From positions 4,705-68,704 of the forward strand of contig JBBILI010000018.1 of NCBI GenBank assembly GCA_037445025.1: a stretch of DNA of 64,000 nucleotides, in the 5' to 3' direction. How positions within the stretch are numbered: the first letter of the stretch is position 1; every line of letters begins with the position of its first letter. The notes beneath the pieces were generated by a model. That model worked only from the letters and a program-made list of their open reading frames with translations. It ran no database searches and had not been told where the DNA came from. Below are positions 1 to 64,000 of this stretch, piece by piece. The DNA is from Rhodospirillales bacterium (GTDB taxonomy: Bacteria; Pseudomonadota; Alphaproteobacteria; Acetobacterales; Acetobacteraceae). The position numbers were made by a program, and so were the translations under genes.

Positions 1-2
1 GC

Positions 3-752
3 GACCTGCATGCGGCCGCGCTGCGGCAGTCCGGCACCCTGATCGTGCCCGATGCCGGCGCCGAGCCGGCGTTTGAGCACGACGATCTGGTGACCGGCCC
101 CTGGCAGATCCGCTTCTTCGCGAGCCTGCCCCTGCATCTGCGCGCCGGCGGCCGCATCGGCACGCTCTGCCTGCTCGATCCGGCGCCGCGACATCTCGGC
201 GAAACCCAGCTCGCCCCGCTGCAGGACCTCGCCCACATCATCACCGACCAGATCGAACTGCGATTGCAGGCCACGACGGACAGCCTGACCGGCGTCTACA
301 CCCGCCGCTACATCGGCTGCTACCTGGAGCCGGAAGTGGCGCGCTGCCGGCGCCACGGCAACCGGATGAGTGCCATGGCCGTCGAACTGGACGGGCTCAA
401 GGCCGTCAACACGCAGCTGGGTCCTGCGGCTGGCGACCTGTGGATCCACGCCGTGGTGACTGCGATCCGCGCCTCGCTGCGCTTCTGCGACCTGGTGGCG
501 CGCGTGGGCGGCAAGACGTTCCTGGTCATCCTGCCCGAAACACCGGCCGAAGGCGCAGCACTGGTGGCCGAACGCACCCGCAGCGCCATCGCGGCCCTGC
601 GGCTGCCCTTCGCCGCCACCGCGATCACCGGCACGGCCCGCATCGGCGTGACCACGCTGACCGGACATGACCTTCATGTGGGTGACCTGCTGCGCCGGCT
701 TGATGTGGCGCTTGCCGCGGCGGGGCATAATGAAGTTGTTTTTGAAGCATAG
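3..752 (+). CDS. GAF-GGDEF signalling protein, 5'-truncated by the window edge; GGDEF motif degenerate (GGKTF), RxxD I-site retained
   Basis: The frame is open from nt 3; track ORF 45..752 begins at an internal GTG. GAF-like 'RIGTLCLLDPAPRHL' is followed by 'DSLTGVYTRR...ELDGLKAVNT...RFCDLVARVGGKTFLVILPE', a GGDEF fold with GGKTF where GG[DE]EF is expected. Stop TAG at 750-752. Confidence 0.8.
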   Translation, partial: DLHAAALRQSGTLIVPDAGAEPAFEHDDLVTGPWQIRFFASLPLHLRAGGRIGTLCLLDPAPRHLGETQLAPLQDLAHIITDQIELRLQATTDSLTGVYTRRYIGCYLEPEVARCRRHGNRMSAMAVELDGLKAVNTQLGPAAGDLWIHAVVTAIRASLRFCDLVARVGGKTFLVILPETPAEGAALVAERTRSAIAALRLPFAATAITGTARIGVTTLTGHDLHVGDLLRRLDVALAAAGHNEVVFEA

Positions 753-788
753 AAACTTCTTTTCTGAAGAAAAGAAGCAAAAGACTTT
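731..788. repeat. AT-rich hairpin repeat, type B unit (CTTCTTTTC-TGAA-GAAAAGAAG + tail CAAAAGACTTT) with a degenerate upstream arm overlapping the last codons of the GGDEF gene
   Basis: Perfect 9-bp stem at 756-764/769-777 with loop TGAA. The left part GAAGTTGTTTTTGAAGCATAGAAACTT resembles the GAAGTTTC... left end of the copies at 42793 and 51899. Confidence 0.85.
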
Positions 789-797
789 CAATCGTTT

Positions 798-850
798 GAT
801 ACCAACGGCCTTGATCGATGACTCTTCCATCGATCAAGGCCGTTGGTATC
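798..850. repeat. Perfect 23-bp-stem hairpin of the ATACCAACGG / CCGTTGGTAT family
   Basis: GATACCAACGGCCTTGATCGATG-actcttc-CATCGATCAAGGCCGTTGGTATC. The outer stem is shared with the hairpins at 890-928 and 17603-17638. Confidence 0.85.
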
Positions 851-889
851 GCGCGCCGGGTTGGCCGGCGGCGGCGCGCCAAACCAGGA

Positions 890-928
890 CTCATATCAAC
901 GGTCATTCTTCATGACCGTTGATATGAG
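890..928. repeat. 17-bp-stem hairpin, CAACGGTCAT-TCTTC-ATGACCGTTG family
   Basis: CTCATATCAACGGTCAT-tcttc-ATGACCGTTGATATGAG. A near-identical copy, including the 3' flank ATGAGAT(C/A)CGC, lies at 17603-17645. Confidence 0.85.
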
Positions 929-996
929 ATCCGCGTTCTCTGGAACAGACCAACCGGTCCGGACAGGTTTTTTCTCAAAATAGAACTTCATCCACT

Positions 997-1812
997 TCAG
1001 ACCGGCGGAAACCCCAGCACCGCGCGCTCGTCATCGGTCATCCCGCTGGCCTGCCGGCCCCAGCTCACCTGATAACGGATCACCCGCGCCGGCGCGCCCG
1101 CCACCGCCACACATTCCCCCACCACGCCCTTGACCAGCGACATCGCCCCCACAATCGACCCCGCGCCGATCCGCTGACAGTTCAGCAGCAGCGCGTTCTG
1201 GCCCAGCCACACATGCCGCTCCAGGATCGTGTCCACCGGCGGCCGGTTGATCCGCTCGCCCGACCGCAGATCGTGCACCGCATGCATGTCGTGATTGCGG
1301 ATCCAGATGCCCGAGGAGATCAGCGCATCATCGCCGATCACCACACAGCGATCCTCGCCCTCGATCTCGATGTTGCAGCCAACCGCCGTCGCACCGGCGC
1401 CCCACAGCAGAACCTGGCGGTTGGAGCGCATGAACACATCGTGCAGGCTGATATAGCCGTCGTCCAGCCGGTCGAACACCACCGCACCGTCCGATCCCAG
1501 AAGCCGGATATTGGCATGGAGGTTGCCGCCGGCAGCGCGGTTGTCGAACACCAGGCAGTTGCCGGCGCCGCCCACCTCGATGCGCACCTGCCCCACCGGC
1601 CGGTCCGGATCGGCCACGATAACGGTCACATCGGGGTGCCCGGTCAAATGAATGCCAACCCCCTGCAACTCAGGGTCTGCCGCGCCGTAGATGGTCATCG
1701 GCAGGTTCTGCAGCCCGTCAGGGGTCAGCGAGGTGACCCTTTGGTCCAGCAGCGTGGCCAGCCGTGCCTCGGCGGCGGAACTCAAACCTGGCAGGGAGAT
1801 GGTCTGCGTCAT
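997..1812 (-). CDS. Left-handed beta-helix (hexapeptide-repeat) acyl/acetyltransferase-like protein
   Basis: 271-aa ORF. The C-terminal half has hexapeptide-like periodicity (IGDDALISSGIWI...LGQNALLLNCQRIGAGSIVGAMSLV). It is divergent from the rfb operon. The specific function is not recognisable. Confidence 0.6.
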   Translation of the reverse strand: MTQTISLPGLSSAAEARLATLLDQRVTSLTPDGLQNLPMTIYGAADPELQGVGIHLTGHPDVTVIVADPDRPVGQVRIEVGGAGNCLVFDNRAAGGNLHANIRLLGSDGAVVFDRLDDGYISLHDVFMRSNRQVLLWGAGATAVGCNIEIEGEDRCVVIGDDALISSGIWIRNHDMHAVHDLRSGERINRPPVDTILERHVWLGQNALLLNCQRIGAGSIVGAMSLVKGVVGECVAVAGAPARVIRYQVSWGRQASGMTDDERAVLGFPPV

Positions 1813-2047
1813 CTTGCACTTTCAAAACAACCGGTCCCGTTTCGATCACCGGCCGCACCGTGTCCTCGATTGCATCGCGTGTGCTATACGAACGCGCCGC
1901 GCGCAAGGGCGTGACATCCGCGTGGGCCCTGCCGGTATTGCAGTCACCCGCACGCAAGTGTCATGAGAGGCCGCGGGACCGGCGGATTGATTGGCGGCAC
2001 ATCCGGTGGCATCAGTCGACTGTTTGCCAAAACACACCGAGGGATCA

Positions 2048-3112
2048 ATGCGAATCATTGTTACAGGCGGCTGCGGCTTCATCGGATCCGCCGTGGTGCG
2101 CCACATGATCCGCACCACGGATCACACGGTCATCAACATCGACAAGATGACCTATGCCGCCTCCGAGGATGCGCTGGAAAAGGCCCGCACCCACCAGCGC
2201 CACTCGCTGGTCCGTGCCGACATCGCCGATCACGATGCGATGGCGGCGGCGTTCGCGACCTACCAGCCGGATGCGGTGATGCATCTCGCCGCCGAAACCC
2301 ATGTCGACCGCTCGATCGACGGGCCGGGCCCGTTCATCCATTCCAACGTCGTCGGCACCTACACCCTGCTCGATGTCGCGCGCGCCTACTGGTCAGCCCT
2401 GCCGGCGGACCGCCGCGCCGCGTTCCGCTTCCACCACGTCTCGACCGATGAGGTGTTCGGCGCCCTCGGCCCCAACGACCCGCCGTTCACCGAGACCACC
2501 GCCTACGACCCGCGCAGCCCCTACTCCGCCAGCAAGGCGGCGTCCGACCATCTGGTGCGCGCCTGGCACCACACCTATGGGCTGCCCACCATCGTCAGCA
2601 ACACCGCCAACAACTACGGCCTGTGGCAGTTCCCGGAGAAGCTGATCCCGCTGGTCACGCTCAACGCGCTGGAAGGCAAGACCCTGCCGGTCTATGGCGA
2701 CGGCTCCAACAAGCGCGACTGGCTCTATGTCGATGACCACGCCGTGGCGCTGACCAAGGTGGTGGAGCACGGCGAGATCGGCGCCACCTACTGCATCTCG
2801 GCGCGCCAGCCGCGCACCAACCTGCAGGTGGTGCTCGCCATCTGCGCCGCCCTCGATGCCCGCGTGCCCGATCCGGAAGGCCCGCGCACCCGTCTCATCC
2901 GCTTCGTCACCGACCGGCCCGGCCATGATTTCCGCTACGAGATCGACCCCAGCCGCAGCGAGGCGGCGCTGGACTGGAAGGCCCCGAACGACTTCGAAAC
3001 CGGCCTCGGCAAGACCATCGACTGGTATCTCGCCAACCGCACCTGGTGGGAAGGCATACGCGCCGCCAAATACGCCGGCGAGCGTCTTGGCCAGTCGAAG
3101 GACGCGGCATAA
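2048..3112 (+). CDS. rfbB: dTDP-glucose 4,6-dehydratase
   Basis: [19 protein letters not shown] Rossmann N-terminus, [10 protein letters not shown] catalytic motif, GAGGGA RBS before ATG 2048. The stop overlaps the rfbA start (TAATG). Confidence 0.93.
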
Positions 3113-3987
3113 TGAAGGGCATCATCCTGGCCGGCGGCTCGGGCACGCGCCTGCACCCGATGACGCTGGCGGCCAGCAAGCAGCTGCTGCCGGTCTATGA
3201 CAAGCCGATGATCTACTACCCGCTCTCGGTGCTGATGCTGGCCGGGATCAAGGACATCCTGATCATCTCCACCCCCGCCGATCTGCCGCAGTTCCGCCGC
3301 CTGCTCGGCGACGGCGCGCGTCTGGGCGTGACCTTCACCTACGCCGAGCAGCCCCGCCCCGAGGGCCTGGCCCAGGCCTTCCATATCGGCCGCGACTGGC
3401 TGGCCGGCGAGGCCTGCGCGCTGGCGCTCGGCGACAACCTCATCTTCGGCGACCATCTGTCGGTGATGATGCAGGGCGCCGCCAAGCGCGAGGAAGGTGC
3501 CACCGTGTTCGCCTACCAGGTGGCCGACCCCGAGCGCTACGGCGTGGTGTCGATGGACGCCTCCGGCCGCGCGCTCGAAATCATCGAGAAGCCGGCCGCT
3601 CCCGCGTCCAACTGGGCGGTGATCGGCCTGTATTTCTACGACAAGGACGTCACCGAGATGGCCGCCGCCGTGCAGCCCTCGCCGCGCGGCGAGCTCGAGA
3701 TCACCGATCTCAACCGCATGTACATGGAAGCCGGCAAGCTGCAGGTGCAGAAGCTCGGCCGCGGCTGCGCCTGGCTCGATGCCGGCACGCCGGACAGCCT
3801 GATGCAGGCCGGCACCTTCGTGCAGACCATCCAGTCCCGCCAGGGCATGCTGGTCGGCTGCCCCGAGGAGGTGGCCTTCCGCATGGGCTTCATCGACGCC
3901 CCCACCCTGCGCGGCCACGCCAGGGCGCTGGGCAAGACCGAGCTCGGCCGGGTGCTGATGCAGATTGCGGACGGACAGCACACATGA
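3112..3987 (+). CDS. rfbA: Glucose-1-phosphate thymidylyltransferase
   Basis: [18 protein letters not shown]...[17 protein letters not shown], the hallmark RmlA N-terminus. Confidence 0.95.
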
Positions 3988-4535
3988 AGATCGAACGCCT
4001 CGCCATTCCGGACGTCATCCTCGTCACGCCGCCGCGCTTCGCCGACAGCCGTGGCTATTTCTTCGAGGCCTACAACGCGCCGCGCTTCAAGGCCGCCGGC
4101 ATCGAGGTGGATTTCATCCAGGACAACCAGAGCCGCTCGAAGAAGGGCGTCGTGCGCGGTCTGCACTGTCAGATCGCCCCCAACGTGCAGGGCAAGCTGG
4201 TGCGCTGCCTGCACGGCGCCATCTGGGACGTCGCGGTCGACATCCGGAGGGGCTCGCCCACCTACGGCCAGCACGTCTCGGCCCTCCTCAGCGCCGAGAA
4301 CGGCGCGCAGCTCTGGGTGCCCGGCGGCTTCCTGCACGGGTTCATGGCACTCGAGGACGACACCGACGTGATGTACAAGGTGAACGCCCCCTATGACCGC
4401 GCCGCCGAACGCGGCGTGATGTGGAACGACCCGGACCTCGCCCTGCCCTGGCCCGAGACCACCACGCCGATCGTCTCCGACAAGGACCAGGAACTGCCCC
4501 GCCTGCGGGACTGCGACACCGGGTACACGCTGTGA
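3984..4535 (+). CDS. rfbC: dTDP-4-dehydrorhamnose 3,5-epimerase
   Basis: ATGA overlap with rfbA; '[13 protein letters not shown]...GVVRGLHCQ...[18 protein letters not shown]' RmlC cupin motifs. Confidence 0.95.
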
Positions 4536-5425
4536 CCGGCCCGATCCTCATCACCGGCGGCTCGGGCCAGCTGGCCCGGTCGCTGGAATCCCACGCGGGC
4601 GCGCGCAATGTGCTGCGGATCGGCCGACCTGACCTGGATTTCGACGCGCTCGACGCCATTCCCGCCACCCTCGCGCGGATCGCGCCCAGCCTGATCATCA
4701 ACGCCGCCGCCTACACCGCGGTCGACAAGGCCGAAACCGATGTGGAGGCCGCCGACCGCGCCAACCATCTGGGCCCCGAGATCCTGGCACAGCACTGCGC
4801 CGCCCGGGGCATCGCGCTGATCCATGTCTCGACCGACTATGTCTTCGACGGCGCCAAGGGCGCGCCCTATGTCGAGACCGACACGCCGAACCCCACCGGC
4901 GTCTACGGCAGCACCAAGCTCGCTGGCGAGGCCGCGGTGCTCGCCGCATGTCCGCAGGCTGTGGTGCTGCGGACGTCCTGGGTCTACGCGCCGGAGGGCA
5001 AGAACTTCGTGCTCACCATGCTCGGGGCCGCCAAGCGGTTCCCTCGCTTGCGCGTGGTGGCCGACCAGCTGGGCTGCCCGACCAACGCCGAGGATCTCGC
5101 CCGCGCCATCCTGGCCATCTCTGACCAGATCCTGGCCGGCTGGAAGCCGGACTTTCGCGGCGTGTTCCACGCCGCCGGCACCGGCGAGACGAGCTGGCAC
5201 GGCTTCGCCGCGCAGATCTTCACCGAGGCCGCGAAATACGATCACCCGGCCCCGCCGGTCGATGCCATCACCACCGCCGACTGGCCGACACCCGCGAAAC
5301 GCCCGGCCGATTCTCGCCTGAACTGCGACAGGCTGGAAGCAGTGTTCGGCGTGCGCCAGCCGGCCTGGGAGGCCAGCTTGGCCCACGCGATCAGACAGAT
5401 CCTGGCACCCAGCCACACGCCCTGA
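4532..5425 (+). CDS. rfbD: dTDP-4-dehydrorhamnose reductase
   Basis: GTG 4532 overlaps the rfbC stop (GTGA). 'ILITGGSGQLA...INAAAYTAVDKAE...YGSTKLAGE' RmlD motifs. The track ORF start at 4421 lies inside rfbC. Confidence 0.9.
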   Translation: MTGPILITGGSGQLARSLESHAGARNVLRIGRPDLDFDALDAIPATLARIAPSLIINAAAYTAVDKAETDVEAADRANHLGPEILAQHCAARGIALIHVSTDYVFDGAKGAPYVETDTPNPTGVYGSTKLAGEAAVLAACPQAVVLRTSWVYAPEGKNFVLTMLGAAKRFPRLRVVADQLGCPTNAEDLARAILAISDQILAGWKPDFRGVFHAAGTGETSWHGFAAQIFTEAAKYDHPAPPVDAITTADWPTPAKRPADSRLNCDRLEAVFGVRQPAWEASLAHAIRQILAPSHTP

Positions 5426-6065
5426 GGGCTGACTGCATCGCCGGCGGCGGCTCCGCTGTCGCGTGCAGCACCGGCGTGAGTTCCAGCCGGATCGCGCGCG
5501 CCAGCAGGTGCAGCCCGTCGCCGCTGCCATAGAGCGGGTCGCCCAGCATCGGCCATCCCCGATGGGCGCAATGCACCCGCAGCTGGTGCGTCCGTCCGGT
5601 GCGCGGCGTCAGCTCAAGCCAGGTCCGCCCCTGGCCGCGCCCCAGCACCCGCCACTGCGTGACCGAAGCCTGGCCGGCGGGATCGACCGCCATGCGCCAT
5701 CCCGTGCAGTGCTGCCGCTTCAGCAGCGGCGCATCGATCACGCCCGCGGCATCGTCAGGCCCGCCTTCCACCACCGCCCAGTACACTTTGTGCGCCTGCC
5801 CTTCGGCAAACACCGCCTGCGCCGCCAGCAGCGCCGCCTTGCGCAAGGCGACGACGAGGCAGCCCGCGGTGTCGGCATCCAGCCGATGCACCAGCCACGG
5901 CCCGTCCTTGCGGCGGGACAGCCGGGGAAACCAGTCCTCCACGCTCGGCCCGCCGGCCGGCCCGGGATGCACCGCAAGCCCGGCCGGCTTGTTGAGGATG
6001 ACGAAATGCGGGTCGGCGAGCAGGATCGGCAGGTCAGCAACCGCCGAATTCCGAGATTCAGCCAT
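5391..6065 (-). CDS. RluA-family pseudouridine synthase
   Basis: 'FVILNKPAGLAVHPG...LVHRLDADTAGCLVVA...KVYWAVVEG' including the HRLD catalytic-Asp motif. Start taken at MAESRN (ATG 6065). Its 3' end overlaps the rfbD 3' end by 35 nt (convergent genes). Confidence 0.85.
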   Translation of the reverse strand: MAESRNSAVADLPILLADPHFVILNKPAGLAVHPGPAGGPSVEDWFPRLSRRKDGPWLVHRLDADTAGCLVVALRKAALLAAQAVFAEGQAHKVYWAVVEGGPDDAAGVIDAPLLKRQHCTGWRMAVDPAGQASVTQWRVLGRGQGRTWLELTPRTGRTHQLRVHCAHRGWPMLGDPLYGSGDGLHLLARAIRLELTPVLHATAEPPPAMQSALRACGWVPGSV

Positions 6066-6141
6066 GGAATCTGATACCGTCACTACGCTTCGAGCGCATA
6101 AAAAACTTTCCCTCACCGCAGGCCAGGCGTAACATCTCGCC

Positions 6142-6414
6142 GTGATCTTCGAGTGGGACCCCGTCAAGAGCGACGCCACCTTCCACCAGCGCGGTTTCGA
6201 CTTTGCCTTCGCGACAGGGGTTTTCAGCGGCCCTGTCATCGAGGCCATCGACATGAGACGCGACTGTGGAGAGACGCATATTCGCGTGATCGGCCAGTCC
6301 CAAGGCATCACCCTGGTGGTCGTCTATACACCACGCGCCGACGCCAGAAGGATCATTTCGGCGCGGCTGGCCAACCGAAAGGAGTGCGCAAGATGGCTGA
6401 AACTGTCCGGATGA
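6142..6414 (+). CDS. brnT: BrnT-family (DUF497) type II toxin
   Basis: MIFEWDPVKSDATFHQRGFDF...LVVVYTPRADARRIISARLANRKE matches the BrnT/DUF497 signature (FEWD...ISAR.A...E). Confidence 0.85.
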   Translation: MIFEWDPVKSDATFHQRGFDFAFATGVFSGPVIEAIDMRRDCGETHIRVIGQSQGITLVVVYTPRADARRIISARLANRKECARWLKLSG

Positions 6415-6746
6415 CCTTGGCCGAAATCGCCGGTTCCGGCGGCGGACGTGTGGACAAGGCCAGGGTAGCGGCGATCACCGAGCAGCAGATCCGAGACCAC
6501 ATGATCGAGGATGGCGAAAACCCCGAGGCCGCGCTGCCGGCCTATCGCCGTGTGCCGGATGTTCAGGCGATCCGCGAAAAGCTGCATCTGTCGCAGGAAG
6601 CGTTCGCCAGCACGATCGGCGTGCCGGTGGCCACCATCCGCAACTGGGAACAGCACCGCACCGGCATCGTGCCTGCCGCGCGAACGCTGCTGCGAATCCT
6701 CGAGCGCGAGCCGGAAGCGGCGTTGCGGGCCTTGGCGTCGCCATGA
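6393..6746 (+). CDS. Antitoxin partner of BrnT carrying a C-terminal XRE-type HTH (COG2944/YiaG-like)
   Basis: ATG 6393 overlaps the brnT 3' end by 22 nt. 'IREKLHLSQEAFASTIGVPVATIRNWEQHRTGIVPAARTLLRIL' is a typical XRE HTH. Confidence 0.75.
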   Translation: MAETVRMTLAEIAGSGGGRVDKARVAAITEQQIRDHMIEDGENPEAALPAYRRVPDVQAIREKLHLSQEAFASTIGVPVATIRNWEQHRTGIVPAARTLLRILEREPEAALRALASP

Positions 6747-6799
6747 CGGGGCGGTAGCCGGCGGTTGACACCGCCCGCCGCACCCCCCAAGCCCACGTC

Positions 6800-7522
6800 A
6801 TGAAAACCGACACGATCTGCGGCCTCAAGCCCGTCGATGCCTGCTTCACCCGCCGGGCGGACAGCGTGCAGCGCCTGTTCTACCTGCCCGAGATGAAGGC
6901 CGCCGCCGGCCCTTACTGCGCGCGCCTCGCGGCCAGTCGCAAGCCGTACCGCATGGTCGAGGCGCCGGAGCTGGAAAAGATCGCCGGCACGCCGCATCAC
7001 GGCGGCATCGTGGCCGTCGCGAAATCCCGCATCCCCGCCATCTTCGACCCCGTCAACCCGCCCCGCACCCGCGTGCTGCTGGTGCTCGACGGCATCGGCA
7101 ACCCGCACAATCTCGGCGCCATCGCCCGCTCCGCCGCGTTCTTCGGTGTCGAGGCCATCCTGCTCAGCGAAGGCCCGCAGGACGCGATGCCGTCGGATGC
7201 CGCCTACCGCGTCGCCGAAGGCGGGCTCGAATGGCTCGATTTGTTCAAAAGCCGCAACCTGCCCAACGTGCTGGCCGCCATCGAGCCGTATTACCGCACC
7301 GTCGCCACCTCGCTGGGCCGCGACGCGGTGCCGGTGGCCGAGCTCCCGCGTGACCGGCCGATTGCCTTGGTGCTCGGCAACGAGGAAAACGGTGTCTCAC
7401 CCGCCGTGCTCGAAGCCTGCCGCCGCCAGGTGCGCATCGCGGGCACCGGGCGGGTGCAAAGTCTCAACGTGGCCCAGGCAGCCGCCGTGCTGCTCGCCGA
7501 TCTCGCGGGAATCCTTCAATAA
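6800..7522 (+). CDS. TrmH/SpoU-family RNA 2'-O-methyltransferase
   Basis: 'LVLDGIGNPHNLGAIARSAAFFG...LVLGNEENGVS...IAGTGRVQSLNVAQAAAVLL' SpoU motifs 1-3. Confidence 0.88.
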   Translation: MKTDTICGLKPVDACFTRRADSVQRLFYLPEMKAAAGPYCARLAASRKPYRMVEAPELEKIAGTPHHGGIVAVAKSRIPAIFDPVNPPRTRVLLVLDGIGNPHNLGAIARSAAFFGVEAILLSEGPQDAMPSDAAYRVAEGGLEWLDLFKSRNLPNVLAAIEPYYRTVATSLGRDAVPVAELPRDRPIALVLGNEENGVSPAVLEACRRQVRIAGTGRVQSLNVAQAAAVLLADLAGILQ

Positions 7523-8475
7523 TGCGCATCCACGTCCAGAACGGCCCCGATGACGGCGTGTTCGCGGTCACCCCCGCCATGTTCAGCGACACCGGCCACA
7601 CGCTGAGCTTCGGCACCACCCAGGCCGAATTCGACACGGCGATGACCGAGGCCGAGGCGCTCGTCACCTCCGCGGCCCTCGCCAAGACCCTGTTCCCCTG
7701 CGACGCCCCGCAGCTGCGGCTGATCTTCTGCACATCGGCGGGCCTGGACAAGCTCGCCCCGTATGACTTGCTGCCGCCGGGCGCCACCCTGCTCAACAAC
7801 AGCGGCGTGCACGCCGCCCGCGCCGGCGAATACTGCACCATGGCGCTGCTGATGCTGGCCGCCCGGATGCCCGCCATGATCGAAGCCCAGCACGCGCAGC
7901 GCTGGCAGAAGCAGTTCGCCTCCCTGCTGCGCGGCCGCCATCTCGGCGTGCTCGGCGTGGGCGATCTCGGCGCCGCCGCCGCGCGCGCGGCCCGGCATTT
8001 CGGCATGCGCACCACCGGCATCCGCACCCGGCCCGAGCCGCACCCGGATTTCGACCGCATCATCACCCAGGAACAGCTCTATGACTGTCTGCACGACATG
8101 GCGTTCCTGCTGATCGCAGCGCCGCTGACGCCGGCCACCGAGGGGATGATCACCCGCGAACGGCTGGAGGCCCTGCCGCAGGGCGCCTGCGTCATCAACA
8201 TCGGCCGCGGCGCCATCCTCGACCAGGACGCGCTGTGCGACCTGCTGGACACGGGGCATCTCGCCGGCGCCGTGCTCGACGTGTTCGTCCCCGAGCCGAT
8301 CCCCGCCGGTCACCGGCTGTGGACGACGAAGAACCTCATCATCACCCCGCATTGCTCGGTCGACGATCCCGCCCGCTACGCCGCCGACAGCGTGCGCCTG
8401 TTCCTCGACAACGTCGCCGCCTTCGAACAGGGCCAGCCCATGCCCAACCGCTTCGACACGATCCGCGGATATTGA
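7522..8475 (+). CDS. D-isomer-specific 2-hydroxyacid dehydrogenase family protein
   Basis: 'LGVLGVGDLGAAAARAARHFGM' NAD-binding motif; 'INIGRGAILDQDAL...AGAVLDVFVPEP...ITPHCS'. The start overlaps the previous stop (TAATG). Confidence 0.85.
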   Translation: MRIHVQNGPDDGVFAVTPAMFSDTGHTLSFGTTQAEFDTAMTEAEALVTSAALAKTLFPCDAPQLRLIFCTSAGLDKLAPYDLLPPGATLLNNSGVHAARAGEYCTMALLMLAARMPAMIEAQHAQRWQKQFASLLRGRHLGVLGVGDLGAAAARAARHFGMRTTGIRTRPEPHPDFDRIITQEQLYDCLHDMAFLLIAAPLTPATEGMITRERLEALPQGACVINIGRGAILDQDALCDLLDTGHLAGAVLDVFVPEPIPAGHRLWTTKNLIITPHCSVDDPARYAADSVRLFLDNVAAFEQGQPMPNRFDTIRGY

Positions 8476-8525
8476 TCGCTGCCATGCCCCGGGAGCGGCT
8501 TTGTTTTGCCGCCCACCGATGCCAC

Positions 8526-9179
8526 ATGCGAGGCATGAACAGACGCGCCCTGCTCGCCATGATGGCCCTGCTGCCGGTTGCCGCCCAGGCGCAACCGGCC
8601 GCCTCGAAACCCTTTGTGCCCACGGCGCAGGACAAGGCGGACCTCGCCCGTGTCGAGGCCTATCTCAACACGCTGCGCAGCTTCCGCGCCCGCTTCCTGC
8701 AGGTCGCCCCGGATGGCGCCACGTCGGAAGGCAACGCCTGGCTGCAGCGCCCGGGCCGGCTGCGCTTCGAATACGACAAGCCGACGCCCGACCTGCTGGT
8801 GGCCGGCTTCGGCTCCGCCGTGTGGTTCGACAGCCAGCTCAAACAGACCACCTCGGTCCCGCTCACCACCACCCCGCTCGGCATCCTGCTGTCTGACACG
8901 ATCCGGCTCAGCGGCGACGTCACCGTCACCGGCATCACCCGCGCGCCCGGCGAGCTCGACATCGCGATGGTTCGCACCAGCGCACCCGGCGACGGCAGCC
9001 TCACCTTGGTGTTCAACGACCAGCCCCTGGTGCTCAGGCAATGGTCGGTCACCGACCAGCAGCGCCAGGACACACGGGTCAGCCTGTTCAACCTCGAACC
9101 CGGCGGCACATTCGCGGCAAGCCTGTTCCAGTTCAACGACCCGCGCCTGCGCCAGCCCGACCAGGGCCAAGGAAACTGA
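8526..9179 (+). CDS. lolA: Outer-membrane lipoprotein carrier protein LolA-like
   Basis: Signal peptide MNRRALLAMMALLPVAAQA, then 'LRSFRARFLQV...GNAWLQRPGRLRFEY'. The start could be ATG 8526 or 8535. Confidence 0.75.
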   Translation: MRGMNRRALLAMMALLPVAAQAQPAASKPFVPTAQDKADLARVEAYLNTLRSFRARFLQVAPDGATSEGNAWLQRPGRLRFEYDKPTPDLLVAGFGSAVWFDSQLKQTTSVPLTTTPLGILLSDTIRLSGDVTVTGITRAPGELDIAMVRTSAPGDGSLTLVFNDQPLVLRQWSVTDQQRQDTRVSLFNLEPGGTFAASLFQFNDPRLRQPDQGQGN

Positions 9180-9293
9180 GACACGGCGCAGAACCCCGGG
9201 ACTGACGTAAAACCGCCACATGGCGATGGAATTTCAAGGCCTGATTCAGACTTTCACCTTTATTTTGGCGTGATTCTCACGGACGATGGCGTC

Positions 9294-10067
9294 ATGAAAC
9301 CGTTGATCGGCATTTCCTGCTGCACAAAGTTCTTCGGCACGTTCGGCATGCCCAACCATGCCGCGTCCGACACCTATATCCGCGCCACCGACAAGGTGGT
9401 GGGCGGCATCCCGGTGCTGCTGCCCGCCAACGGCGCCCGCGCGGATATCGACGGGCTGATCAGCCGGCTCGACGGCATCATCCTCACCGGCAGCCGCTCC
9501 AACGTGGAACCCCGCCTGTATGACGGGCCGGACCATCTCGAAGGCACCCCCGAGGATCACGCCCGCGACGCCACCACCCTGCCGCTGATCCGCGCGGCCA
9601 TGGCCGCCGGCGTGCCGCTGCTGGCCATCTGCCGCGGCCTGCAGGAATTCAACGTCGCCCTCGGCGGCAGCCTCCACCAGCGCCTGCAGGACCTGCCGGA
9701 CCGGATGGACCACTCAACCCCCATGCAGCCCAACCCGCGCATGCGCACCGGCAAGGCGCACAGCCTGCGCGTGGAGCCGGGCTCCTGGCTGCACCGCGTG
9801 TCCGGGCAGACCACCATCGCGGTGAACTCCCTGCACAACCAGGGCATCGACCGGCTGGCCCCCGGCCTGGTCGCCGAAGGCGTGGCGCCGGACGGCACCA
9901 TCGAGGCAATCCGCTGCGTCACCTGCCCGGGTTTCGCCGTGGGCGTGCAGTGGCATCCGGAATATGATTTCGAGACGGATGCCGTCTCCGCCGCCATCTT
10001 CGCCGAATTCGGCCGCATCGTGGTGGCGCGCAGCCGGGCTTCGCTGGGCTCACTGGCGGCGGATTGA
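9294..10067 (+). CDS. Gamma-glutamyl-GABA hydrolase-like class I glutamine amidotransferase (peptidase C26, PuuD family)
   Basis: 'ILTGSRSNVEP...LLAICRGLQEFNVALGGSL...NSLHNQGID...GVQWHPEY' with the catalytic Cys-His context. Confidence 0.85.
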   Translation: MKPLIGISCCTKFFGTFGMPNHAASDTYIRATDKVVGGIPVLLPANGARADIDGLISRLDGIILTGSRSNVEPRLYDGPDHLEGTPEDHARDATTLPLIRAAMAAGVPLLAICRGLQEFNVALGGSLHQRLQDLPDRMDHSTPMQPNPRMRTGKAHSLRVEPGSWLHRVSGQTTIAVNSLHNQGIDRLAPGLVAEGVAPDGTIEAIRCVTCPGFAVGVQWHPEYDFETDAVSAAIFAEFGRIVVARSRASLGSLAAD

Positions 10068-10117
10068 GCCGGGGGGCGGTTCCGTCCTAGGCTCGCCTGG
10101 GGAACAAGGAACCGTCC

Positions 10118-10897
10118 ATGAGCGAGCTGATCCGCGTCGACATCCATGCCGGATATCGCGTCGTCGCACTCAACCGCGCCGACAAGATGAACGCGCTGAC
10201 CCCGGACCTCATCGACGGCCTCATCGCGGCGCTCGACGACGCCGAGGCCGACATCACCTGCCGTGCCCTGCTGCTCACCGGCACCGGCCGCGCCTTCTGC
10301 GCCGGCGCCGACCTCGCCGGCATCGCGCCCGACCGGGATCTCGGGGCCGCGATCGAGCGCAGCTGGAACCCGCTGGCCCGCAAGTTCCACCACCTGCGCA
10401 TGCCCAGCGTGGCCGCGGTCAACGGCGTGGCCGCCGGCGCCGGCGCCAACCTGGCGCTGGGCTGTGACATCATCCTCGCAGCCACCTCCGCCAGCTTCAT
10501 CCAGGCGTTTTCCAAGATCGGCCTCATCCCCGATGCCGGCGGCACCTATCATCTGCCCCGCCTCGTCGGCGAAGGCCGCGCCCGCGCGCTCGCCATGCTG
10601 GCCGAGCCGGTGGCCGCCGACCGTGCCGAGGCGATGGGCATGATCTACCGTGCCGTGCCCGATGACACGCTGATGGACGAGGCCCACGCCCTGGCCGCCC
10701 GCCTCGCCGTCCTGCCCACCCAGGCGCTGCTGCTGACCCGCGAGGCCTACGCCGCCAGCAACACCAACAGCTTCGACCAGCAGCTCGACCTCGAACGCGA
10801 CCTGCAGCGCAAGGCCGGCTTCACCGCCGACTTCCAGGAAGGCGTGCGGGCGTTCCTGGAGAAGCGCAAACCTGTGTTCAACGGCCAAAAGGCATGA
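10118..10897 (+). CDS. paaG: Enoyl-CoA hydratase/isomerase, PaaG-like
   Basis: 'VALNRADKMNAL...LLLTGTGRAFCAGADL...AAVNGVAAGAGANLAL' crotonase fold. ATGA overlap with paaI and the paaI-paaK context. Confidence 0.8.
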   Translation: MSELIRVDIHAGYRVVALNRADKMNALTPDLIDGLIAALDDAEADITCRALLLTGTGRAFCAGADLAGIAPDRDLGAAIERSWNPLARKFHHLRMPSVAAVNGVAAGAGANLALGCDIILAATSASFIQAFSKIGLIPDAGGTYHLPRLVGEGRARALAMLAEPVAADRAEAMGMIYRAVPDDTLMDEAHALAARLAVLPTQALLLTREAYAASNTNSFDQQLDLERDLQRKAGFTADFQEGVRAFLEKRKPVFNGQKA

Positions 10898-11325
10898 CGC
10901 CGGAGGAACTGGCCCGCGCCTGCGCCGCCGCGATGTGGGAGAACGACCACGCCACCCGCGGCCTCGGCATCACGCTGGACCATGTCGCCCCCCACACCGC
11001 GCGGCTCGGCATGGTCGTGCAGCCGACGATGGTGAACGGCCACGGGATGTGCCATGGCGGGTTTCTGTTCACCCTGGCCGATTCCGCCTTCGCCTTTGCC
11101 TGCAACAGCGCCAACCAGCGCGCCGTCGCGGCGCAATGCAGCGTGTTTTTCCTCGCCCCCGCCCGGCTCGGCGACCATCTCGTCGCCACCGCCGCACGCC
11201 GCAGCGAGGCCGGCCGCAGCGGGATCTACGATGTCACCGTGGCAACCGACACCGGCACCCTCATCGCCGAGTTCCGCGGCCAGTCCCGCACCATCGGCCA
11301 GACCTTCTTCCCGGACCTGCCATGA
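10894..11325 (+). CDS. paaI: Hydroxyphenylacetyl-CoA thioesterase PaaI
   Basis: 'NGHGMCHGGFLFTLADSAFAFACNS' hot-dog thioesterase motif; ATGA-coupled on both sides. Confidence 0.88.
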   Translation: MTPEELARACAAAMWENDHATRGLGITLDHVAPHTARLGMVVQPTMVNGHGMCHGGFLFTLADSAFAFACNSANQRAVAAQCSVFFLAPARLGDHLVATAARRSEAGRSGIYDVTVATDTGTLIAEFRGQSRTIGQTFFPDLP

Positions 11326-12635
11326 CCCTGCCCGACCTGCTGCCTGACCCCTGGCTGATCGAGCCGATGGAACGCGCCTCGCGCGACGCCATCACCGCCC
11401 ACCAGTCCCGGCGCCTCGCCTGGACCCTGCGCCACGCCTACGACCACGTGCCGCATTACCGCCAGGCGTTCGACGCCGCCGGCGTGCACCCCGACGATTT
11501 CCACGGCATCGACGACCTGGCGAAATTCCCCTTCACCACCAAGGCCCACCTGCGCGCCAACTACCCGTTCGGCATGTTCGCCGTGCCGCGCGAACAGGTG
11601 GCGCGCATCCACGCCTCCTCCGGCACCACCGGCAAACCCACCGTCGTCGGCTACACCCAAGGCGACATCGACACCTGGGCCCATCTGATGGCCCGCTCCA
11701 TCCGCGCCGCGGGCGGCAGGCCCGGCATGCGAGTGCACGTGGCCTACGGCTACGGCCTGTTCACCGGCGGGCTCGGCGCGCATTACGGCGTGGAGAAGCT
11801 CGGCTGCACCGTCATCCCCGTCTCCGGCGGGCAAACGGAACGCCAGGTGCAGCTGATCCGGGATTTCGAACCGGACCTCATCATGGTCACCCCCAGCTAT
11901 ATGCTGGCCATCCTCGACGCGTTCCACACGGCGGGCCTCGACCCGCGGGCGACCACGCTGAAGGCTGGCATCTTCGGCGCCGAACCCTGGACGGAGGCGA
12001 TGCGCGGCGAGATCGAATCCAGCTTCAACATGCATGCCGTCGACATCTACGGCCTCTCCGAGGTGATGGGCCCCGGCGTCGCCCAGGAATGCGTGGAGAC
12101 CAAGGACGGGCTGCATATCTGGGAAGATTACTTCTACCCCGAGATCATCGACCCCGAGACCGGCGCCGTGCTGCCGGACGGCGAGATGGGCGAGCTCGTT
12201 TTCACCTCGCTGGCCAAGGAGGCGATGCCGATCATCCGCTACCGCACCCGCGACCTCACCCGCCTGTTGCCCGGCACCGCGCGCACCATGCGCCGCATGG
12301 CCAAGATCACCGGCCGGTCGGACGACATGCTGATCGTGCGCGGCGTCAACATCTTCCCGACCCAGATCGAGGAGCTCGTGCTGGAAATGGAGGCGCTCTC
12401 CGGCCACTACCTCATCGAACTCACTCGCGAAGGCCGGCTCGACGAGATGATTGTGCATGTCGAGGCCCGGCCCGACCATTTTGCTGGCGGGCTGGACGAC
12501 GTGGCGTCCGTTCTGGCGGCACGGATCAAGGACCGTATCGGCAGTTCGGCGCGCATCGTTGTGGCGGCCCCTGGCAGCCTGGAGCGCTCGGTCGGCAAGG
12601 CGCGGCGGGTGGTGGATCGGCGGCCACGCGGCTGA
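11322..12635 (+). CDS. paaK: Phenylacetate-CoA ligase
   Basis: 'VPHYRQAFDAAGV...FPFTTKAHLRANYPFGMFAVP...IHASSGTTGKPTVVGYT'. ATG 11322 overlaps the paaI stop. The track ORF N-terminus (10935) is an out-of-frame read through paaI. Confidence 0.93.
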   Translation: MTLPDLLPDPWLIEPMERASRDAITAHQSRRLAWTLRHAYDHVPHYRQAFDAAGVHPDDFHGIDDLAKFPFTTKAHLRANYPFGMFAVPREQVARIHASSGTTGKPTVVGYTQGDIDTWAHLMARSIRAAGGRPGMRVHVAYGYGLFTGGLGAHYGVEKLGCTVIPVSGGQTERQVQLIRDFEPDLIMVTPSYMLAILDAFHTAGLDPRATTLKAGIFGAEPWTEAMRGEIESSFNMHAVDIYGLSEVMGPGVAQECVETKDGLHIWEDYFYPEIIDPETGAVLPDGEMGELVFTSLAKEAMPIIRYRTRDLTRLLPGTARTMRRMAKITGRSDDMLIVRGVNIFPTQIEELVLEMEALSGHYLIELTREGRLDEMIVHVEARPDHFAGGLDDVASVLAARIKDRIGSSARIVVAAPGSLERSVGKARRVVDRRPRG

Positions 12636-12664
12636 GCCTTGCTCTGTGGCGACGGCCGTGAAAG

Positions 12665-12774
12665 GTGAACCGCCAAGGCGCCAAGACGCCAAGAGTCATT
12701 GGAGAAAGGAAGCCCGCGCGCAGACCAAATGCTGTCTCTCAAACCTTCTTAGCGCCTTGGCGCCTTGGCGGTTC
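12665..12774. repeat. Long inverted repeat built from tandem 8-mers (GCCAAGGC-like), about 30-bp arms around a 49-nt centre
   Basis: Left arm TGAACC-GCCAAGGC-GCCAAGAC-GCCAAGAG. The reverse complement of the right arm reads TGAACC-GCCAAGGC-GCCAAGGC-GCTAAGAAG. It lies in the paaK/dipeptidase intergenic gap. Confidence 0.8.
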
Positions 12775-12844
12775 AACTTTCTAAAACCGCCTCCCAGGAT
12801 CAACGGCGCTTGACCGAACCGCCCCACCCCCGCACCCTCGCACG

Positions 12845-13849
12845 ATGATCGATCCCGCAGCCCTGCACCGCTCCCTTCTCACCGTCGACACCCATATCGA
12901 CATTCCCTGGCCCGAAGGCCCCGCCTTCACCGACAGCACCAAGCGCCGCGTCGATCTGCCGAAGATGCAGCAAGGCCACCTCGTCGCCGGCTGCTTCGCC
13001 GCCTATGTGCCGCAGACCCCGCGCACGCCCGAAGGCCATGGCGGCGCCTATGTGCGCGCCATCGCCATGCTCGACTTCATCAACACCATGGGACAGGGCA
13101 AGGCCCGCGTCTGCAGCACCGTCGATGCCATCGAGAAGGCGCACCGCGCCGGCGCCACCGTCATCATCCCCTGCGTCGAGAACGGCCACGCGCTCGGCGG
13201 CGAGCCCGCCCGCATCGCCGAATTCGCCAAGCGCGGCGCGCGCTACATGACGCTGACCCATAACGGCCACAACGCGCTGGCCGACAGCTCCAATCCCCGC
13301 GCCGATCTCGGCGACGGCGAAAAGCTGCACGGCGGCCTCTCCGCCCTCGGCCGCGAGGCGATCCTGGAGATGAACCGCAACGCCATGGTGGTCGATATCG
13401 CCCACGTGTCGAAGGCCTCGATGCTGCAGGCGGCCCAGGCGTCGCGCACACCGGTGATGTCGACGCATTCCTGCATCAAGGCGCTGTGCGACAATCTCCG
13501 CAACCTCGACGACGAACAGCTCGACGCGCTGCGCGATGTCGGCGGCATGGTCAACATCACCGCCGTGTCAGGCTTCCTCAAGGCCGGCGCCAAGCCGGAG
13601 CAGGTGACGCTGTCCGATTACGTCGATCACGTGGAGTACGCGGTGAACCGCATCGGCCTCGCCCATGTCGGGATTTCATCGGATTTCGACGGCGGCGGCG
13701 GCTTCACCGGATGGCGCGACATCTCCGACAGCGCGGGCATGACGGCAGAGCTGGTCGCGCGGGGATACGATGCGCAGGCGATCGCGGCGCTGTGGGGGGG
13801 GAATTTTCTGCGGATCCTGCGTGCGGCGGAGGTGGCGGCAAGCAGGTAG
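12845..13849 (+). CDS. Membrane dipeptidase (peptidase M19 family)
   Basis: 'TVDTHIDIPW...VENGHALGG...RYMTLTHNGHNALADSS...VVDIAHVS...MSTHS...ISSDFDGGGG' M19 metal-ligand pattern. Confidence 0.88.
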   Translation: MIDPAALHRSLLTVDTHIDIPWPEGPAFTDSTKRRVDLPKMQQGHLVAGCFAAYVPQTPRTPEGHGGAYVRAIAMLDFINTMGQGKARVCSTVDAIEKAHRAGATVIIPCVENGHALGGEPARIAEFAKRGARYMTLTHNGHNALADSSNPRADLGDGEKLHGGLSALGREAILEMNRNAMVVDIAHVSKASMLQAAQASRTPVMSTHSCIKALCDNLRNLDDEQLDALRDVGGMVNITAVSGFLKAGAKPEQVTLSDYVDHVEYAVNRIGLAHVGISSDFDGGGGFTGWRDISDSAGMTAELVARGYDAQAIAALWGGNFLRILRAAEVAASR

Positions 13850-13969
13850 GCAAGCGGTTCTTTTTTGAAAAAAAGAACCAAAAAACATTCACTCGGCTGG
13901 CGCGCCTCACCGGAGAGGCACGCACCCAACGGATGAAAGTCTTTTGCTTCTTTTCTTCAGAAAAGAAGC
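13848..13969. repeat. Composite AT-rich hairpin element (type A hairpin, 67-nt core, inverted type B hairpin; MITE-like)
   Basis: GGTTCTTTTT-TGAA-AAAAAGAACC at 13856-13879. CTTCTTTTC-TTCA-GAAAAGAAG at 13947-13968. The core contains TCACCGGAGAGG. It exactly fills the gap between the convergent stops at 13849 and 13972. Confidence 0.9.
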
Positions 13970-13971
13970 GC

Positions 13972-14505
13972 TTAAGCCCGCGCCAGCCAGGGCAGCATCC
14001 GCCGCAGCACGCCATCCTTCCAGAAATAGTGATGCGCCAGCGCCGCCGCCGCATGCAGCCCGGCCAGGATCAAAATCCCGTTGGCCGCCAGCGCATGCAC
14101 GCTGCCCACCAGCTGGCGCAACGGCTTGTCGTTCGCCGCGAAGGCCGGCAACCGGCCAAGATTGAGAATGTTGTCGCCCCGCGCGAACGTATAGGCCACG
14201 CCGGCCACCAGAACCGTCACCATCAGCGCATACAAGGCGTGATGCACCACCTGCGCCGCAAGCTGCTTCACCCCGGTCTCGGCCGGCGGCAGGCGGCGGC
14301 CGCTGGTCATGCGCCAGACGATCCGCGCCGCAATCAGGCCGATCAACGCCACGCCGAGCAGAATATGCACCGAACGTGCATAGATCCGCGCCGCGCCCGT
14401 GAAATCATCGATGAACTGCGGAATCAGCCACATCACCGCAACGGTCGCCGCCGAGATCCAGTGAAACACAATGGTGCGACGATCATACTGCAAAGAGGAG
14501 GACAT
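13972..14505 (-). CDS. Cytochrome b561 family protein
   Basis: Four-TM protein with conserved His residues (FHWISA...SVHILLG...HHALYALM...HAAAALAHH). Start at MSSSLQ (ATG 14505), 10 nt after the mbfA stop. Confidence 0.8.
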   Translation of the reverse strand: MSSSLQYDRRTIVFHWISAATVAVMWLIPQFIDDFTGAARIYARSVHILLGVALIGLIAARIVWRMTSGRRLPPAETGVKQLAAQVVHHALYALMVTVLVAGVAYTFARGDNILNLGRLPAFAANDKPLRQLVGSVHALAANGILILAGLHAAAALAHHYFWKDGVLRRMLPWLARA

Positions 14506-14515
14506 ACAGAAACCT

Positions 14516-15472
14516 TCAGCTGTTGCCGATAAGAATGCCGGTCGCGAACACAAGTGCGCCGCCGAAGCCCACTTGCAAGGCCGCCGACAGCGGCGGCGTG
14601 TCCATGAACTTCCAGCGGATCCAGCTGATGATGCCGAGCTCGACGATCACCACCGCGATCGCGGTCGCCAACGCCGTATGGAAGTTCGGGATCAAAAACG
14701 GCAGCGTGTGGCCGATACCGCCCAGCGTGGTCATCAGCCCGCAGATAACACCGCGAATCCACGGCGCGCCACGCCCGGTGAGCGAACCGTTGTCCGACAA
14801 CGCCTCGGCGAACCCCATCGAGATGCCGGCACCGAGCGATGCCGCCATGCCGACCAGGAATGCGTCCCAGCTCTGACCGGTGGCGAACACGGTGGCGAAC
14901 ACCGGCGCGAGCGTGGAGACCGAGCCGTCCATCAGCCCGGCCAGACCGGGCTGGATGAAGCGCAGCACGAACATGCGCCGCTCGGCATCCTCCTCGCCCT
15001 GCTTCACCGTCTCCGGCACATTCGCCTCCACCAGCTGGTCGGCGATGTGCTCATGGCCCACCTCCGCCTCGGCCAGATCGCCGAGCAGCTTGCGGACCGC
15101 GGCATCGGTGGTACGGCTGGCGGCCTGGCGATAGAAATTCGCTGTCTCGGTCTCCATGATCTGCGCCTGGCGCCGGACCGTGTCCACGCCCAGCGCCGTC
15201 GCCTGCCAGACCGGCTTGCGGCTGACGAACCCCTTCACGTCCTGCCGGCGCACCAGCGGGATGTGGTTGCCGAACTTCTCGACGAACAGATCGATCAGCC
15301 GGCGGCGATGCTCGCCCTCCTCGGTCGCCATCTCGCTGAACACGCGGGCCGACGCCGGGTAATCCGCCCGCAGCGATTCCGCGAAATCGGCGTAGACGCG
15401 GCCATCCTCCTCCTCGGAGCTGATCGCCAGGGCCAGGACTTCCTTCTCGGACAATTCATCGAAGTTGCGCAT
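14516..15472 (-). CDS. mbfA: Membrane-bound ferritin-like / VIT1 (CCC1) iron exporter MbfA
   Basis: N-terminal erythrin/ferritin-like domain ([12 protein letters not shown]...[13 protein letters not shown]) fused to a C-terminal VIT1 membrane domain. Start at MRNFDEL (ATG 15472). Confidence 0.85.
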
Positions 15473-15538
15473 CGTGATCTCTCCACTCAGGCCGCCGCAT
15501 ATAGGCCGCCGAAGTGGCAACGATCAAGTCGCAATCGA

Positions 15539-15560
15539 AATAATGCGAATGCTTCGCAAC
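15539..15560. promoter_or_regulatory. Candidate iron-responsive operator upstream of mbfA (palindrome TGCGAA-TGC-TTCGCA)
   Basis: Perfect 6-3-6 inverted repeat at 15544-15558 within AATAATGCGAATGCTTCGC. It matches 12 of 19 positions of the E. coli Fur-box consensus and shares the GAA-N3-TTC core of the Irr ICE motif. Confidence 0.3.
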
Positions 15561-15574
15561 TGCGAAGAAGCACG

Positions 15575-16813
15575 TTACGGCGCGTAATCCGCGGCCGTGA
15601 TCGCAGGCGTCCGCCCCGCCACCAGGTCGGACAGCAGCGCCGCACTGCCCGCCGCCAGGGTGAAGCCGAGCGCGCCATGACCGAGGTTCAGCAGCAGATT
15701 TCCCACCCGCGACGGCCCGATCTGCGGCAGGCCAGTGGGCGAGGCCGGGCGCTGGCCCGACCAGGGCTGCAGATCCGTCTCGGCACAGGCGCCGGGAAAG
15801 ATCGCCTGTAGCGCGCGCGACAGGCTCTCGGCCCGCGCCGGCAGCACCGACGCATCGGCGCCGCCGATCTCGGCGAACCCCGCCACCCGCAGCCGCCCGC
15901 CCAGCGGCGCATAGACGGTCTTGCGCGCCGTGTCGGTGATGCTGCGCACCGGCGCGCGGTTGCTCGCCAGAATCGGTGCGGAGATGGAATAGCCGCGGAT
16001 CGGCTGCACCGCCACCGCCACCCCCGCCCTGCGCCCCAGCGCCCGGCTGCCGACCCCGGCGGCGAGCACATAGAGATCGGCCGATATCCGCCCCTCCGCC
16101 AGATCCACGCCTGCCACGCGCCCGGCCGCCATGGCCAGCCTGGCCTCGACGCCCAGGTGAAAGCTCACCCCCCGCCGCGCCAGCCAGGCGTGCAGCCCGA
16201 GGCACAGCTTGCGGCAGTCCCCCACCTCCTCGCCCGGTGTCAGAATTCCGCCGGCCAGACGGTCCGCCACCGACTCCAGCCCCGGCTCCAGCGCCACGCA
16301 CTCCGCAGGCGTCAGCGCGCGCTGCTGTGCGCCCATCGCCGCCTGCAGCACCATCTGCGCCTCGGCCATGCGCTGCGAGGCGGCGGAGGACTGGATGACC
16401 AGCTTGCCGTTGCAGGCATGATCGAAATCGATCCCCGTCTGCGCCGCCATCGCATGCAGCCGCGTCCGGCTCAGCCCCGCCAGCGCCAGCAGCCTGGCTG
16501 TCGTGTCGGCACTGCGCGCATCGGTGCAGGCCTGCAGGAACCGCAGCAGCCAGGCCCACTGGCCCGGATCGAACGACGGCACGTAGCGCACCGGGCTCGC
16601 ACGGTCGAACAGGTAATGCGGCAAGGCCCCCAGCACGGCGGGCGAGGCCATCGGCGCCACATAGCTGTAGGACAGCTGCGCCCCGTTGGCGAAGCTGGCG
16701 CCGCGCCCGACCTCGGGCTCACGCTCGATCACGGTGACCGCATGGCCGTCCTGGGTCAGGCTCCAGGCGGTGGTGAGGCCGACAATGCCGGCGCCGATGA
16801 CAATGATGCGCAT
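15575..16813 (-). CDS. dadA: FAD-dependent D-amino-acid dehydrogenase-like oxidoreductase
   Basis: MRIIVIGAGIVGLTTAW dinucleotide-binding motif; DadA-like length (412 aa); C-terminal 'NLGHGALGFTLAAGSA'. Confidence 0.8.
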   Translation of the reverse strand: MRIIVIGAGIVGLTTAWSLTQDGHAVTVIEREPEVGRGASFANGAQLSYSYVAPMASPAVLGALPHYLFDRASPVRYVPSFDPGQWAWLLRFLQACTDARSADTTARLLALAGLSRTRLHAMAAQTGIDFDHACNGKLVIQSSAASQRMAEAQMVLQAAMGAQQRALTPAECVALEPGLESVADRLAGGILTPGEEVGDCRKLCLGLHAWLARRGVSFHLGVEARLAMAAGRVAGVDLAEGRISADLYVLAAGVGSRALGRRAGVAVAVQPIRGYSISAPILASNRAPVRSITDTARKTVYAPLGGRLRVAGFAEIGGADASVLPARAESLSRALQAIFPGACAETDLQPWSGQRPASPTGLPQIGPSRVGNLLLNLGHGALGFTLAAGSAALLSDLVAGRTPAITAADYAP

Positions 16814-17020
16814 GCAACATCTCCGCATGCGATCTGGGGAGTTTCAAGAGGCGGGCAGACCGCCGCGCAATTCCTGTTGATTTCGCCTCGCCTTCGCCCA
16901 ACTCTCCGACGCACGGCAAGCCAGGGGTTCAGGTCGGCGCTGGCCGACCGGATCTGGCCTTCCGGGACAGGATCGGGGCATTCGGCAGCGGCCGTATCGG
17001 GAAGTTGAGGAGATCAGCAC

Positions 17021-17458
17021 ATGACTGTCGGCGCCGTTCTGAAGAACAAGAACAACAACATCATCTCGGTGGCCCCGACGGCCACCATGCTCGAGGTGGC
17101 CGAGATCATCACCGCGCGGCGTATCGGCGCCGTGCTGGTGCTGGACGGCGCCGGCGGCGTGGCCGGCATCGTCAGCGAACGCGACGTAGCCAAGGGGCTC
17201 GCCCGTCACGGCGCCAAGATTCTCGACATGCAGGCGCAGGACCTGATGACCCGCAGCGTCACCACCGCCACACCGCAGACCACCGTCGACGAAGCCATGT
17301 CGATCATGGATGCCGGCTATTTCCGCCATCTTCCTGTGTTGGAAGAAGGCCGGCTGATCGGCATCATCAGCATCCGCGATCTCGTGAAGTATCGGATCAT
17401 GCTGCACGAACATGACGTCGAAAACCTGAAAGGGTATATCGCCCGCCAGGTCTCCTGA
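17021..17458 (+). CDS. CBS-domain pair protein
   Basis: 145 aa with two CBS repeats ('IGAVLVLDGAGGVAGIVSERDV', 'FRHLPVLEEGRLIGIISIRDL'); GAGGAG RBS. Confidence 0.85.
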   Translation: MTVGAVLKNKNNNIISVAPTATMLEVAEIITARRIGAVLVLDGAGGVAGIVSERDVAKGLARHGAKILDMQAQDLMTRSVTTATPQTTVDEAMSIMDAGYFRHLPVLEEGRLIGIISIRDLVKYRIMLHEHDVENLKGYIARQVS

Positions 17459-17600
17459 GAGCCGATCTCTGAACGCGCCCGTAACGGCCATCTGGCGCGC
17501 GTTTCCTGCGCTCCGGTGCTCATGGCCTCCAGGCCGCTCCGCTCCGGTGCTCGGAAACGCACGCCATCTGACCATTCCGGACACGTTCAGAGACCGGCTC
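17459..17600. repeat. About 140-nt imperfect palindromic element bounded by a 17-bp inverted repeat GAGCCG(A/G)TCTCTGAACG
   Basis: Arms at 17459-17475 and 17584-17600 match at 16 of 17 positions. Inner arms stay partly complementary (CGCGTTTCC / GGAAACGCA). There is an internal direct repeat GCTCCGGTGCTC x2. The element starts 1 nt after the CBS gene stop. Confidence 0.75.
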
Positions 17601-17602
17601 TG

Positions 17603-17638
17603 ATACCAACGGTCATTCTTCATGACCGTTGGTATGAG
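17603..17638. repeat. Second copy of the CAACGGTCAT-TCTTC-ATGACCGTTG hairpin
   Basis: ATACCAACGGTCAT-tcttc-ATGACCGTTGGTAT; compare 890-928. Confidence 0.85.
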
Positions 17639-17701
17639 ATACGCATCTCGCGTCGCGACCGGCAGCGGTCGAGGGGCCGAAGACCCTCGCGCTGTCTCGC
17701 T

Positions 17702-18103
17702 TCAGCCGTTGGCAGCCTTGCGCTTGGAGGTCGTCACCGGAACCGCCTCGGCTTCGGCCTTCTTGGTGGCGGCGGCCTCGTTCATGATGCTGCGCAGGTC
17801 ACGCAGGAAGGCGGTGCCTTTCAGCGTGCGCTGCACGAGCACCGAGCGGCGGTCCATCGGGTCGACCTTGCGGCGCGCGAGGTCGAGCTCGCCGAGCCGG
17901 TCCAGCGCGCGGGTGATGGCGGGCTTGGACACGTTGAGATCGGCGGCGAGGCCGCGGACGGTGTGCGCCCCTTCCTGCAGGTAGCAGGTGAGGAACACGC
18001 CGAGCTGACGGGCCGAGAGATCCGGACCGTCGCGGCGAACGAGCGCCACGACCGTGTCGCGCAGGATGCCGACGAGCTGGTCGGACAAGGGTGAGGTTGC
18101 CAT
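17702..18103 (-). CDS. MarR-family transcriptional regulator
   Basis: 133 aa. Winged-helix 'ARQLGVFLTCYLQEGAHTVRGLAADLNVSKPAITRALDRLGELDLARRKVDPMDRRSVLV'. The track ORF 17702..18583 over-extends into the upstream gene. Confidence 0.85.
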   Translation of the reverse strand: MATSPLSDQLVGILRDTVVALVRRDGPDLSARQLGVFLTCYLQEGAHTVRGLAADLNVSKPAITRALDRLGELDLARRKVDPMDRRSVLVQRTLKGTAFLRDLRSIMNEAAATKKAEAEAVPVTTSKRKAANG

Positions 18104-18161
18104 GGTGTGTTCCCTTATGGTTCGGTCCGATGGACCTGGATGTGGGGCGCTGTGGTTTGGT

Positions 18162-19565
18162 TCAGGCGGAGCCGCAAAGCGCGAGGCGTTCGGTGATGGC
18201 GCGCGCGAAGGCACGCATGGCCGGTGCATCGCCGCCTTCCGGGCGGGCAGGGCGGGTCGTGTCGTTCCAGCAATAGGTGTCGAGATGTGCCCAGGGCGTG
18301 CCCGGGGCCACGAACCGGCGCATGAACAGGGCGGCCACGATGGCGCCGGCCTGCGATTTGCTGGAGACGTTGTTGAGATCGGCGGCATTGGAATCGAGCC
18401 AGGGGTCGTACCCGTCATGGAGCGGCAGGCGCCACATCGGGTCGGCCTCGGCCTGGCCGGCGGCGAGCAGTGCCGCGGCCCAGTCGTCATCATTGCAGAA
18501 CAAGGCAGGCAGGTCTGGCCCCAGCGCCACGCGGGCCGCGCCGGTGAGCGTGGCGCAGTTGACCAGCAGGGCGGGGGCTTCATCGCTGGCTTCGGCCAGC
18601 AGGTCGCACAGCACCAGGCGCCCTTCGGCGTCGGTGTTGCCGATTTCGACAGCGAGTCCGCGGCGGGTGCGGATCACATCATTGGGTCGCATCGCATGGC
18701 CGGACACGGCGTTCTCCACGCATCCCAGTCGAACAACGAGGCGGAGCGGAACGTCCGCATCCATCAGGATACGTGCCAGCGCCAGAACAGATGCGGCGCC
18801 GCCCATGTCCTTCTTCATCAAGAACATTCCGGCGTGTGACTTGAGGTCGTAGCCGCCGGTGTCGAACACAACACCTTTGCCGCACAGCGAAACGAGGGGA
18901 GAGGTGGGGCTGGCGGACGAGCCCTGCCAGGTGAATTTGGCCACCACCGGCGCCCGGTCCGAGCCGCGGCCGACGGCTGCGACCGTGGGGTACTGCGCAT
19001 CCAGCGCGGCGCCTTCGGTGCGGGTGAAGCTGGCGCCGTAGGCATGCGCGAGCTGTTCCGCCGCGTCGGCGAGTTCGGCGGGGCCGAGCAGGTTGGCCGG
19101 CATGTTGACCAGGTCACGTGCCATCCAGATCGCCTGCGCCTGATCGACGGCGGCGGCGTGGCCCGGCGGCAGCACCAGCAAGGCCGGCGGGCGGCGCGGG
19201 GTTTTGAAGGTGGTGAACCGATAGGCACCCAGACAGAAGCCGAGCACGGCGCGGCCGGTTTCATAATCGCCCGGCATGAGATACCAGGAGCCGGTGGGCA
19301 GCCGGTAAGCAAGGTCGCCGAACGGCAGATGGGTGCGGTCGTGACCCAGACCGAGCACCGCCTGCACGATGCCCGATTCGCCCGGCAGCAGCACCAGTTC
19401 GCCGGCGCGTCCGCCGAAGCCGGCCGCTTCGACATAGGCGGCCTGAGCCGAGGTCAGACCGGAGATGAAACCGTCGACACCATCCGGTCGGAGGGCTGCT
19501 ATGGCGCGTGCATGAGGATCATCGGGCAGACAAGGTATGACCTGGTCGGTGATCAGGCGGGTCAC
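18162..19565 (-). CDS. Leucyl aminopeptidase family protein (peptidase M17)
   Basis: 'VFDTGGYDLK...NTDAEGRLVLCDLL...TLTGAARVALG' M17 catalytic motifs. GTG start with a GGAGGA RBS. Confidence 0.88.
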   Translation of the reverse strand: MTRLITDQVIPCLPDDPHARAIAALRPDGVDGFISGLTSAQAAYVEAAGFGGRAGELVLLPGESGIVQAVLGLGHDRTHLPFGDLAYRLPTGSWYLMPGDYETGRAVLGFCLGAYRFTTFKTPRRPPALLVLPPGHAAAVDQAQAIWMARDLVNMPANLLGPAELADAAEQLAHAYGASFTRTEGAALDAQYPTVAAVGRGSDRAPVVAKFTWQGSSASPTSPLVSLCGKGVVFDTGGYDLKSHAGMFLMKKDMGGAASVLALARILMDADVPLRLVVRLGCVENAVSGHAMRPNDVIRTRRGLAVEIGNTDAEGRLVLCDLLAEASDEAPALLVNCATLTGAARVALGPDLPALFCNDDDWAAALLAAGQAEADPMWRLPLHDGYDPWLDSNAADLNNVSSKSQAGAIVAALFMRRFVAPGTPWAHLDTYCWNDTTRPARPEGGDAPAMRAFARAITERLALCGSA

Positions 19566-19830
19566 GTTGCGATCGTCCTCCGCGCAACATTGCCGACTCC
19601 GGCCCGTTCTGTGCGCCGTCGGTATATGACATTCCGGTTTCCGAAATACAAGCTCGTTTCGAGTTCGTCTTGCGATCTATACGCCGAATTCATGCAAGTC
19701 AGCCATGATCGGGAGCGAACCCGCTGTAAACAAGTGATGACACAGACCACAAATGACTGAAATATCTGGGCGTTTTATGTGTTGATTCAGGTATACCCAA
19801 CGCAGGGCCGCATGACCGCCCGCACATACA

Positions 19831-19866
19831 TGAATGCCGCGGCAGGTTCCCCTGCCGCGGCATTCA
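19831..19866 (-). terminator. Stem-loop downstream of htpG (16-bp stem, weak U-tract)
   Basis: TGAATGCCGCGGCAGG-ttcc-CCTGCCGCGGCATTCA, 30 nt after the htpG stop. The trailing sequence on the minus strand is TGTATGTG, so the intrinsic-terminator call is tentative. Confidence 0.45.
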
Positions 19867-19895
19867 CATAGGTGATTCTCCCTTCCGTGACGACG

Positions 19896-21728
<1,833 letters not shown>

Positions 21729-21753
21729 GGTCTGGTCCTCCGATGCGGTCGCC

Positions 21754-21783
21754 ATATGAGCGGTAAGGGGCTGGTTTTCAACG
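21754..21783 (-). promoter_or_regulatory. Candidate sigma-32 (RpoH) promoter of htpG
   Basis: The minus strand reads GTTGAAA-N15-CTCATAT. This compares with the heat-shock consensus CTTGAA-N(about 13-17)-CCCCATnT / CYTATnT. It sits about 25 nt upstream of the start codon. Confidence 0.4.
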
Positions 21784-21846
21784 CCGTCATCGTACTGACG
21801 CAGCAATCCCCTTGCATTCCGCGCCGCAGCATTCACAGTTGCTGTC

Positions 21847-24345
<2,499 letters not shown>

Positions 24346-24690
24346 ATGCAGATCGAAGATCGCGACTGGCAGCGCCTCGACAAATGGCTGTGGTGCGCCC
24401 GCTTCATGAAGGCCCGCGCCGACTGTGCGCGCCTGGTGCAGGAAGGCCTGCTGCGCATCAACCGCCAGCCGACCGACAAGCCGCACGCGAAGCTGCGCGT
24501 GGGCGACGTGGTGACCCTGCCGCTGCGCGGCGATGTGCGGGTGATCGAGATCCTCGCACTTGCCACCCGCCGCGGCCCCGCACCGGAAGCCCGCCTGCTC
24601 TACCGTGACATCCTGCCCCGCCCTGCGCCCACCCCAGGCGACGCCACGGCTTGCGCCGATGTCGATATGACGGCATATCCGCCGGACTGA
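24346..24690 (+). CDS. S4-domain RNA-binding protein (Hsp15-like)
   Basis: '[48 protein letters not shown]' S4 fold. The ATG immediately follows the helicase stop. Confidence 0.8.
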
Positions 24691-24713
24691 ATCCCCAGCG
24701 TCAGGAGCACGCG

Positions 24714-25046
24714 ATGACCTACGTGGTCACCGAGAACTGCATCAAGTGCAAATACATGGATTGCGTGGAGGTGTGTCCGGTGGACTGCTTCTATGTCGGC
24801 GAGAACATGCTGGTGATCCATCCTGACGAGTGCATCGATTGCGGTGTGTGCGAGCCGGAATGCCCCGCCGAAGCGATCGTGCCGGACAGCGACGACCGCG
24901 CCGCCGCCTGGGCCGAGCAGAACCGCACCTATGCCGCCACCTGGCCCAACATCACCCGCAAGGGCGAGCCGCCGGCCGATGCCGACGAATGGAAAGGCAA
25001 GCCCGACAAGGCCGAGCTGTTCTCCTCCGAGCCCGGACTCGCCTGA
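24714..25046 (+). CDS. fdxA: 7Fe ferredoxin FdxA ([3Fe-4S][4Fe-4S])
   Basis: [27 protein letters not shown]...[12 protein letters not shown] cysteine pattern; AGGAG RBS. Confidence 0.95.
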
Positions 25047-25058
25047 CCGCCGCCGCAC

Positions 25059-25093
25059 GTCATGCGACGCGGAGCTACTCCGCGTCGCATGAC
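25059..25093 (+). terminator. Perfect 16-bp stem-loop after fdxA (no clear U-tract)
   Basis: GTCATGCGACGCGGAG-cta-CTCCGCGTCGCATGAC, 13 nt after the fdxA stop. Confidence 0.4.
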
Positions 25094-25272
25094 TCGGTGA
25101 CAATTCCGTGTTATGGATGCGCGGCAGCAGCGGACCCGCGACCCCCGCGTGACGTTGGTGCCACACGCGACATGATCCGTCTGCATATCCTCGTTTGCAT
25201 CTTGCGAGCGCGGGCAGGATGCCGGTGGCTCATGGCATCGTGTCGTGTCCACGTCAGCCCACGAGGATCCGG

Positions 25273-26028
25273 ATGAAGGCGTCCGTCGCTGAACCAGTCG
25301 CTGCTGAAGCTTTGCTCCGGCCCGACCTGGCCTCTCCCGCCCCCCAGAAGCCGCGCGCCGCTCCCGGCGCCCGCCCCTCCCCGCCGTCGAAGAAGGCCAC
25401 CGCGCCCATGACCGAGACCGCCGCGCCGATCGCCGAAGCCGCTCCCGCTCCTGTCGCCGAGCCCCGCCCGGCGCCCCAGCTCTCGGTGCCGCAAGGCCCG
25501 AACGGCCGCCCGGCGCCGATTTCGCGCGCGTCCAACAAGGATGAGACCTTCTCGGAGAACGACTATGTGGTCTACCCGACCCATGGCGTCGGCAAGGTCG
25601 AGAAGATCGCGATGGAGGACATCGCCGGTCATCGTCTCGAACTCATCCACATCACCTTCGAAGAGAACCGCATGACCCTGCGGGTGCCGGTCGCCAAGGC
25701 CCGCAGCGCCGGGCTGCGCCGTCTGTCGACCAAGAAGGCGTTCGACGAGGCGCTGGCCACCCTCAAGGGCCGCGCCCGCGTCAAGCGCACCATGTGGTCG
25801 CGCCGCGCCCAGGAGTACGAGGCCAAGATCAACTCCGGCGACCCGATGGCCATCGCCGAGGTGGTGCGTGACCTGCACCGCAATGCCGGCCAGCCCGACC
25901 AGTCCTTCAGCGAACGCCAGATCTACGAGGCGGCGCTGGACCGTATGGCCGCCGAGCTCGCCGCCATCGACCAGACCGACAAGAACACCGCCCTGACCAA
26001 GCTGGGCCAGTTCCTCAAGGCGGCCTGA
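25273..26028 (+). CDS. carD: CarD/CdnL-family RNA-polymerase-binding regulator with a Pro/Ala-rich N-terminal extension
   Basis: 'DYVVYPTHGVGKVEKIAMEDIAGHRLELIHITFEENRMTLRVPVAKA...' CarD_TRCF domain. ATG 25273 follows GAGGA. The start is provisional. Confidence 0.85.
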   Translation: MKASVAEPVAAEALLRPDLASPAPQKPRAAPGARPSPPSKKATAPMTETAAPIAEAAPAPVAEPRPAPQLSVPQGPNGRPAPISRASNKDETFSENDYVVYPTHGVGKVEKIAMEDIAGHRLELIHITFEENRMTLRVPVAKARSAGLRRLSTKKAFDEALATLKGRARVKRTMWSRRAQEYEAKINSGDPMAIAEVVRDLHRNAGQPDQSFSERQIYEAALDRMAAELAAIDQTDKNTALTKLGQFLKAA

Positions 26029-26177
26029 AACCGGAGCGGGCGCGGGGCAGGTCCGGCCGGCGCGCGCTGCGCGCCTGCCCACGGCCCCGCGTTCTTGCTT
26101 TCCCGCCACGTCTCGGTTAGACCGCTCCGCTCGCTGGCACCCCTGGAGGCCGGCTTTTTGTTTTGTGGAGTTTTGTC

Positions 26178-26858
26178 ATGGCCAATGTCGTCACGATCGA
26201 GGCCGAGGCGCGCGCGGATGCAGGTAAGGGGGCAGCACGTGCGACTCGGCGGCAGGGACTGGTTCCCGCTGTAATCTATGGGGCGAAGCAGCCCTCCGCC
26301 CTTATTTCGCTCGATCCGCGGATCGTCATGCGCGAGGTGTCGCGCAGCGGCTGGCGCTCGCGCCTGTACGAGGTGAAGTTCGGCGACAAGGTCGAGCGGG
26401 CGCTGATCCGCGAGGTGCAGTGGCACAAGGTCAGCGACAAGCCCGAGCATGTCGATTTCCAGCGTCTCGCCCCCGGCGAGAAGATGCGCGTGGCGGTTTC
26501 GGTGGTGTTCGCCAACGAGCTGCTGAGCCCGGGCCTGAAGCGCGGCGGTGTGCTCAACATCGTGCGCCACGCCGTGGAATGCTTCGTCGACCCCGACAAC
26601 GTGCCGGCGCATTTCACCGCCGAGCTCACCGGGCTCGAGATCAACGACAACATCCGCTGGTCCGACCTGAAAGGCACCGACGGCATCAAGCCGGTGATCC
26701 AGGACCGCGACTTCGTGATCGCCTCCGTGGCCTCCACCAAGGGCATGGAAGCGGCCGCGGCCGAGGCGGCTCCGGCCGCCGGCGGCAAGGCCGCCCCGGC
26801 GAAGGGCAAGGCGGCTCCGGCCAAGGCCGCTCCGGCCAAGCCTGCCGCCAAGAAGTAG
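26178..26858 (+). CDS. rplY: 50S ribosomal protein L25 / general stress protein Ctc
   Basis: 'IEAEARADAGKGAARATRRQGLVPAVIYG' L25 N-terminus with an Ala/Lys-rich tail. Confidence 0.92.
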   Translation: MANVVTIEAEARADAGKGAARATRRQGLVPAVIYGAKQPSALISLDPRIVMREVSRSGWRSRLYEVKFGDKVERALIREVQWHKVSDKPEHVDFQRLAPGEKMRVAVSVVFANELLSPGLKRGGVLNIVRHAVECFVDPDNVPAHFTAELTGLEINDNIRWSDLKGTDGIKPVIQDRDFVIASVASTKGMEAAAAEAAPAAGGKAAPAKGKAAPAKAAPAKPAAKK

Positions 26859-26888
26859 TCCTCGTCCAAGCCGGCTGGAGCACCGGAC

Positions 26889-27479
26889 ATGCTGCTCTGG
26901 GTCGGCCTGGGCAACCCGGAACCCGCCATGGCGCGCCAGCGCCACAATATCGGGTTCATGGTGCTGGACGAGATCGCCCGCCGCCACGGCTTTTCGCCGT
27001 GGCGGCAGCGCTTCCGCGGCTTGGTGGCCGAAGGCCAGGTAGGCGGTGCCAAGGTGCTCGGCCTCAAGCCGCTCACCTACATGAACGCCTCGGGCGAATC
27101 GGTGCAGCAAGCGGCCGCCTTCTACAAGCTGGAGGTGGGTGACATCACCGCCTTCCATGACGAGCTGGACCTGTTCGCCGGCAAGGTGCGGGTCAAGAAG
27201 GGCGGCGGGGCGGCGGGGCATAACGGGCTGCGCTCGATGGACCGGATGCTGGGCAGCCCCGAATACTGGCGCGTCCGGCTGGGGATCGGCCATCCCGGTT
27301 CCAAGGACCGCGTGACAGGCCATGTCCTGGGAGATTTCGCCAAGGCGGAGCAGCCGATGCTGACAGCACTGCTCGACGCAATGGCCGATGCGGCGCCGCT
27401 GCTGGCGCAAGGGCTTGCCGCCGGCAAGCCGGAAGAGTTCATGACGCGCGTGGCGCTGCTCACACAGGATGTTCGCTGA
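26889..27479 (+). CDS. pth: Peptidyl-tRNA hydrolase
   Basis: '[29 protein letters not shown]...GHNGLRS'. Confidence 0.95.
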
Positions 27480-28573
27480 TGGGTTTCAATTGCGGCATTG
27501 TCGGCCTGCCCAACGTGGGCAAGTCCACGCTCTTCAATGCGCTGACCGCGACCGCGTCGGCCCAGGCGGCCAATTATCCGTTCTGCACGATCGAGCCGAA
27601 TGTCGGGCGCGTGGCGGTGCCGGACAAGCGGCTCGACATGCTGACCAAGATCGGCAAATCGCAGAAGACGGTGCCCACCAGCCTCGAATTCGTCGATATC
27701 GCGGGCCTCGTGCGCGGCGCCAGCAAGGGTGAAGGCCTGGGCAACCAGTTCCTCGCCAACATTCGCGAGGTCGATGCCATCGTCCACGTGCTGCGCTGCT
27801 TCGAGGACCCGGACGTCACCCATGTCGAAGGCAGCGTCGATCCGATCCGCGACGCCGAGACGGTGGAGACCGAGCTGATGCTCGCCGATCTGGAGAGCAT
27901 CGAAAAGCGCCTGCCGGCGCTGCAGAAGAAGGCCAAGGGCGGCGACAAGGATGCCGCCGCGCAGGTGGCGATCATGGAGCCGATCGCCGCTGCCCTGGCG
28001 CAAGGCCGCATGGCCCGCACCGCCATTGCCCCCGCCGACATGGAGGCGGCGAAACGGCTGCAGCTGATGACATCCAAGCCTATTCTGTATGTCTGCAATG
28101 TCGAGGAAGCCGCGGCTGCCACCGGCAACGCCTTCTCCGCCCGCGTCGCCGCCCGCGCCGTCGCCGAGGGCGCCCGCCATGTCGTGGTCTCGGCCGCGAT
28201 CGAGGCCGAAGTGAGCCAGCTGCCGGCGGAGGACCGCGCCGAATTCCTGGAAGGACTGGGCCTGGCCGATTCGGGTCTCGATCGTGTGATTGCCGCCGGC
28301 TATGGACTGTTGGGGCTGATCACCTATTTCACCGTCGGACCCAAGGAAGCGCGGGCCTGGACCATCGTGCGCGGCACCAAGGCGCCCCAGGCGGCGGCTG
28401 TGATCCATAACGACTTCGAACGTGGCTTTATCGCCTGCGAAACAACGGCGTATGATGATTTCGTCGCCTACAAGGGCGAACAGGGAGCGAAGGAAGCGGG
28501 CAAGGTGCGCGTCGAAGGCAAGGAATACGTGGTCAAGGACGGCGACATCCTGCTGTTCCGTTTCAACGTCTGA
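27479..28573 (+). CDS. ychF: Ribosome-binding ATPase YchF
   Basis: [22 protein letters not shown]...FVDIAGLVRGASKGEGLGNQFL. TGATG coupling to pth. Confidence 0.96.
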   Translation: MGFNCGIVGLPNVGKSTLFNALTATASAQAANYPFCTIEPNVGRVAVPDKRLDMLTKIGKSQKTVPTSLEFVDIAGLVRGASKGEGLGNQFLANIREVDAIVHVLRCFEDPDVTHVEGSVDPIRDAETVETELMLADLESIEKRLPALQKKAKGGDKDAAAQVAIMEPIAAALAQGRMARTAIAPADMEAAKRLQLMTSKPILYVCNVEEAAAATGNAFSARVAARAVAEGARHVVVSAAIEAEVSQLPAEDRAEFLEGLGLADSGLDRVIAAGYGLLGLITYFTVGPKEARAWTIVRGTKAPQAAAVIHNDFERGFIACETTAYDDFVAYKGEQGAKEAGKVRVEGKEYVVKDGDILLFRFNV

Positions 28574-29265
28574 TGGATCTGGTTGACGTTCTGATCGATG
28601 CGTCGGTCGAAAGCAGCGGGCAGTCGTTCCTGACGGTTCTGGGAACGCCGGCGGTGGAGAGCTATTACGCCGATCTGCACCAGCGCTACCTGCCCGACAC
28701 CAACGGGCAGAAGATGGTGCGCGTGGCGCTGCATTTCGCCGTCCAGCAGCTGGCCACCCGCAGCTACGCCGATCCGGCGCATGAGCGCGTGCTGCAGATC
28801 GGCGGCCTCGACCCGTGCGACCTCACCGCCGGCGTGCTCGATGTCGTGCCCCACACCCGGGTGCAATGGGTGCCGGGGTTCAGCGATGTGACCGCGGCCG
28901 AGACGGCCGGTGTGCTCGAACGCACGCGGCTTCGGCTGCCCACCGACGGGCTGCCGCTCCAGCTCGCGATCACCAGCGATGACTGGCGCACCCTGGCGGC
29001 GCGGGCCGAACCGCGCTCCTACGGCCTGATCGCCGTGTTCTCCGACCGCAACATCCGCGACATGGCGGCCTGCGTGGCCGATCTGCGCCGGCTGCTGAAC
29101 CCGCGCGGCCGGCTGGTGCTGTTCGAGGCGCTGTCCGGGGGCAGGCGGCCGACGGATATCGACGGGATGGATTTCGTCGGCCGGTATTTCATGTCGGGTC
29201 CCGGCCAGGTGCGCACCCTGGCCATCACCGTGGTGCCCGCCGTCACGCCGGAGCAGGCCGCATGA
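28573..29265 (+). CDS. Hypothetical protein, class I SAM-methyltransferase-like with a degenerate motif I
   Basis: 230 aa. 'RVLQIGGLDP' sits where VLxIGxGxG is expected, and 'LRRLLNPRGRLVLFE' resembles the post-motif III region. The start overlaps the ychF stop (TGATG). Weak similarity only. Confidence 0.5.
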   Translation: MDLVDVLIDASVESSGQSFLTVLGTPAVESYYADLHQRYLPDTNGQKMVRVALHFAVQQLATRSYADPAHERVLQIGGLDPCDLTAGVLDVVPHTRVQWVPGFSDVTAAETAGVLERTRLRLPTDGLPLQLAITSDDWRTLAARAEPRSYGLIAVFSDRNIRDMAACVADLRRLLNPRGRLVLFEALSGGRRPTDIDGMDFVGRYFMSGPGQVRTLAITVVPAVTPEQAA

Positions 29266-30386
29266 TCGAGCCGCTGGACCATGACGCCGTCACCGCGCTG
29301 CACACGCTGCCGCGGGTGATCCGGCTCAACGTCACCCACGAGGACAGCATCCGCGTGTTCAGCGAGGCGATGCGCGTGCCGGTGCCGGCGCCGGTGCTGG
29401 TCAAAACCGTCGAGCCGCTGCCCCCCCGCACCCAGGACATCGTCAGCCGCACCGAATCCGAGCACGACGCGCAATATCTCGCCCGGCTGAACGACGTGCT
29501 GCTGACCGGCCATCGCGACCTGTTCACCCTCGACGGCCTCTACCTCACCGACCTCGCCAGCCAGGCCGGCCTGCACAGCCGCCCGCCCGAGGTGGTGCCG
29601 GGGCCCGACGGCAAGCTGATCCGCCCGCTGGCCGCGCTGAGCCCGGAACTGGTGGACGAGACGGCCGGCCTGCTGTTCTTCCACAGCGCCAGCGGCGACA
29701 ACCACTCCCACTGGCTGCTGCAGACGCTGCCGCAGCTCCGGCTCTACGAAAGGGCCGGCATCCGGCCGGAGCGGCTGATCGTGCAGCCCAACATCCGTCC
29801 CTACCAGCGCGAGACGCTGCGGCTGCTCGGCTGGAAGGACCGCGAGATCCTGGTGCGCGCGCCCGATCGGCCGATCATCTTCCGCGAGCTCTATGCCGGC
29901 TATGTCGATGGCGGGCTGGTGCCGGATGCCACGATCTACGACCGGCTCCGCGAGGCCTGCCCGCGCCGGCCGGGCAGCCCCGAGAAGCTCTACATCTCGC
30001 GCGGCGACGCCCGCACCGTGCGCCGCTTTCTCAACGAGGACCGGCTGATCGAACGGGTGCGCGAGCTCGGGTTCACCGTTGTCACACCGGGGGCGCTGTC
30101 GCTGGCCGAGGAGATCAGCCTGTTCCAGGGCGCGCGGGTGATTGCCGGGCCGCTCGGCGCCGGGCTGTACAACGCGCTGTTCACCGATCCCGGTGCCACC
30201 ATCGTGGCGCTCAGCGACCCCAACTACGCCATGACCTGGCTGGCCCAGGTGGCCGGGCTGCGTGGCCACCAGCACGCCGCCGTGTTCGGCCTCGCCTTTG
30301 ACAGCATCGAGCCCACCTTCGGCGGCACCCACAACAACTGGATCTGTGACGTGGCGCAGGTGGCCGAGGTGCTGAAGCACTTCTGA
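29262..30386 (+). CDS. Glycosyltransferase family 61 (DUF563) protein
   Basis: 'GDNHSHWLLQTLPQLRL', 'KLYISRGDARTVRRFLNEDRLIERVRELGFTVVTPGALSLAEEISLFQGARVIAGPLGAGLYNALF' match the GT61/DUF563 signature. ATGA overlap with the upstream ORF. Confidence 0.75.
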   Translation: MIEPLDHDAVTALHTLPRVIRLNVTHEDSIRVFSEAMRVPVPAPVLVKTVEPLPPRTQDIVSRTESEHDAQYLARLNDVLLTGHRDLFTLDGLYLTDLASQAGLHSRPPEVVPGPDGKLIRPLAALSPELVDETAGLLFFHSASGDNHSHWLLQTLPQLRLYERAGIRPERLIVQPNIRPYQRETLRLLGWKDREILVRAPDRPIIFRELYAGYVDGGLVPDATIYDRLREACPRRPGSPEKLYISRGDARTVRRFLNEDRLIERVRELGFTVVTPGALSLAEEISLFQGARVIAGPLGAGLYNALFTDPGATIVALSDPNYAMTWLAQVAGLRGHQHAAVFGLAFDSIEPTFGGTHNNWICDVAQVAEVLKHF

Positions 30387-30491
30387 TCCGCCGCGCGCGA
30401 TCGAAAGGCCTTCGACCTTTCGCCATTCTCCCCCATATATCCGGCGCGTCGCCAGATGGTCTGCCGGCGCACCACAGTGAAGGAGGTGTCC

Positions 30492-30890
30492 ATGTTGCTC
30501 ACCCGTCGTCTGGCGGCCGGCGCTCTGGCGGCAGCCGTTCTGGCCGTTCCGCATCTGGCCCGCGCGTCCAGCGAGGCGCCGTTCACCGATGCGGCGTTCG
30601 CCGCCGCCAAGGCGGCCGGCAAGCCCATTCTCGTCCACATCACCGCGACCTGGTGCCCGACCTGCGCCAAGCAGCGGCCGATCCTGTCTCAGCTGTTCGC
30701 CACCCCCGCGTTTGCCGGCCTGCAGGTGTTCAACGTCGATTTCGACACCCAGAAGGACATCGTCCGTGCCATGGGCGCGAACATGCAGAGCACGCTGATC
30801 GTGTTCGTCGGCCCGTCCGAGAAGGGCCGCTCGGTGGGTGACACCGACCCGAGCTCGATCCACGCTTTGCTCGACAAGGCACGGTCCTGA
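30492..30890 (+). CDS. Periplasmic thioredoxin-fold protein (WCPTC)
   Basis: Signal peptide MLLTRRLAAGALAAAVLAV..., active site 'ATWCPTCAKQ', AGGAGG RBS before ATG 30492. Confidence 0.88.
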   Translation: MLLTRRLAAGALAAAVLAVPHLARASSEAPFTDAAFAAAKAAGKPILVHITATWCPTCAKQRPILSQLFATPAFAGLQVFNVDFDTQKDIVRAMGANMQSTLIVFVGPSEKGRSVGDTDPSSIHALLDKARS

Positions 30891-31615
30891 CCCTGTCGCT
30901 GCCGCAGCTCGGTTTCGGCTTTCTCGCCGGGCTGCTGTCGATCCTGTCGCCTTGTGTGCTGCCGTTGCTGCCGCTGGTGTTTGGGCCGGCGGCAGCGGCA
31001 CATCGCTTCGGCATGGCGGCGCTGGCGGCAGGGCTGGTGGTGTCCTTCGTCGCAGTCGGTCTGTTCATCGCCACGATCGGGTTTTCCATCGGGCTGGACG
31101 GCGATGTGTTCCGCACCATCGCCGCCGTGCTGCTGGCGGCGCTGGGGGTGGTGCTGCTCAGCGGCGCGCTGCAGACGCGCCTGGCGGTTGCCTCTGGCGG
31201 CGTGTCCGACGCCGGCAGCCGGCTGATCGATCGGATCACGCCGTCCGGGTTGGGTGGTCAGTTCGTGCTGGGGCTGCTGCTGGGCGCGGTGTGGAGCCCT
31301 TGCGTGGGGCCGACCCTGGGGGCGGCTTCGGTGCTGGCGTCGCAGGGCAAGGATCTGCCGGCGGTGGCGTCGGTGATGATCGCCTTCGGCGCGGGCACGG
31401 CGATGCCGCTGCTGGCGGTGGGGCTGGTGTCGCGTCAGGCGCTGGCGCGCTGGCGCGGCCGCATGCTGCAGGCCGGAAAGATCGGCAAATACGCGCTGGG
31501 CGCCAGCATGCTCGCCGTTGCCGCCCTGATCCTCACCGGCACCGACCGCGCGCTGGAATCAGCCCTCGTGGCCGCATCACCCGCATGGCTGACCGACCTG
31601 ACAACACGATTCTAA
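30887..31615 (+). CDS. ccdA: Cytochrome c biogenesis / thiol-disulfide transporter CcdA (DsbD-beta family); apparent non-canonical (CTG) start
   Basis: 'GFLAGLLSILSPCVLPLLPLV' (TM1 Cys) and 'GAVWSPCVGPTLG' (TM4 Cys). The TM1 motif is encoded upstream of the first in-frame ATG/GTG/TTG (30956). The frame is open from 30842. CTG 30887 overlaps the thioredoxin stop (CTGA). Confidence 0.75.
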   Translation: MTLSLPQLGFGFLAGLLSILSPCVLPLLPLVFGPAAAAHRFGMAALAAGLVVSFVAVGLFIATIGFSIGLDGDVFRTIAAVLLAALGVVLLSGALQTRLAVASGGVSDAGSRLIDRITPSGLGGQFVLGLLLGAVWSPCVGPTLGAASVLASQGKDLPAVASVMIAFGAGTAMPLLAVGLVSRQALARWRGRMLQAGKIGKYALGASMLAVAALILTGTDRALESALVAASPAWLTDLTTRF

Positions 31616-31620
31616 CGAAT

Positions 31621-31694
31621 GAAAGTTTCTTTGGTTCTTTCTTTTCAAACAAAGAACTTCTTTTTTTGAAAAAAATGAAGTAAAAAAACTTTTA
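31621..31694. repeat. Tandem double AT-rich hairpin element (slightly degenerate copy)
   Basis: GAAAGTTTC...GTTCTTTCTT-TTCA-AACAAAGAAC then CTTCTTTTTTT-GA-AAAAAATGAAG + tail AAAAAAACTTTT. It fills the gap between the convergent ccdA and argJ stops. Confidence 0.85.
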
Positions 31695-32921
31695 ACTTCT
31701 GTAGGAGCCGTTGATGTCGATGTAGCCGTGGGTCAGATCGCAGGTGTAGGCGGTGGCGCGGCCGGATTTCAGGCCCAGGTCCACTTCAATGTGGATCTCC
31801 TGGCCTTTCATGTGCGCCACCACGGGCGCCTCGTCATAGCCGGGCACCACCGTGCCCTGGCGCGCCATCCAGGTGCCGCCGATGGCCACGGACAGCAGAT
31901 CCCGATCCGCCGGCTCCCCCGCCTTGCCCACCGCCATCACGATGCGCCCCCAGTTGGCGTCCTCCCCGGCAATCGCGGTCTTGACCAGCGGCGAATTGGC
32001 GATCGCCATCGCCACCCGCTTGGCCGATTTCGCCGTCACCGCCCCGCTGACATCGATGCGGATCAGCTTCTGCGCCCCCTCGCCGTCGCGGATCACCTGC
32101 AGCGCAAGATCGAGCAGCACCTCATCGAGCTTGCGGGCGAAATCGGCCAGCACACGCCCGCCATCCTCCGGCACCTTCACATGCTTCGCCTTGCCCGTGG
32201 CAAACAGCAGCACCGTGTCGGAGGTGGAGGTGTCGCTGTCCACGGTGGTGGCGTTGAAGCTGCCGGCGACGCCGCGGCTCAGCAGCCGCTGCAGCGCATG
32301 GGCGGGGATCTTGGCGTCGGTGGCGATGAAGCTCAGCATCGTCGCCATATCCGGCGCGATCATGCCGCTGCCCTTGGCGATGCCCACGATGGTGACGAAC
32401 CCTTCGCCGATCTGCGCCACACGGGTGCAGGCCTTGGGGAAGGTGTCGGTGGTCATGATGCCGCGCGCCGCGGCTTCCCAGCCGGACTCGGTGAGGCTGT
32501 CATGCAGCACGGGCAGGGCGTCGGTGATGCGCTCCACCGGCAGCTGTTCGCCGATCACCCCGGTCGAGGCCACGAACACCTGCTTGGCCGGCGCGCCCAC
32601 CAGCTTGCCGGCCGCCGTCGCCGTGGTCTTGGCCACCTCGGCGCCGGCCTTGCCGGTGAACACGTTGGCGTTGCCGGCATTGACCACCAGCGCCCGCGCC
32701 TTGCCCGAGCTCAGCGCCGCGCGGCACCAGTCCACCGGCGCGCCGGGGCAGAGATTGCGGGTGAACACACCGGCGACGGTGGTGCCGGCGGCGAACTCCG
32801 CCATCACCAGATCGGTGCGACCCTTGTAGCGGATGCCGGCCGCCGTGGCGCCAAGACGCACCCCCGCGATCACCGGCAGGTCCGGCAGAGGGACGGCGAG
32901 TGGGGAGATCTTGGTGGCCAT
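31692..32921 (-). CDS. argJ: Bifunctional glutamate N-acetyltransferase / amino-acid acetyltransferase ArgJ
   Basis: 'GVRLGATAAGIRYKGRTDLVM...NAGNANVFTG...ATMLSFIATDA...TVDSDTSTSDT' ArgJ autoproteolysis and active-site motifs. Confidence 0.95.
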   Translation of the reverse strand: MATKISPLAVPLPDLPVIAGVRLGATAAGIRYKGRTDLVMAEFAAGTTVAGVFTRNLCPGAPVDWCRAALSSGKARALVVNAGNANVFTGKAGAEVAKTTATAAGKLVGAPAKQVFVASTGVIGEQLPVERITDALPVLHDSLTESGWEAAARGIMTTDTFPKACTRVAQIGEGFVTIVGIAKGSGMIAPDMATMLSFIATDAKIPAHALQRLLSRGVAGSFNATTVDSDTSTSDTVLLFATGKAKHVKVPEDGGRVLADFARKLDEVLLDLALQVIRDGEGAQKLIRIDVSGAVTAKSAKRVAMAIANSPLVKTAIAGEDANWGRIVMAVGKAGEPADRDLLSVAIGGTWMARQGTVVPGYDEAPVVAHMKGQEIHIEVDLGLKSGRATAYTCDLTHGYIDINGSYRS

Positions 32922-32949
32922 GGCGGGCGTTTCCTGTGGATTTTAAGAG

Positions 32950-33080
32950 AAGCAAGGTCTTCTTTTCTGAAGAAAAGAAGCAAAAGACTTTTATCCGCTG
33001 TCGCAGACCTCTCCGGAGAGAACCGCGAGAGCGGACAAAAGTTTTTTGGTTCTTTTTTTCAAAAAAGAACCGCTTGCCTT
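32950..33080. repeat. Composite AT-rich hairpin element, opposite orientation to 13848-13969
   Basis: Type B hairpin at 32959-32980, a 67-nt core containing CTCTCCGGAGAG, and an inverted type A hairpin at 33048-33071. Flanks are AGAAGCAAGG / GCTTGCCTT. Confidence 0.9.
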
Positions 33081-33083
33081 AAC

Positions 33084-33986
33084 TCACTTCTTCGGCGGCG
33101 GCGTCGCCCCATCGGTCGGCTTCATCGGCGACCCGTCGGAGTTGAAGCGCTCCACCTTCACCAGGCCCTTGGCCTGATTGATCACCTTGTTGATGCCTTC
33201 GTTGATCATTGCCGTGCGCAGTTCGTCATGCGCCTGCTCGAAGGTGGGCGCCGGCTGGTTGCGGCGTTCCTCGAGCTTGATGACGTGCCAGCCGTAGCGG
33301 GTCTGCACCGGGGTCTGGGTGAACTCGCCTGGCTTCAGCGCGAAGGCGGCGGCCGAGAATTCCGGCAGCATGTCCGCGGCCTTGAAGAAGCCGAGATCGC
33401 CGCCCGAGGCCGCGGCCGGGTCGGTGGAGTTCGCCTTGGCGAGGGCGATGAAATCCGCGCCGCCGTTGAGATCGGCGATGATCTTCTTGGCCTGCGCCTC
33501 GGTCGGTACCAGGATGTGGCGGGCATGCACCTCTTCCTCGCCCGGCTTGCCGGCGATGTCCTTCTCGTAGCGCGCCTTGATCGCGTCCTCGGTGATGGAG
33601 GGGCCCACTTCCTTGCTGATCAGCGCGGACTGCAGCGCCCGGTCGCTGGCGGCCTGCATCAGCCGGGCCACCTGGGGCTCACGGTCGATATTCTGCTTTT
33701 TCGCCATGATCACCAGGGCGCGGCCGTCGATGGCCTGGTCGAGCAGCTGGGGATAGAGCTGCGCCGGCGGCAGGTTGCGGACTTCCTCGGGCAGTGTCTG
33801 CATCAGCACGTTGAGATCGGCGAGACGGATCTCAGTGCCGTTGACGCGCGCGATCACCGTCTCAGGCCCGGCGCCGCCGGCGAGATGGGCGGCCTGGGCC
33901 GGCGGAGCGGCCTTGGGTTGGGCGAGCAGGCCGGACGGAAGCAGGGCGAGCGAGACCAGAGCCGCGCCGAGGCGTAGAGACCGCAT
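33084..33986 (-). CDS. Periplasmic parvulin-type peptidyl-prolyl isomerase (SurA/PpiC family)
   Basis: Signal peptide; 'VHARHILVPTEAQAKKIIADLNGGADFIALAKANSTD...GGDLGFF...GWHVIKLEE' rotamase domain. Confidence 0.88.
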   Translation of the reverse strand: MRSLRLGAALVSLALLPSGLLAQPKAAPPAQAAHLAGGAGPETVIARVNGTEIRLADLNVLMQTLPEEVRNLPPAQLYPQLLDQAIDGRALVIMAKKQNIDREPQVARLMQAASDRALQSALISKEVGPSITEDAIKARYEKDIAGKPGEEEVHARHILVPTEAQAKKIIADLNGGADFIALAKANSTDPAAASGGDLGFFKAADMLPEFSAAAFALKPGEFTQTPVQTRYGWHVIKLEERRNQPAPTFEQAHDELRTAMINEGINKVINQAKGLVKVERFNSDGSPMKPTDGATPPPKK

Positions 33987-34112
33987 GTGTGTTCCCTTAG
34001 AGATGCCGCATGATGGCCGAAATGCGCTGGAAAGGCCAGACAGGCCCCCGTCAGATTGACCCGGGGGGTCGCCGGTCCTATCTGACGCAGACGCTTATTC
34101 CGAAGGCTCTCC

Positions 34113-36827
<2,715 letters not shown>

Positions 36828-36842
36828 ATCAAAGCTGGAAAA

Positions 36843-36866
36843 TTTTTTTTTCTTCAGAAAAGAAGG
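36843..36866. repeat. Degenerate solo type B hairpin remnant
   Basis: TTTTTTTTC-TTCA-GAAAAGAAG followed by GGCTTGCTT, the same right flank as the copies at 46911 and (in reverse complement) 32950. It lies 16 nt after the secA stop. Confidence 0.6.
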
Positions 36867-36915
36867 GCTTGCTTGAATTTCGTCTGCGGTGGGCTCAAGC
36901 CCACCCTACTGACAT

Positions 36916-37992
36916 TCACTCATTTACGCCCACGATCGCCGCGATCACCGCCTGCGTTACCTCCGTGGTCCGCGCCGCCCCTCCCAAATCCGGCGTGTGA
37001 TAGCGCCTGTCCGCCGTCACCGTCTCGATCGCCTTCATCAGCCGCCCGGCGGCGGCGCCCTCGCCGAGGTGCTCCAGCAGCATCACCGCCGACCAGAAGG
37101 TGCCGATCGGGTTGGCGATGCCCTTGCCCATGATATCGAAGGCCGAACCATGGATCGGCTCGAACATCGAGGGAAACGCGCGCTCCGGATTGATGTTCCC
37201 GGTCGGTGCAATGCCGAGCGACCCCGCGAGCGCCGCGGCCAGGTCGGACAGGATATCGGCGTGCAGGTTGGTGGCCACGACCGTGTCGATCGTCTCGGGC
37301 TTCATCACCATGCGCATCGTCATGGCGTCGACCAGCATCTTGTCCCAGGTGACATCGGGGAACTCGGCGGCGATCTCGGCGGCGATCTCGTCCCACATCA
37401 CCATCGCGTGGCGCTGCGCGTTGGATTTGGTGACCACCGTCAGCAGCTTGCGTGGGCGTGACTCTGCGAGGCGGAAGGCGAAGCGCATGATGCGCTGCAC
37501 GCCGGCGCGCGTCAGGATCGACACGTCGGTGGCGACCTCGATCGGCAGGCCCTGGTGCGCCCGCCCGCCCACGCCGGCGTATTCGCCCTCGGAGTTCTCG
37601 CGCACGATCACCCAGTCCAGCTCCGGGCCGGAGACGCTGCGCAGCGGCGAGGTGATGCCGGCCAGGATGCGGGTGGGGCGCACATTGGCGTACTGGTCGA
37701 ACGGCTGGCAGATCGCCAGGCGCAGCCCCCACAGGGTGATGTGGTCGGGAATGTCCGGGTGGCCGGCGGAGCCGAACAGGATGGCGTCGTGATGGCGGAT
37801 CTGGTCACGGCCATCTTCCGGCATCATGCGGCCGTGGCGCTTGTAGTAGTCCCCGCCCCAGTCGAAGTGATCGACCGTGAAGGTGAAGCCACCGGCGCGG
37901 GCGGCCAGCGCCTCCAGCACGGCCACGCCGGCCGAGATCACCTCGGGGCCGATGCCGTCACCGGGAATGGCTGCGATCCTGTAGGTCTTCAT
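36916..37992 (-). CDS. Tartrate dehydrogenase/decarboxylase (isocitrate/isopropylmalate dehydrogenase family)
   Basis: 'YRIAAIPGDGIGPEV...DWGGDYYKRHG...NLHADILSDLAAALAGSLGIAP' beta-decarboxylating dehydrogenase motifs. Confidence 0.85.
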   Translation of the reverse strand: MKTYRIAAIPGDGIGPEVISAGVAVLEALAARAGGFTFTVDHFDWGGDYYKRHGRMMPEDGRDQIRHHDAILFGSAGHPDIPDHITLWGLRLAICQPFDQYANVRPTRILAGITSPLRSVSGPELDWVIVRENSEGEYAGVGGRAHQGLPIEVATDVSILTRAGVQRIMRFAFRLAESRPRKLLTVVTKSNAQRHAMVMWDEIAAEIAAEFPDVTWDKMLVDAMTMRMVMKPETIDTVVATNLHADILSDLAAALAGSLGIAPTGNINPERAFPSMFEPIHGSAFDIMGKGIANPIGTFWSAVMLLEHLGEGAAAGRLMKAIETVTADRRYHTPDLGGAARTTEVTQAVIAAIVGVNE

Positions 37993-38123
37993 GGTCGGTC
38001 TCCGCCCTGCTGCGCATCAGATATGACAGAAGCGTATCCGGCACCAGTCGAAGCCATCTTGCCGATCCGGCGTGGCGCCAGCAGGGTGCAACGTTCGCCG
38101 CACGCCCAGCCCCAGGAACCGCC

Positions 38124-39062
38124 ATGAAGCTCGACCCCGCCGCCAAGGGCGTCTACCCGATCGCGCCCACCCCGTTCGACGCGGACGGACGCATCGATTT
38201 CGACTCCATCGACCGCATGACCGATTTCTACCGCAGCGTCGGCAGCACGGGGATGACCGTGCTGGGCGTGATGGGCGAGGCGCCGAAGCTGGACGGCGCG
38301 GAGGCGCTTGAGGTGGCCACGCGGTTCATCCGCCGCGCCCAGGAGCTGCCGGTGATCGTGGGCGTTTCCGCCCCTGGCTTCGCTGCCATGTGCAGCCTGG
38401 CGGTGGCGGCGATGGACGCAGGCGCCGCGGGCGTGATGATCGCGCCGCCCAACACGCTGCGCACCGATGACCAGATCACCGGCTACTACCGGCAGGCCGT
38501 CGAGGCGATCGGCGCCGATATCCCCTGGGTGATCCAGGACTATCCGCTCAATTTCACCGTCGTCATGACCCCCGGCGTGATCAAGCGGATCGTGACCGAA
38601 AACCCGTCCTGCGTCATGCTGAAGCATGAGGACTGGCCGGGGCTGGAGAAGATCTCGGCCCTGCGCGCCTGGCAGGCCGAAGGGTCGCTGCGGCCGATTT
38701 CCATCCTGTGCGGCAACGGCGGGCTGTTCCTGGATTTCGAGACCGAGCGCGGCGCCGACGGCGCCATGACCGGCTACGCCTTCCCGGACATGCTGGTGGA
38801 CGTGGTGCGGCTGCAGGCCGAAGGCGAGCGGGAGGCGGCGCATGACCTGTTCGACGCGCATCTGCCGCTGCTGCGCTACGAGCAGCAGCCGGCGGTGGGG
38901 CTCGCGATCCGCAAATACGTGATGGCGAAACGCGGCATCATCGCGTCGGACGCACAGCGCAAGCCGGCGATCGGCATGAGTGCCAAGGCGCGCGACGAGG
39001 TGAATTTCCTGCTTGGCAGGCTTGCCCGCCGTGACTCTCGGGCCACCGGTCTGGCGGACTGA
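38124..39062 (+). CDS. Dihydrodipicolinate synthase (DapA/NAL) family aldolase
   Basis: 'GVYPIAPTPFDADGRIDFDS...GMTVLGVMGEAPKL' class I aldolase N-terminus. The substrate cannot be assigned. Confidence 0.8.
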   Translation: MKLDPAAKGVYPIAPTPFDADGRIDFDSIDRMTDFYRSVGSTGMTVLGVMGEAPKLDGAEALEVATRFIRRAQELPVIVGVSAPGFAAMCSLAVAAMDAGAAGVMIAPPNTLRTDDQITGYYRQAVEAIGADIPWVIQDYPLNFTVVMTPGVIKRIVTENPSCVMLKHEDWPGLEKISALRAWQAEGSLRPISILCGNGGLFLDFETERGADGAMTGYAFPDMLVDVVRLQAEGEREAAHDLFDAHLPLLRYEQQPAVGLAIRKYVMAKRGIIASDAQRKPAIGMSAKARDEVNFLLGRLARRDSRATGLAD

Positions 39063-39069
39063 GGGGGGC

Positions 39070-39143
39070 TGGAGCGGGTGAAGGGAATCGAACCCTCGTA
39101 TGCAGCTTGGGAAGCTGCCGTTCTACCATTGAACTACACCCGC
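39070..39143 (-). tRNA. tRNA-Gly (anticodon CCC), CCA encoded
   Basis: The minus strand reads GCGGGTG-TA-GTTC-AATGGTA-GAAC-G-GCAGC-TTCCCAA-GCTGC-ATAC-GAGGG-TTCGATT-CCCTT-CACCCGC-T-CCA. This is a full 74-nt cloverleaf. Confidence 0.93.
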
Positions 39144-39224
39144 AGGCCGGCATGGCGGTTATAGGAAACCCGAGTTGACGGCGCAATCCACAGACCGTAG
39201 CGTTCGGGTCCCGCTATCGCGGGC

Positions 39225-39278
39225 CTCGTGATTTGTCCGGCCGGATTGCGGCGAGGTGAAACAAGCGCGCTAAAGAGG
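39225..39278 (+). promoter_or_regulatory. Probable SAM-II (metA-type) riboswitch in the metZ leader
   Basis: CTCGTGATTTGTCCGGCCGGATTGCGGCGAGGTGAAACAAGCGCGCTAAAGAGG carries the GUGAUUUG...UUGC...AAACAAGCGCGCUAAAG elements I recall for the alphaproteobacterial SAM-II consensus. It lies 79 nt upstream of a methionine-biosynthesis gene. Not verified with a covariance model. Confidence 0.5.
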
Positions 39279-39356
39279 CCAGCGGACGTCAAGCCGCGGG
39301 AATGGGCCCGTGGGCAGCCGCTGCATCCACGGTCGGCCCAGATAACAGGGCCCGTC

Positions 39357-40571
39357 ATGCCGAATCATCGCACCGCTCTCCGTCCCGCCACGCTCCTGGT
39401 GCATGGCGGCACTGAACGCACCGCCTATGGCGAAACCGCCGAGGCACTCTTTCTCACCTCCGGCTTTGTCTATGACAGCGCCGAACAGGCCGAGGCCACC
39501 TTCAAGGGCGAGGCCAGTCACTACCAGTATTCCCGCTTCGGCAACCCCACCGTCACCATGCTCGAGAAGCGCCTTTCGCTTCTAGAAGGGGCCGAGGCGT
39601 GCCGCGCCACCGCCACCGGCATGGCCGCCGTGCATGCCGCCATGCTGAGCCATCTCAAGGCCGGGGACCGCGTGGTGGCCTCCCGCGCCCTGTTCGGCTC
39701 CTGCCACTGGATCGTCTCCACCCTGCTGCCGCGCTACGGCGTCACCACCGTGTTCGTCGATGGCGCGGATCTCGCGGCCTGGGCGGAGGCGCTGGCCACC
39801 CCCACCACGATGGTGCTGCTGGAAAGCCCGTCCAACCCGATGCTCGATCTGGTGGACATCAAGGCGGTCTGTGACCTCGCCCATGCCGCCGGCGCGCTGG
39901 TGGTGGTGGACAACGTGTTCGCAACGCCGCTGCTGCAGAAGCCGTTCGAGCTCGGGGCCGATATCGTTGTGTATTCCTGCACCAAGCATATCGACGGCCA
40001 GGGCCGCGTGCTCGGCGGCGCCGTGCTGGGGCGGCAGAAATGGGTGGACGAGGTGCTGACCCCGTTCATCCGCAACACCGGCCCGTCGATCTCGCCGTTC
40101 AACGCCTGGCTGCTGCTGAAGGGGCTGGAAACGCTCTCGCTGCGGGTCACCGCCGCCTCCGCCACTGCCGAAGCCGTCGCCAACCACCTCGCCGGCCGCC
40201 CTGAAATCAGGATGGTCCGGTACCCCACCCGCACCGATCATCCGCAACACGAGCTGGCGCGGCGGCAGATGAAAGGCGGCAGCACGCTGGTGGCCTTCGA
40301 GCTGGCCGGCGGCAAGCCAGCGGCGTTTGCCATGATGAACGCGCTGCAGCTCGTCGCCGTGTCGAACAATCTCGGCGACAGCAAGTCGCTCGCCACGCAT
40401 CCCGCCACCACCACCCATATGCGCATCGGCGCGGAGGAGCGAGCCAAACTCGGCATCAGCGACGGCGCCATCCGTCTCTCCGTCGGACTCGAAGATGTGG
40501 CCGATCTGATCGCCGATATCGACCAGGCGCTCGATCATGTCACGCAATCCTCACGGCAGGCTGCGGAATAG
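39357..40571 (+). CDS. metZ: O-succinylhomoserine sulfhydrylase (Cys/Met-metabolism PLP enzyme)
   Basis: 'TLLVHGG...FVYDSAEQAEATFKGE...YQYSRFGNPTV...YSCTKHIDGQGRVLGG' with the PLP-lysine context. Confidence 0.88.
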   Translation: MPNHRTALRPATLLVHGGTERTAYGETAEALFLTSGFVYDSAEQAEATFKGEASHYQYSRFGNPTVTMLEKRLSLLEGAEACRATATGMAAVHAAMLSHLKAGDRVVASRALFGSCHWIVSTLLPRYGVTTVFVDGADLAAWAEALATPTTMVLLESPSNPMLDLVDIKAVCDLAHAAGALVVVDNVFATPLLQKPFELGADIVVYSCTKHIDGQGRVLGGAVLGRQKWVDEVLTPFIRNTGPSISPFNAWLLLKGLETLSLRVTAASATAEAVANHLAGRPEIRMVRYPTRTDHPQHELARRQMKGGSTLVAFELAGGKPAAFAMMNALQLVAVSNNLGDSKSLATHPATTTHMRIGAEERAKLGISDGAIRLSVGLEDVADLIADIDQALDHVTQSSRQAAE

Positions 40572-40630
40572 GCGAAGTAGCGCTAGAATGCCCTCGCCTG
40601 GCCTTCTCATGGCCCGGCGGGGGACATGCC

Positions 40631-41035
40631 ATGCCGGACGATTACGTCGCCACCACCCGCGCCATCCGCGTCAGCGTGCGCAGCTTCTACCTCGCCGACC
40701 AGTCCCGGCCGGACGACAGCCACTATGTCTGGGCGTATCGGGTGCGCATCGAGAACACCGGCGCCGAGACGGTGCAGCTGATCGCGCGCAGCTGGGTCAT
40801 CACCGACGGCATCGGCCGCATCCAGCGCGTGCACGGCCAGGGCGTGATCGGCCAGCAGCCGACACTCGATCCCGGCGAGACGTTCGAATACACCTCCGGC
40901 ACGCCGCTTGAGACCACGTCCGGCTTCATGTCGGGGACGTATCATATGAGCCTGCCCGGCTCCGGCGAGCGGTTCGATGTCGCCATCCCGACCTTCAGTC
41001 TGGACAGTCCTTTTCTCAATGTGCGCCTGCACTGA
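40631..41035 (+). CDS. apaG: ApaG (DUF525) protein
   Basis: 'IRVSVRSFYLADQSRPDDSHYVWAYRVRIENTG...QLIARSWVITDG...GEGVIGQQP'-type ApaG signature. Confidence 0.9.
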   Translation: MPDDYVATTRAIRVSVRSFYLADQSRPDDSHYVWAYRVRIENTGAETVQLIARSWVITDGIGRIQRVHGQGVIGQQPTLDPGETFEYTSGTPLETTSGFMSGTYHMSLPGSGERFDVAIPTFSLDSPFLNVRLH

Positions 41036-41164
41036 AGGGCCGATCTGCAGAACTACGCCCGGTGTCACGGCCGATTGACTTGCGGGATCGACACATCGTC
41101 CCACATCAACCTCATCGCTTTGCCCGAACAACGCGTGTTCGGGATCAGCCCCAAGGAACGACCG

Positions 41165-41785
41165 GTGAACATCGCCCACCCCAAGCCCGCGCCCGACCTG
41201 TCCACAACGCGCCCCACCCGCGAGGAGGCCGAGGCCGCCGTGCGGACCCTGCTGCTATGGGCCGGTGACGACCCCACGCGCGAAGGCCTGCTCGACACGC
41301 CGGACCGGGTGGTGCGCTCCTACGAGGAGTTCTTCGCGGGCTACACCATCGATCCTGTCGCCCTGCTCGAACGCACCTTCGAGGAGACCGACGGCTACGA
41401 CGAGATCGTGCTGCTGCGCGATATCCGGCTGGAGAGCTATTGCGAGCACCACATGGTGCCGATCATCGGCCGCGCCCATGTCGCCTATCTGCCCCACCGT
41501 CGCGTGGTGGGCATCAGCAAGCTCGCCCGCGTGGTGGAGGCCTACGGCAAGCGTCTGCAGATCCAGGAGAAGCTGACCTCGCAGATCGCCAATACGATCA
41601 ACGACGTGCTGCAGCCCAAGGGCGTGGCCGTGGTGATCGAGGCCGAGCACCAGTGCATGAGTACGCGCGGCGTCCACAAGTCCGGCGTCTCGATGGTGAC
41701 GAGCCGCATGCTCGGCGCCTTCCGTGACGATCCCACCACCCGGCGCGAACTGCTGACCATGATCGCACGGCCTTCCGCGGGGTGA
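41165..41785 (+). CDS. folE: GTP cyclohydrolase I FolE
   Basis: '[20 protein letters not shown]...[20 protein letters not shown]...[13 protein letters not shown]...[12 protein letters not shown]'. GTG 41165 follows AAGGAA. The start is provisional. Confidence 0.9.
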
Positions 41786-41839
41786 TGCACCCCGGGCGCG
41801 CCGTATAGCCACACCCGATCCTTTTGGGTAGGGTGAGGG

Positions 41840-42193
41840 ATGCACCCGGTTCCGTTTGCAACCCGCTGGTGGCGCGGCCTGTGGGCCGCGGCCCTGTTGC
41901 TCGGTCTGCTGTCGCCGCAGCCGACACCGGCCGCGGTACCGGACTGGCTGGCCAGCACCATCTGCCACGCGCCCGGCGACGATGCGCCGGGTCATCCCAG
42001 CAACGGTGCGGCACCGCTTCTTCACTGTGCGCTGTGCCTGGTGGGTCAGGCCTTGGCGATGCCGCCGGCCGTGCCGGCGCCGGTGCTGCCCCGCGAGTCT
42101 CACGCCGACCTTCCGGAGACCACGCTGGCGCGCTGGCCGGGCCCTGGCCCTGAGCATGCCTATGCCTCCCGGGCGCCGCCTGCGACCATCTGA
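41840..42193 (+). CDS. DUF2946-like small Cys/His protein (copper-associated)
   Basis: Signal/TM segment 'WWRGLWAAALLLGLL', then 'ICHAPGDDAPGHP...LLHCALC'. The motif arrangement and the position next to PCuAC fit DUF2946. Confidence 0.55.
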   Translation: MHPVPFATRWWRGLWAAALLLGLLSPQPTPAAVPDWLASTICHAPGDDAPGHPSNGAAPLLHCALCLVGQALAMPPAVPAPVLPRESHADLPETTLARWPGPGPEHAYASRAPPATI

Positions 42194-42313
42194 CGAATCC
42201 TCGGTCCGGCGGCGCAGATTGTCTGCGCGTCTCCGAAACGATGGTCCTGACCGTCCCACATCGGTTCACGTCTGCCCTGCGCCCCGGCGCGGCAGCGCAA
42301 TTTGGAATAGTTC

Positions 42314-42793
42314 ATGTCGAAATTTCCGCTTCTCGCGGCCGGGCTGCTGTGCCTGGCCTTCCCGGCCTTGGCTCAGGGCCCTTCCGTGACCGTCCAGAAC
42401 GCCTGGGCACGCGCCACCACGCCGCAGCAGAAGGTGGGCGGCGTGTTTCTCACCCTGATCGACAACGGGCCGGCAGACCGGCTGGTCTCGGCCACCTCGC
42501 CGATCGGCGACATGGTCGAGCTGCACCAGACGGTCAACGACGGCGGCGTGATGAAGATGCTGCCGGTTGAAACGCTCGATTTGCCGCAGGGCACAAAGGT
42601 CGAACTGAAGCCGGGCGGGTATCACCTGATGGTGATGGGGCTGAAGCACGGCCTGGTCGCCGGAAGCAGCTTTCCGGTCACGCTGACCTTCGAAAAATCG
42701 GCGCCGGTGACAGTGACGGTGACGGTGGGCACCGCAGGCGCAGCTGGCCCTACGATGCTGGGCCATGGCACCATGCCTCAATCAAAGGAATAG
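42314..42793 (+). CDS. Periplasmic copper chaperone PCu(A)C (DUF461)
   Basis: Signal peptide; 'GVFLTLIDNG...DMVELHQTV..GGVMKM...GGYHLMVMGL' with the H(M)-X10-M-X21-HXM Cu(I) motif. Confidence 0.88.
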   Translation: MSKFPLLAAGLLCLAFPALAQGPSVTVQNAWARATTPQQKVGGVFLTLIDNGPADRLVSATSPIGDMVELHQTVNDGGVMKMLPVETLDLPQGTKVELKPGGYHLMVMGLKHGLVAGSSFPVTLTFEKSAPVTVTVTVGTAGAAGPTMLGHGTMPQSKE

Positions 42794-42865
42794 AAGTTTC
42801 TTTGGTTCTTTCTTTTCAAAGAAAGAACTTCTTTTTTGAAAAAAAGAAGCAAAAAACTTTTATCC
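42793..42865. repeat. Tandem double AT-rich hairpin element (best-preserved copy)
   Basis: GAAGTTTCTTTG-GTTCTTTCTT-TTCA-AAGAAAGAAC then CTTCTTTTT-TGAA-AAAAAGAAG + CAAAAAACTTTTATCC. It spans the whole gap between the convergent PCuAC and purC stops. Confidence 0.9.
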
Positions 42866-42867
42866 TT

Positions 42868-43836
42868 TTAGAAGTAGCTGGAAAGGTGCTCTCGGATCCG
42901 CAGAAGGGGTGGGATATCGGGCGGTGGCACGAAGGTCTGGCCGGTGATGCGCTCGTAGGCGTCGATGTAGACCAGGGCCGTCTGCAGGATCACCTCGTTG
43001 GGGATCTCCGGCACGGGCTCGCGGTAAGGGTCGCAGCGCGCCGTCACCCAGCGGCGGATGAAGTCCTTGTCGAAGCTCCGCGGCGCGGTGCCCGCCGCGA
43101 AATGCGCCTTGTAGCTCTCGGCAAACCAGTAGCGGCTGCTGTCCGGCGTGTGGATCTCATCGGCCAGCACAATCCGACCATCCGCGTCGGTGCCGAATTC
43201 ATACTTGGTGTCGACCAGGATCAGCCCACGTGCCGCCGCCATCGCCTGACCGCGCGCGAACAGCGCGAAGGCATAGTCCTGCAGTTGCGACCACTGCCCA
43301 GGCGTCAGCAGCCCCTGCGCCAGAATCTCCTCCCCGCTCAGCGGCGCGTCATGCCCGCCATCGAACGCCTTGGTCGTCGGCGTGATGATCGGCGCCGGCA
43401 GGCGCTGGTTGGCGCGCATCCCGTCCGGCAGACGCGTGCCATACACGTCCCGCGCGCCGTGCTGATACATCGTCAGAATCGAGGTGCCGGTGGTGCCGGC
43501 AAGATAGTCCCGCACCACCACCTCCACCGGCAGGATATCCAGCCGCCGCCCCCGCACCACATTGGGGTCGGGGTAGGAGAGCACATGGTTGGGGCAGATA
43601 TCGGCCGTCGCCTCGAACCAGAACCGTGCGGTCTGCGTCAGCACCTGGCCCTTCAGCGGGATGCAGGCGAGAATGATGTCGAAGGCGCTGATCCGGTCCG
43701 TCGAGATCAGCAGCCGGCTGCCGTCGGGCAGGTCGTAGTTGTCGCGCACCTTGCCGGCATAGTGGTTCGGCAGCTGGGCAATGGTGGCATCCGTCAGCAC
43801 CAGATGCGCAAGGGCGGTGATCTCGTCGTAGGTCAT
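42868..43836 (-). CDS. purC: Phosphoribosylaminoimidazole-succinocarboxamide synthase (long form)
   Basis: '[26 protein letters not shown]...[11 protein letters not shown]...[14 protein letters not shown]'. Confidence 0.93.
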
Positions 43837-44426
43837 GCGGACTCCAGGGACGGCGTGGCGATGGGGTAGTCGATCGCGAGGATTTCCACCAGTTCCGGGC
43901 CGCGCGGGGTGACCATGCGCACGGTGTCGCCGACCCGGGCCTGCATCAGGGCGCGCGCGATGGGCGAATGCAGGCTGACCTCGCCGCGGGACAGATCGGC
44001 TTCATCCACACCGAGAATGGTGACCCGCCGCTCCACCTCCGCCGCGTTGACGAACGTCACTGTCGCCCCGAAGCGCACCCGCCCGCGATCGGGCGTGGCG
44101 GCAGGATCGACGATCTCGGCGATGTTGAGCCGCTTCATCAGAAACCGCGCCCGGCGATCGATCTCGCGCAGCCGCTTCTTGCCGTAGAGATAGTCGCCGT
44201 TCTCCGAACGATCGCCGTTGCCGGCCGCCCAGGAGACGATCTCCACCACCTTCGGCCGCTCCACCTTCATCAGCTGGTGCAGCTCCGCCACCAGCCTGGC
44301 ATGGCCCGCGGGAGTGATGTGGTTGCGCGTGCCCGGCGGCAGAGGCGGCCCCGAATCGTCATCGTCATCATCGTCCATCGCTGCAGGATACAAGGTTCGG
44401 ATCTGCGTTGCATGGGCTGCTGCCAT
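43833..44426 (-). CDS. greB: Transcript cleavage factor GreB-like
   Basis: '[16 protein letters not shown]...[22 protein letters not shown]...[16 protein letters not shown]'. The stop overlaps the purC start (ATGA). The start could be ATG 44426 or 44378; an acidic D7 run follows the second. Confidence 0.82.
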
Positions 44427-44480
44427 GCAACATCAAACCGTTGGTTGACGCGCGGACGTCGCGACCAGGACGATGCGGCC

Positions 44481-46325
44481 ATGTTCAAATATTTCGAAGA
44501 CCGGCTGAAACCAACCGCGATGGCGCCCGAATCGCCGCCGCCGCGCGATGGCGAGCGGGCCCTGATGCGCTTCTACTGGCATTATGTGCGCCAGGCGAAG
44601 TTCCTCTACCTCGCGCTGTTCGTCGCCGGGCTGACGGTGGCGCTGATGGACACGCTGATCCCGGTGTTCATCGGCCGTCTGGTCACGCTGGTGTCCAAGC
44701 ATGCGCCGGAAACACTGCTGGCGCAGGAATGGCCGCAGCTGGCCCTGATGGCGGCGGCCTTGCTCCTGGGCCGGCCGCTGTCGCTGCTGGCGCGCGGGCT
44801 GATCACCAACCAGGCGCTGGCGGCGGGGCTCACCAACCTGGTGCGCTGGCAGTCGCATTGGCACGTCGTGCGCCAGAGCTGGACGTTCTTTCAGAACGAT
44901 TTCGCCGGCCGCGTCGCCAACCGGGTGATGCAGACCGGGCCGGCGCTGCGCGAAAGCGTGACCGCCTCGATCAACGCGGTGTGGTACATCCTCGTCTACG
45001 GTGTGACGGCGCTGGCGCTGATGTTCTCCGATGACTGGCGGCTCACCCTGCCGCTGATCGCCTGGTTCGCGGCCTATATCCTGATGCTGCGCTATTTCGT
45101 GCCCCGCCTGCGCGACCGGTCGCGCGCCATGAGCGAGGTGCGCTCCGGCCTCACCGGGCGGATCGTCGACAGCTACACCAACATCCTCACGGTGAAGTTG
45201 TTCGCCCGCGCCCGCGACGAGGATGATTTCGTGCGCGCGGCGGTGGACGACCACACCAACGCGTTTCACGACCAGCTGCGCATGATCACCCGCTATGTGC
45301 TGACGCTGACCATCATCAACGCGTTCCTGGTGGCCGGCACCGCCGCCATGGCGGTGACGCTGTGGACGATGGGGCTGATCACCGTCGGCGCCGTGGCGAT
45401 GGTGCTGCCGCTGGCGTGGCAGATCTCCAACATCTCCGGCTGGGTGGCCGAGAACGTCACCGCCATCTTCGAGAATGTCGGCATCGTGCAGGACGGCATG
45501 AAGTCCATCGCCGTGCCGCGGCAGATGCCGGATGCGCCGGACGCGCGCGAGCTGCAGGTGACGCGCGGCGCCATCCGGTTCGAGAACGTCACCTTCGGCT
45601 ACGGCACCCAGCGCGGCGTGCTGCACAATCTGTCGCTCGATATCGCACCGGGCGAGCGCATCGGGCTGGTCGGTCATTCCGGCGCCGGCAAGTCCACGCT
45701 GGTCAATCTGCTGCTGCATTTCCACAAGCCCGACAGCGGCCGCATCACCATCGACGGGCAGGACATCGCAGGCGTCACCCAGGAGAGCCTGCGCACGCAG
45801 ATCGCCATGGTGACGCAGGACACCTCGCTGCTGCATCGCTCGATCCGCGACAACATCGCCTATGGGCGCCCCTGGGCGTCGGATGCCGAGGTGGTGGCCG
45901 CCGCCGAGCAGGCGGAGGCGACGGATTTCATCGCCACATTGGAGGACTGGAACGGCAACACCGGATACGAGGCACATGTCGGCGAGCGCGGGGTGAAGCT
46001 GTCCGGCGGCCAGCGCCAGCGCATCGCAATCGCCCGCGTCATCCTCAAGGACGCGCCGATCCTGGTGCTGGACGAGGCCACATCCGCCCTCGACTCCGAG
46101 GTGGAAGCGGCGATTCAAAGCCAGATGGACCGGCTGATGCGCGGCCGCACCGTCATCGCCATCGCGCACCGCCTGTCCACCATCGCCAAGATGGACCGGG
46201 TGGTGGTGATGGACCATGGCCGCATCGTCGAAATCGGCACGCATCATGCGTTGCTCGAGAAAGGCGGGGCGTACGCGCGGATGTGGGGGCGGCAGTCCGG
46301 CGGGTTTGCCGAGGCGGCGGATTGA
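44481..46325 (+). CDS. ABC transporter, fused permease/ATP-binding protein (exporter type)
   Basis: Six-TM N-terminal domain; 'GLVGHSGAGKSTL' Walker A, 'LSGGQRQRIAIAR' signature, 'ILVLDEATSALD' Walker B. Confidence 0.9.
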   Translation: MFKYFEDRLKPTAMAPESPPPRDGERALMRFYWHYVRQAKFLYLALFVAGLTVALMDTLIPVFIGRLVTLVSKHAPETLLAQEWPQLALMAAALLLGRPLSLLARGLITNQALAAGLTNLVRWQSHWHVVRQSWTFFQNDFAGRVANRVMQTGPALRESVTASINAVWYILVYGVTALALMFSDDWRLTLPLIAWFAAYILMLRYFVPRLRDRSRAMSEVRSGLTGRIVDSYTNILTVKLFARARDEDDFVRAAVDDHTNAFHDQLRMITRYVLTLTIINAFLVAGTAAMAVTLWTMGLITVGAVAMVLPLAWQISNISGWVAENVTAIFENVGIVQDGMKSIAVPRQMPDAPDARELQVTRGAIRFENVTFGYGTQRGVLHNLSLDIAPGERIGLVGHSGAGKSTLVNLLLHFHKPDSGRITIDGQDIAGVTQESLRTQIAMVTQDTSLLHRSIRDNIAYGRPWASDAEVVAAAEQAEATDFIATLEDWNGNTGYEAHVGERGVKLSGGQRQRIAIARVILKDAPILVLDEATSALDSEVEAAIQSQMDRLMRGRTVIAIAHRLSTIAKMDRVVVMDHGRIVEIGTHHALLEKGGAYARMWGRQSGGFAEAAD

Positions 46326-46330
46326 AGGCT

Positions 46331-46364
46331 GTTCTTTTTTGAAAAAAAGAACCAAAAAACTTTC
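46331..46364. repeat. Solo type A AT-rich hairpin unit
   Basis: GTTCTTTTT-TGAA-AAAAAGAAC + CAAAAAACTTTC, 5 nt after the ABC transporter stop. Confidence 0.88.
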
Positions 46365-46383
46365 GTTTGTTTGAGGGATTCCC

Positions 46384-46794
46384 ATGTCCGAGCTCACCAT
46401 CGCTGCCGGCCCGTATACCTTTACCGCGCGGTGGGAGGAGGAACTGGCACCCAAGACATGCGCGAAGTTCAAGACGCTGCTGCCGTACAAGGAGCGCATC
46501 ATCCATGTGCGCTGGAGCGGCGAGGCGTGCTGGATACCGTTGGGGGAGCTGGACCTCGGCCTCGGCTACGAGAACCACACCAGCTATCCCGCGCCCGGCC
46601 AGATCCTGGTCTATCCCGGCGGCATCAGCGAGACCGAGATCCTGCTGGCCTACGGCTCCTGCCACTTCGCCAGCAAGGTCGGCCAGCTCGCCGGCAATCA
46701 TTTCCTCACCATCACCGGCGGGCTGGAGAATCTGGTGGCGCTGGGGAAGATGACGCTGTGGCAGGGCGCGCAGGACATCGTGTTCGGCGCCTGA
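46384..46794 (+). CDS. DUF3830 (cyclophilin-like fold) protein
   Basis: 136 aa. 'FTARWEEELAPKTCAKFKTLLPY...IHVRWSGEACWIPLG...PGQILVYPGGISETEILLAYG' resembles the DUF3830 family from memory. Confidence 0.6.
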   Translation: MSELTIAAGPYTFTARWEEELAPKTCAKFKTLLPYKERIIHVRWSGEACWIPLGELDLGLGYENHTSYPAPGQILVYPGGISETEILLAYGSCHFASKVGQLAGNHFLTITGGLENLVALGKMTLWQGAQDIVFGA

Positions 46795-46797
46795 AGC

Positions 46798-46921
46798 GGT
46801 TCTTTTTTGAAAAAAAGAACCAAAAAACTTTTATCCGCCAACACGTGACCCTCCTGAAAGATCCGCGTCAGCGTTTCAAAGTCTTTTGCTTCTTTTTTTT
46901 AGAAAAGAAGGCCTTGCTTCC
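46798..46921. repeat. Composite AT-rich hairpin element (type A hairpin, 67-nt core, decayed inverted type B hairpin)
   Basis: Hairpin A at 46798-46821, tail AAAAAACTTTTATCCGC, hairpin B remnant CTTCTTTTTTTTAGAAAAGAAG at 46889-46910, flank GCCTTGCTTCC. Confidence 0.88.
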
Positions 46922-47015
46922 TTGCATCAGTGGCCAAAGAGCAATGCAGGTATATTGTATCTACTATTTAATTCGAATAAGCAACGAATAGGGTGTGCCT
47001 TTGGGCGGGTCCCCA

Positions 47016-47588
47016 TCACCGTTTCGAGACACGATCCGTCCGGACCCAGGCCATCACACCGCGTGGAATCGGCACACGCCCCAGATCCGGTATCACCTGC
47101 TTGCGCGGCCGAGCCCGCACGCGCCGTTTCGGCGCATCCGCCCCAGGCCGCAACACCGAAGTCTCGATCGCCAGCATCCGGCACACCGGCGTCAGCACCC
47201 GCACCGCCTGTGGGCACGCCGCCAGAAATGCCACCATCTCGGGCGTCTCCAGCACGGCCCGAAGCTGGCAGCCCAACCCAGCCGCCTCCCAACCGGCGTC
47301 TCGCACCAACCATCCGAACCGGCAAGGCCACAGCCGAACCCCGGCCTCCCGAGCGGCACGCGAAACCGCCGGCGAACGCGCACGCCGCACGCCCACCGGC
47401 CGCAACCGCCCCGCCTGAAACCGCGACACCATCCCCTCGATCCGGCGAAGAATCTCCCCCAACCTGCGATACACCAGATGCACCAGCGCCTCATCCAACC
47501 ACCGCCGACCGCCCCAGTGCGCCACCGCCACCCGCAAGGTGCCGATCACGGCGGACAGGCTCAAAAAGGGGAAAGAAGCGGCGTTCAT
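47016..47588 (-). CDS. Orphan hypothetical protein with atypical codon usage
   Basis: 190 aa from MNAASFPFLSL.... It contains 'LETPEMVAFLAACPQAVRVLTPVCRMLAIE'. It is rich in TTG/CGG/GGG codons, unlike its neighbours. No domain is recognised with confidence. Confidence 0.5.
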   Translation of the reverse strand: MNAASFPFLSLSAVIGTLRVAVAHWGGRRWLDEALVHLVYRRLGEILRRIEGMVSRFQAGRLRPVGVRRARSPAVSRAAREAGVRLWPCRFGWLVRDAGWEAAGLGCQLRAVLETPEMVAFLAACPQAVRVLTPVCRMLAIETSVLRPGADAPKRRVRARPRKQVIPDLGRVPIPRGVMAWVRTDRVSKR

Positions 47589-47846
47589 GATTATTTTCCT
47601 ACTCGAAAACCCCTCCAGGCGCAAGAGGAAAGCATCGGCCAAGCGTCCCCGATGCGGCCCCTCCATGGATCAACATCACGGGCGGTTGGCAGAGACCGGA
47701 ACGAATTCCATCCACGTCGCAGCTGCAACGCAAGATCGATCAGCGCCATTCAAAGGCCCGCGAACAGAACTGGCCGTCCCATGACGTCACCAGACAGACA
47801 TCGTGGATGCGTGCTCCCGGAGGGCGATGCAATCCGCCGGTCCTCG

Positions 47847-47869
47847 CCAAAAGGCGGATGACATCCGCC
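47847..47869 (-). terminator. Rho-independent terminator of the aminotransferase gene
   Basis: The minus strand reads GGCGGAT-gtc-ATCCGCC-TTTTGG immediately after the TAG stop (47870-47872). Confidence 0.65.
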
Positions 47870-49195
47870 CTACGCGAGCACCGTCTCCACGGCATCCCCC
47901 AGCCGCTCAACGATCGCCACAATATCCTCACGCTGGGCAATATACGGCGGCGCGATCAACACATGGTCTCCGAACCGCCCATCGATCGTGCCACCCATCG
48001 GATAGACCGCCACCCCGTTCTGAAACGCCTGCTGCTTGATCTTTTCATGCAGCCGCAGACCGGGATCGAACGGCCGCTTGCTCGACCGGTCCGCCACGAG
48101 CTCGATCGCCTGGAACAGCCCACGGCCGCGGATGTCACCGATATGGGCGTGGTTGCCGAAACGCTCGGTGAGCTGTTCGTGCAGCACGGCCCCCATCGCC
48201 CGCACATTGGCCAGCAGATCGTCCTCGGCAATCACCCGCTGCACCGCCAGCGCCGCCGCACAGGCCACCGGATGCGCCTGATAGGTGTGCCCATGCATGA
48301 ACGCGCCGGACCCCGCATCCAGCGCCTGGATCACCTTCCCCGACACCAGCACCCCGCCGATCGGCTGAAACCCGCCGCCCAACCCCTTGGCGATCACCTG
48401 GATATCCGGCACCACGCCCTCCTGCTCCCAGGCATGCATGGTGCCGGTGCGGCCCATGCCGCACATCACCTCATCGAGGATCAGCAGCGCGCCGTGCCGG
48501 TCGCACACCGCGCGCATCGCCGGGAAATAGCCGGGCACGGCGGTGACACAGCCCGTCGTCGCCCCCACCACCGGCTCGGCGCAGAAGGCGATGACATTCT
48601 GCGGACCAAGGCGCTGGAATTCCGCCTCCAGCTCGTCCGCCAGCCGCTGAACATAGGCGGCGTCGCTCTCATCCGTGCCTTGGAACCGGTAGGAGAAGCA
48701 CGGGCTGACATGGCTGAACGCCGGTGACAGCAGTTCGGCATAGGGGGCACGCCGCATGGCGTTGCCGCCGGCCGACAGCGCGCCCAACGTGTTGCCGTGA
48801 TAGCTCGCCCGCCTGGCGATGAACCGGGTGCGCTGGGGCTGGCCGATTTCCAGATAATACTGCCGCGCTAGCTTGATCGCCGTCTCCATGCCCTCGGAGC
48901 CGGAGGAGACGAAGAACGCATGGGTCAGGCCGCCCGGCTCGTCCGCCAGCAGCGTCTCGGCCAGCTCCTCGGCGGCGGTGTTGGTGAACAGGCCGGTATG
49001 GACATAGGCGACCTTGGCCAATTGGTCCGCGATCGCCGCCCGCACCCGGACATCGCCATGCCCCAGGCACGCCACCGCCGCCCCGCCGGAGCCGTCCAGC
49101 ACCGTCCGGCCATCCGCCATCACGATATGCATGCCGTAGCCCCCCACCGCCAGATGCGGTGCCTCGTGCAGGCTGCGGTGCAGAATACGGCTCAT
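47870..49195 (-). CDS. Class III (omega) aminotransferase family protein
   Basis: 'DGSGGAAVACLGHGD...FFVSSGSEGMETAIKLARQY...ILDEVMCGMGRTG...' PLP fold type I, class III motifs. Start at MSRILHR (ATG 49195). Confidence 0.88.
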   Translation of the reverse strand: MSRILHRSLHEAPHLAVGGYGMHIVMADGRTVLDGSGGAAVACLGHGDVRVRAAIADQLAKVAYVHTGLFTNTAAEELAETLLADEPGGLTHAFFVSSGSEGMETAIKLARQYYLEIGQPQRTRFIARRASYHGNTLGALSAGGNAMRRAPYAELLSPAFSHVSPCFSYRFQGTDESDAAYVQRLADELEAEFQRLGPQNVIAFCAEPVVGATTGCVTAVPGYFPAMRAVCDRHGALLILDEVMCGMGRTGTMHAWEQEGVVPDIQVIAKGLGGGFQPIGGVLVSGKVIQALDAGSGAFMHGHTYQAHPVACAAALAVQRVIAEDDLLANVRAMGAVLHEQLTERFGNHAHIGDIRGRGLFQAIELVADRSSKRPFDPGLRLHEKIKQQAFQNGVAVYPMGGTIDGRFGDHVLIAPPYIAQREDIVAIVERLGDAVETVLA

Positions 49196-49251
49196 GAAAA
49201 CACTCCTATTCTCGCAAAGCAGCGAAACGCCGGATGTCGTTTCACTCATTC

Positions 49252-49280
49252 TTGACACCCAGGGCCACGAAGGTTAGCAA
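49252..49280 (+). promoter_or_regulatory. Candidate sigma-70 promoter of the atpI-B-E-b'-b operon
   Basis: TTGACA (49252-49257), N17, TAGCAA (49275-49280), about 40 nt upstream of the atpI ATG. Confidence 0.35.
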
Positions 49281-49321
49281 GCCCACGCTTTCCGGCAAGC
49301 AATCTTGCCCAGGACGCAGGA

Positions 49322-49633
49322 ATGAATGAGCGCAAGGACAGCGACGACGGGTCTTTCGAGAGCCGGCTCGAAGCTGCCCGCAGGAAGCAGGGGCTCGATC
49401 CCGAACCGCAGGCCGACAAGGCCGGCGGGACGCAGCCGACATCGATGGGTGTGGGTCTGCGGGTGGGGGTCGAACTGCTGTCCACCCTGATCGTGGGGGC
49501 CGCCATCGGTTGGTTTCTCGACCGGGGGCTGCACACGTCGCCCGCCATGCTAATCCTGTTCGTTCTGCTCGGAGGCGCCGCCGGCATCGCGAATGTCTGG
49601 CGGCTGATGTCGCCAAAGGCGCCGAAACGCTGA
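49322..49633 (+). CDS. atpI: ATP synthase protein I (AtpI/AtpZ family)
   Basis: Small two-TM protein 'GLRVGVELLSTLIVGAAIGWFLD...LILFVLLGGAAGIANVW' directly upstream of atpB. Confidence 0.85.
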   Translation: MNERKDSDDGSFESRLEAARRKQGLDPEPQADKAGGTQPTSMGVGLRVGVELLSTLIVGAAIGWFLDRGLHTSPAMLILFVLLGGAAGIANVWRLMSPKAPKR

Positions 49634-49668
49634 CGGCGAAACGACAGTTGGTATGAAGGACGGGTCTC

Positions 49669-50424
49669 TTGGCGGCTGAAGCACACACGATCGACGCACT
49701 CGGCCAGTTTACCCTCACCCCCGTGATGGGACAGATGGGCGCTTCGATGAACTTCTCGCAGTCCAATCTGCTGATGCTCATCGCCAGCGTTCTGATCCTG
49801 TCCTTGCTCTATTTCGGCATGCGCCCCAAGGCCATCGTGCCGGGCCGCCTGCAGGCTCTGGCAGAAACCCTTTACGAATTCGTCTATTCGATGTGTTCGG
49901 ATCAGATCGGGCATGAAGGCCGGAAGTTCTTCCCGTTCATCTTCACCCTGTTCACCTTCATCCTCCTCGGCAACCTGCTCGGCCTGCTGCCGTTCTCGTT
50001 CACCTATACCAGCCACATCATGGTGACGTTCGCGCTCGCCGCCTTCGTGATCATCCTCACCACGGTGGTCGCGCTGCGCATCCATGGGCTGCACTTCTTC
50101 ACCTACTTCTTCCCCGCAGGCGCGCCCAAGGTGCTGGCGCCGCTGATCATCCCGGTCGAGATCATTTCCTACCTCTCCCGCCCGGTCAGCCTGTCGATCC
50201 GTCTTTTCGCCAACATGGTCGCCGGTCACGTGATGTTCGAGGTGTTCGCCTCCTTCGTGATCATGCTCTCCGCCGCCGGCGCCCTCGGCGTCGTGGGCGC
50301 GGTCGGACCGTTGGCTCTGAATGTTGTGCTGGTGGGCTTCGAGCTCCTGGTCGCAGCCCTGCAGGCCTATGTCTTCGCCATCCTGACCTGCATCTACCTG
50401 CACGACGCCGTGCATCTGCACTAG
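49669..50424 (+). CDS. atpB: F0F1 ATP synthase subunit a
   Basis: 'SLSIRLFANMVAGH' with the essential Arg motif. TTG start with an AAGGA RBS. Confidence 0.93.
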   Translation: MAAEAHTIDALGQFTLTPVMGQMGASMNFSQSNLLMLIASVLILSLLYFGMRPKAIVPGRLQALAETLYEFVYSMCSDQIGHEGRKFFPFIFTLFTFILLGNLLGLLPFSFTYTSHIMVTFALAAFVIILTTVVALRIHGLHFFTYFFPAGAPKVLAPLIIPVEIISYLSRPVSLSIRLFANMVAGHVMFEVFASFVIMLSAAGALGVVGAVGPLALNVVLVGFELLVAALQAYVFAILTCIYLHDAVHLH

Positions 50425-50478
50425 ACGTCGCAGACTTCGTACAACCGCTTCAGCCTGAACACAGAAGGATTGATTGAT

Positions 50479-50703
50479 ATGGACGTGCTCGCCGCAAAGG
50501 CCCTCGGGGCTGGTATCGCTGTGATCGCCCTGGCCGGCGTCGGCATCGGCATCGGCAACATCTTCGCCGCCCTGGTCACCAGCGTCGCCCGCAACCCGTC
50601 GGCCCGCGACCAGGTGTTCGGCCTCGGCATTCTCGGCTTCGCGCTGACGGAAGCCGTGGCGCTGTTCGCCCTGCTGATCGCCTTCCTCATCCTGTTCACC
50701 TGA
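50479..50703 (+). CDS. atpE: F0F1 ATP synthase subunit c
   Basis: '[20 protein letters not shown]...ARNP...[22 protein letters not shown]' proteolipid hairpin. ATG 50479 is preferred over the track TTG 50470. Confidence 0.93.
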
Positions 50704-50720
50704 TCCAAGGGGTTCCGCCC

Positions 50721-51302
50721 GTGCGTGGCCTCAAGGCACTCGCGTCGGCCGGCTTTCTCCTTCTGACCTCCTCGGCCTATGCCGAGGAGGCCAAGAAGGG
50801 CATGCCGCAGCTCGACCTCGCCAATCCGCTGACCACCTTCCAGGTCGTCTGGCTGGCGGTCATCTTCCTCGCCCTCTATCTGCTGCTGTCCAACTGGGCG
50901 CTGCCGCAGGTGGCCTCGGTGCTGGAAACGCGCGCCAAGACCATCGCGGACGATCTGGACGCCGCCCGCCTCGCCAAGACGCTGGCCGACAAGGCCCATG
51001 CCGAAATGCTCGCCGCCACCCACAAGGCCCAGGCTGAGGCCCAGGCCGAAGTGACCGCGGCGGTCGATGCCGCCAAGGCCCAGGCCGCCTTCAAGGCCGC
51101 CGCCGCCAATGCGGACATGGACAAGCGGCTCGCCGAGGCCGAAGCACGCATCGCCGCGGCGCGTGACGCCTCAGTGGGCGCGCTGCGCGAGGTTTCACTG
51201 ACCGCGACCGCCGACGTCGTCACCCGCCTGGCCGGCTTCACGCCGCACCACGCGGTGATCGAACAGGCGGTCGATCGCGCACTCACCGCCCGCGCGGCGT
51301 AA
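50721..51302 (+). CDS. F0F1 ATP synthase subunit b'
   Basis: Signal-like N-terminus, 'MPQLD...FQVVWLAVIFLALYLLLSNWALP', then a long Ala/Glu/Lys coiled coil. GTG start. Confidence 0.88.
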   Translation: MRGLKALASAGFLLLTSSAYAEEAKKGMPQLDLANPLTTFQVVWLAVIFLALYLLLSNWALPQVASVLETRAKTIADDLDAARLAKTLADKAHAEMLAATHKAQAEAQAEVTAAVDAAKAQAAFKAAAANADMDKRLAEAEARIAAARDASVGALREVSLTATADVVTRLAGFTPHHAVIEQAVDRALTARAA

Positions 51303-51312
51303 GGACACGACG

Positions 51313-51816
51313 ATGGAACATAAGAGCTTCTTCGCCGATCCGCGCACCTGGGTGGCCGTCGCCTTCGTCATCTTCTTCGTTCTGCTCGGCAAAACGATCT
51401 GGAAGGCGCTGACCGGCATGCTTGACGGCCGCGCCGCCAAGATCCGCGCCGAACTGGCCGAGGCGCAGCGTCTGCGCAACGAGGCCGAGGCCATGCTGGC
51501 CGAGGCCGCGAAAAGCCGGGCCGAGGCGCTGGCCAACGCCCAGGCCCTGCTCGAGGGCGCGAAGCGCGAGGCCGCACGGCTGGCCGCTCTGGCCGTGGAA
51601 GAGGCCGAAGCGTCCGCGCGTCGGCGTGAACGGATGGCGATGGACCGCATCGCAGCGGCCGAGAAGGCCGCTGTCGATGAAGTCCGCCTTGCCGCCGCCG
51701 ATATCGCAACCGCTGCCGCAAAGCTGCTGATCACTGAAAACCTCGGTGATATCGCCGGTGCCGCCATCGTCGACCACGCCATCGCCGGCCTCCCCGCGGC
51801 CCTCCGCGCCGCCTAA
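51313..51816 (+). CDS. atpF: F0F1 ATP synthase subunit b
   Basis: 'WVAVAFVIFFVLLGK...LDGRAAKIRAELAEAQRLRNEAE' with a single TM plus coiled coil. Confidence 0.9.
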   Translation: MEHKSFFADPRTWVAVAFVIFFVLLGKTIWKALTGMLDGRAAKIRAELAEAQRLRNEAEAMLAEAAKSRAEALANAQALLEGAKREAARLAALAVEEAEASARRRERMAMDRIAAAEKAAVDEVRLAAADIATAAAKLLITENLGDIAGAAIVDHAIAGLPAALRAA

Positions 51817-51831
51817 GCTGGAGCCACTTCC

Positions 51832-51873
51832 AAAAAAAAGCGCTGCTGCCTTCGGGCAGCAGCGCTTTTTTTT
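51832..51873. terminator. Bidirectional Rho-independent terminator (A8, 12-bp GC stem, T8)
   Basis: AAAAAAAAGCGCTGCTGCC-ttcg-GGCAGCAGCGCTTTTTTTT, 16 nt after the atpF stop. It is symmetric, so it could also serve the convergent Tim44-like gene. Confidence 0.9.
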
Positions 51874-51898
51874 CGAAATGGCCTCGGCTCAGGCGGAC

Positions 51899-51951
51899 GA
51901 AAGTTTCAACGAAAGAACTTCTTTTTTGAAAAAAAGAAGCAAAAAACTTTC
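51899..51951. repeat. Double-hairpin AT-rich element with the left hairpin deleted
   Basis: GAAAGTTTC-AAC-GAAAGAAC then CTTCTTTTT-TGAA-AAAAAGAAG + CAAAAAACTTTCA. Compared with 42793-42865 it lacks the left hairpin arm. Its tail supplies the TGA stop of the Tim44-like gene. Confidence 0.85.
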
Positions 51952-52846
51952 ATCGGACCTGCTGTATCGCCGAGAGCACCCACCGGCCACCGGGAGCACG
52001 CAGAAAGGTCCAGATCTCTGTCGCCATGATCCGTTCATTTGGGTGACCGTCCACAACCTGCCCCTGCGGCGTCACCGTCACATCCACCGCGGAGAAACGC
52101 ATCGCCACAGTGGCATATTCTCGGCCCTGCTCAGCCCACGCCTCCGACAGATCACCCTGCTCAAGCTTCACATCCCGCACCAGATTGCGCACGTTGCGAC
52201 TGGTCTGCTCGGCCATCTGCTCACCGAAGTAGCTCACCATCTCCGGGGTCACGATCATGCGCAGCGTCGTCAGGTCATGCTGCGACCAGGCCGCCTGAAC
52301 CCCCTGCAGCAGCTGTTCGAACGCCTGGAAATCCGCCGGCCCGATCTGAACAGCCGACCCCGCCGGTCGCCCGACGCCCGGCATGCCAGACCCTGTGAAC
52401 ATCGCAGGCCCCTCGGCCATGACCAGGGCCCGGCCCATGAACCGGCTCAGCACCCAGCGGCCGACATAGAACAGAATCGCCAGCTGGATCAGCAGACCAA
52501 ACATGCTGCCAAACCCGCTGATACCGTGAAACAGCCCGCCACCGAACAGCATCCCCAGCAGCCCCGCGCCGATGAACCCACCGACCAGCCCGCCCATGAA
52601 CGAGGGCCGCGGCTGATATCCCGGCGCATAGCCGGGCGCCGGCGCCTGCGGGCTCGGCTGGGTCAGGCTCCGCTGCATGGGAGCGGCCGTGCCGGGCGCG
52701 GTCCTCGTGGGCGGCGGCGCGGAATAGGTGCGCGTGCCACGACTGCCAGACGACGTGCCCCCGCCCGCAAGGGCGAAGGCCGATGTCGGCGCAAGCGCAA
52801 GTCCAAGCACAAAAAACGCAGCAAACAGAGCGGCAGGGCGGCGCAT
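51950..52846 (-). CDS. Tim44-like domain protein
   Basis: Signal peptide, Pro-rich linker, Gly-rich TM segment, and a C-terminal 'FEQLLQGVQAAWSQHDLTTLRMIVTPEM...WTFLR...GRWVLSAIQQ' Tim44-like fold. Confidence 0.8.
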   Translation of the reverse strand: MRRPAALFAAFFVLGLALAPTSAFALAGGGTSSGSRGTRTYSAPPPTRTAPGTAAPMQRSLTQPSPQAPAPGYAPGYQPRPSFMGGLVGGFIGAGLLGMLFGGGLFHGISGFGSMFGLLIQLAILFYVGRWVLSRFMGRALVMAEGPAMFTGSGMPGVGRPAGSAVQIGPADFQAFEQLLQGVQAAWSQHDLTTLRMIVTPEMVSYFGEQMAEQTSRNVRNLVRDVKLEQGDLSEAWAEQGREYATVAMRFSAVDVTVTPQGQVVDGHPNERIMATEIWTFLRAPGGRWVLSAIQQVR

Positions 52847-52908
52847 GACACGATCCAGAGGGTTGCAGCCCTCATATAGGAACGATCGAACGCAAAATGC
52901 AGGGGTAT

Positions 52909-54237
52909 CTACGCCCCCGCGATGGTCAACCCCTCAACGCGAATCGTCGGCGCATCCGTGCCGCGCCGGAACACCAGATCGTTGGCCGGCACCAGCGTCG
53001 CGAACATCTCAAGCCCGTTGCCCGCGATGGTGATCTCCGCCACCGGCTCGGCCAGCGCGCCGTTGCGGATCATGAACCCGGCTGCCCCGCGGCTGTAGTC
53101 GCCGGTGACGCTGTTCATACCGCCACCAAGCAGCTCGGTGACATAAAGCCCCTCCACGATATCCGCCATCAGCTCGGCCGGGGACAGCGCACCCGGCGCC
53201 ATGAACAGGTTGGTCCCCGAGGGCGAAGGCGGCCCGCTGGTGCCGCGGCTGGCATGGCCGGTGGAGGCGAGGCCGAGCTGGCGGGCGGTGCGGCTGTCGA
53301 GCAGCCAGGTGGTCAGCATCCCGTCCTCGACCAGATTGCGCCGGCGCGTCGGCACGCCCTCGCCGTCGAACGCCTTGGAGCGCAGGCCGCGCACCCGGCG
53401 CGGATCGTCGGTGATGGTGATGCCGGGGGCGAACACACGCTGGCCCATGCGGTCCTTCAGCAGCGACGTGCCACGGGCCACGCTGGCACCGTTGATCATG
53501 CCGGTGAAAGCGGAGATGAGGCTGGAGGACACGCGCGGGTCGAACACCACCGGCCGCCGCCCCGTCGTCGGCCGCGTCGGGTTCAATCGGGCCAGGGCGC
53601 GCTGGGCTGCGGAGCGGCCGATCGCCTCGGCATCCTCCAGATCGGCCAGATGCACGGTGCTGGAATAGTCATAGTCCCGCTGCATGTCGGTGCCGCTGCC
53701 GGCCAGGGCGACCGCCGAGATCGAGTGGCTGCTGCGCAGGGTGCGCCCGGCAAATCCGGCCGAGGTCACCAGAATGATCTCGGTGCGGGAGAACCCGGCC
53801 TCGCCGCCCTCGGTGTTGGTGATCCCTTCTGTTCCACGTGCAACACTTTCCGCGATTTCGGCGCGTTCGATCAGCGCTTCGGCACTGGGCTCCTGGCCAT
53901 CATCCAGTTCGAGGTCGATATCCTCCGGCGGGGCCATCAGCTCGGCGAGGCCGAGGAACCGGTCCTCCGGCACCACCCGCGCCATCGCCACCGCCCGTTC
54001 GGCCAGCTGCTGGAACCCCGCGGGATCGACGCTGGTGGCCGAGACGATGGCGGATTGCTGGCCCACGAACACCCGCAGGCCGAGATCCTGGCCTTCCGCG
54101 CGTTCCAGCTGCTCGGTCTGCCCACCACGCCGCGCGACGGAAAGGGAGGTGCCGGCCACCAGCACGGCATCGGCAGCATCGGCACCGGCGGCCTTGGCGC
54201 GGGCGATCAGGTCGGCCAGGAGGGAAAGATTGTCCAT
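52909..54237 (-). CDS. pmbA: TldD/PmbA-family metalloprotease (PmbA/TldE)
   Basis: 442 aa. '...GLRVFVGQQSAIVSAT...GTNLFMAPG...ELLGGGMNSVTGDYSRGAAGFMIRNG'. Confidence 0.88.
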   Translation of the reverse strand: MDNLSLLADLIARAKAAGADAADAVLVAGTSLSVARRGGQTEQLERAEGQDLGLRVFVGQQSAIVSATSVDPAGFQQLAERAVAMARVVPEDRFLGLAELMAPPEDIDLELDDGQEPSAEALIERAEIAESVARGTEGITNTEGGEAGFSRTEIILVTSAGFAGRTLRSSHSISAVALAGSGTDMQRDYDYSSTVHLADLEDAEAIGRSAAQRALARLNPTRPTTGRRPVVFDPRVSSSLISAFTGMINGASVARGTSLLKDRMGQRVFAPGITITDDPRRVRGLRSKAFDGEGVPTRRRNLVEDGMLTTWLLDSRTARQLGLASTGHASRGTSGPPSPSGTNLFMAPGALSPAELMADIVEGLYVTELLGGGMNSVTGDYSRGAAGFMIRNGALAEPVAEITIAGNGLEMFATLVPANDLVFRRGTDAPTIRVEGLTIAGA

Positions 54238-54240
54238 CGC

Positions 54241-55506
54241 TCAGGCCGCCAGAAGCTGGGTGATGGCGGACAGGCCGGGCACCAGATCGGCCGGGCCCAT
54301 GGCGGCGAGGGTGGGTTTGGCGCGGAAGATCTGCTGGGCGGCGCGCTCCACGTCCTGCACGGTCACGGCCTCGATGCGGGCGACGGTCTCGGCGGTGGGG
54401 ATGACGCGACCAAACACCTGGATGTGCCGGGCCAGCTGCTCGCAGCGGCTGCCGGTGCTCTCCAGCGACATCAGCAGACCCGCCTTCACCTGAGCGCGGG
54501 CGCGGGACAGCTCCACCTGGGTGACCTCGCGCTGCACCTTGTGCAGCTCGTCCAGCGTCACCGGGATCAGCTCCGCCGCCTCGCTTTCGCCGGTGCCGGC
54601 ATAGATGCCGAACATGCCGCTGTCCATGTAAGGCGAGGCAAAGGCGTAGATGGAATAGACCAGCCCGCGCTTCTCGCGCACCTCCTGGAACAGCCGCGAG
54701 GACATGCCCCCGCCCAGCAGGGTGGCGAGCAGCATGGTGGGATAATACTCCGGCGTGCCGTAGCCGACGGCGGGGAAGCCCAGCACCACATGCACCTGAT
54801 CGAGATCACGGTTCTCGCGGAACTCGCCGCCGCCGTAGAGCCCGGGCAGCGTGGCGGGGGCCGGGGTGGTCGGCAGATCGGCGAAATGCCGCTGCACCAG
54901 ATCGAGGACATGGTCGTGATCGAGGTTGCCGGCGGCGGCGACGACGGTGTTCGCGGCGGTGTACTGCCGCTTCATGTAGCCGGTCAGCGTATCGCGCCGC
55001 ATGGCGCGGATGAGGGTCTCGGTGCCCAGCACCGGCCGGCCCATCGGCTGGGACGGGTAGGCCGCCTCCTGGAAATGATCGAAAATGATGTCATCCGGCG
55101 TGTCGTTGGCCTGGCCGATCTCCTGCAGGATCACCCCGCGCTCGCGCTCGATCTCCGCCGTGTCGAACACCGAGTGCGTCAGGATGTCGCCGATGATGTC
55201 GGCCCCCAGCGCCGTGTCCTCCTTCAGCAGCTTGACGTAGTATGCGGTCTGCTCACGGGCGGTGTAGGCGTTGATATGCCCGCCGACGGCCTCGATCTCC
55301 TCGGCGATGCCGACGGCGGAGCGGCGCTCGGTGCCCTTGAAGGCCATGTGTTCGAGGAAATGCGACACGCCATTCTCCTCGGCCGTTTCATGGCGGGTGC
55401 CGGAGGCGACATAGGCGCCGAAGGAGACGGTCTCCACCCGGTCCATCCGCTCGCTGACCACGGTGAGGCCGGAGGGAAGCTTGGTCACGCGGATGGCGTC
55501 GGTCAT
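54241..55506 (-). CDS. M16-family zinc peptidase (MPP/pitrilysin-like)
   Basis: 'NGVSHFLEHMAFKGT' HxxEH inverted zinc motif; about 420 aa. Confidence 0.9.
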   Translation of the reverse strand: MTDAIRVTKLPSGLTVVSERMDRVETVSFGAYVASGTRHETAEENGVSHFLEHMAFKGTERRSAVGIAEEIEAVGGHINAYTAREQTAYYVKLLKEDTALGADIIGDILTHSVFDTAEIERERGVILQEIGQANDTPDDIIFDHFQEAAYPSQPMGRPVLGTETLIRAMRRDTLTGYMKRQYTAANTVVAAAGNLDHDHVLDLVQRHFADLPTTPAPATLPGLYGGGEFRENRDLDQVHVVLGFPAVGYGTPEYYPTMLLATLLGGGMSSRLFQEVREKRGLVYSIYAFASPYMDSGMFGIYAGTGESEAAELIPVTLDELHKVQREVTQVELSRARAQVKAGLLMSLESTGSRCEQLARHIQVFGRVIPTAETVARIEAVTVQDVERAAQQIFRAKPTLAAMGPADLVPGLSAITQLLAA

Positions 55507-56903
55507 GCGGCATTCCTTGAAACGAGGGCACGCACCCGGGCCTCGATGGCGGCGAGGTCGGCGGGCACGCGGATAAATGTCTCTTCTCGTTCATATAGGT
55601 CGGCGAGGTGCGCGGGGAGAGGGGGTCTGCTGCCTGTCGCCTGCTCCATCGCATCGGGAAACTTCGCCGGATGGGCGGTGGCCATGGCGATGATGGGGGT
55701 GCCAGGCTGGTGGCAGGCCCGCGCAGCCTCGATGCCGATGATGGAATGCGGATCGGCGACGTAGCCGGTGGCGGCTTCGAGGGCGCGGATGGCATCGATG
55801 GTGCCGTCATCGCCCAGGCGCCAGCCGCGGAACAGGGCGGTGGCCCGGCGCCAGGCGGTGTCATCGACCGGCATGTGGCCGGTGGCGCGGAAGTCGGTCA
55901 TGGTCTTCGCCGTGGTCGCCCCGTCCCGGCCCTGCAGCTCGAACAGCAGACGTTCGAAGTTGGAGCTCACCTGGATGTCCATGCTCGGCGACAGGCTGGG
56001 CTCGACGGCGCGGACCGACATGTCGTTGGCATCGAGGAAGCGGGGCAGAATGTCGTTGCGGTTGCTGGCGACGACGAGCTGGCGAATCGGCAGGCCCATG
56101 CGTGAGGCCGCGTAGGCGGCGAGCACGTTGCCGAAATTGCCGGTGGGAACGGCGAACGACACCGCGCGGTCCGGCGCGCCCAGCGCCAGGGCGGCAGCGA
56201 CGTAATAGGGAATCTGGCCGAGAATGCGCGCCCAGTTGATGGAGTTGACGGCGGAGAGGTGCATCTCGGTGCGGAACGGCGTGTCGTTGAACATCGCCTT
56301 CACTAGGTCCTGACAGTCATCGAACGTGCCAGCGACGGCGAGGTTCTCGACATTGGCGGCGTGCACGGTGGTCATCTGCCGGCGCTGCACCTCGGAGGTG
56401 CGGCCGTCGGGGTGGAGAATGACGATATCGATCCGGTCACGTCCCGCGCAGGCCTCGATGGCGGCGGAACCGGTATCGCCGGAGGTGGCGCCGACGATGG
56501 TGACGCGCTGGTTGCGTTCCGTCAGCACATGGTCGAACAGCCGGCCGAGCAGCTGCATCGCCATGTCCTTGAAGGCCAAGGTCGGGCCGTGGAACAGCTC
56601 CATGGTCCACAGCTCGGGACCGAGCTGGACCATGGGCACGATGGCGGGGTGGGCGAAGCCTGCGTAGGACTCGGTGGTCAGCCGAAGCAGCGTGTCGTAG
56701 GCGATGCTCTCGGCCATGAACGGGTGGATGACGCGGGCGGCCAGCTCCGAATACGGCAGACCCCGCAGTGCGCGCCATTCCTCCGGGGTTCGTGTCGGCC
56801 ATGATTCCGGCACAAACAACCCGCCATCCTCGGCAAGTCCCGCGAGCAGGACGCCGGCGAAATGGCGCGGGGCGGCGGTGCCGCGTGTCGAGATGTAGCG
56901 CAT
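55503..56903 (-). CDS. thrC: Threonine synthase
   Basis: MRYISTRG...'GGLFVPE...HGPTLAFKDMAMQLLG' PLP-lysine motif. ATG 56903. The stop overlaps the M16 peptidase start (ATGA). Confidence 0.95.
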   Translation of the reverse strand: MRYISTRGTAAPRHFAGVLLAGLAEDGGLFVPESWPTRTPEEWRALRGLPYSELAARVIHPFMAESIAYDTLLRLTTESYAGFAHPAIVPMVQLGPELWTMELFHGPTLAFKDMAMQLLGRLFDHVLTERNQRVTIVGATSGDTGSAAIEACAGRDRIDIVILHPDGRTSEVQRRQMTTVHAANVENLAVAGTFDDCQDLVKAMFNDTPFRTEMHLSAVNSINWARILGQIPYYVAAALALGAPDRAVSFAVPTGNFGNVLAAYAASRMGLPIRQLVVASNRNDILPRFLDANDMSVRAVEPSLSPSMDIQVSSNFERLLFELQGRDGATTAKTMTDFRATGHMPVDDTAWRRATALFRGWRLGDDGTIDAIRALEAATGYVADPHSIIGIEAARACHQPGTPIIAMATAHPAKFPDAMEQATGSRPPLPAHLADLYEREETFIRVPADLAAIEARVRALVSRNAA

Positions 56904-56962
56904 CGGAAGGGCCTGTCTGCCGGGGAAACGGGCGCCAGTGATGAGCCAGGGACGGGTTTCAA

Positions 56963-57301
56963 TCAATGGGGCGGATCACGGAGCAGCACCTGTTCGCGCA
57001 GCCGCGTGTCGACATCCTGTCCGCCGTGAAAGATGCCGTGGATGACCACCCTCTCGTGCTCTGCTTCGATTGAATATGCCGTGATGACGCGGCGGGCGAA
57101 GGTATTGGTCCGGAGATTGGGCCGGATATCATCACGGCGCCTGCCGCGCTCCGGAAAGGTTGAAAGCGACCGACAGTCCGCCAGAAGAGATCCAACAAAA
57201 GCGTCTGCTTTCTCGGTTCCGGCATTTTCCTTGATGTAGTGGTAGAGAATGGCGACCTGGTTGAGCGCGGAAGGTGAAAACACCACCGCATAGCGTCTCA
57301 T
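56963..57301 (-). CDS. parE: ParE/RelE-family type II toxin
   Basis: 112 aa. 'YAVVFSPSALNQVAILYHYI...FPERGRRRDDIRPNLRT..F.RRVITAYSI...VVIHGIFHGGQD' ParE signature. Confidence 0.85.
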   Translation of the reverse strand: MRRYAVVFSPSALNQVAILYHYIKENAGTEKADAFVGSLLADCRSLSTFPERGRRRDDIRPNLRTNTFARRVITAYSIEAEHERVVIHGIFHGGQDVDTRLREQVLLRDPPH

Positions 57302-57585
57302 GGATGGGCGAGCCTCGGCTTCTGATCACCTGCCAGAACGCGTACGCGATCGAGGATTTCATCGACCGGTATGGCGTTGCCGGGGTCGGCCTGATACGCG
57401 TCATAGCTGGCGGTCACGGAGTCACGCAGCCAATGTTCCATGGCTCGATCACGCGCCAAAAGGGCCAGCAGGCCATCGTGGATCATGTCGCTCTCATTGT
57501 CGTATTCGCCGGACTGAACCTTGGCCACAACCAATGCGGCGAGTTCATCAGGCAGGGTGATGGTCAGCGAGCTTGTGTTGGTCAT
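57298..57585 (-). CDS. parD: ParD-family (RHH) antitoxin
   Basis: 'LTITLPDELAALVVAKVQSGEYDNESDMIHDGLLALLARD' ParD/COG3609 signature. ATGA overlap with parE. GGAGG RBS. Confidence 0.85.
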   Translation of the reverse strand: MTNTSSLTITLPDELAALVVAKVQSGEYDNESDMIHDGLLALLARDRAMEHWLRDSVTASYDAYQADPGNAIPVDEILDRVRVLAGDQKPRLAHP

Positions 57586-57604
57586 CGCGAGCCTCCTGTC
57601 ATCC

Positions 57605-57636
57605 GTTATCGTGGATAATGTCCGGCGATCGATAAC
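57605..57636. promoter_or_regulatory. Candidate ParD operator (inverted repeats) upstream of parDE
   Basis: GTTATCG-N18-CGATAAC with a nested TTATC-GTG-GATAA palindrome, 20-50 nt upstream of the parD start. Confidence 0.3.
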
Positions 57637-57821
57637 AGATCCAGGATCATCGACCGTCTCCAACGACCCAAGGATCTATTCGGCACATGTGCATCGCACC
57701 GACCATGTTGAAGGCACATAAAGCGAAATGACGTCCGTCGCACGGAACTTTTCAACAATCGCGTTGTCCGTCGCCGCCGTCGAGCCGATTCGTAGCCCGC
57801 ATCGCCCAAGCACGATGCGGG

Positions 57822-59309
57822 CTACGACAGATAGCGCTGTGCGAGATGCGCCTGGAAATCACGCGGGTCCAACGGCTTCCCCGTCGCCTGGCGCAGCAGC
57901 TCGTTGAACCCGTACAGGCTCCCCATGCCGTGCACCTTCGCCCGCAGCCAGCCGAGCAGCGGCGTGAGATCGCCCTGCCCCAGCGCCTCGTCCAGCCCCG
58001 TCACCTCCGCCCGCGCGGCCGCCATCAGCTGGGCCGCGGCCATGGCGCCAAGGGAATAACACGGGAAATAGCCGACCAGGCCGCAATACCAGTGAATGTC
58101 CTGCAGCACGCCCAGCGAGTCATCGGGCGGGGTGATGCCGAGCAGGTCCTGCAGGCCCTCGTTCCAGGCGCCGGGCAGGTCGGCGGCCAGAAGGTCGCCG
58201 GACAGCAGCGCCTGCTCCAGGCGGAAGCGGAGGATGACGTGGGCGGGATAGGTCATCTCATCCGCATCGACCCGGATGAACCCGCGTTCGACATGGCGCA
58301 TGACGCGGCCGAGGTTTTCCGGGGCATAGGGGGCTGCGTCACCCCCGAAGGTCGCGTGCAGCTGCGGGCCGAGCCAGGACAGGTAGGCGTCGGAACGGCA
58401 GGCCTGCATCTCCACGATCAGCGACTGGCTTTCGTGCGCCGCCATCCCGGCCGCCTCGCCCACGGGCTGGCGGGCATAGGCGGCAGGCAGGCCGCGTTCA
58501 TACAAGGCATGACCGGTCTCGTGCATCACGCCCATCAGGGATTGCGCGAAGCTGTCGGTGCGGTAGCGGGTGGTGATGCGCACATCGGTGGGCGTGCCGC
58601 CGCAGAACGGGTGGGTGGAACGGTCGAGCCGGGAGTGTTCCGCTTCCAGGCCAGCATTGTGGGAGAGCCTGCAGCACAGCGCCTCCTGCACCGCCTCAGC
58701 GAAGGGGCCCTGCGGCTGCAGGGCGGGGCCGCGTGCGGCCTGGATCGCCTCAGCCCGCGGCAGCGCGTCGGACAGGAACGACGCGTAGTCGGCGAACACC
58801 GGCTCCACGTCGGCGGCGGTGATGCCGCGCTGATAGCCGTCCATCAGCGCATCGTAGGGTCGCAAGTTCAGCGCCGGCGCCAGGGCGTACGCCTGTTCAC
58901 GGACGAGGCCCAGCAGTTCGGTGAGGGCGGGCTGCACGGCGGGGAAATCCCTGGCGGCGCGGGCCTCGCGCCAGATCATCTCGCAGCTGGAGCTGGCGCG
59001 GGTGAGGGCTTCCACGAGATCGCCCGGCACGGCGGTGGCGCGGGTGTAGCCGTGGCGCAGCAGGCGGAGATTGGCGCGCTCCCATTCGCCCTCGGGCGGG
59101 GCGGCTTCGGCTGCGGCGAGATCGTCGGCCACCTCAGGGGCGGTCGCGAGGCCGTGGGCGAGGCCGGCGAGCACGGCGAGCTGGTCGCCGCGCGCCGCAG
59201 CACCGCCGGTGGGCATCATCGCACTCGCATCCCAGTTCAGCACCGCGGCGGCCTCGTTGATCGTGGCGATGCGGGCGGCGCGCGCGGTCAGGCGATCATA
59301 GGCGGTCAT
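57822..59309 (-). CDS. Carboxypeptidase M32 (Taq-type)
   Basis: 'MHETGHALYE' HExxH, 'HESQS', 'DIHWYCGLVGYFPCYSLG'. ATG 59309 overlaps the surf1 stop (ATGA). The track ORF over-extends to 59900. Confidence 0.9.
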   Translation of the reverse strand: MTAYDRLTARAARIATINEAAAVLNWDASAMMPTGGAAARGDQLAVLAGLAHGLATAPEVADDLAAAEAAPPEGEWERANLRLLRHGYTRATAVPGDLVEALTRASSSCEMIWREARAARDFPAVQPALTELLGLVREQAYALAPALNLRPYDALMDGYQRGITAADVEPVFADYASFLSDALPRAEAIQAARGPALQPQGPFAEAVQEALCCRLSHNAGLEAEHSRLDRSTHPFCGGTPTDVRITTRYRTDSFAQSLMGVMHETGHALYERGLPAAYARQPVGEAAGMAAHESQSLIVEMQACRSDAYLSWLGPQLHATFGGDAAPYAPENLGRVMRHVERGFIRVDADEMTYPAHVILRFRLEQALLSGDLLAADLPGAWNEGLQDLLGITPPDDSLGVLQDIHWYCGLVGYFPCYSLGAMAAAQLMAAARAEVTGLDEALGQGDLTPLLGWLRAKVHGMGSLYGFNELLRQATGKPLDPRDFQAHLAQRYLS

Positions 59310-59968
59310 GTCCGGAGGGTCTTTCTCGCATAGAGCACGAAGATGATCAGCAGGGTGACGGCAAAGCCGAACCAGGTGAAGGCGTATTGCAGATGGTTGT
59401 CCGGCGGCCGCGGCAAAGTCTGCACCGGGTCGGGGAAGCGGCCGAGCACGCTGGGGCCCATCGCCACCAGGGTGACCGGCGCCACCTTGGGCAGGCCGAG
59501 GGCGGCGCCGATCGGGGCGGGGTCGAGCGTGTAGAACAGGCGTTTGGCCGGGTCGTCCTTGGCCGAGAAGGTGCCGGCGTGTTCGGCCGGGCGCAGATAG
59601 CCCTCGACCGCGCCCTGCGGAAACACCATGGGGTCGCGCGGCTGGTCCGGCGCCCAGCCGAGATCGACCAGAATCGGTGCGGCGCCGTCGCGCAGCAGCG
59701 GCACCACCACATGGCTGCCCAGCGTGTCGGCGCGGACCTCGGTGCCATAGCGCACGAGAAGGTCGGTGCGCAGCATGCCGGCCACCCGCACCTTGGCGAA
59801 CGGCGGCAGATCGTTGGTGAAGGCAATGGCGGGGTTGCGCTCGGCGGCTGCGATCTGCTCCAGCAGGCCGTGCTTCCAGTCCCGCCGCTGCAGCTGCCAC
59901 ACGCCCAGGCCGATCAGTAGGGCCAGCATGACCACCGTGCTGACCGCCGGCACCAGAAGCTTCTTCAA
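59306..59968 (-). CDS. SURF1-family cytochrome oxidase assembly protein
   Basis: 'LLIGLGVWQLQRRDWKHGLL...PDNHLQYAFTWFGFAVTLLI'. TTG 59968 overlaps the DUF983 stop (TTGA). Confidence 0.88.
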   Translation of the reverse strand: MKKLLVPAVSTVVMLALLIGLGVWQLQRRDWKHGLLEQIAAAERNPAIAFTNDLPPFAKVRVAGMLRTDLLVRYGTEVRADTLGSHVVVPLLRDGAAPILVDLGWAPDQPRDPMVFPQGAVEGYLRPAEHAGTFSAKDDPAKRLFYTLDPAPIGAALGLPKVAPVTLVAMGPSVLGRFPDPVQTLPRPPDNHLQYAFTWFGFAVTLLIIFVLYARKTLRT

Positions 59969-60330
59969 AGTCCCATCTCGCTCCGACGATGCCGATACTG
60001 CAGCGCGATCAGCGCCGCCTTCAGCGGCCGCATCATGACCACCGCCAGCACCACGCCGACGACCGGCCATAGCACCACATGCACCCAGATCGGCGGGTTG
60101 AAGCGAAACTCAACCCATAGCGCGCCCACCACCAGGATGGCGCCGAGCGGGAAGATGACCAGCGAGGCCGGGCCGTCACCGCTGTCATGCGCGCGCAGAT
60201 CGAGGCCGCAGACATCGCAGCGGTCGCGGACGGAAAGGGCGCCGCCCGGGGTCCACCCCCGGAACAGCGCCCCTTTGCCGCATTCCGGGCAGCAGCAGCG
60301 CAGGGCCGCCGTGCCGATCGGAACGGTCAA
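59965..60330 (-). CDS. DUF983 zinc-ribbon membrane protein
   Basis: 'CPECGKGALFRGW...CDVCGLDL' plus two TM segments. This is the canonical position between ctaE and surf1. TTG 60330 overlaps the ctaE stop (TTGA). Confidence 0.8.
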   Translation of the reverse strand: MTVPIGTAALRCCCPECGKGALFRGWTPGGALSVRDRCDVCGLDLRAHDSGDGPASLVIFPLGAILVVGALWVEFRFNPPIWVHVVLWPVVGVVLAVVMMRPLKAALIALQYRHRRSEMGL

Positions 60331-61181
60331 TTGGCCAGCACCGGCCCGGCGCCCCAGAGATACACGGCCACGAACAGGAACAGCCACACCACGTCGACGA
60401 AATGCCAGTACCAGGCCGCCGCCTCGAAGCCGAAATGCTTCTCCGGCGTGAACTGGCCGGCATTGGCGCGCATCAGGCAGACGAACAGGAAGATGGTGCC
60501 GACGATGACGTGAAAGCCGTGAAAGCCGGTGGCGAGAAAGAAGATGGCGGGGTAGATGCCGCCGCCGTCGAACTTGAACGGCGCGTCGGAGTATTCGATG
60601 CCCTGGCACAGCGTGAAGGTCAGGCCCAGCAGCACCGTGCAGGCCAGACCGCGGATCAGGCCCTTGCGGTCACCCTCGATGAGGCTGTGATGCGCCCAGG
60701 TGACGGTGGTGCCGGACAGCAGCAGGATCATCGTGTTGAGGAACGGCAGGCTGAACGGGTTGAAGGTCTTGATGCCGGCCGGCGGCCAGGTCGGGTGGGC
60801 GGTGCCCAGCACGTGCTCAGGGTAGAGCGCGAAGTGGAAATAGGCCCAGAAGAAGCCCACGAAGAACATCACCTCCGAGGCGATGAACAGCGTCATGCCG
60901 TAGCGCAGGCCGAGGCGGACGATGGCGCTGTGCAGCCCGGGAGTGCGGCTTTCCATCAGCACGTCCTTCCACCACAAGAACATGGTGGCGAGCACGCAGA
61001 GCAGGCCAAGGACCAGGAAGGTGTAGCTGCCGAAATGCGCGGCCTGGATGATGCCGTAAACCGTGAGACCGGCGCCGAGCGAGCCGACCAGCGGCCAGGC
61101 CGACGGATCGACCAGGTGATAGGGCTGCTTCAGCCCGGAACTGGTCAAGGCCGCATCAGCGGCGTGGGTGTCGTTGCTCAT
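60327..61181 (-). CDS. ctaE: Cytochrome c oxidase subunit III
   Basis: 'PYHLVDPSAWPLVGS...GFHGFHVIVGTIFL...WYWHFVDVVWLFLF'. Confidence 0.96.
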   Translation of the reverse strand: MSNDTHAADAALTSSGLKQPYHLVDPSAWPLVGSLGAGLTVYGIIQAAHFGSYTFLVLGLLCVLATMFLWWKDVLMESRTPGLHSAIVRLGLRYGMTLFIASEVMFFVGFFWAYFHFALYPEHVLGTAHPTWPPAGIKTFNPFSLPFLNTMILLLSGTTVTWAHHSLIEGDRKGLIRGLACTVLLGLTFTLCQGIEYSDAPFKFDGGGIYPAIFFLATGFHGFHVIVGTIFLFVCLMRANAGQFTPEKHFGFEAAAWYWHFVDVVWLFLFVAVYLWGAGPVLAN

Positions 61182-61288
61182 CGGTCCCTCATGTATGCGA
61201 TGGGAATTTCATTCCCGTCGTGGTCAGGCTGGCCGCATCATGGTCAAAACGCCCTGCGGTTCAAGCGCGTTTGCCGTGCTGCACCAAA

Positions 61289-61909
61289 TCATCTCACGAC
61301 GGCGCCCGGAGGCGGCACGTTCTGTTCGCCAAGCTTGCCCACATGCGGGCCCGCGGTGGCCATGGCCTTGCGCAGGGCGGCATCATCGGCGGCGCGGAAG
61401 AACGTGTAGCTCAGCGTGATCGTCTTCACATCGGCGGTTTCAGGGTCGCGGCTGATCGCCGGATCGACCCAGAAGCTCAGCGGGAACTCCATCGCCTGGC
61501 CGGGGTTGAGGGTCTGCTCGTTGAAGCAGAAGCAGGCGGTCTTGTGGAAATACTTGCCGACCACGTCGGGGGTGACGTTGTAGAGCGCCACCCCGGTCAC
61601 GGGTTCGGCGCTGTTGTTGGTGGCGTGGTAGAACGCCATCTGATCCTGGCCCAGCGGCAGGGTGACGCGCGCCTGATCAGGCGCGAACTGCCAGGGCAGG
61701 CCGGGATTGGTGTTGGCGTTGAACCGCACCGTGATCATGGTCTTGACCGCGCCCGGCGCGTCCGCGCCGCCGATCTGCGGCGTGCCGCCATAGCCGGTGA
61801 CGGCGCAGAACGCGCGGTAGAGCGGCACCGACGCGAAGGCCAGGCCGGTCATGCCCAGGATCACCGTGGTGAGAACAACGGCCAGCCTGGTGTTGCTGTT
61901 CGGGTTCAA
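61289..61909 (-). CDS. ctaG: Cytochrome c oxidase assembly protein CtaG/Cox11
   Basis: 'VPLYRAFCAVTGYGGT...CFCF' copper-binding motif. TTG 61909 overlaps the stop of the small upstream ORF (TTGA). Confidence 0.93.
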   Translation of the reverse strand: MNPNSNTRLAVVLTTVILGMTGLAFASVPLYRAFCAVTGYGGTPQIGGADAPGAVKTMITVRFNANTNPGLPWQFAPDQARVTLPLGQDQMAFYHATNNSAEPVTGVALYNVTPDVVGKYFHKTACFCFNEQTLNPGQAMEFPLSFWVDPAISRDPETADVKTITLSYTFFRAADDAALRKAMATAGPHVGKLGEQNVPPPGAVVR

Positions 61910-62064
61910 TGGCTGCCTCCCAGGGTGCCGCCGAGCTTGACGAAGGCGATGGCGTAGAACAGCGCCGCCACCAGCAGCAGCGCCACCAGCATGGCGAGGT
62001 TGCGGCCCCGCCGGCGTTTGCCCAGGGCCTCCGATTCCGCGCGTGTCAGCCGGGGCGGCATCAT
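61906..62064 (-). CDS. Small (52 aa) single-TM protein between ctaB and ctaG; below the ORF-track length cutoff
   Basis: My translation is MMPPRLTRAESEALGKRRRGRNLAMLVALLLLVAALFYAIAFVKLGGTLGGSH. ATG 62064 overlaps the ctaB stop (ATGA) and its own stop overlaps the ctaG TTG. Confidence 0.65.
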   Translation of the reverse strand: MMPPRLTRAESEALGKRRRGRNLAMLVALLLVAALFYAIAFVKLGGTLGGSH

Positions 62065-63029
62065 CGGATCAGCCCATCGACGGCCACGGCGCCGAACAGC
62101 GCGAACAGATAGATGATGGAGTAGCGGAAGGTACGCCGGGCCGGGGCGTCGTTGGTCAGGCTCACGCCGGTGGCGTCCTGCCGGTCACGGGCGAGCTTCC
62201 AGACGCTGACGAGAAAACCCAGACCCAGCACGGCGGCCGCCGCGCCATAGACGATGCCGGCATAGCCCAGCGCCCAGGGCAGCAGCGAGAACGGCACCAG
62301 GGCGAACGTATAGATCACCACCTGGCGGCGGGTCTCCTTGGCGCCGGACACCACGGGCAGCATCGGCACCCCGGCCCGCTCATAGTCGGTATGGGCATAC
62401 AGCGAGAGCGCCCAGAAATGCGGCGGCGTCCAGAGGAAGATGATGCCGAACAGCAGCCAGGGCATCACCCCGAGCCCGCCGGTGACCGCGGCCCAGCCGA
62501 TCAGCGGCGGGAACGCGCCGGCGGCACCGCCAATGACGATGTTCTGCGGCGTGCGGCGTTTCAGCCACATCGTGTAGATCACGACGTAATACAGGATTGA
62601 GCCGGCGAGCAGGGAGGCTGCGAACCAGTTGGTGGCCAAGCCCATCACCATCACCGAGGCGGCCGAGAGCACGATGCCGTAGGTCAGCGCCTCGTCGGCA
62701 TGGATCCGTCCGGCCGGCACCGGTCGCTTGCGGGTGCGGCGCATGATCGCGTCGATGTCCCGGTCGTACCACATGTTGAGCGCGCCCGCAGCGCCCGCCC
62801 CGATGGTGATGCACAGAATGGCGGCCACCGCGAGCACCGGGTGCAGATGGCCCGGCGCCACCAGCAGGCCGGCCAGCCCGGTATAGACCACCAGGGTCTG
62901 CACCCTCGGCTTGAGCATCATCAGCCAGTCGCGGGCCGAGCTTTCCTCAATGTCAGGCGCCGAAAGAGAGGAAAGGGAGGACGCGATGCCCCCCCCCTCC
63001 GATCCAGCCGCGACAACCGCGGTATTCAT
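62061..63029 (-). CDS. ctaB: Protoheme IX farnesyltransferase (heme O synthase)
   Basis: 'MLKPRVQTLVVYT...NMWYDRDIDAIMRRTRKRPVPAGR...' UbiA-family motifs. Start at ATG 63029; in-frame alternatives are GTG 63032 and TTG 63041. Confidence 0.93.
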   Translation of the reverse strand: MNTAVVAAGSEGGGIASSLSSLSAPDIEESSARDWLMMLKPRVQTLVVYTGLAGLLVAPGHLHPVLAVAAILCITIGAGAAGALNMWYDRDIDAIMRRTRKRPVPAGRIHADEALTYGIVLSAASVMVMGLATNWFAASLLAGSILYYVVIYTMWLKRRTPQNIVIGGAAGAFPPLIGWAAVTGGLGVMPWLLFGIIFLWTPPHFWALSLYAHTDYERAGVPMLPVVSGAKETRRQVVIYTFALVPFSLLPWALGYAGIVYGAAAAVLGLGFLVSVWKLARDRQDATGVSLTNDAPARRTFRYSIIYLFALFGAVAVDGLIR

Positions 63030-63041
63030 CACAAGGTCCAA

Positions 63042-64000
<959 letters not shown>

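What the first reader, a model, noticed from the sequence alone, without database searches (positions are those of the whole stretch)
13848..13969. AT-rich TGAA-loop hairpin repeat family occupies nine intergenic gaps in 64 kb
In an otherwise GC-rich window, nine intergenic sites carry near-identical AT-rich hairpin units. Type A is GGTTCTTTTT-TGAA-AAAAAGAACC with tail AAAAAAC(T/A)TT. Type B is CTTCTTTTC-TGAA-GAAAAGAAG with tail CAAAAGACTTT. Type C is CTTCTTTTT-TGAA-AAAAAGAAG with tail CAAAAAACTTT. The loci are 731-788, 13848-13969, 31621-31694, 32950-33080, 36843-36866 (decayed), 42793-42865, 46331-46364, 46798-46921 and 51899-51951. Their footprint shows in the six-frame track as recurring FFSEEKKQKTF / FFFEKKNQKTF peptides. 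The hairpins are not canonical intrinsic terminators: the stems are A/T and the tail after the stem is A-rich. A conventional GC-stem/T8 terminator sits right beside one copy (51832-51873). I do not recognise the sequence as REP/BIME, ERIC, RIME, Correia or RUP. If this window is representative, the genome holds hundreds of copies.
Basis: seen in the sequence. Interest (0 to 1): 0.7.

Follow-up and report, generated by a model that had tools for sequence, protein, structure and literature searches.

The report
AT-rich palindromic repeat family, Acetobacteraceae
The hairpins are real: they are about 50-bp modules of an apparently undescribed, high-copy intergenic repeat family of Acetobacteraceae, built like the REP/BIME elements of E. 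coli, sitting just after stop codons where the paired forms look like two-way transcription terminators, and carrying an unusual three-part symmetry that fits a DNA triple helix.

Summary
All nine sites exist, none is expected by chance, and a profile search finds no further site.

The "hairpins" are modules of about 50 bp: an (AAGN)2-3 head, a 10-11 bp pyrimidine/purine hairpin centred on GA, and a purine tail C-A(4-6)R-AC-TTTT.

- Modules pair tail-to-tail, with a spacer most often 46 bp, into palindromes of about 135 bp. Three are in the window and more than 100 in related DNA.
- They also pair head-to-head into elements of about 70 bp, or occur singly.

The family is widespread in Acetobacteraceae and absent from Rfam and from the searched literature. 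It favours gaps between convergent genes and shows no target-site duplication. At orthologous sites the modules stay 97-100% identical while the centre and synonymous sites have diverged to 56-77%.

The only REP-associated transposase seen is flanked by a different, GC-rich GTAG REP, so the mobilising or binding factor is unknown.

Paired forms give a hairpin followed by a U-tract in both directions.

In every variant class the tail mirrors the apical purine arm, insertions included. That is the rule for an intrastrand triplex, as in PIT/BoxC elements.

Verdict: a new REP/BIME-like variant of moderate to high interest.

The parts
731..790 (+). Degenerate head-to-head element: a decayed reverse unit (731-756) followed by an intact type-B unit (755-790). 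The stop codon of the upstream + gene (750-752) lies inside it.
   Evidence: (nhmmer 755-790, E=1.3e-10)
13845..13973 (.). Long tail-to-tail element: type-A unit 13845-13894 (+), GC-rich centre of about 46 bp, type-B unit 13931-13973 (-). It fills the gap between the stop codons of convergent genes (M19 dipeptidase and cytochrome b561).
   Evidence: (RNA fold -54 and -66 kcal/mol, z -6 and -8)
31617..31693 (.). Short head-to-head element: type-D unit 31617-31663 (-) abutting a decayed type-C unit 31650-31693 (+). It lies between convergent dsbD-like and argJ genes.
32948..33080 (.). Long tail-to-tail element: type-B unit 32948-32996 (+), 46-bp centre, type-A unit 33033-33080 (-). It lies between the stop of a PPIase gene and the start of argJ, both on the - strand.
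   Evidence: (-65 and -67 kcal/mol, z -8.6 and -9.1)
36847..36875 (-). Decayed single type-B unit downstream of secA. The orthologous unit in L118 is intact.
   Evidence: E=2.8e-6
42788..42865 (.). Short head-to-head element: type-D unit 42788-42828 (-) plus type-C unit 42818-42865 (+). It lies between convergent PCuAC and purC (SAICAR synthetase) genes. The first hairpin is flagged as terminator-like.
46323..46367 (+). Single type-A unit between the stop of an ABC-transporter gene and the ribosome-binding site of a DUF3830 gene (co-directional genes).
   Evidence: E=1e-14
46794..46922 (.). Long tail-to-tail element: type-A unit 46794-46836 (+), 46-bp centre, slightly mutated type-B unit 46878-46922 (-). 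It starts at the stop codon of the DUF3830 gene.
51899..51953 (+). Head-to-head element with a truncated first unit (51899-51918) and an intact type-C unit (51910-51953). The tail overlaps the stop codon of the convergent - strand gene. It lies 26 bp after a canonical terminator of atpF.
   Evidence: (E=5.8e-13)

Best explanation
The nine sites are copies of a dispersed, non-coding repeat family specific to Acetobacteraceae. It is organised like REP/BIME (REPIN-type) elements.

What is shown:
- The basic module is about 50 bp: a head (AAGN)2-3, a 10-11 bp homopyrimidine/homopurine hairpin with a central GA, and a purine tail.
- Modules occur singly or as inverted pairs.
- Tail-to-tail pairs, with a spacer most often 46 bp, form a palindrome of about 135 bp with outer inverted repeats AAGSAAGC...GCTTSCTT.
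- Head-to-head pairs form an element of about 70 bp.

What is inferred:
- Copies are spread and kept uniform by a trans-acting, lineage-conserved protein that recognises the module, probably as folded single-stranded DNA. This would happen without target duplication, as HUH-type enzymes do for REPs, or by gene conversion among copies.
- Copies survive mainly just past stop codons, where they do least harm.
- There the paired forms act on transcripts as two-way hairpin plus U-tract terminators or 3'-end protectors. That effect would give the host a reason to keep them.
For: Reality and architecture:
- 11 core matches against 0 expected.
- 300 units in the window plus 117 loci; 73 adjacent pairs are tail-to-tail, most with spacers of 42-50 bp (mode 46) and smaller sets at 58-113 bp. 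35 more such pairs occur in viral contigs.
- The head consensus fades beyond position -14.
- Long forms fold at -54 to -67 kcal/mol, z -6 to -9.

Pairing constraint:
- Compensatory stem changes occur at pair 2 (G:C 164, C:G 145), pair 4 (T:A to C:G 21) and pair 10 (T:A to C:G 43).

Distribution:
- Hits are almost all Acetobacteraceae or Rhodospirillales, including Gluconacetobacter, Acidiphilium, Acidocella and Roseomonas, plus Pseudoroseomonas cervicalis plasmids where the elements are unannotated.

Context:
- In the window, 6-7 sites lie between convergent genes, 2 between co-directional genes and none in divergent gaps.
- Across loci, occupancy is 48% for convergent, 21-28% for tandem and 8% for divergent gaps.

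Dynamics:
- The orthologous PPIase-argJ gap is filled in the window, L118 and L120. In L121 the A and B unit types are swapped, and in outgroup L119 the gap is empty. L119 has no unit in 12.9 kb.
- The gap 3' of argJ holds a short form or a single unit, depending on lineage.

Constraint or homogenisation:
- Orthologous units are 32-33 of 33-34 identical, the centre is 56-73% identical, and argJ four-fold sites are 63-77% identical.

Mode of spread:
- No target-site duplication signal in 77 elements.
- An IS66 element inserted into one element with an 8-bp duplication; REPs are known insertion-sequence targets.

Effect on transcripts:
- All three long forms and the short forms give a hairpin abutting a U-rich tract in both directions.
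Against: - No mobilising gene was found.
- The only REP-associated tyrosine transposase (RAYT) seen (NF047646, 192 bits) and three orthologues are flanked by a different, GC-rich GTAG REP.
- No recent insertion polymorphism between near-identical strains was available, so mobility is inferred from dispersal and from presence or absence. It was not seen directly, and the element ends are not defined.
- Near-perfect conservation at orthologous sites could reflect host function alone.
- Termination is predicted, not measured. One copy sits next to a canonical terminator, and single units have no U-tract.
- The gene calls behind the context statistics come from a crude GC3-based caller.
Confidence: 0.6

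Rival explanations
1. The elements are host-selected bidirectional intrinsic terminators. They would be conserved because a GC-rich genome poor in canonical terminators needs hairpin plus U-tract modules between convergent genes. On this reading, mobility is irrelevant or long extinct.
For: - About 7 of 9-10 convergent junctions in the window are occupied. Occupancy across loci is 48% for convergent and 8% for divergent gaps.
- Hairpin plus U-tract geometry exists in both directions for paired forms.
- Canonical terminator-like sites are not enriched in the window: 7 found against 10.6 expected.
- Units are far more conserved than synonymous sites.
Against: - Terminator function needs only a stem and a U-tract. 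It does not explain the near-identity of 34-50 nt across genera, the conserved AAGN head, or the mirror tail.
- About half the sites are single units without terminator geometry, and these show no orientation bias relative to transcription (18 against 15).
- One element follows a canonical terminator.
- A related lineage (L119) has none at the same junctions.
- Some copies decay, for example 36847-36875.
Confidence: 0.2
2. The module is a structural DNA element selected to form an intrastrand triple helix, the AT-rich counterpart of E. coli PIT/BoxC/TMECO motifs. It would be class II on one strand and class IV on the other. It would act on single-stranded or supercoiled DNA in replication pausing, recombination or topology, or as the feature read by its cognate enzyme.
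For: - In every variant class the tail is the mirror of the apical purine arm, in a fixed register: AGAAAA/AAAAGA (36), AGAAAAA/AAAAAGA (19), AGAAAAAA/AAAAAAGA (4), GAAAAA/AAAAAG (15), AAAGAAA/AAAGAAA (3). A direct-repeat rule fails.
- The result is replicated in viral contigs, 39 consistent against 5.
- The layout Y6-8, loop GA, R6-8, loop GAAGC, R6-8 meets the published motif definition of 6-15 nt stems and 1-6 nt loops (PMC4666352).
- Pair 11 next to the central GA covaries (TGAA to CGAG, 18 copies), although it cannot pair in a simple RNA hairpin.
Against: - The register requires the 4-bp basal stem to open, because loop 2 is GAAGC. That basal stem itself shows compensatory changes, so hairpin and triplex would be alternative states.
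- Six to eight triads is short. The same paper treats 6-7 nt AT-rich motifs as mostly chance, and PIT elements showed no in vivo function.
- There are only about 5 independent variant classes, so the statistics rest on few events.
- A dimeric protein reading minor-groove shape (the weak/strong base-pair pattern) would also see mirror repeats as symmetric.
Confidence: 0.15
3. The elements are classical MITEs derived from a DDE-transposase insertion sequence that shares the same terminal inverted repeats.
For: - Size of about 135 bp with terminal inverted repeats.
- Subfamilies with shared centres of 46, about 62, about 70 and about 90 bp.
- Presence on plasmids and in phage-like contigs.
Against: - No target-site duplication of 2-9 bp above background.
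- Ten genes lying between tail-to-tail units at 0.6-2.7 kb are housekeeping genes. The one IS66 transposase has its own ends and is inserted into an element.
- Single units and head-to-head forms do not fit a fixed transposon with inverted-repeat ends.
Confidence: 0.05

Closest known systems
REP / BIME elements (palindromic units of E. coli, Pseudomonas, Stenotrophomonas) and REPINs
   Same: - Short imperfect palindromes in high copy, located extragenically and mostly at the 3' ends of genes.
- Two unit variants in alternating orientation with linkers of defined length (tail-to-tail and head-to-head junctions).
- Inverted doublets that fold into one long hairpin.
- No target duplication.
- Act as targets for insertion sequences.
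- Long persistence with patchy distribution among lineages.
(General features taken from PMC3333891, PMC2817692 and PMC3116915 abstracts, and from established knowledge.)
   Different: - AT-rich homopyrimidine/homopurine stems in a 67% GC genome, instead of GC-rich stems.
- No GTAG or CGTC tag.
- The RAYT genes seen in these genomes are flanked by another, GC-rich GTAG REP.
- An extra purine tail that mirrors the stem.
PIT / BoxC / TMECO intrastrand-triplex motifs (Hoyne and Maher 2000; Holder et al. 2015, PMC4666352)
   Same: - Dispersed intergenic bacterial repeat made of three blocks: pyrimidine arm, purine arm, second purine arm, with short loops.
- Class II on one strand and class IV on the other.
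- Strongly lineage-dependent copy number.
   Different: - A/T-rich with 6-8 nt arms, against G/C-rich with 9 nt arms.
- Embedded in a longer 10-11 bp hairpin and in paired composite elements.
- Found in Acetobacteraceae, not Enterobacteria or Cyanobacteria.
- Here, variant classes supply covariation evidence for the three-block rule.
ERIC/IRU, Correia (NEMIS), RUP and BOX elements
   Same: Imperfect palindromes of 70-150 bp in intergenic regions that are co-transcribed with flanking genes. Correia elements can act as terminators or RNase III substrates (established knowledge).
   Different: - No sequence similarity.
- No TA duplication as in Correia elements.
- Modular unit structure, with single units common.
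Bidirectional intrinsic terminators
   Same: A GC-rich central hairpin flanked by an A-rich 5' arm and a U-rich 3' arm, positioned between convergent genes.
   Different: - The flanks, not the central hairpin, are the conserved part.
- The flanks are themselves hairpins.
- The same module also occurs singly, without terminator geometry.

Membership tests
REP/BIME | Imperfect palindrome of 20-40 bp, high copy, extragenic | tested here: met
   24-bp palindrome within a 50-bp unit. 13-14 units in 64 kb; 300 units in 0.9 Mb of related loci; all sites lie at gene ends.
REP/BIME | Units in alternating orientation with linkers of defined length (mosaic clusters) | tested here: met
   73 tail-to-tail pairs, most with spacers of 42-50 bp (mode 46). 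Head-to-head pairs have a 0-bp linker.
REP/BIME | Conserved GTAG or CGTC tetranucleotide at one end of the palindrome | tested here: not met
   The 5' flank consensus is AAGSAAGS-N-S. A separate GTAG REP family (GTAGGGTGGG...) exists in the same genomes.
REP/BIME and REPIN | A cognate RAYT gene flanked by the same units | tested here: not met
   RAYT at L030:2587-3126 (NF047646, 192 bits) and orthologues in L124-L126 are flanked by the GC-rich GTAG REP. No RAYT lies in the window. A second, unseen RAYT is not excluded.
MITE (DDE-transposon derived) | Terminal inverted repeats with a flanking target-site duplication | tested here: not met
   Inverted repeats are present, but no duplication of 2-9 bp exceeds the permuted background in 77 elements.
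MITE (DDE-transposon derived) | A parent insertion sequence with the same ends | tested here: inconclusive
   Ten inter-unit genes were screened. None is a cognate transposase; the IS66 element is an insertion into an element. No whole genome was searched.
Intrinsic (Rho-independent) terminator | A stable hairpin immediately followed by a U-rich tract | tested here: met
   Met for paired forms in both directions, with -10 to -41 kcal/mol followed by at least 5 U in 8 nt. Not met for single units.
Intrinsic (Rho-independent) terminator | Transcript 3' ends map to the U-tract | not testable with these tools
   No RNA data were available.
Intrastrand triplex motif (PIT/BoxC/TMECO; ITxF classes II and IV) | Three consecutive blocks Y, R and mirror-R with stems of 6-15 nt and loops of 1-6 nt | tested here: met
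   Y6-8, loop GA, R6-8, loop GAAGC, R6-8. The mirror is exact in all major variant classes. Definition taken from PMC4666352.
Intrastrand triplex motif (PIT/BoxC/TMECO; ITxF classes II and IV) | Physical formation of the triplex | not testable with these tools
   ViennaRNA does not model triplexes. The steric conflict with the 4-bp basal stem is noted.
Rfam RNA families | Match at the gathering score | tested here: not met
   Only tRNA and SAM_alpha matched in the window. The elements give sub-threshold hits to generic long hairpins.
DNA uptake sequences (DUS/USS) | A short 9-12 nt motif over-represented inside genes as well as between them | tested here: not met
   The units are about 50 bp and confined to gene ends. 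No copy lies in a confidently called coding region of the window, apart from one C-terminal overlap.

The most novel reading that the evidence does not exclude
The three-way covariation of pyrimidine arm, purine arm and mirror tail includes coordinated one- and two-nucleotide insertions. It may mean that natural selection maintains the ability of each module to fold into an intramolecular triple helix. If so, this would be comparative (covariation) evidence that a bacterial dispersed repeat works through a triplex, possibly as the structure recognised by the unknown enzyme or protein that keeps the family uniform across Acetobacteraceae.
Probability: 0.2. Interest if true: 0.8.

Novelty: new variant of a known kind. 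Interest (0 to 1): 0.55.

Why it matters
- Acetobacteraceae include acetic-acid bacteria, acidophiles and opportunistic pathogens. Di Nocera et al. (2013) list the family among alphaproteobacteria that lack CGTC-tagged REP repeats. This family fills most convergent gene junctions in some genomes, so it bears on annotation, 3'-end formation, strain typing and genome rearrangement.
- The modules are kept almost invariant across genera while neutral sites have diverged. That implies a conserved trans-acting partner still to be found.
- The mirror-tail covariation gives a rare, directly testable case for biological selection on an intrastrand triplex. That question has stayed open since PIT/BoxC elements were described.

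Tried and rejected
- Rfam at gathering score on the window, and at E<1 on four element-rich loci: no family.
- Full-text search for the sequences, and for REP, MITE or palindromic repeats in Acetobacteraceae: nothing describes them.
- RAYT as mobiliser. A RAYT sequence recalled from memory, used only as a lead, hit L030. The confirmed RAYT and three orthologues are flanked by GC-rich GTAG REPs, not by these units.
- Parent insertion sequence between distant unit pairs: housekeeping genes only. The IS66 element is inserted into an element.
- Target-site duplication search: no signal.
- Strand or orientation bias in tandem contexts, as a test for a strand-specific RNA function: none. Single units are 18 against 15; long forms are 10 against 9.
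- G:T against A:C mismatch asymmetry in stems: 39 against 38 excluding the unpaired position 1, so no wobble signal.
- Exact-protein look-up to find sister strains of the window's genome: not on record.
- Direct-repeat and Watson-Crick alternative-pairing explanations for the covariation of tail and stem. The direct repeat fails for types A and C. The Watson-Crick pairing needs a different register for each type.
- attC, dif, IHF and DnaA-box resemblances were considered from memory and dropped, because the relevant positions are not conserved among copies.

Full report
**Observation**

The window is 62-72% GC and alphaproteobacterial, as shown by a SAM-alpha riboswitch and a tRNA-Gly gene. 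The core CTTTTYTGAARAAAAG, allowing one mismatch, occurs 11 times against 0.00 expected.

**Anatomy**

The repeated thing is not a bare hairpin but a module of about 50 bp.
- The head is (AAGN)2-3, and conservation fades beyond position -14.
- The hairpin has 10-11 bp. Its 5' arm is all pyrimidine and its 3' arm all purine, around a central GA.
- The tail is C-A(4-6)R-AC-TTTT.

Modules combine in three ways.
- Tail-to-tail pairs form a long element of about 135 bp with outer inverted repeats AAGSAAGC...GCTTSCTT. Window copies are 13845-13973, 32948-33080 and 46794-46922.
- Head-to-head pairs have no linker and use a fourth unit type, D. Window copies are 31617-31693, 42788-42865, a truncated copy at 51899-51953 and a decayed copy at 731-790.
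- Single units lie at 46323-46367 and, decayed, at 36847-36875.

In the window plus 117 related loci there are 300 units. Of adjacent pairs, 73 are tail-to-tail, most with spacers of 42-50 bp (mode 46) and smaller length classes from 58 to 113 bp. A further 35 such pairs occur in viral contigs. Long forms fold into a single hairpin of about 60 bp, at -54 to -67 kcal/mol with z of -6 to -9. A lone unit hairpin reaches only about -7 kcal/mol.

**Pairing constraint**

Stem positions show compensatory changes:
- pair 2: G:C 164 and C:G 145;
- pair 4: T:A to C:G, 21 copies;
- pair 10: T:A to C:G, 43 copies;
- the pair next to the central GA: TGAA to CGAG, 18 copies.

G:T mismatches (39) are no commoner than A:C mismatches (38). 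In co-directional gene contexts neither single units (18 against 15) nor long forms (10 against 9) show an orientation preference. Nothing therefore points to a strand-specific RNA.

**Distribution**

Almost all are Acetobacteraceae or Rhodospirillales, including Gluconacetobacter liquefaciens and G. tumulicola, Acidiphilium, Acidocella and Roseomonas. Long forms also sit, unannotated, on two Pseudoroseomonas cervicalis plasmids. The pattern occurs in 81 IMG/VR contigs with median GC of 0.63. Acidiphilium acidophilum carries a dialect with a GCGC basal stem. A few exact copies occur in low-GC Firmicutes and phage contigs and in Bacteroides plasmids. These remain unexplained.

No Rfam family matches, and no paper in the library contains the sequence or describes such a repeat in this family of bacteria.

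**Genomic context**

In the window, 6-7 of the nine sites lie between convergent genes, two lie between co-directional genes just after the upstream stop, and none lies in a divergent gap. About seven of nine or ten convergent junctions are occupied. With a crude GC3-based gene caller over all loci, occupancy is 48% for convergent gaps, 21-28% for tandem gaps and 8% for divergent gaps. Element ends often overlap stop codons.

**Evolution at orthologous sites**

ArgJ homologues of 88-94% identity gave four syntenic loci.
- The PPIase-argJ gap holds a long form in the window, L118 and L120.
- In L121 the A and B unit types are swapped while the centre keeps its orientation.
- In L119 the gap is only 7 bp and empty. 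L119 is the outgroup by SecA and PPIase identity and has no unit in 12.9 kb.
- The gap 3' of argJ holds a short form in three lineages and a single unit in a fourth. The secA 3' gap holds an intact unit, a decayed unit or a long form, depending on lineage.
- Orthologous units are 32-33 of 33-34 identical. The centre is 56-73% identical and argJ four-fold degenerate sites are 63-77% identical.

The modules are therefore either under strong constraint or continually homogenised. Their arrangement, by contrast, is fluid.

**Mobiliser**

- No target-site duplication is detectable in 77 elements, which argues against a DDE-type MITE.
- Genes lying between more distant unit pairs are housekeeping genes. 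An IS66 element in L008 is inserted into a long form, with its own inverted repeats and an 8-bp duplication.
- A bona fide REP-associated tyrosine transposase (RAYT) occurs in L030 (NF047646, 192 bits). Orthologues occur in Acidiphilium sp. PA, A. acidophilum and a metagenome-assembled genome. All are flanked by a different, GC-rich GTAG REP, GTAGGGTGGGGTGC...GCACCCCACCC. One copy of that REP lies in the window at about 36880-36909.

The AT-rich family thus works like REP/BIME, but membership of the RAYT-mobilised REPs is not shown. Two defining features were tested and not met.

**Likely effect on transcripts**

In paired forms, the U-rich 5' arm of one unit follows a hairpin made by the partner unit (short form) or by the tails plus the GC-rich centre (long form). 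All three long forms give -16 to -41 kcal/mol hairpins that abut UUUCUUCA or UUUUUCAA in both directions. The short forms give 10-bp AU hairpins followed by UCUUUUUU or a similar tract. The consensus scanner flags 42804-42829. Single units lack this geometry.

**Unexpected feature**

Within each unit the tail is the mirror image of the apical purine arm, in one fixed register. The classes are:
- AAAAAA / AAAAAA
- AGAAAA / AAAAGA (36 copies)
- AGAAAAA / AAAAAGA (19)
- AGAAAAAA / AAAAAAGA (4)
- GAAAAA / AAAAAG (15)
- AAAGAAA / AAAGAAA (3)

A direct-repeat rule fails. The viral-contig set replicates the result, with 39 consistent against 5 inconsistent. Each class needs coordinated changes in three places, insertions included.

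This pattern (pyrimidine arm, purine arm, mirror purine arm, with loops GA and GAAGC) is the published definition of a class II intrastrand triplex motif, and of class IV on the other strand. The E. coli PIT/BoxC/TMECO repeats are the known example (PMC4666352).

Caveats:
- The register requires the 4-bp basal stem to open, yet that stem itself covaries.
- Arms of 6-8 nt are short.
- Only about five independent classes exist.
- A shape-reading protein dimer could also see mirror repeats as symmetric.

I treat the triplex as the most novel reading not excluded, with a probability of about 0.2.

**Verdict**

This is a real, apparently undescribed, high-copy repeat family of Acetobacteraceae. It has REP/BIME-like mosaic organisation, predicted two-way terminator geometry in its paired forms, an unknown trans-acting partner, and a triplex-type three-block symmetry. 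I classify it as a new variant of a known kind, with interest 0.55.

Noticed in passing
window 36880-36909: A classical GC-rich GTAG-tagged REP (GGTGGGCTCAAGCCCACCCTAC on the + strand) sits beside the decayed AT-rich unit. The same REP type flanks RAYT genes in L030, L124, L125 and L126, so these genomes carry two unrelated palindromic repeat families.
   Followed up: partly
window 800-848 and 890-928: Two near-perfect palindromes of about 40-49 bp (taccaacggccttgatcgatg..catcgatcaaggccgttggta and ctcatatcaacggtcat..atgaccgttgatatgag) share a CAACGG motif and a TCTTC loop. They lie between the first AT-rich unit and a possible decayed partner unit at 969-991.
   Followed up: no
L008 3830-6470: An IS66-family element (ends GTAATTGCTCACCCCGGG, 8-bp duplication TTTGCTTC) is inserted inside a long-form element. 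It splits the type-B unit from the rest.
   Followed up: yes
L078 167-2510; L154, L166, L174, L199; L127 2501-2539: Exact or near-exact units occur outside Acetobacteraceae. Two inverted copies with about 50 bp of extra flanking inverted repeat bracket three housekeeping genes in a 41% GC Eubacteriales metagenome-assembled genome. One copy lies just upstream of a ribosome-binding site in 40% GC phage contigs. One copy is found in roughly 100-kb Bacteroides and Parabacteroides plasmids. Horizontal transfer, convergence or mis-binning remains unresolved.
   Followed up: partly
L126 4590-4660 (Acidiphilium acidophilum): A unit dialect whose basal stem is GCGC/GCGC instead of CTTC/GAAG, with head, T6/A6 arms and tail unchanged. 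The exact-pattern scan therefore underestimates the family's range.
   Followed up: no
window 39070-39143 and 39215-39294: A tRNA-Gly(CCC) gene on the - strand and a SAM-alpha riboswitch on the + strand, upstream of the ORF called at 39228-40571 (447 aa).
   Followed up: no
window 46922-47870: The stretch after the third long element starts with an AT-rich patch (gtatattgtatctactatttaattcgaataag). It is followed by about 900 bp with no confidently called gene and a strongly C-rich + strand, and may be foreign or a poorly predicted - strand gene.
   Followed up: no
L118 compared with L121 and window, downstream of argJ: L118 lacks the dsbD-thioredoxin gene pair that follows argJ in L120 and L121 (the window has at least the dsbD-like gene). 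The short-form element sits exactly at the junction, which hints at rearrangement at elements.
   Followed up: no
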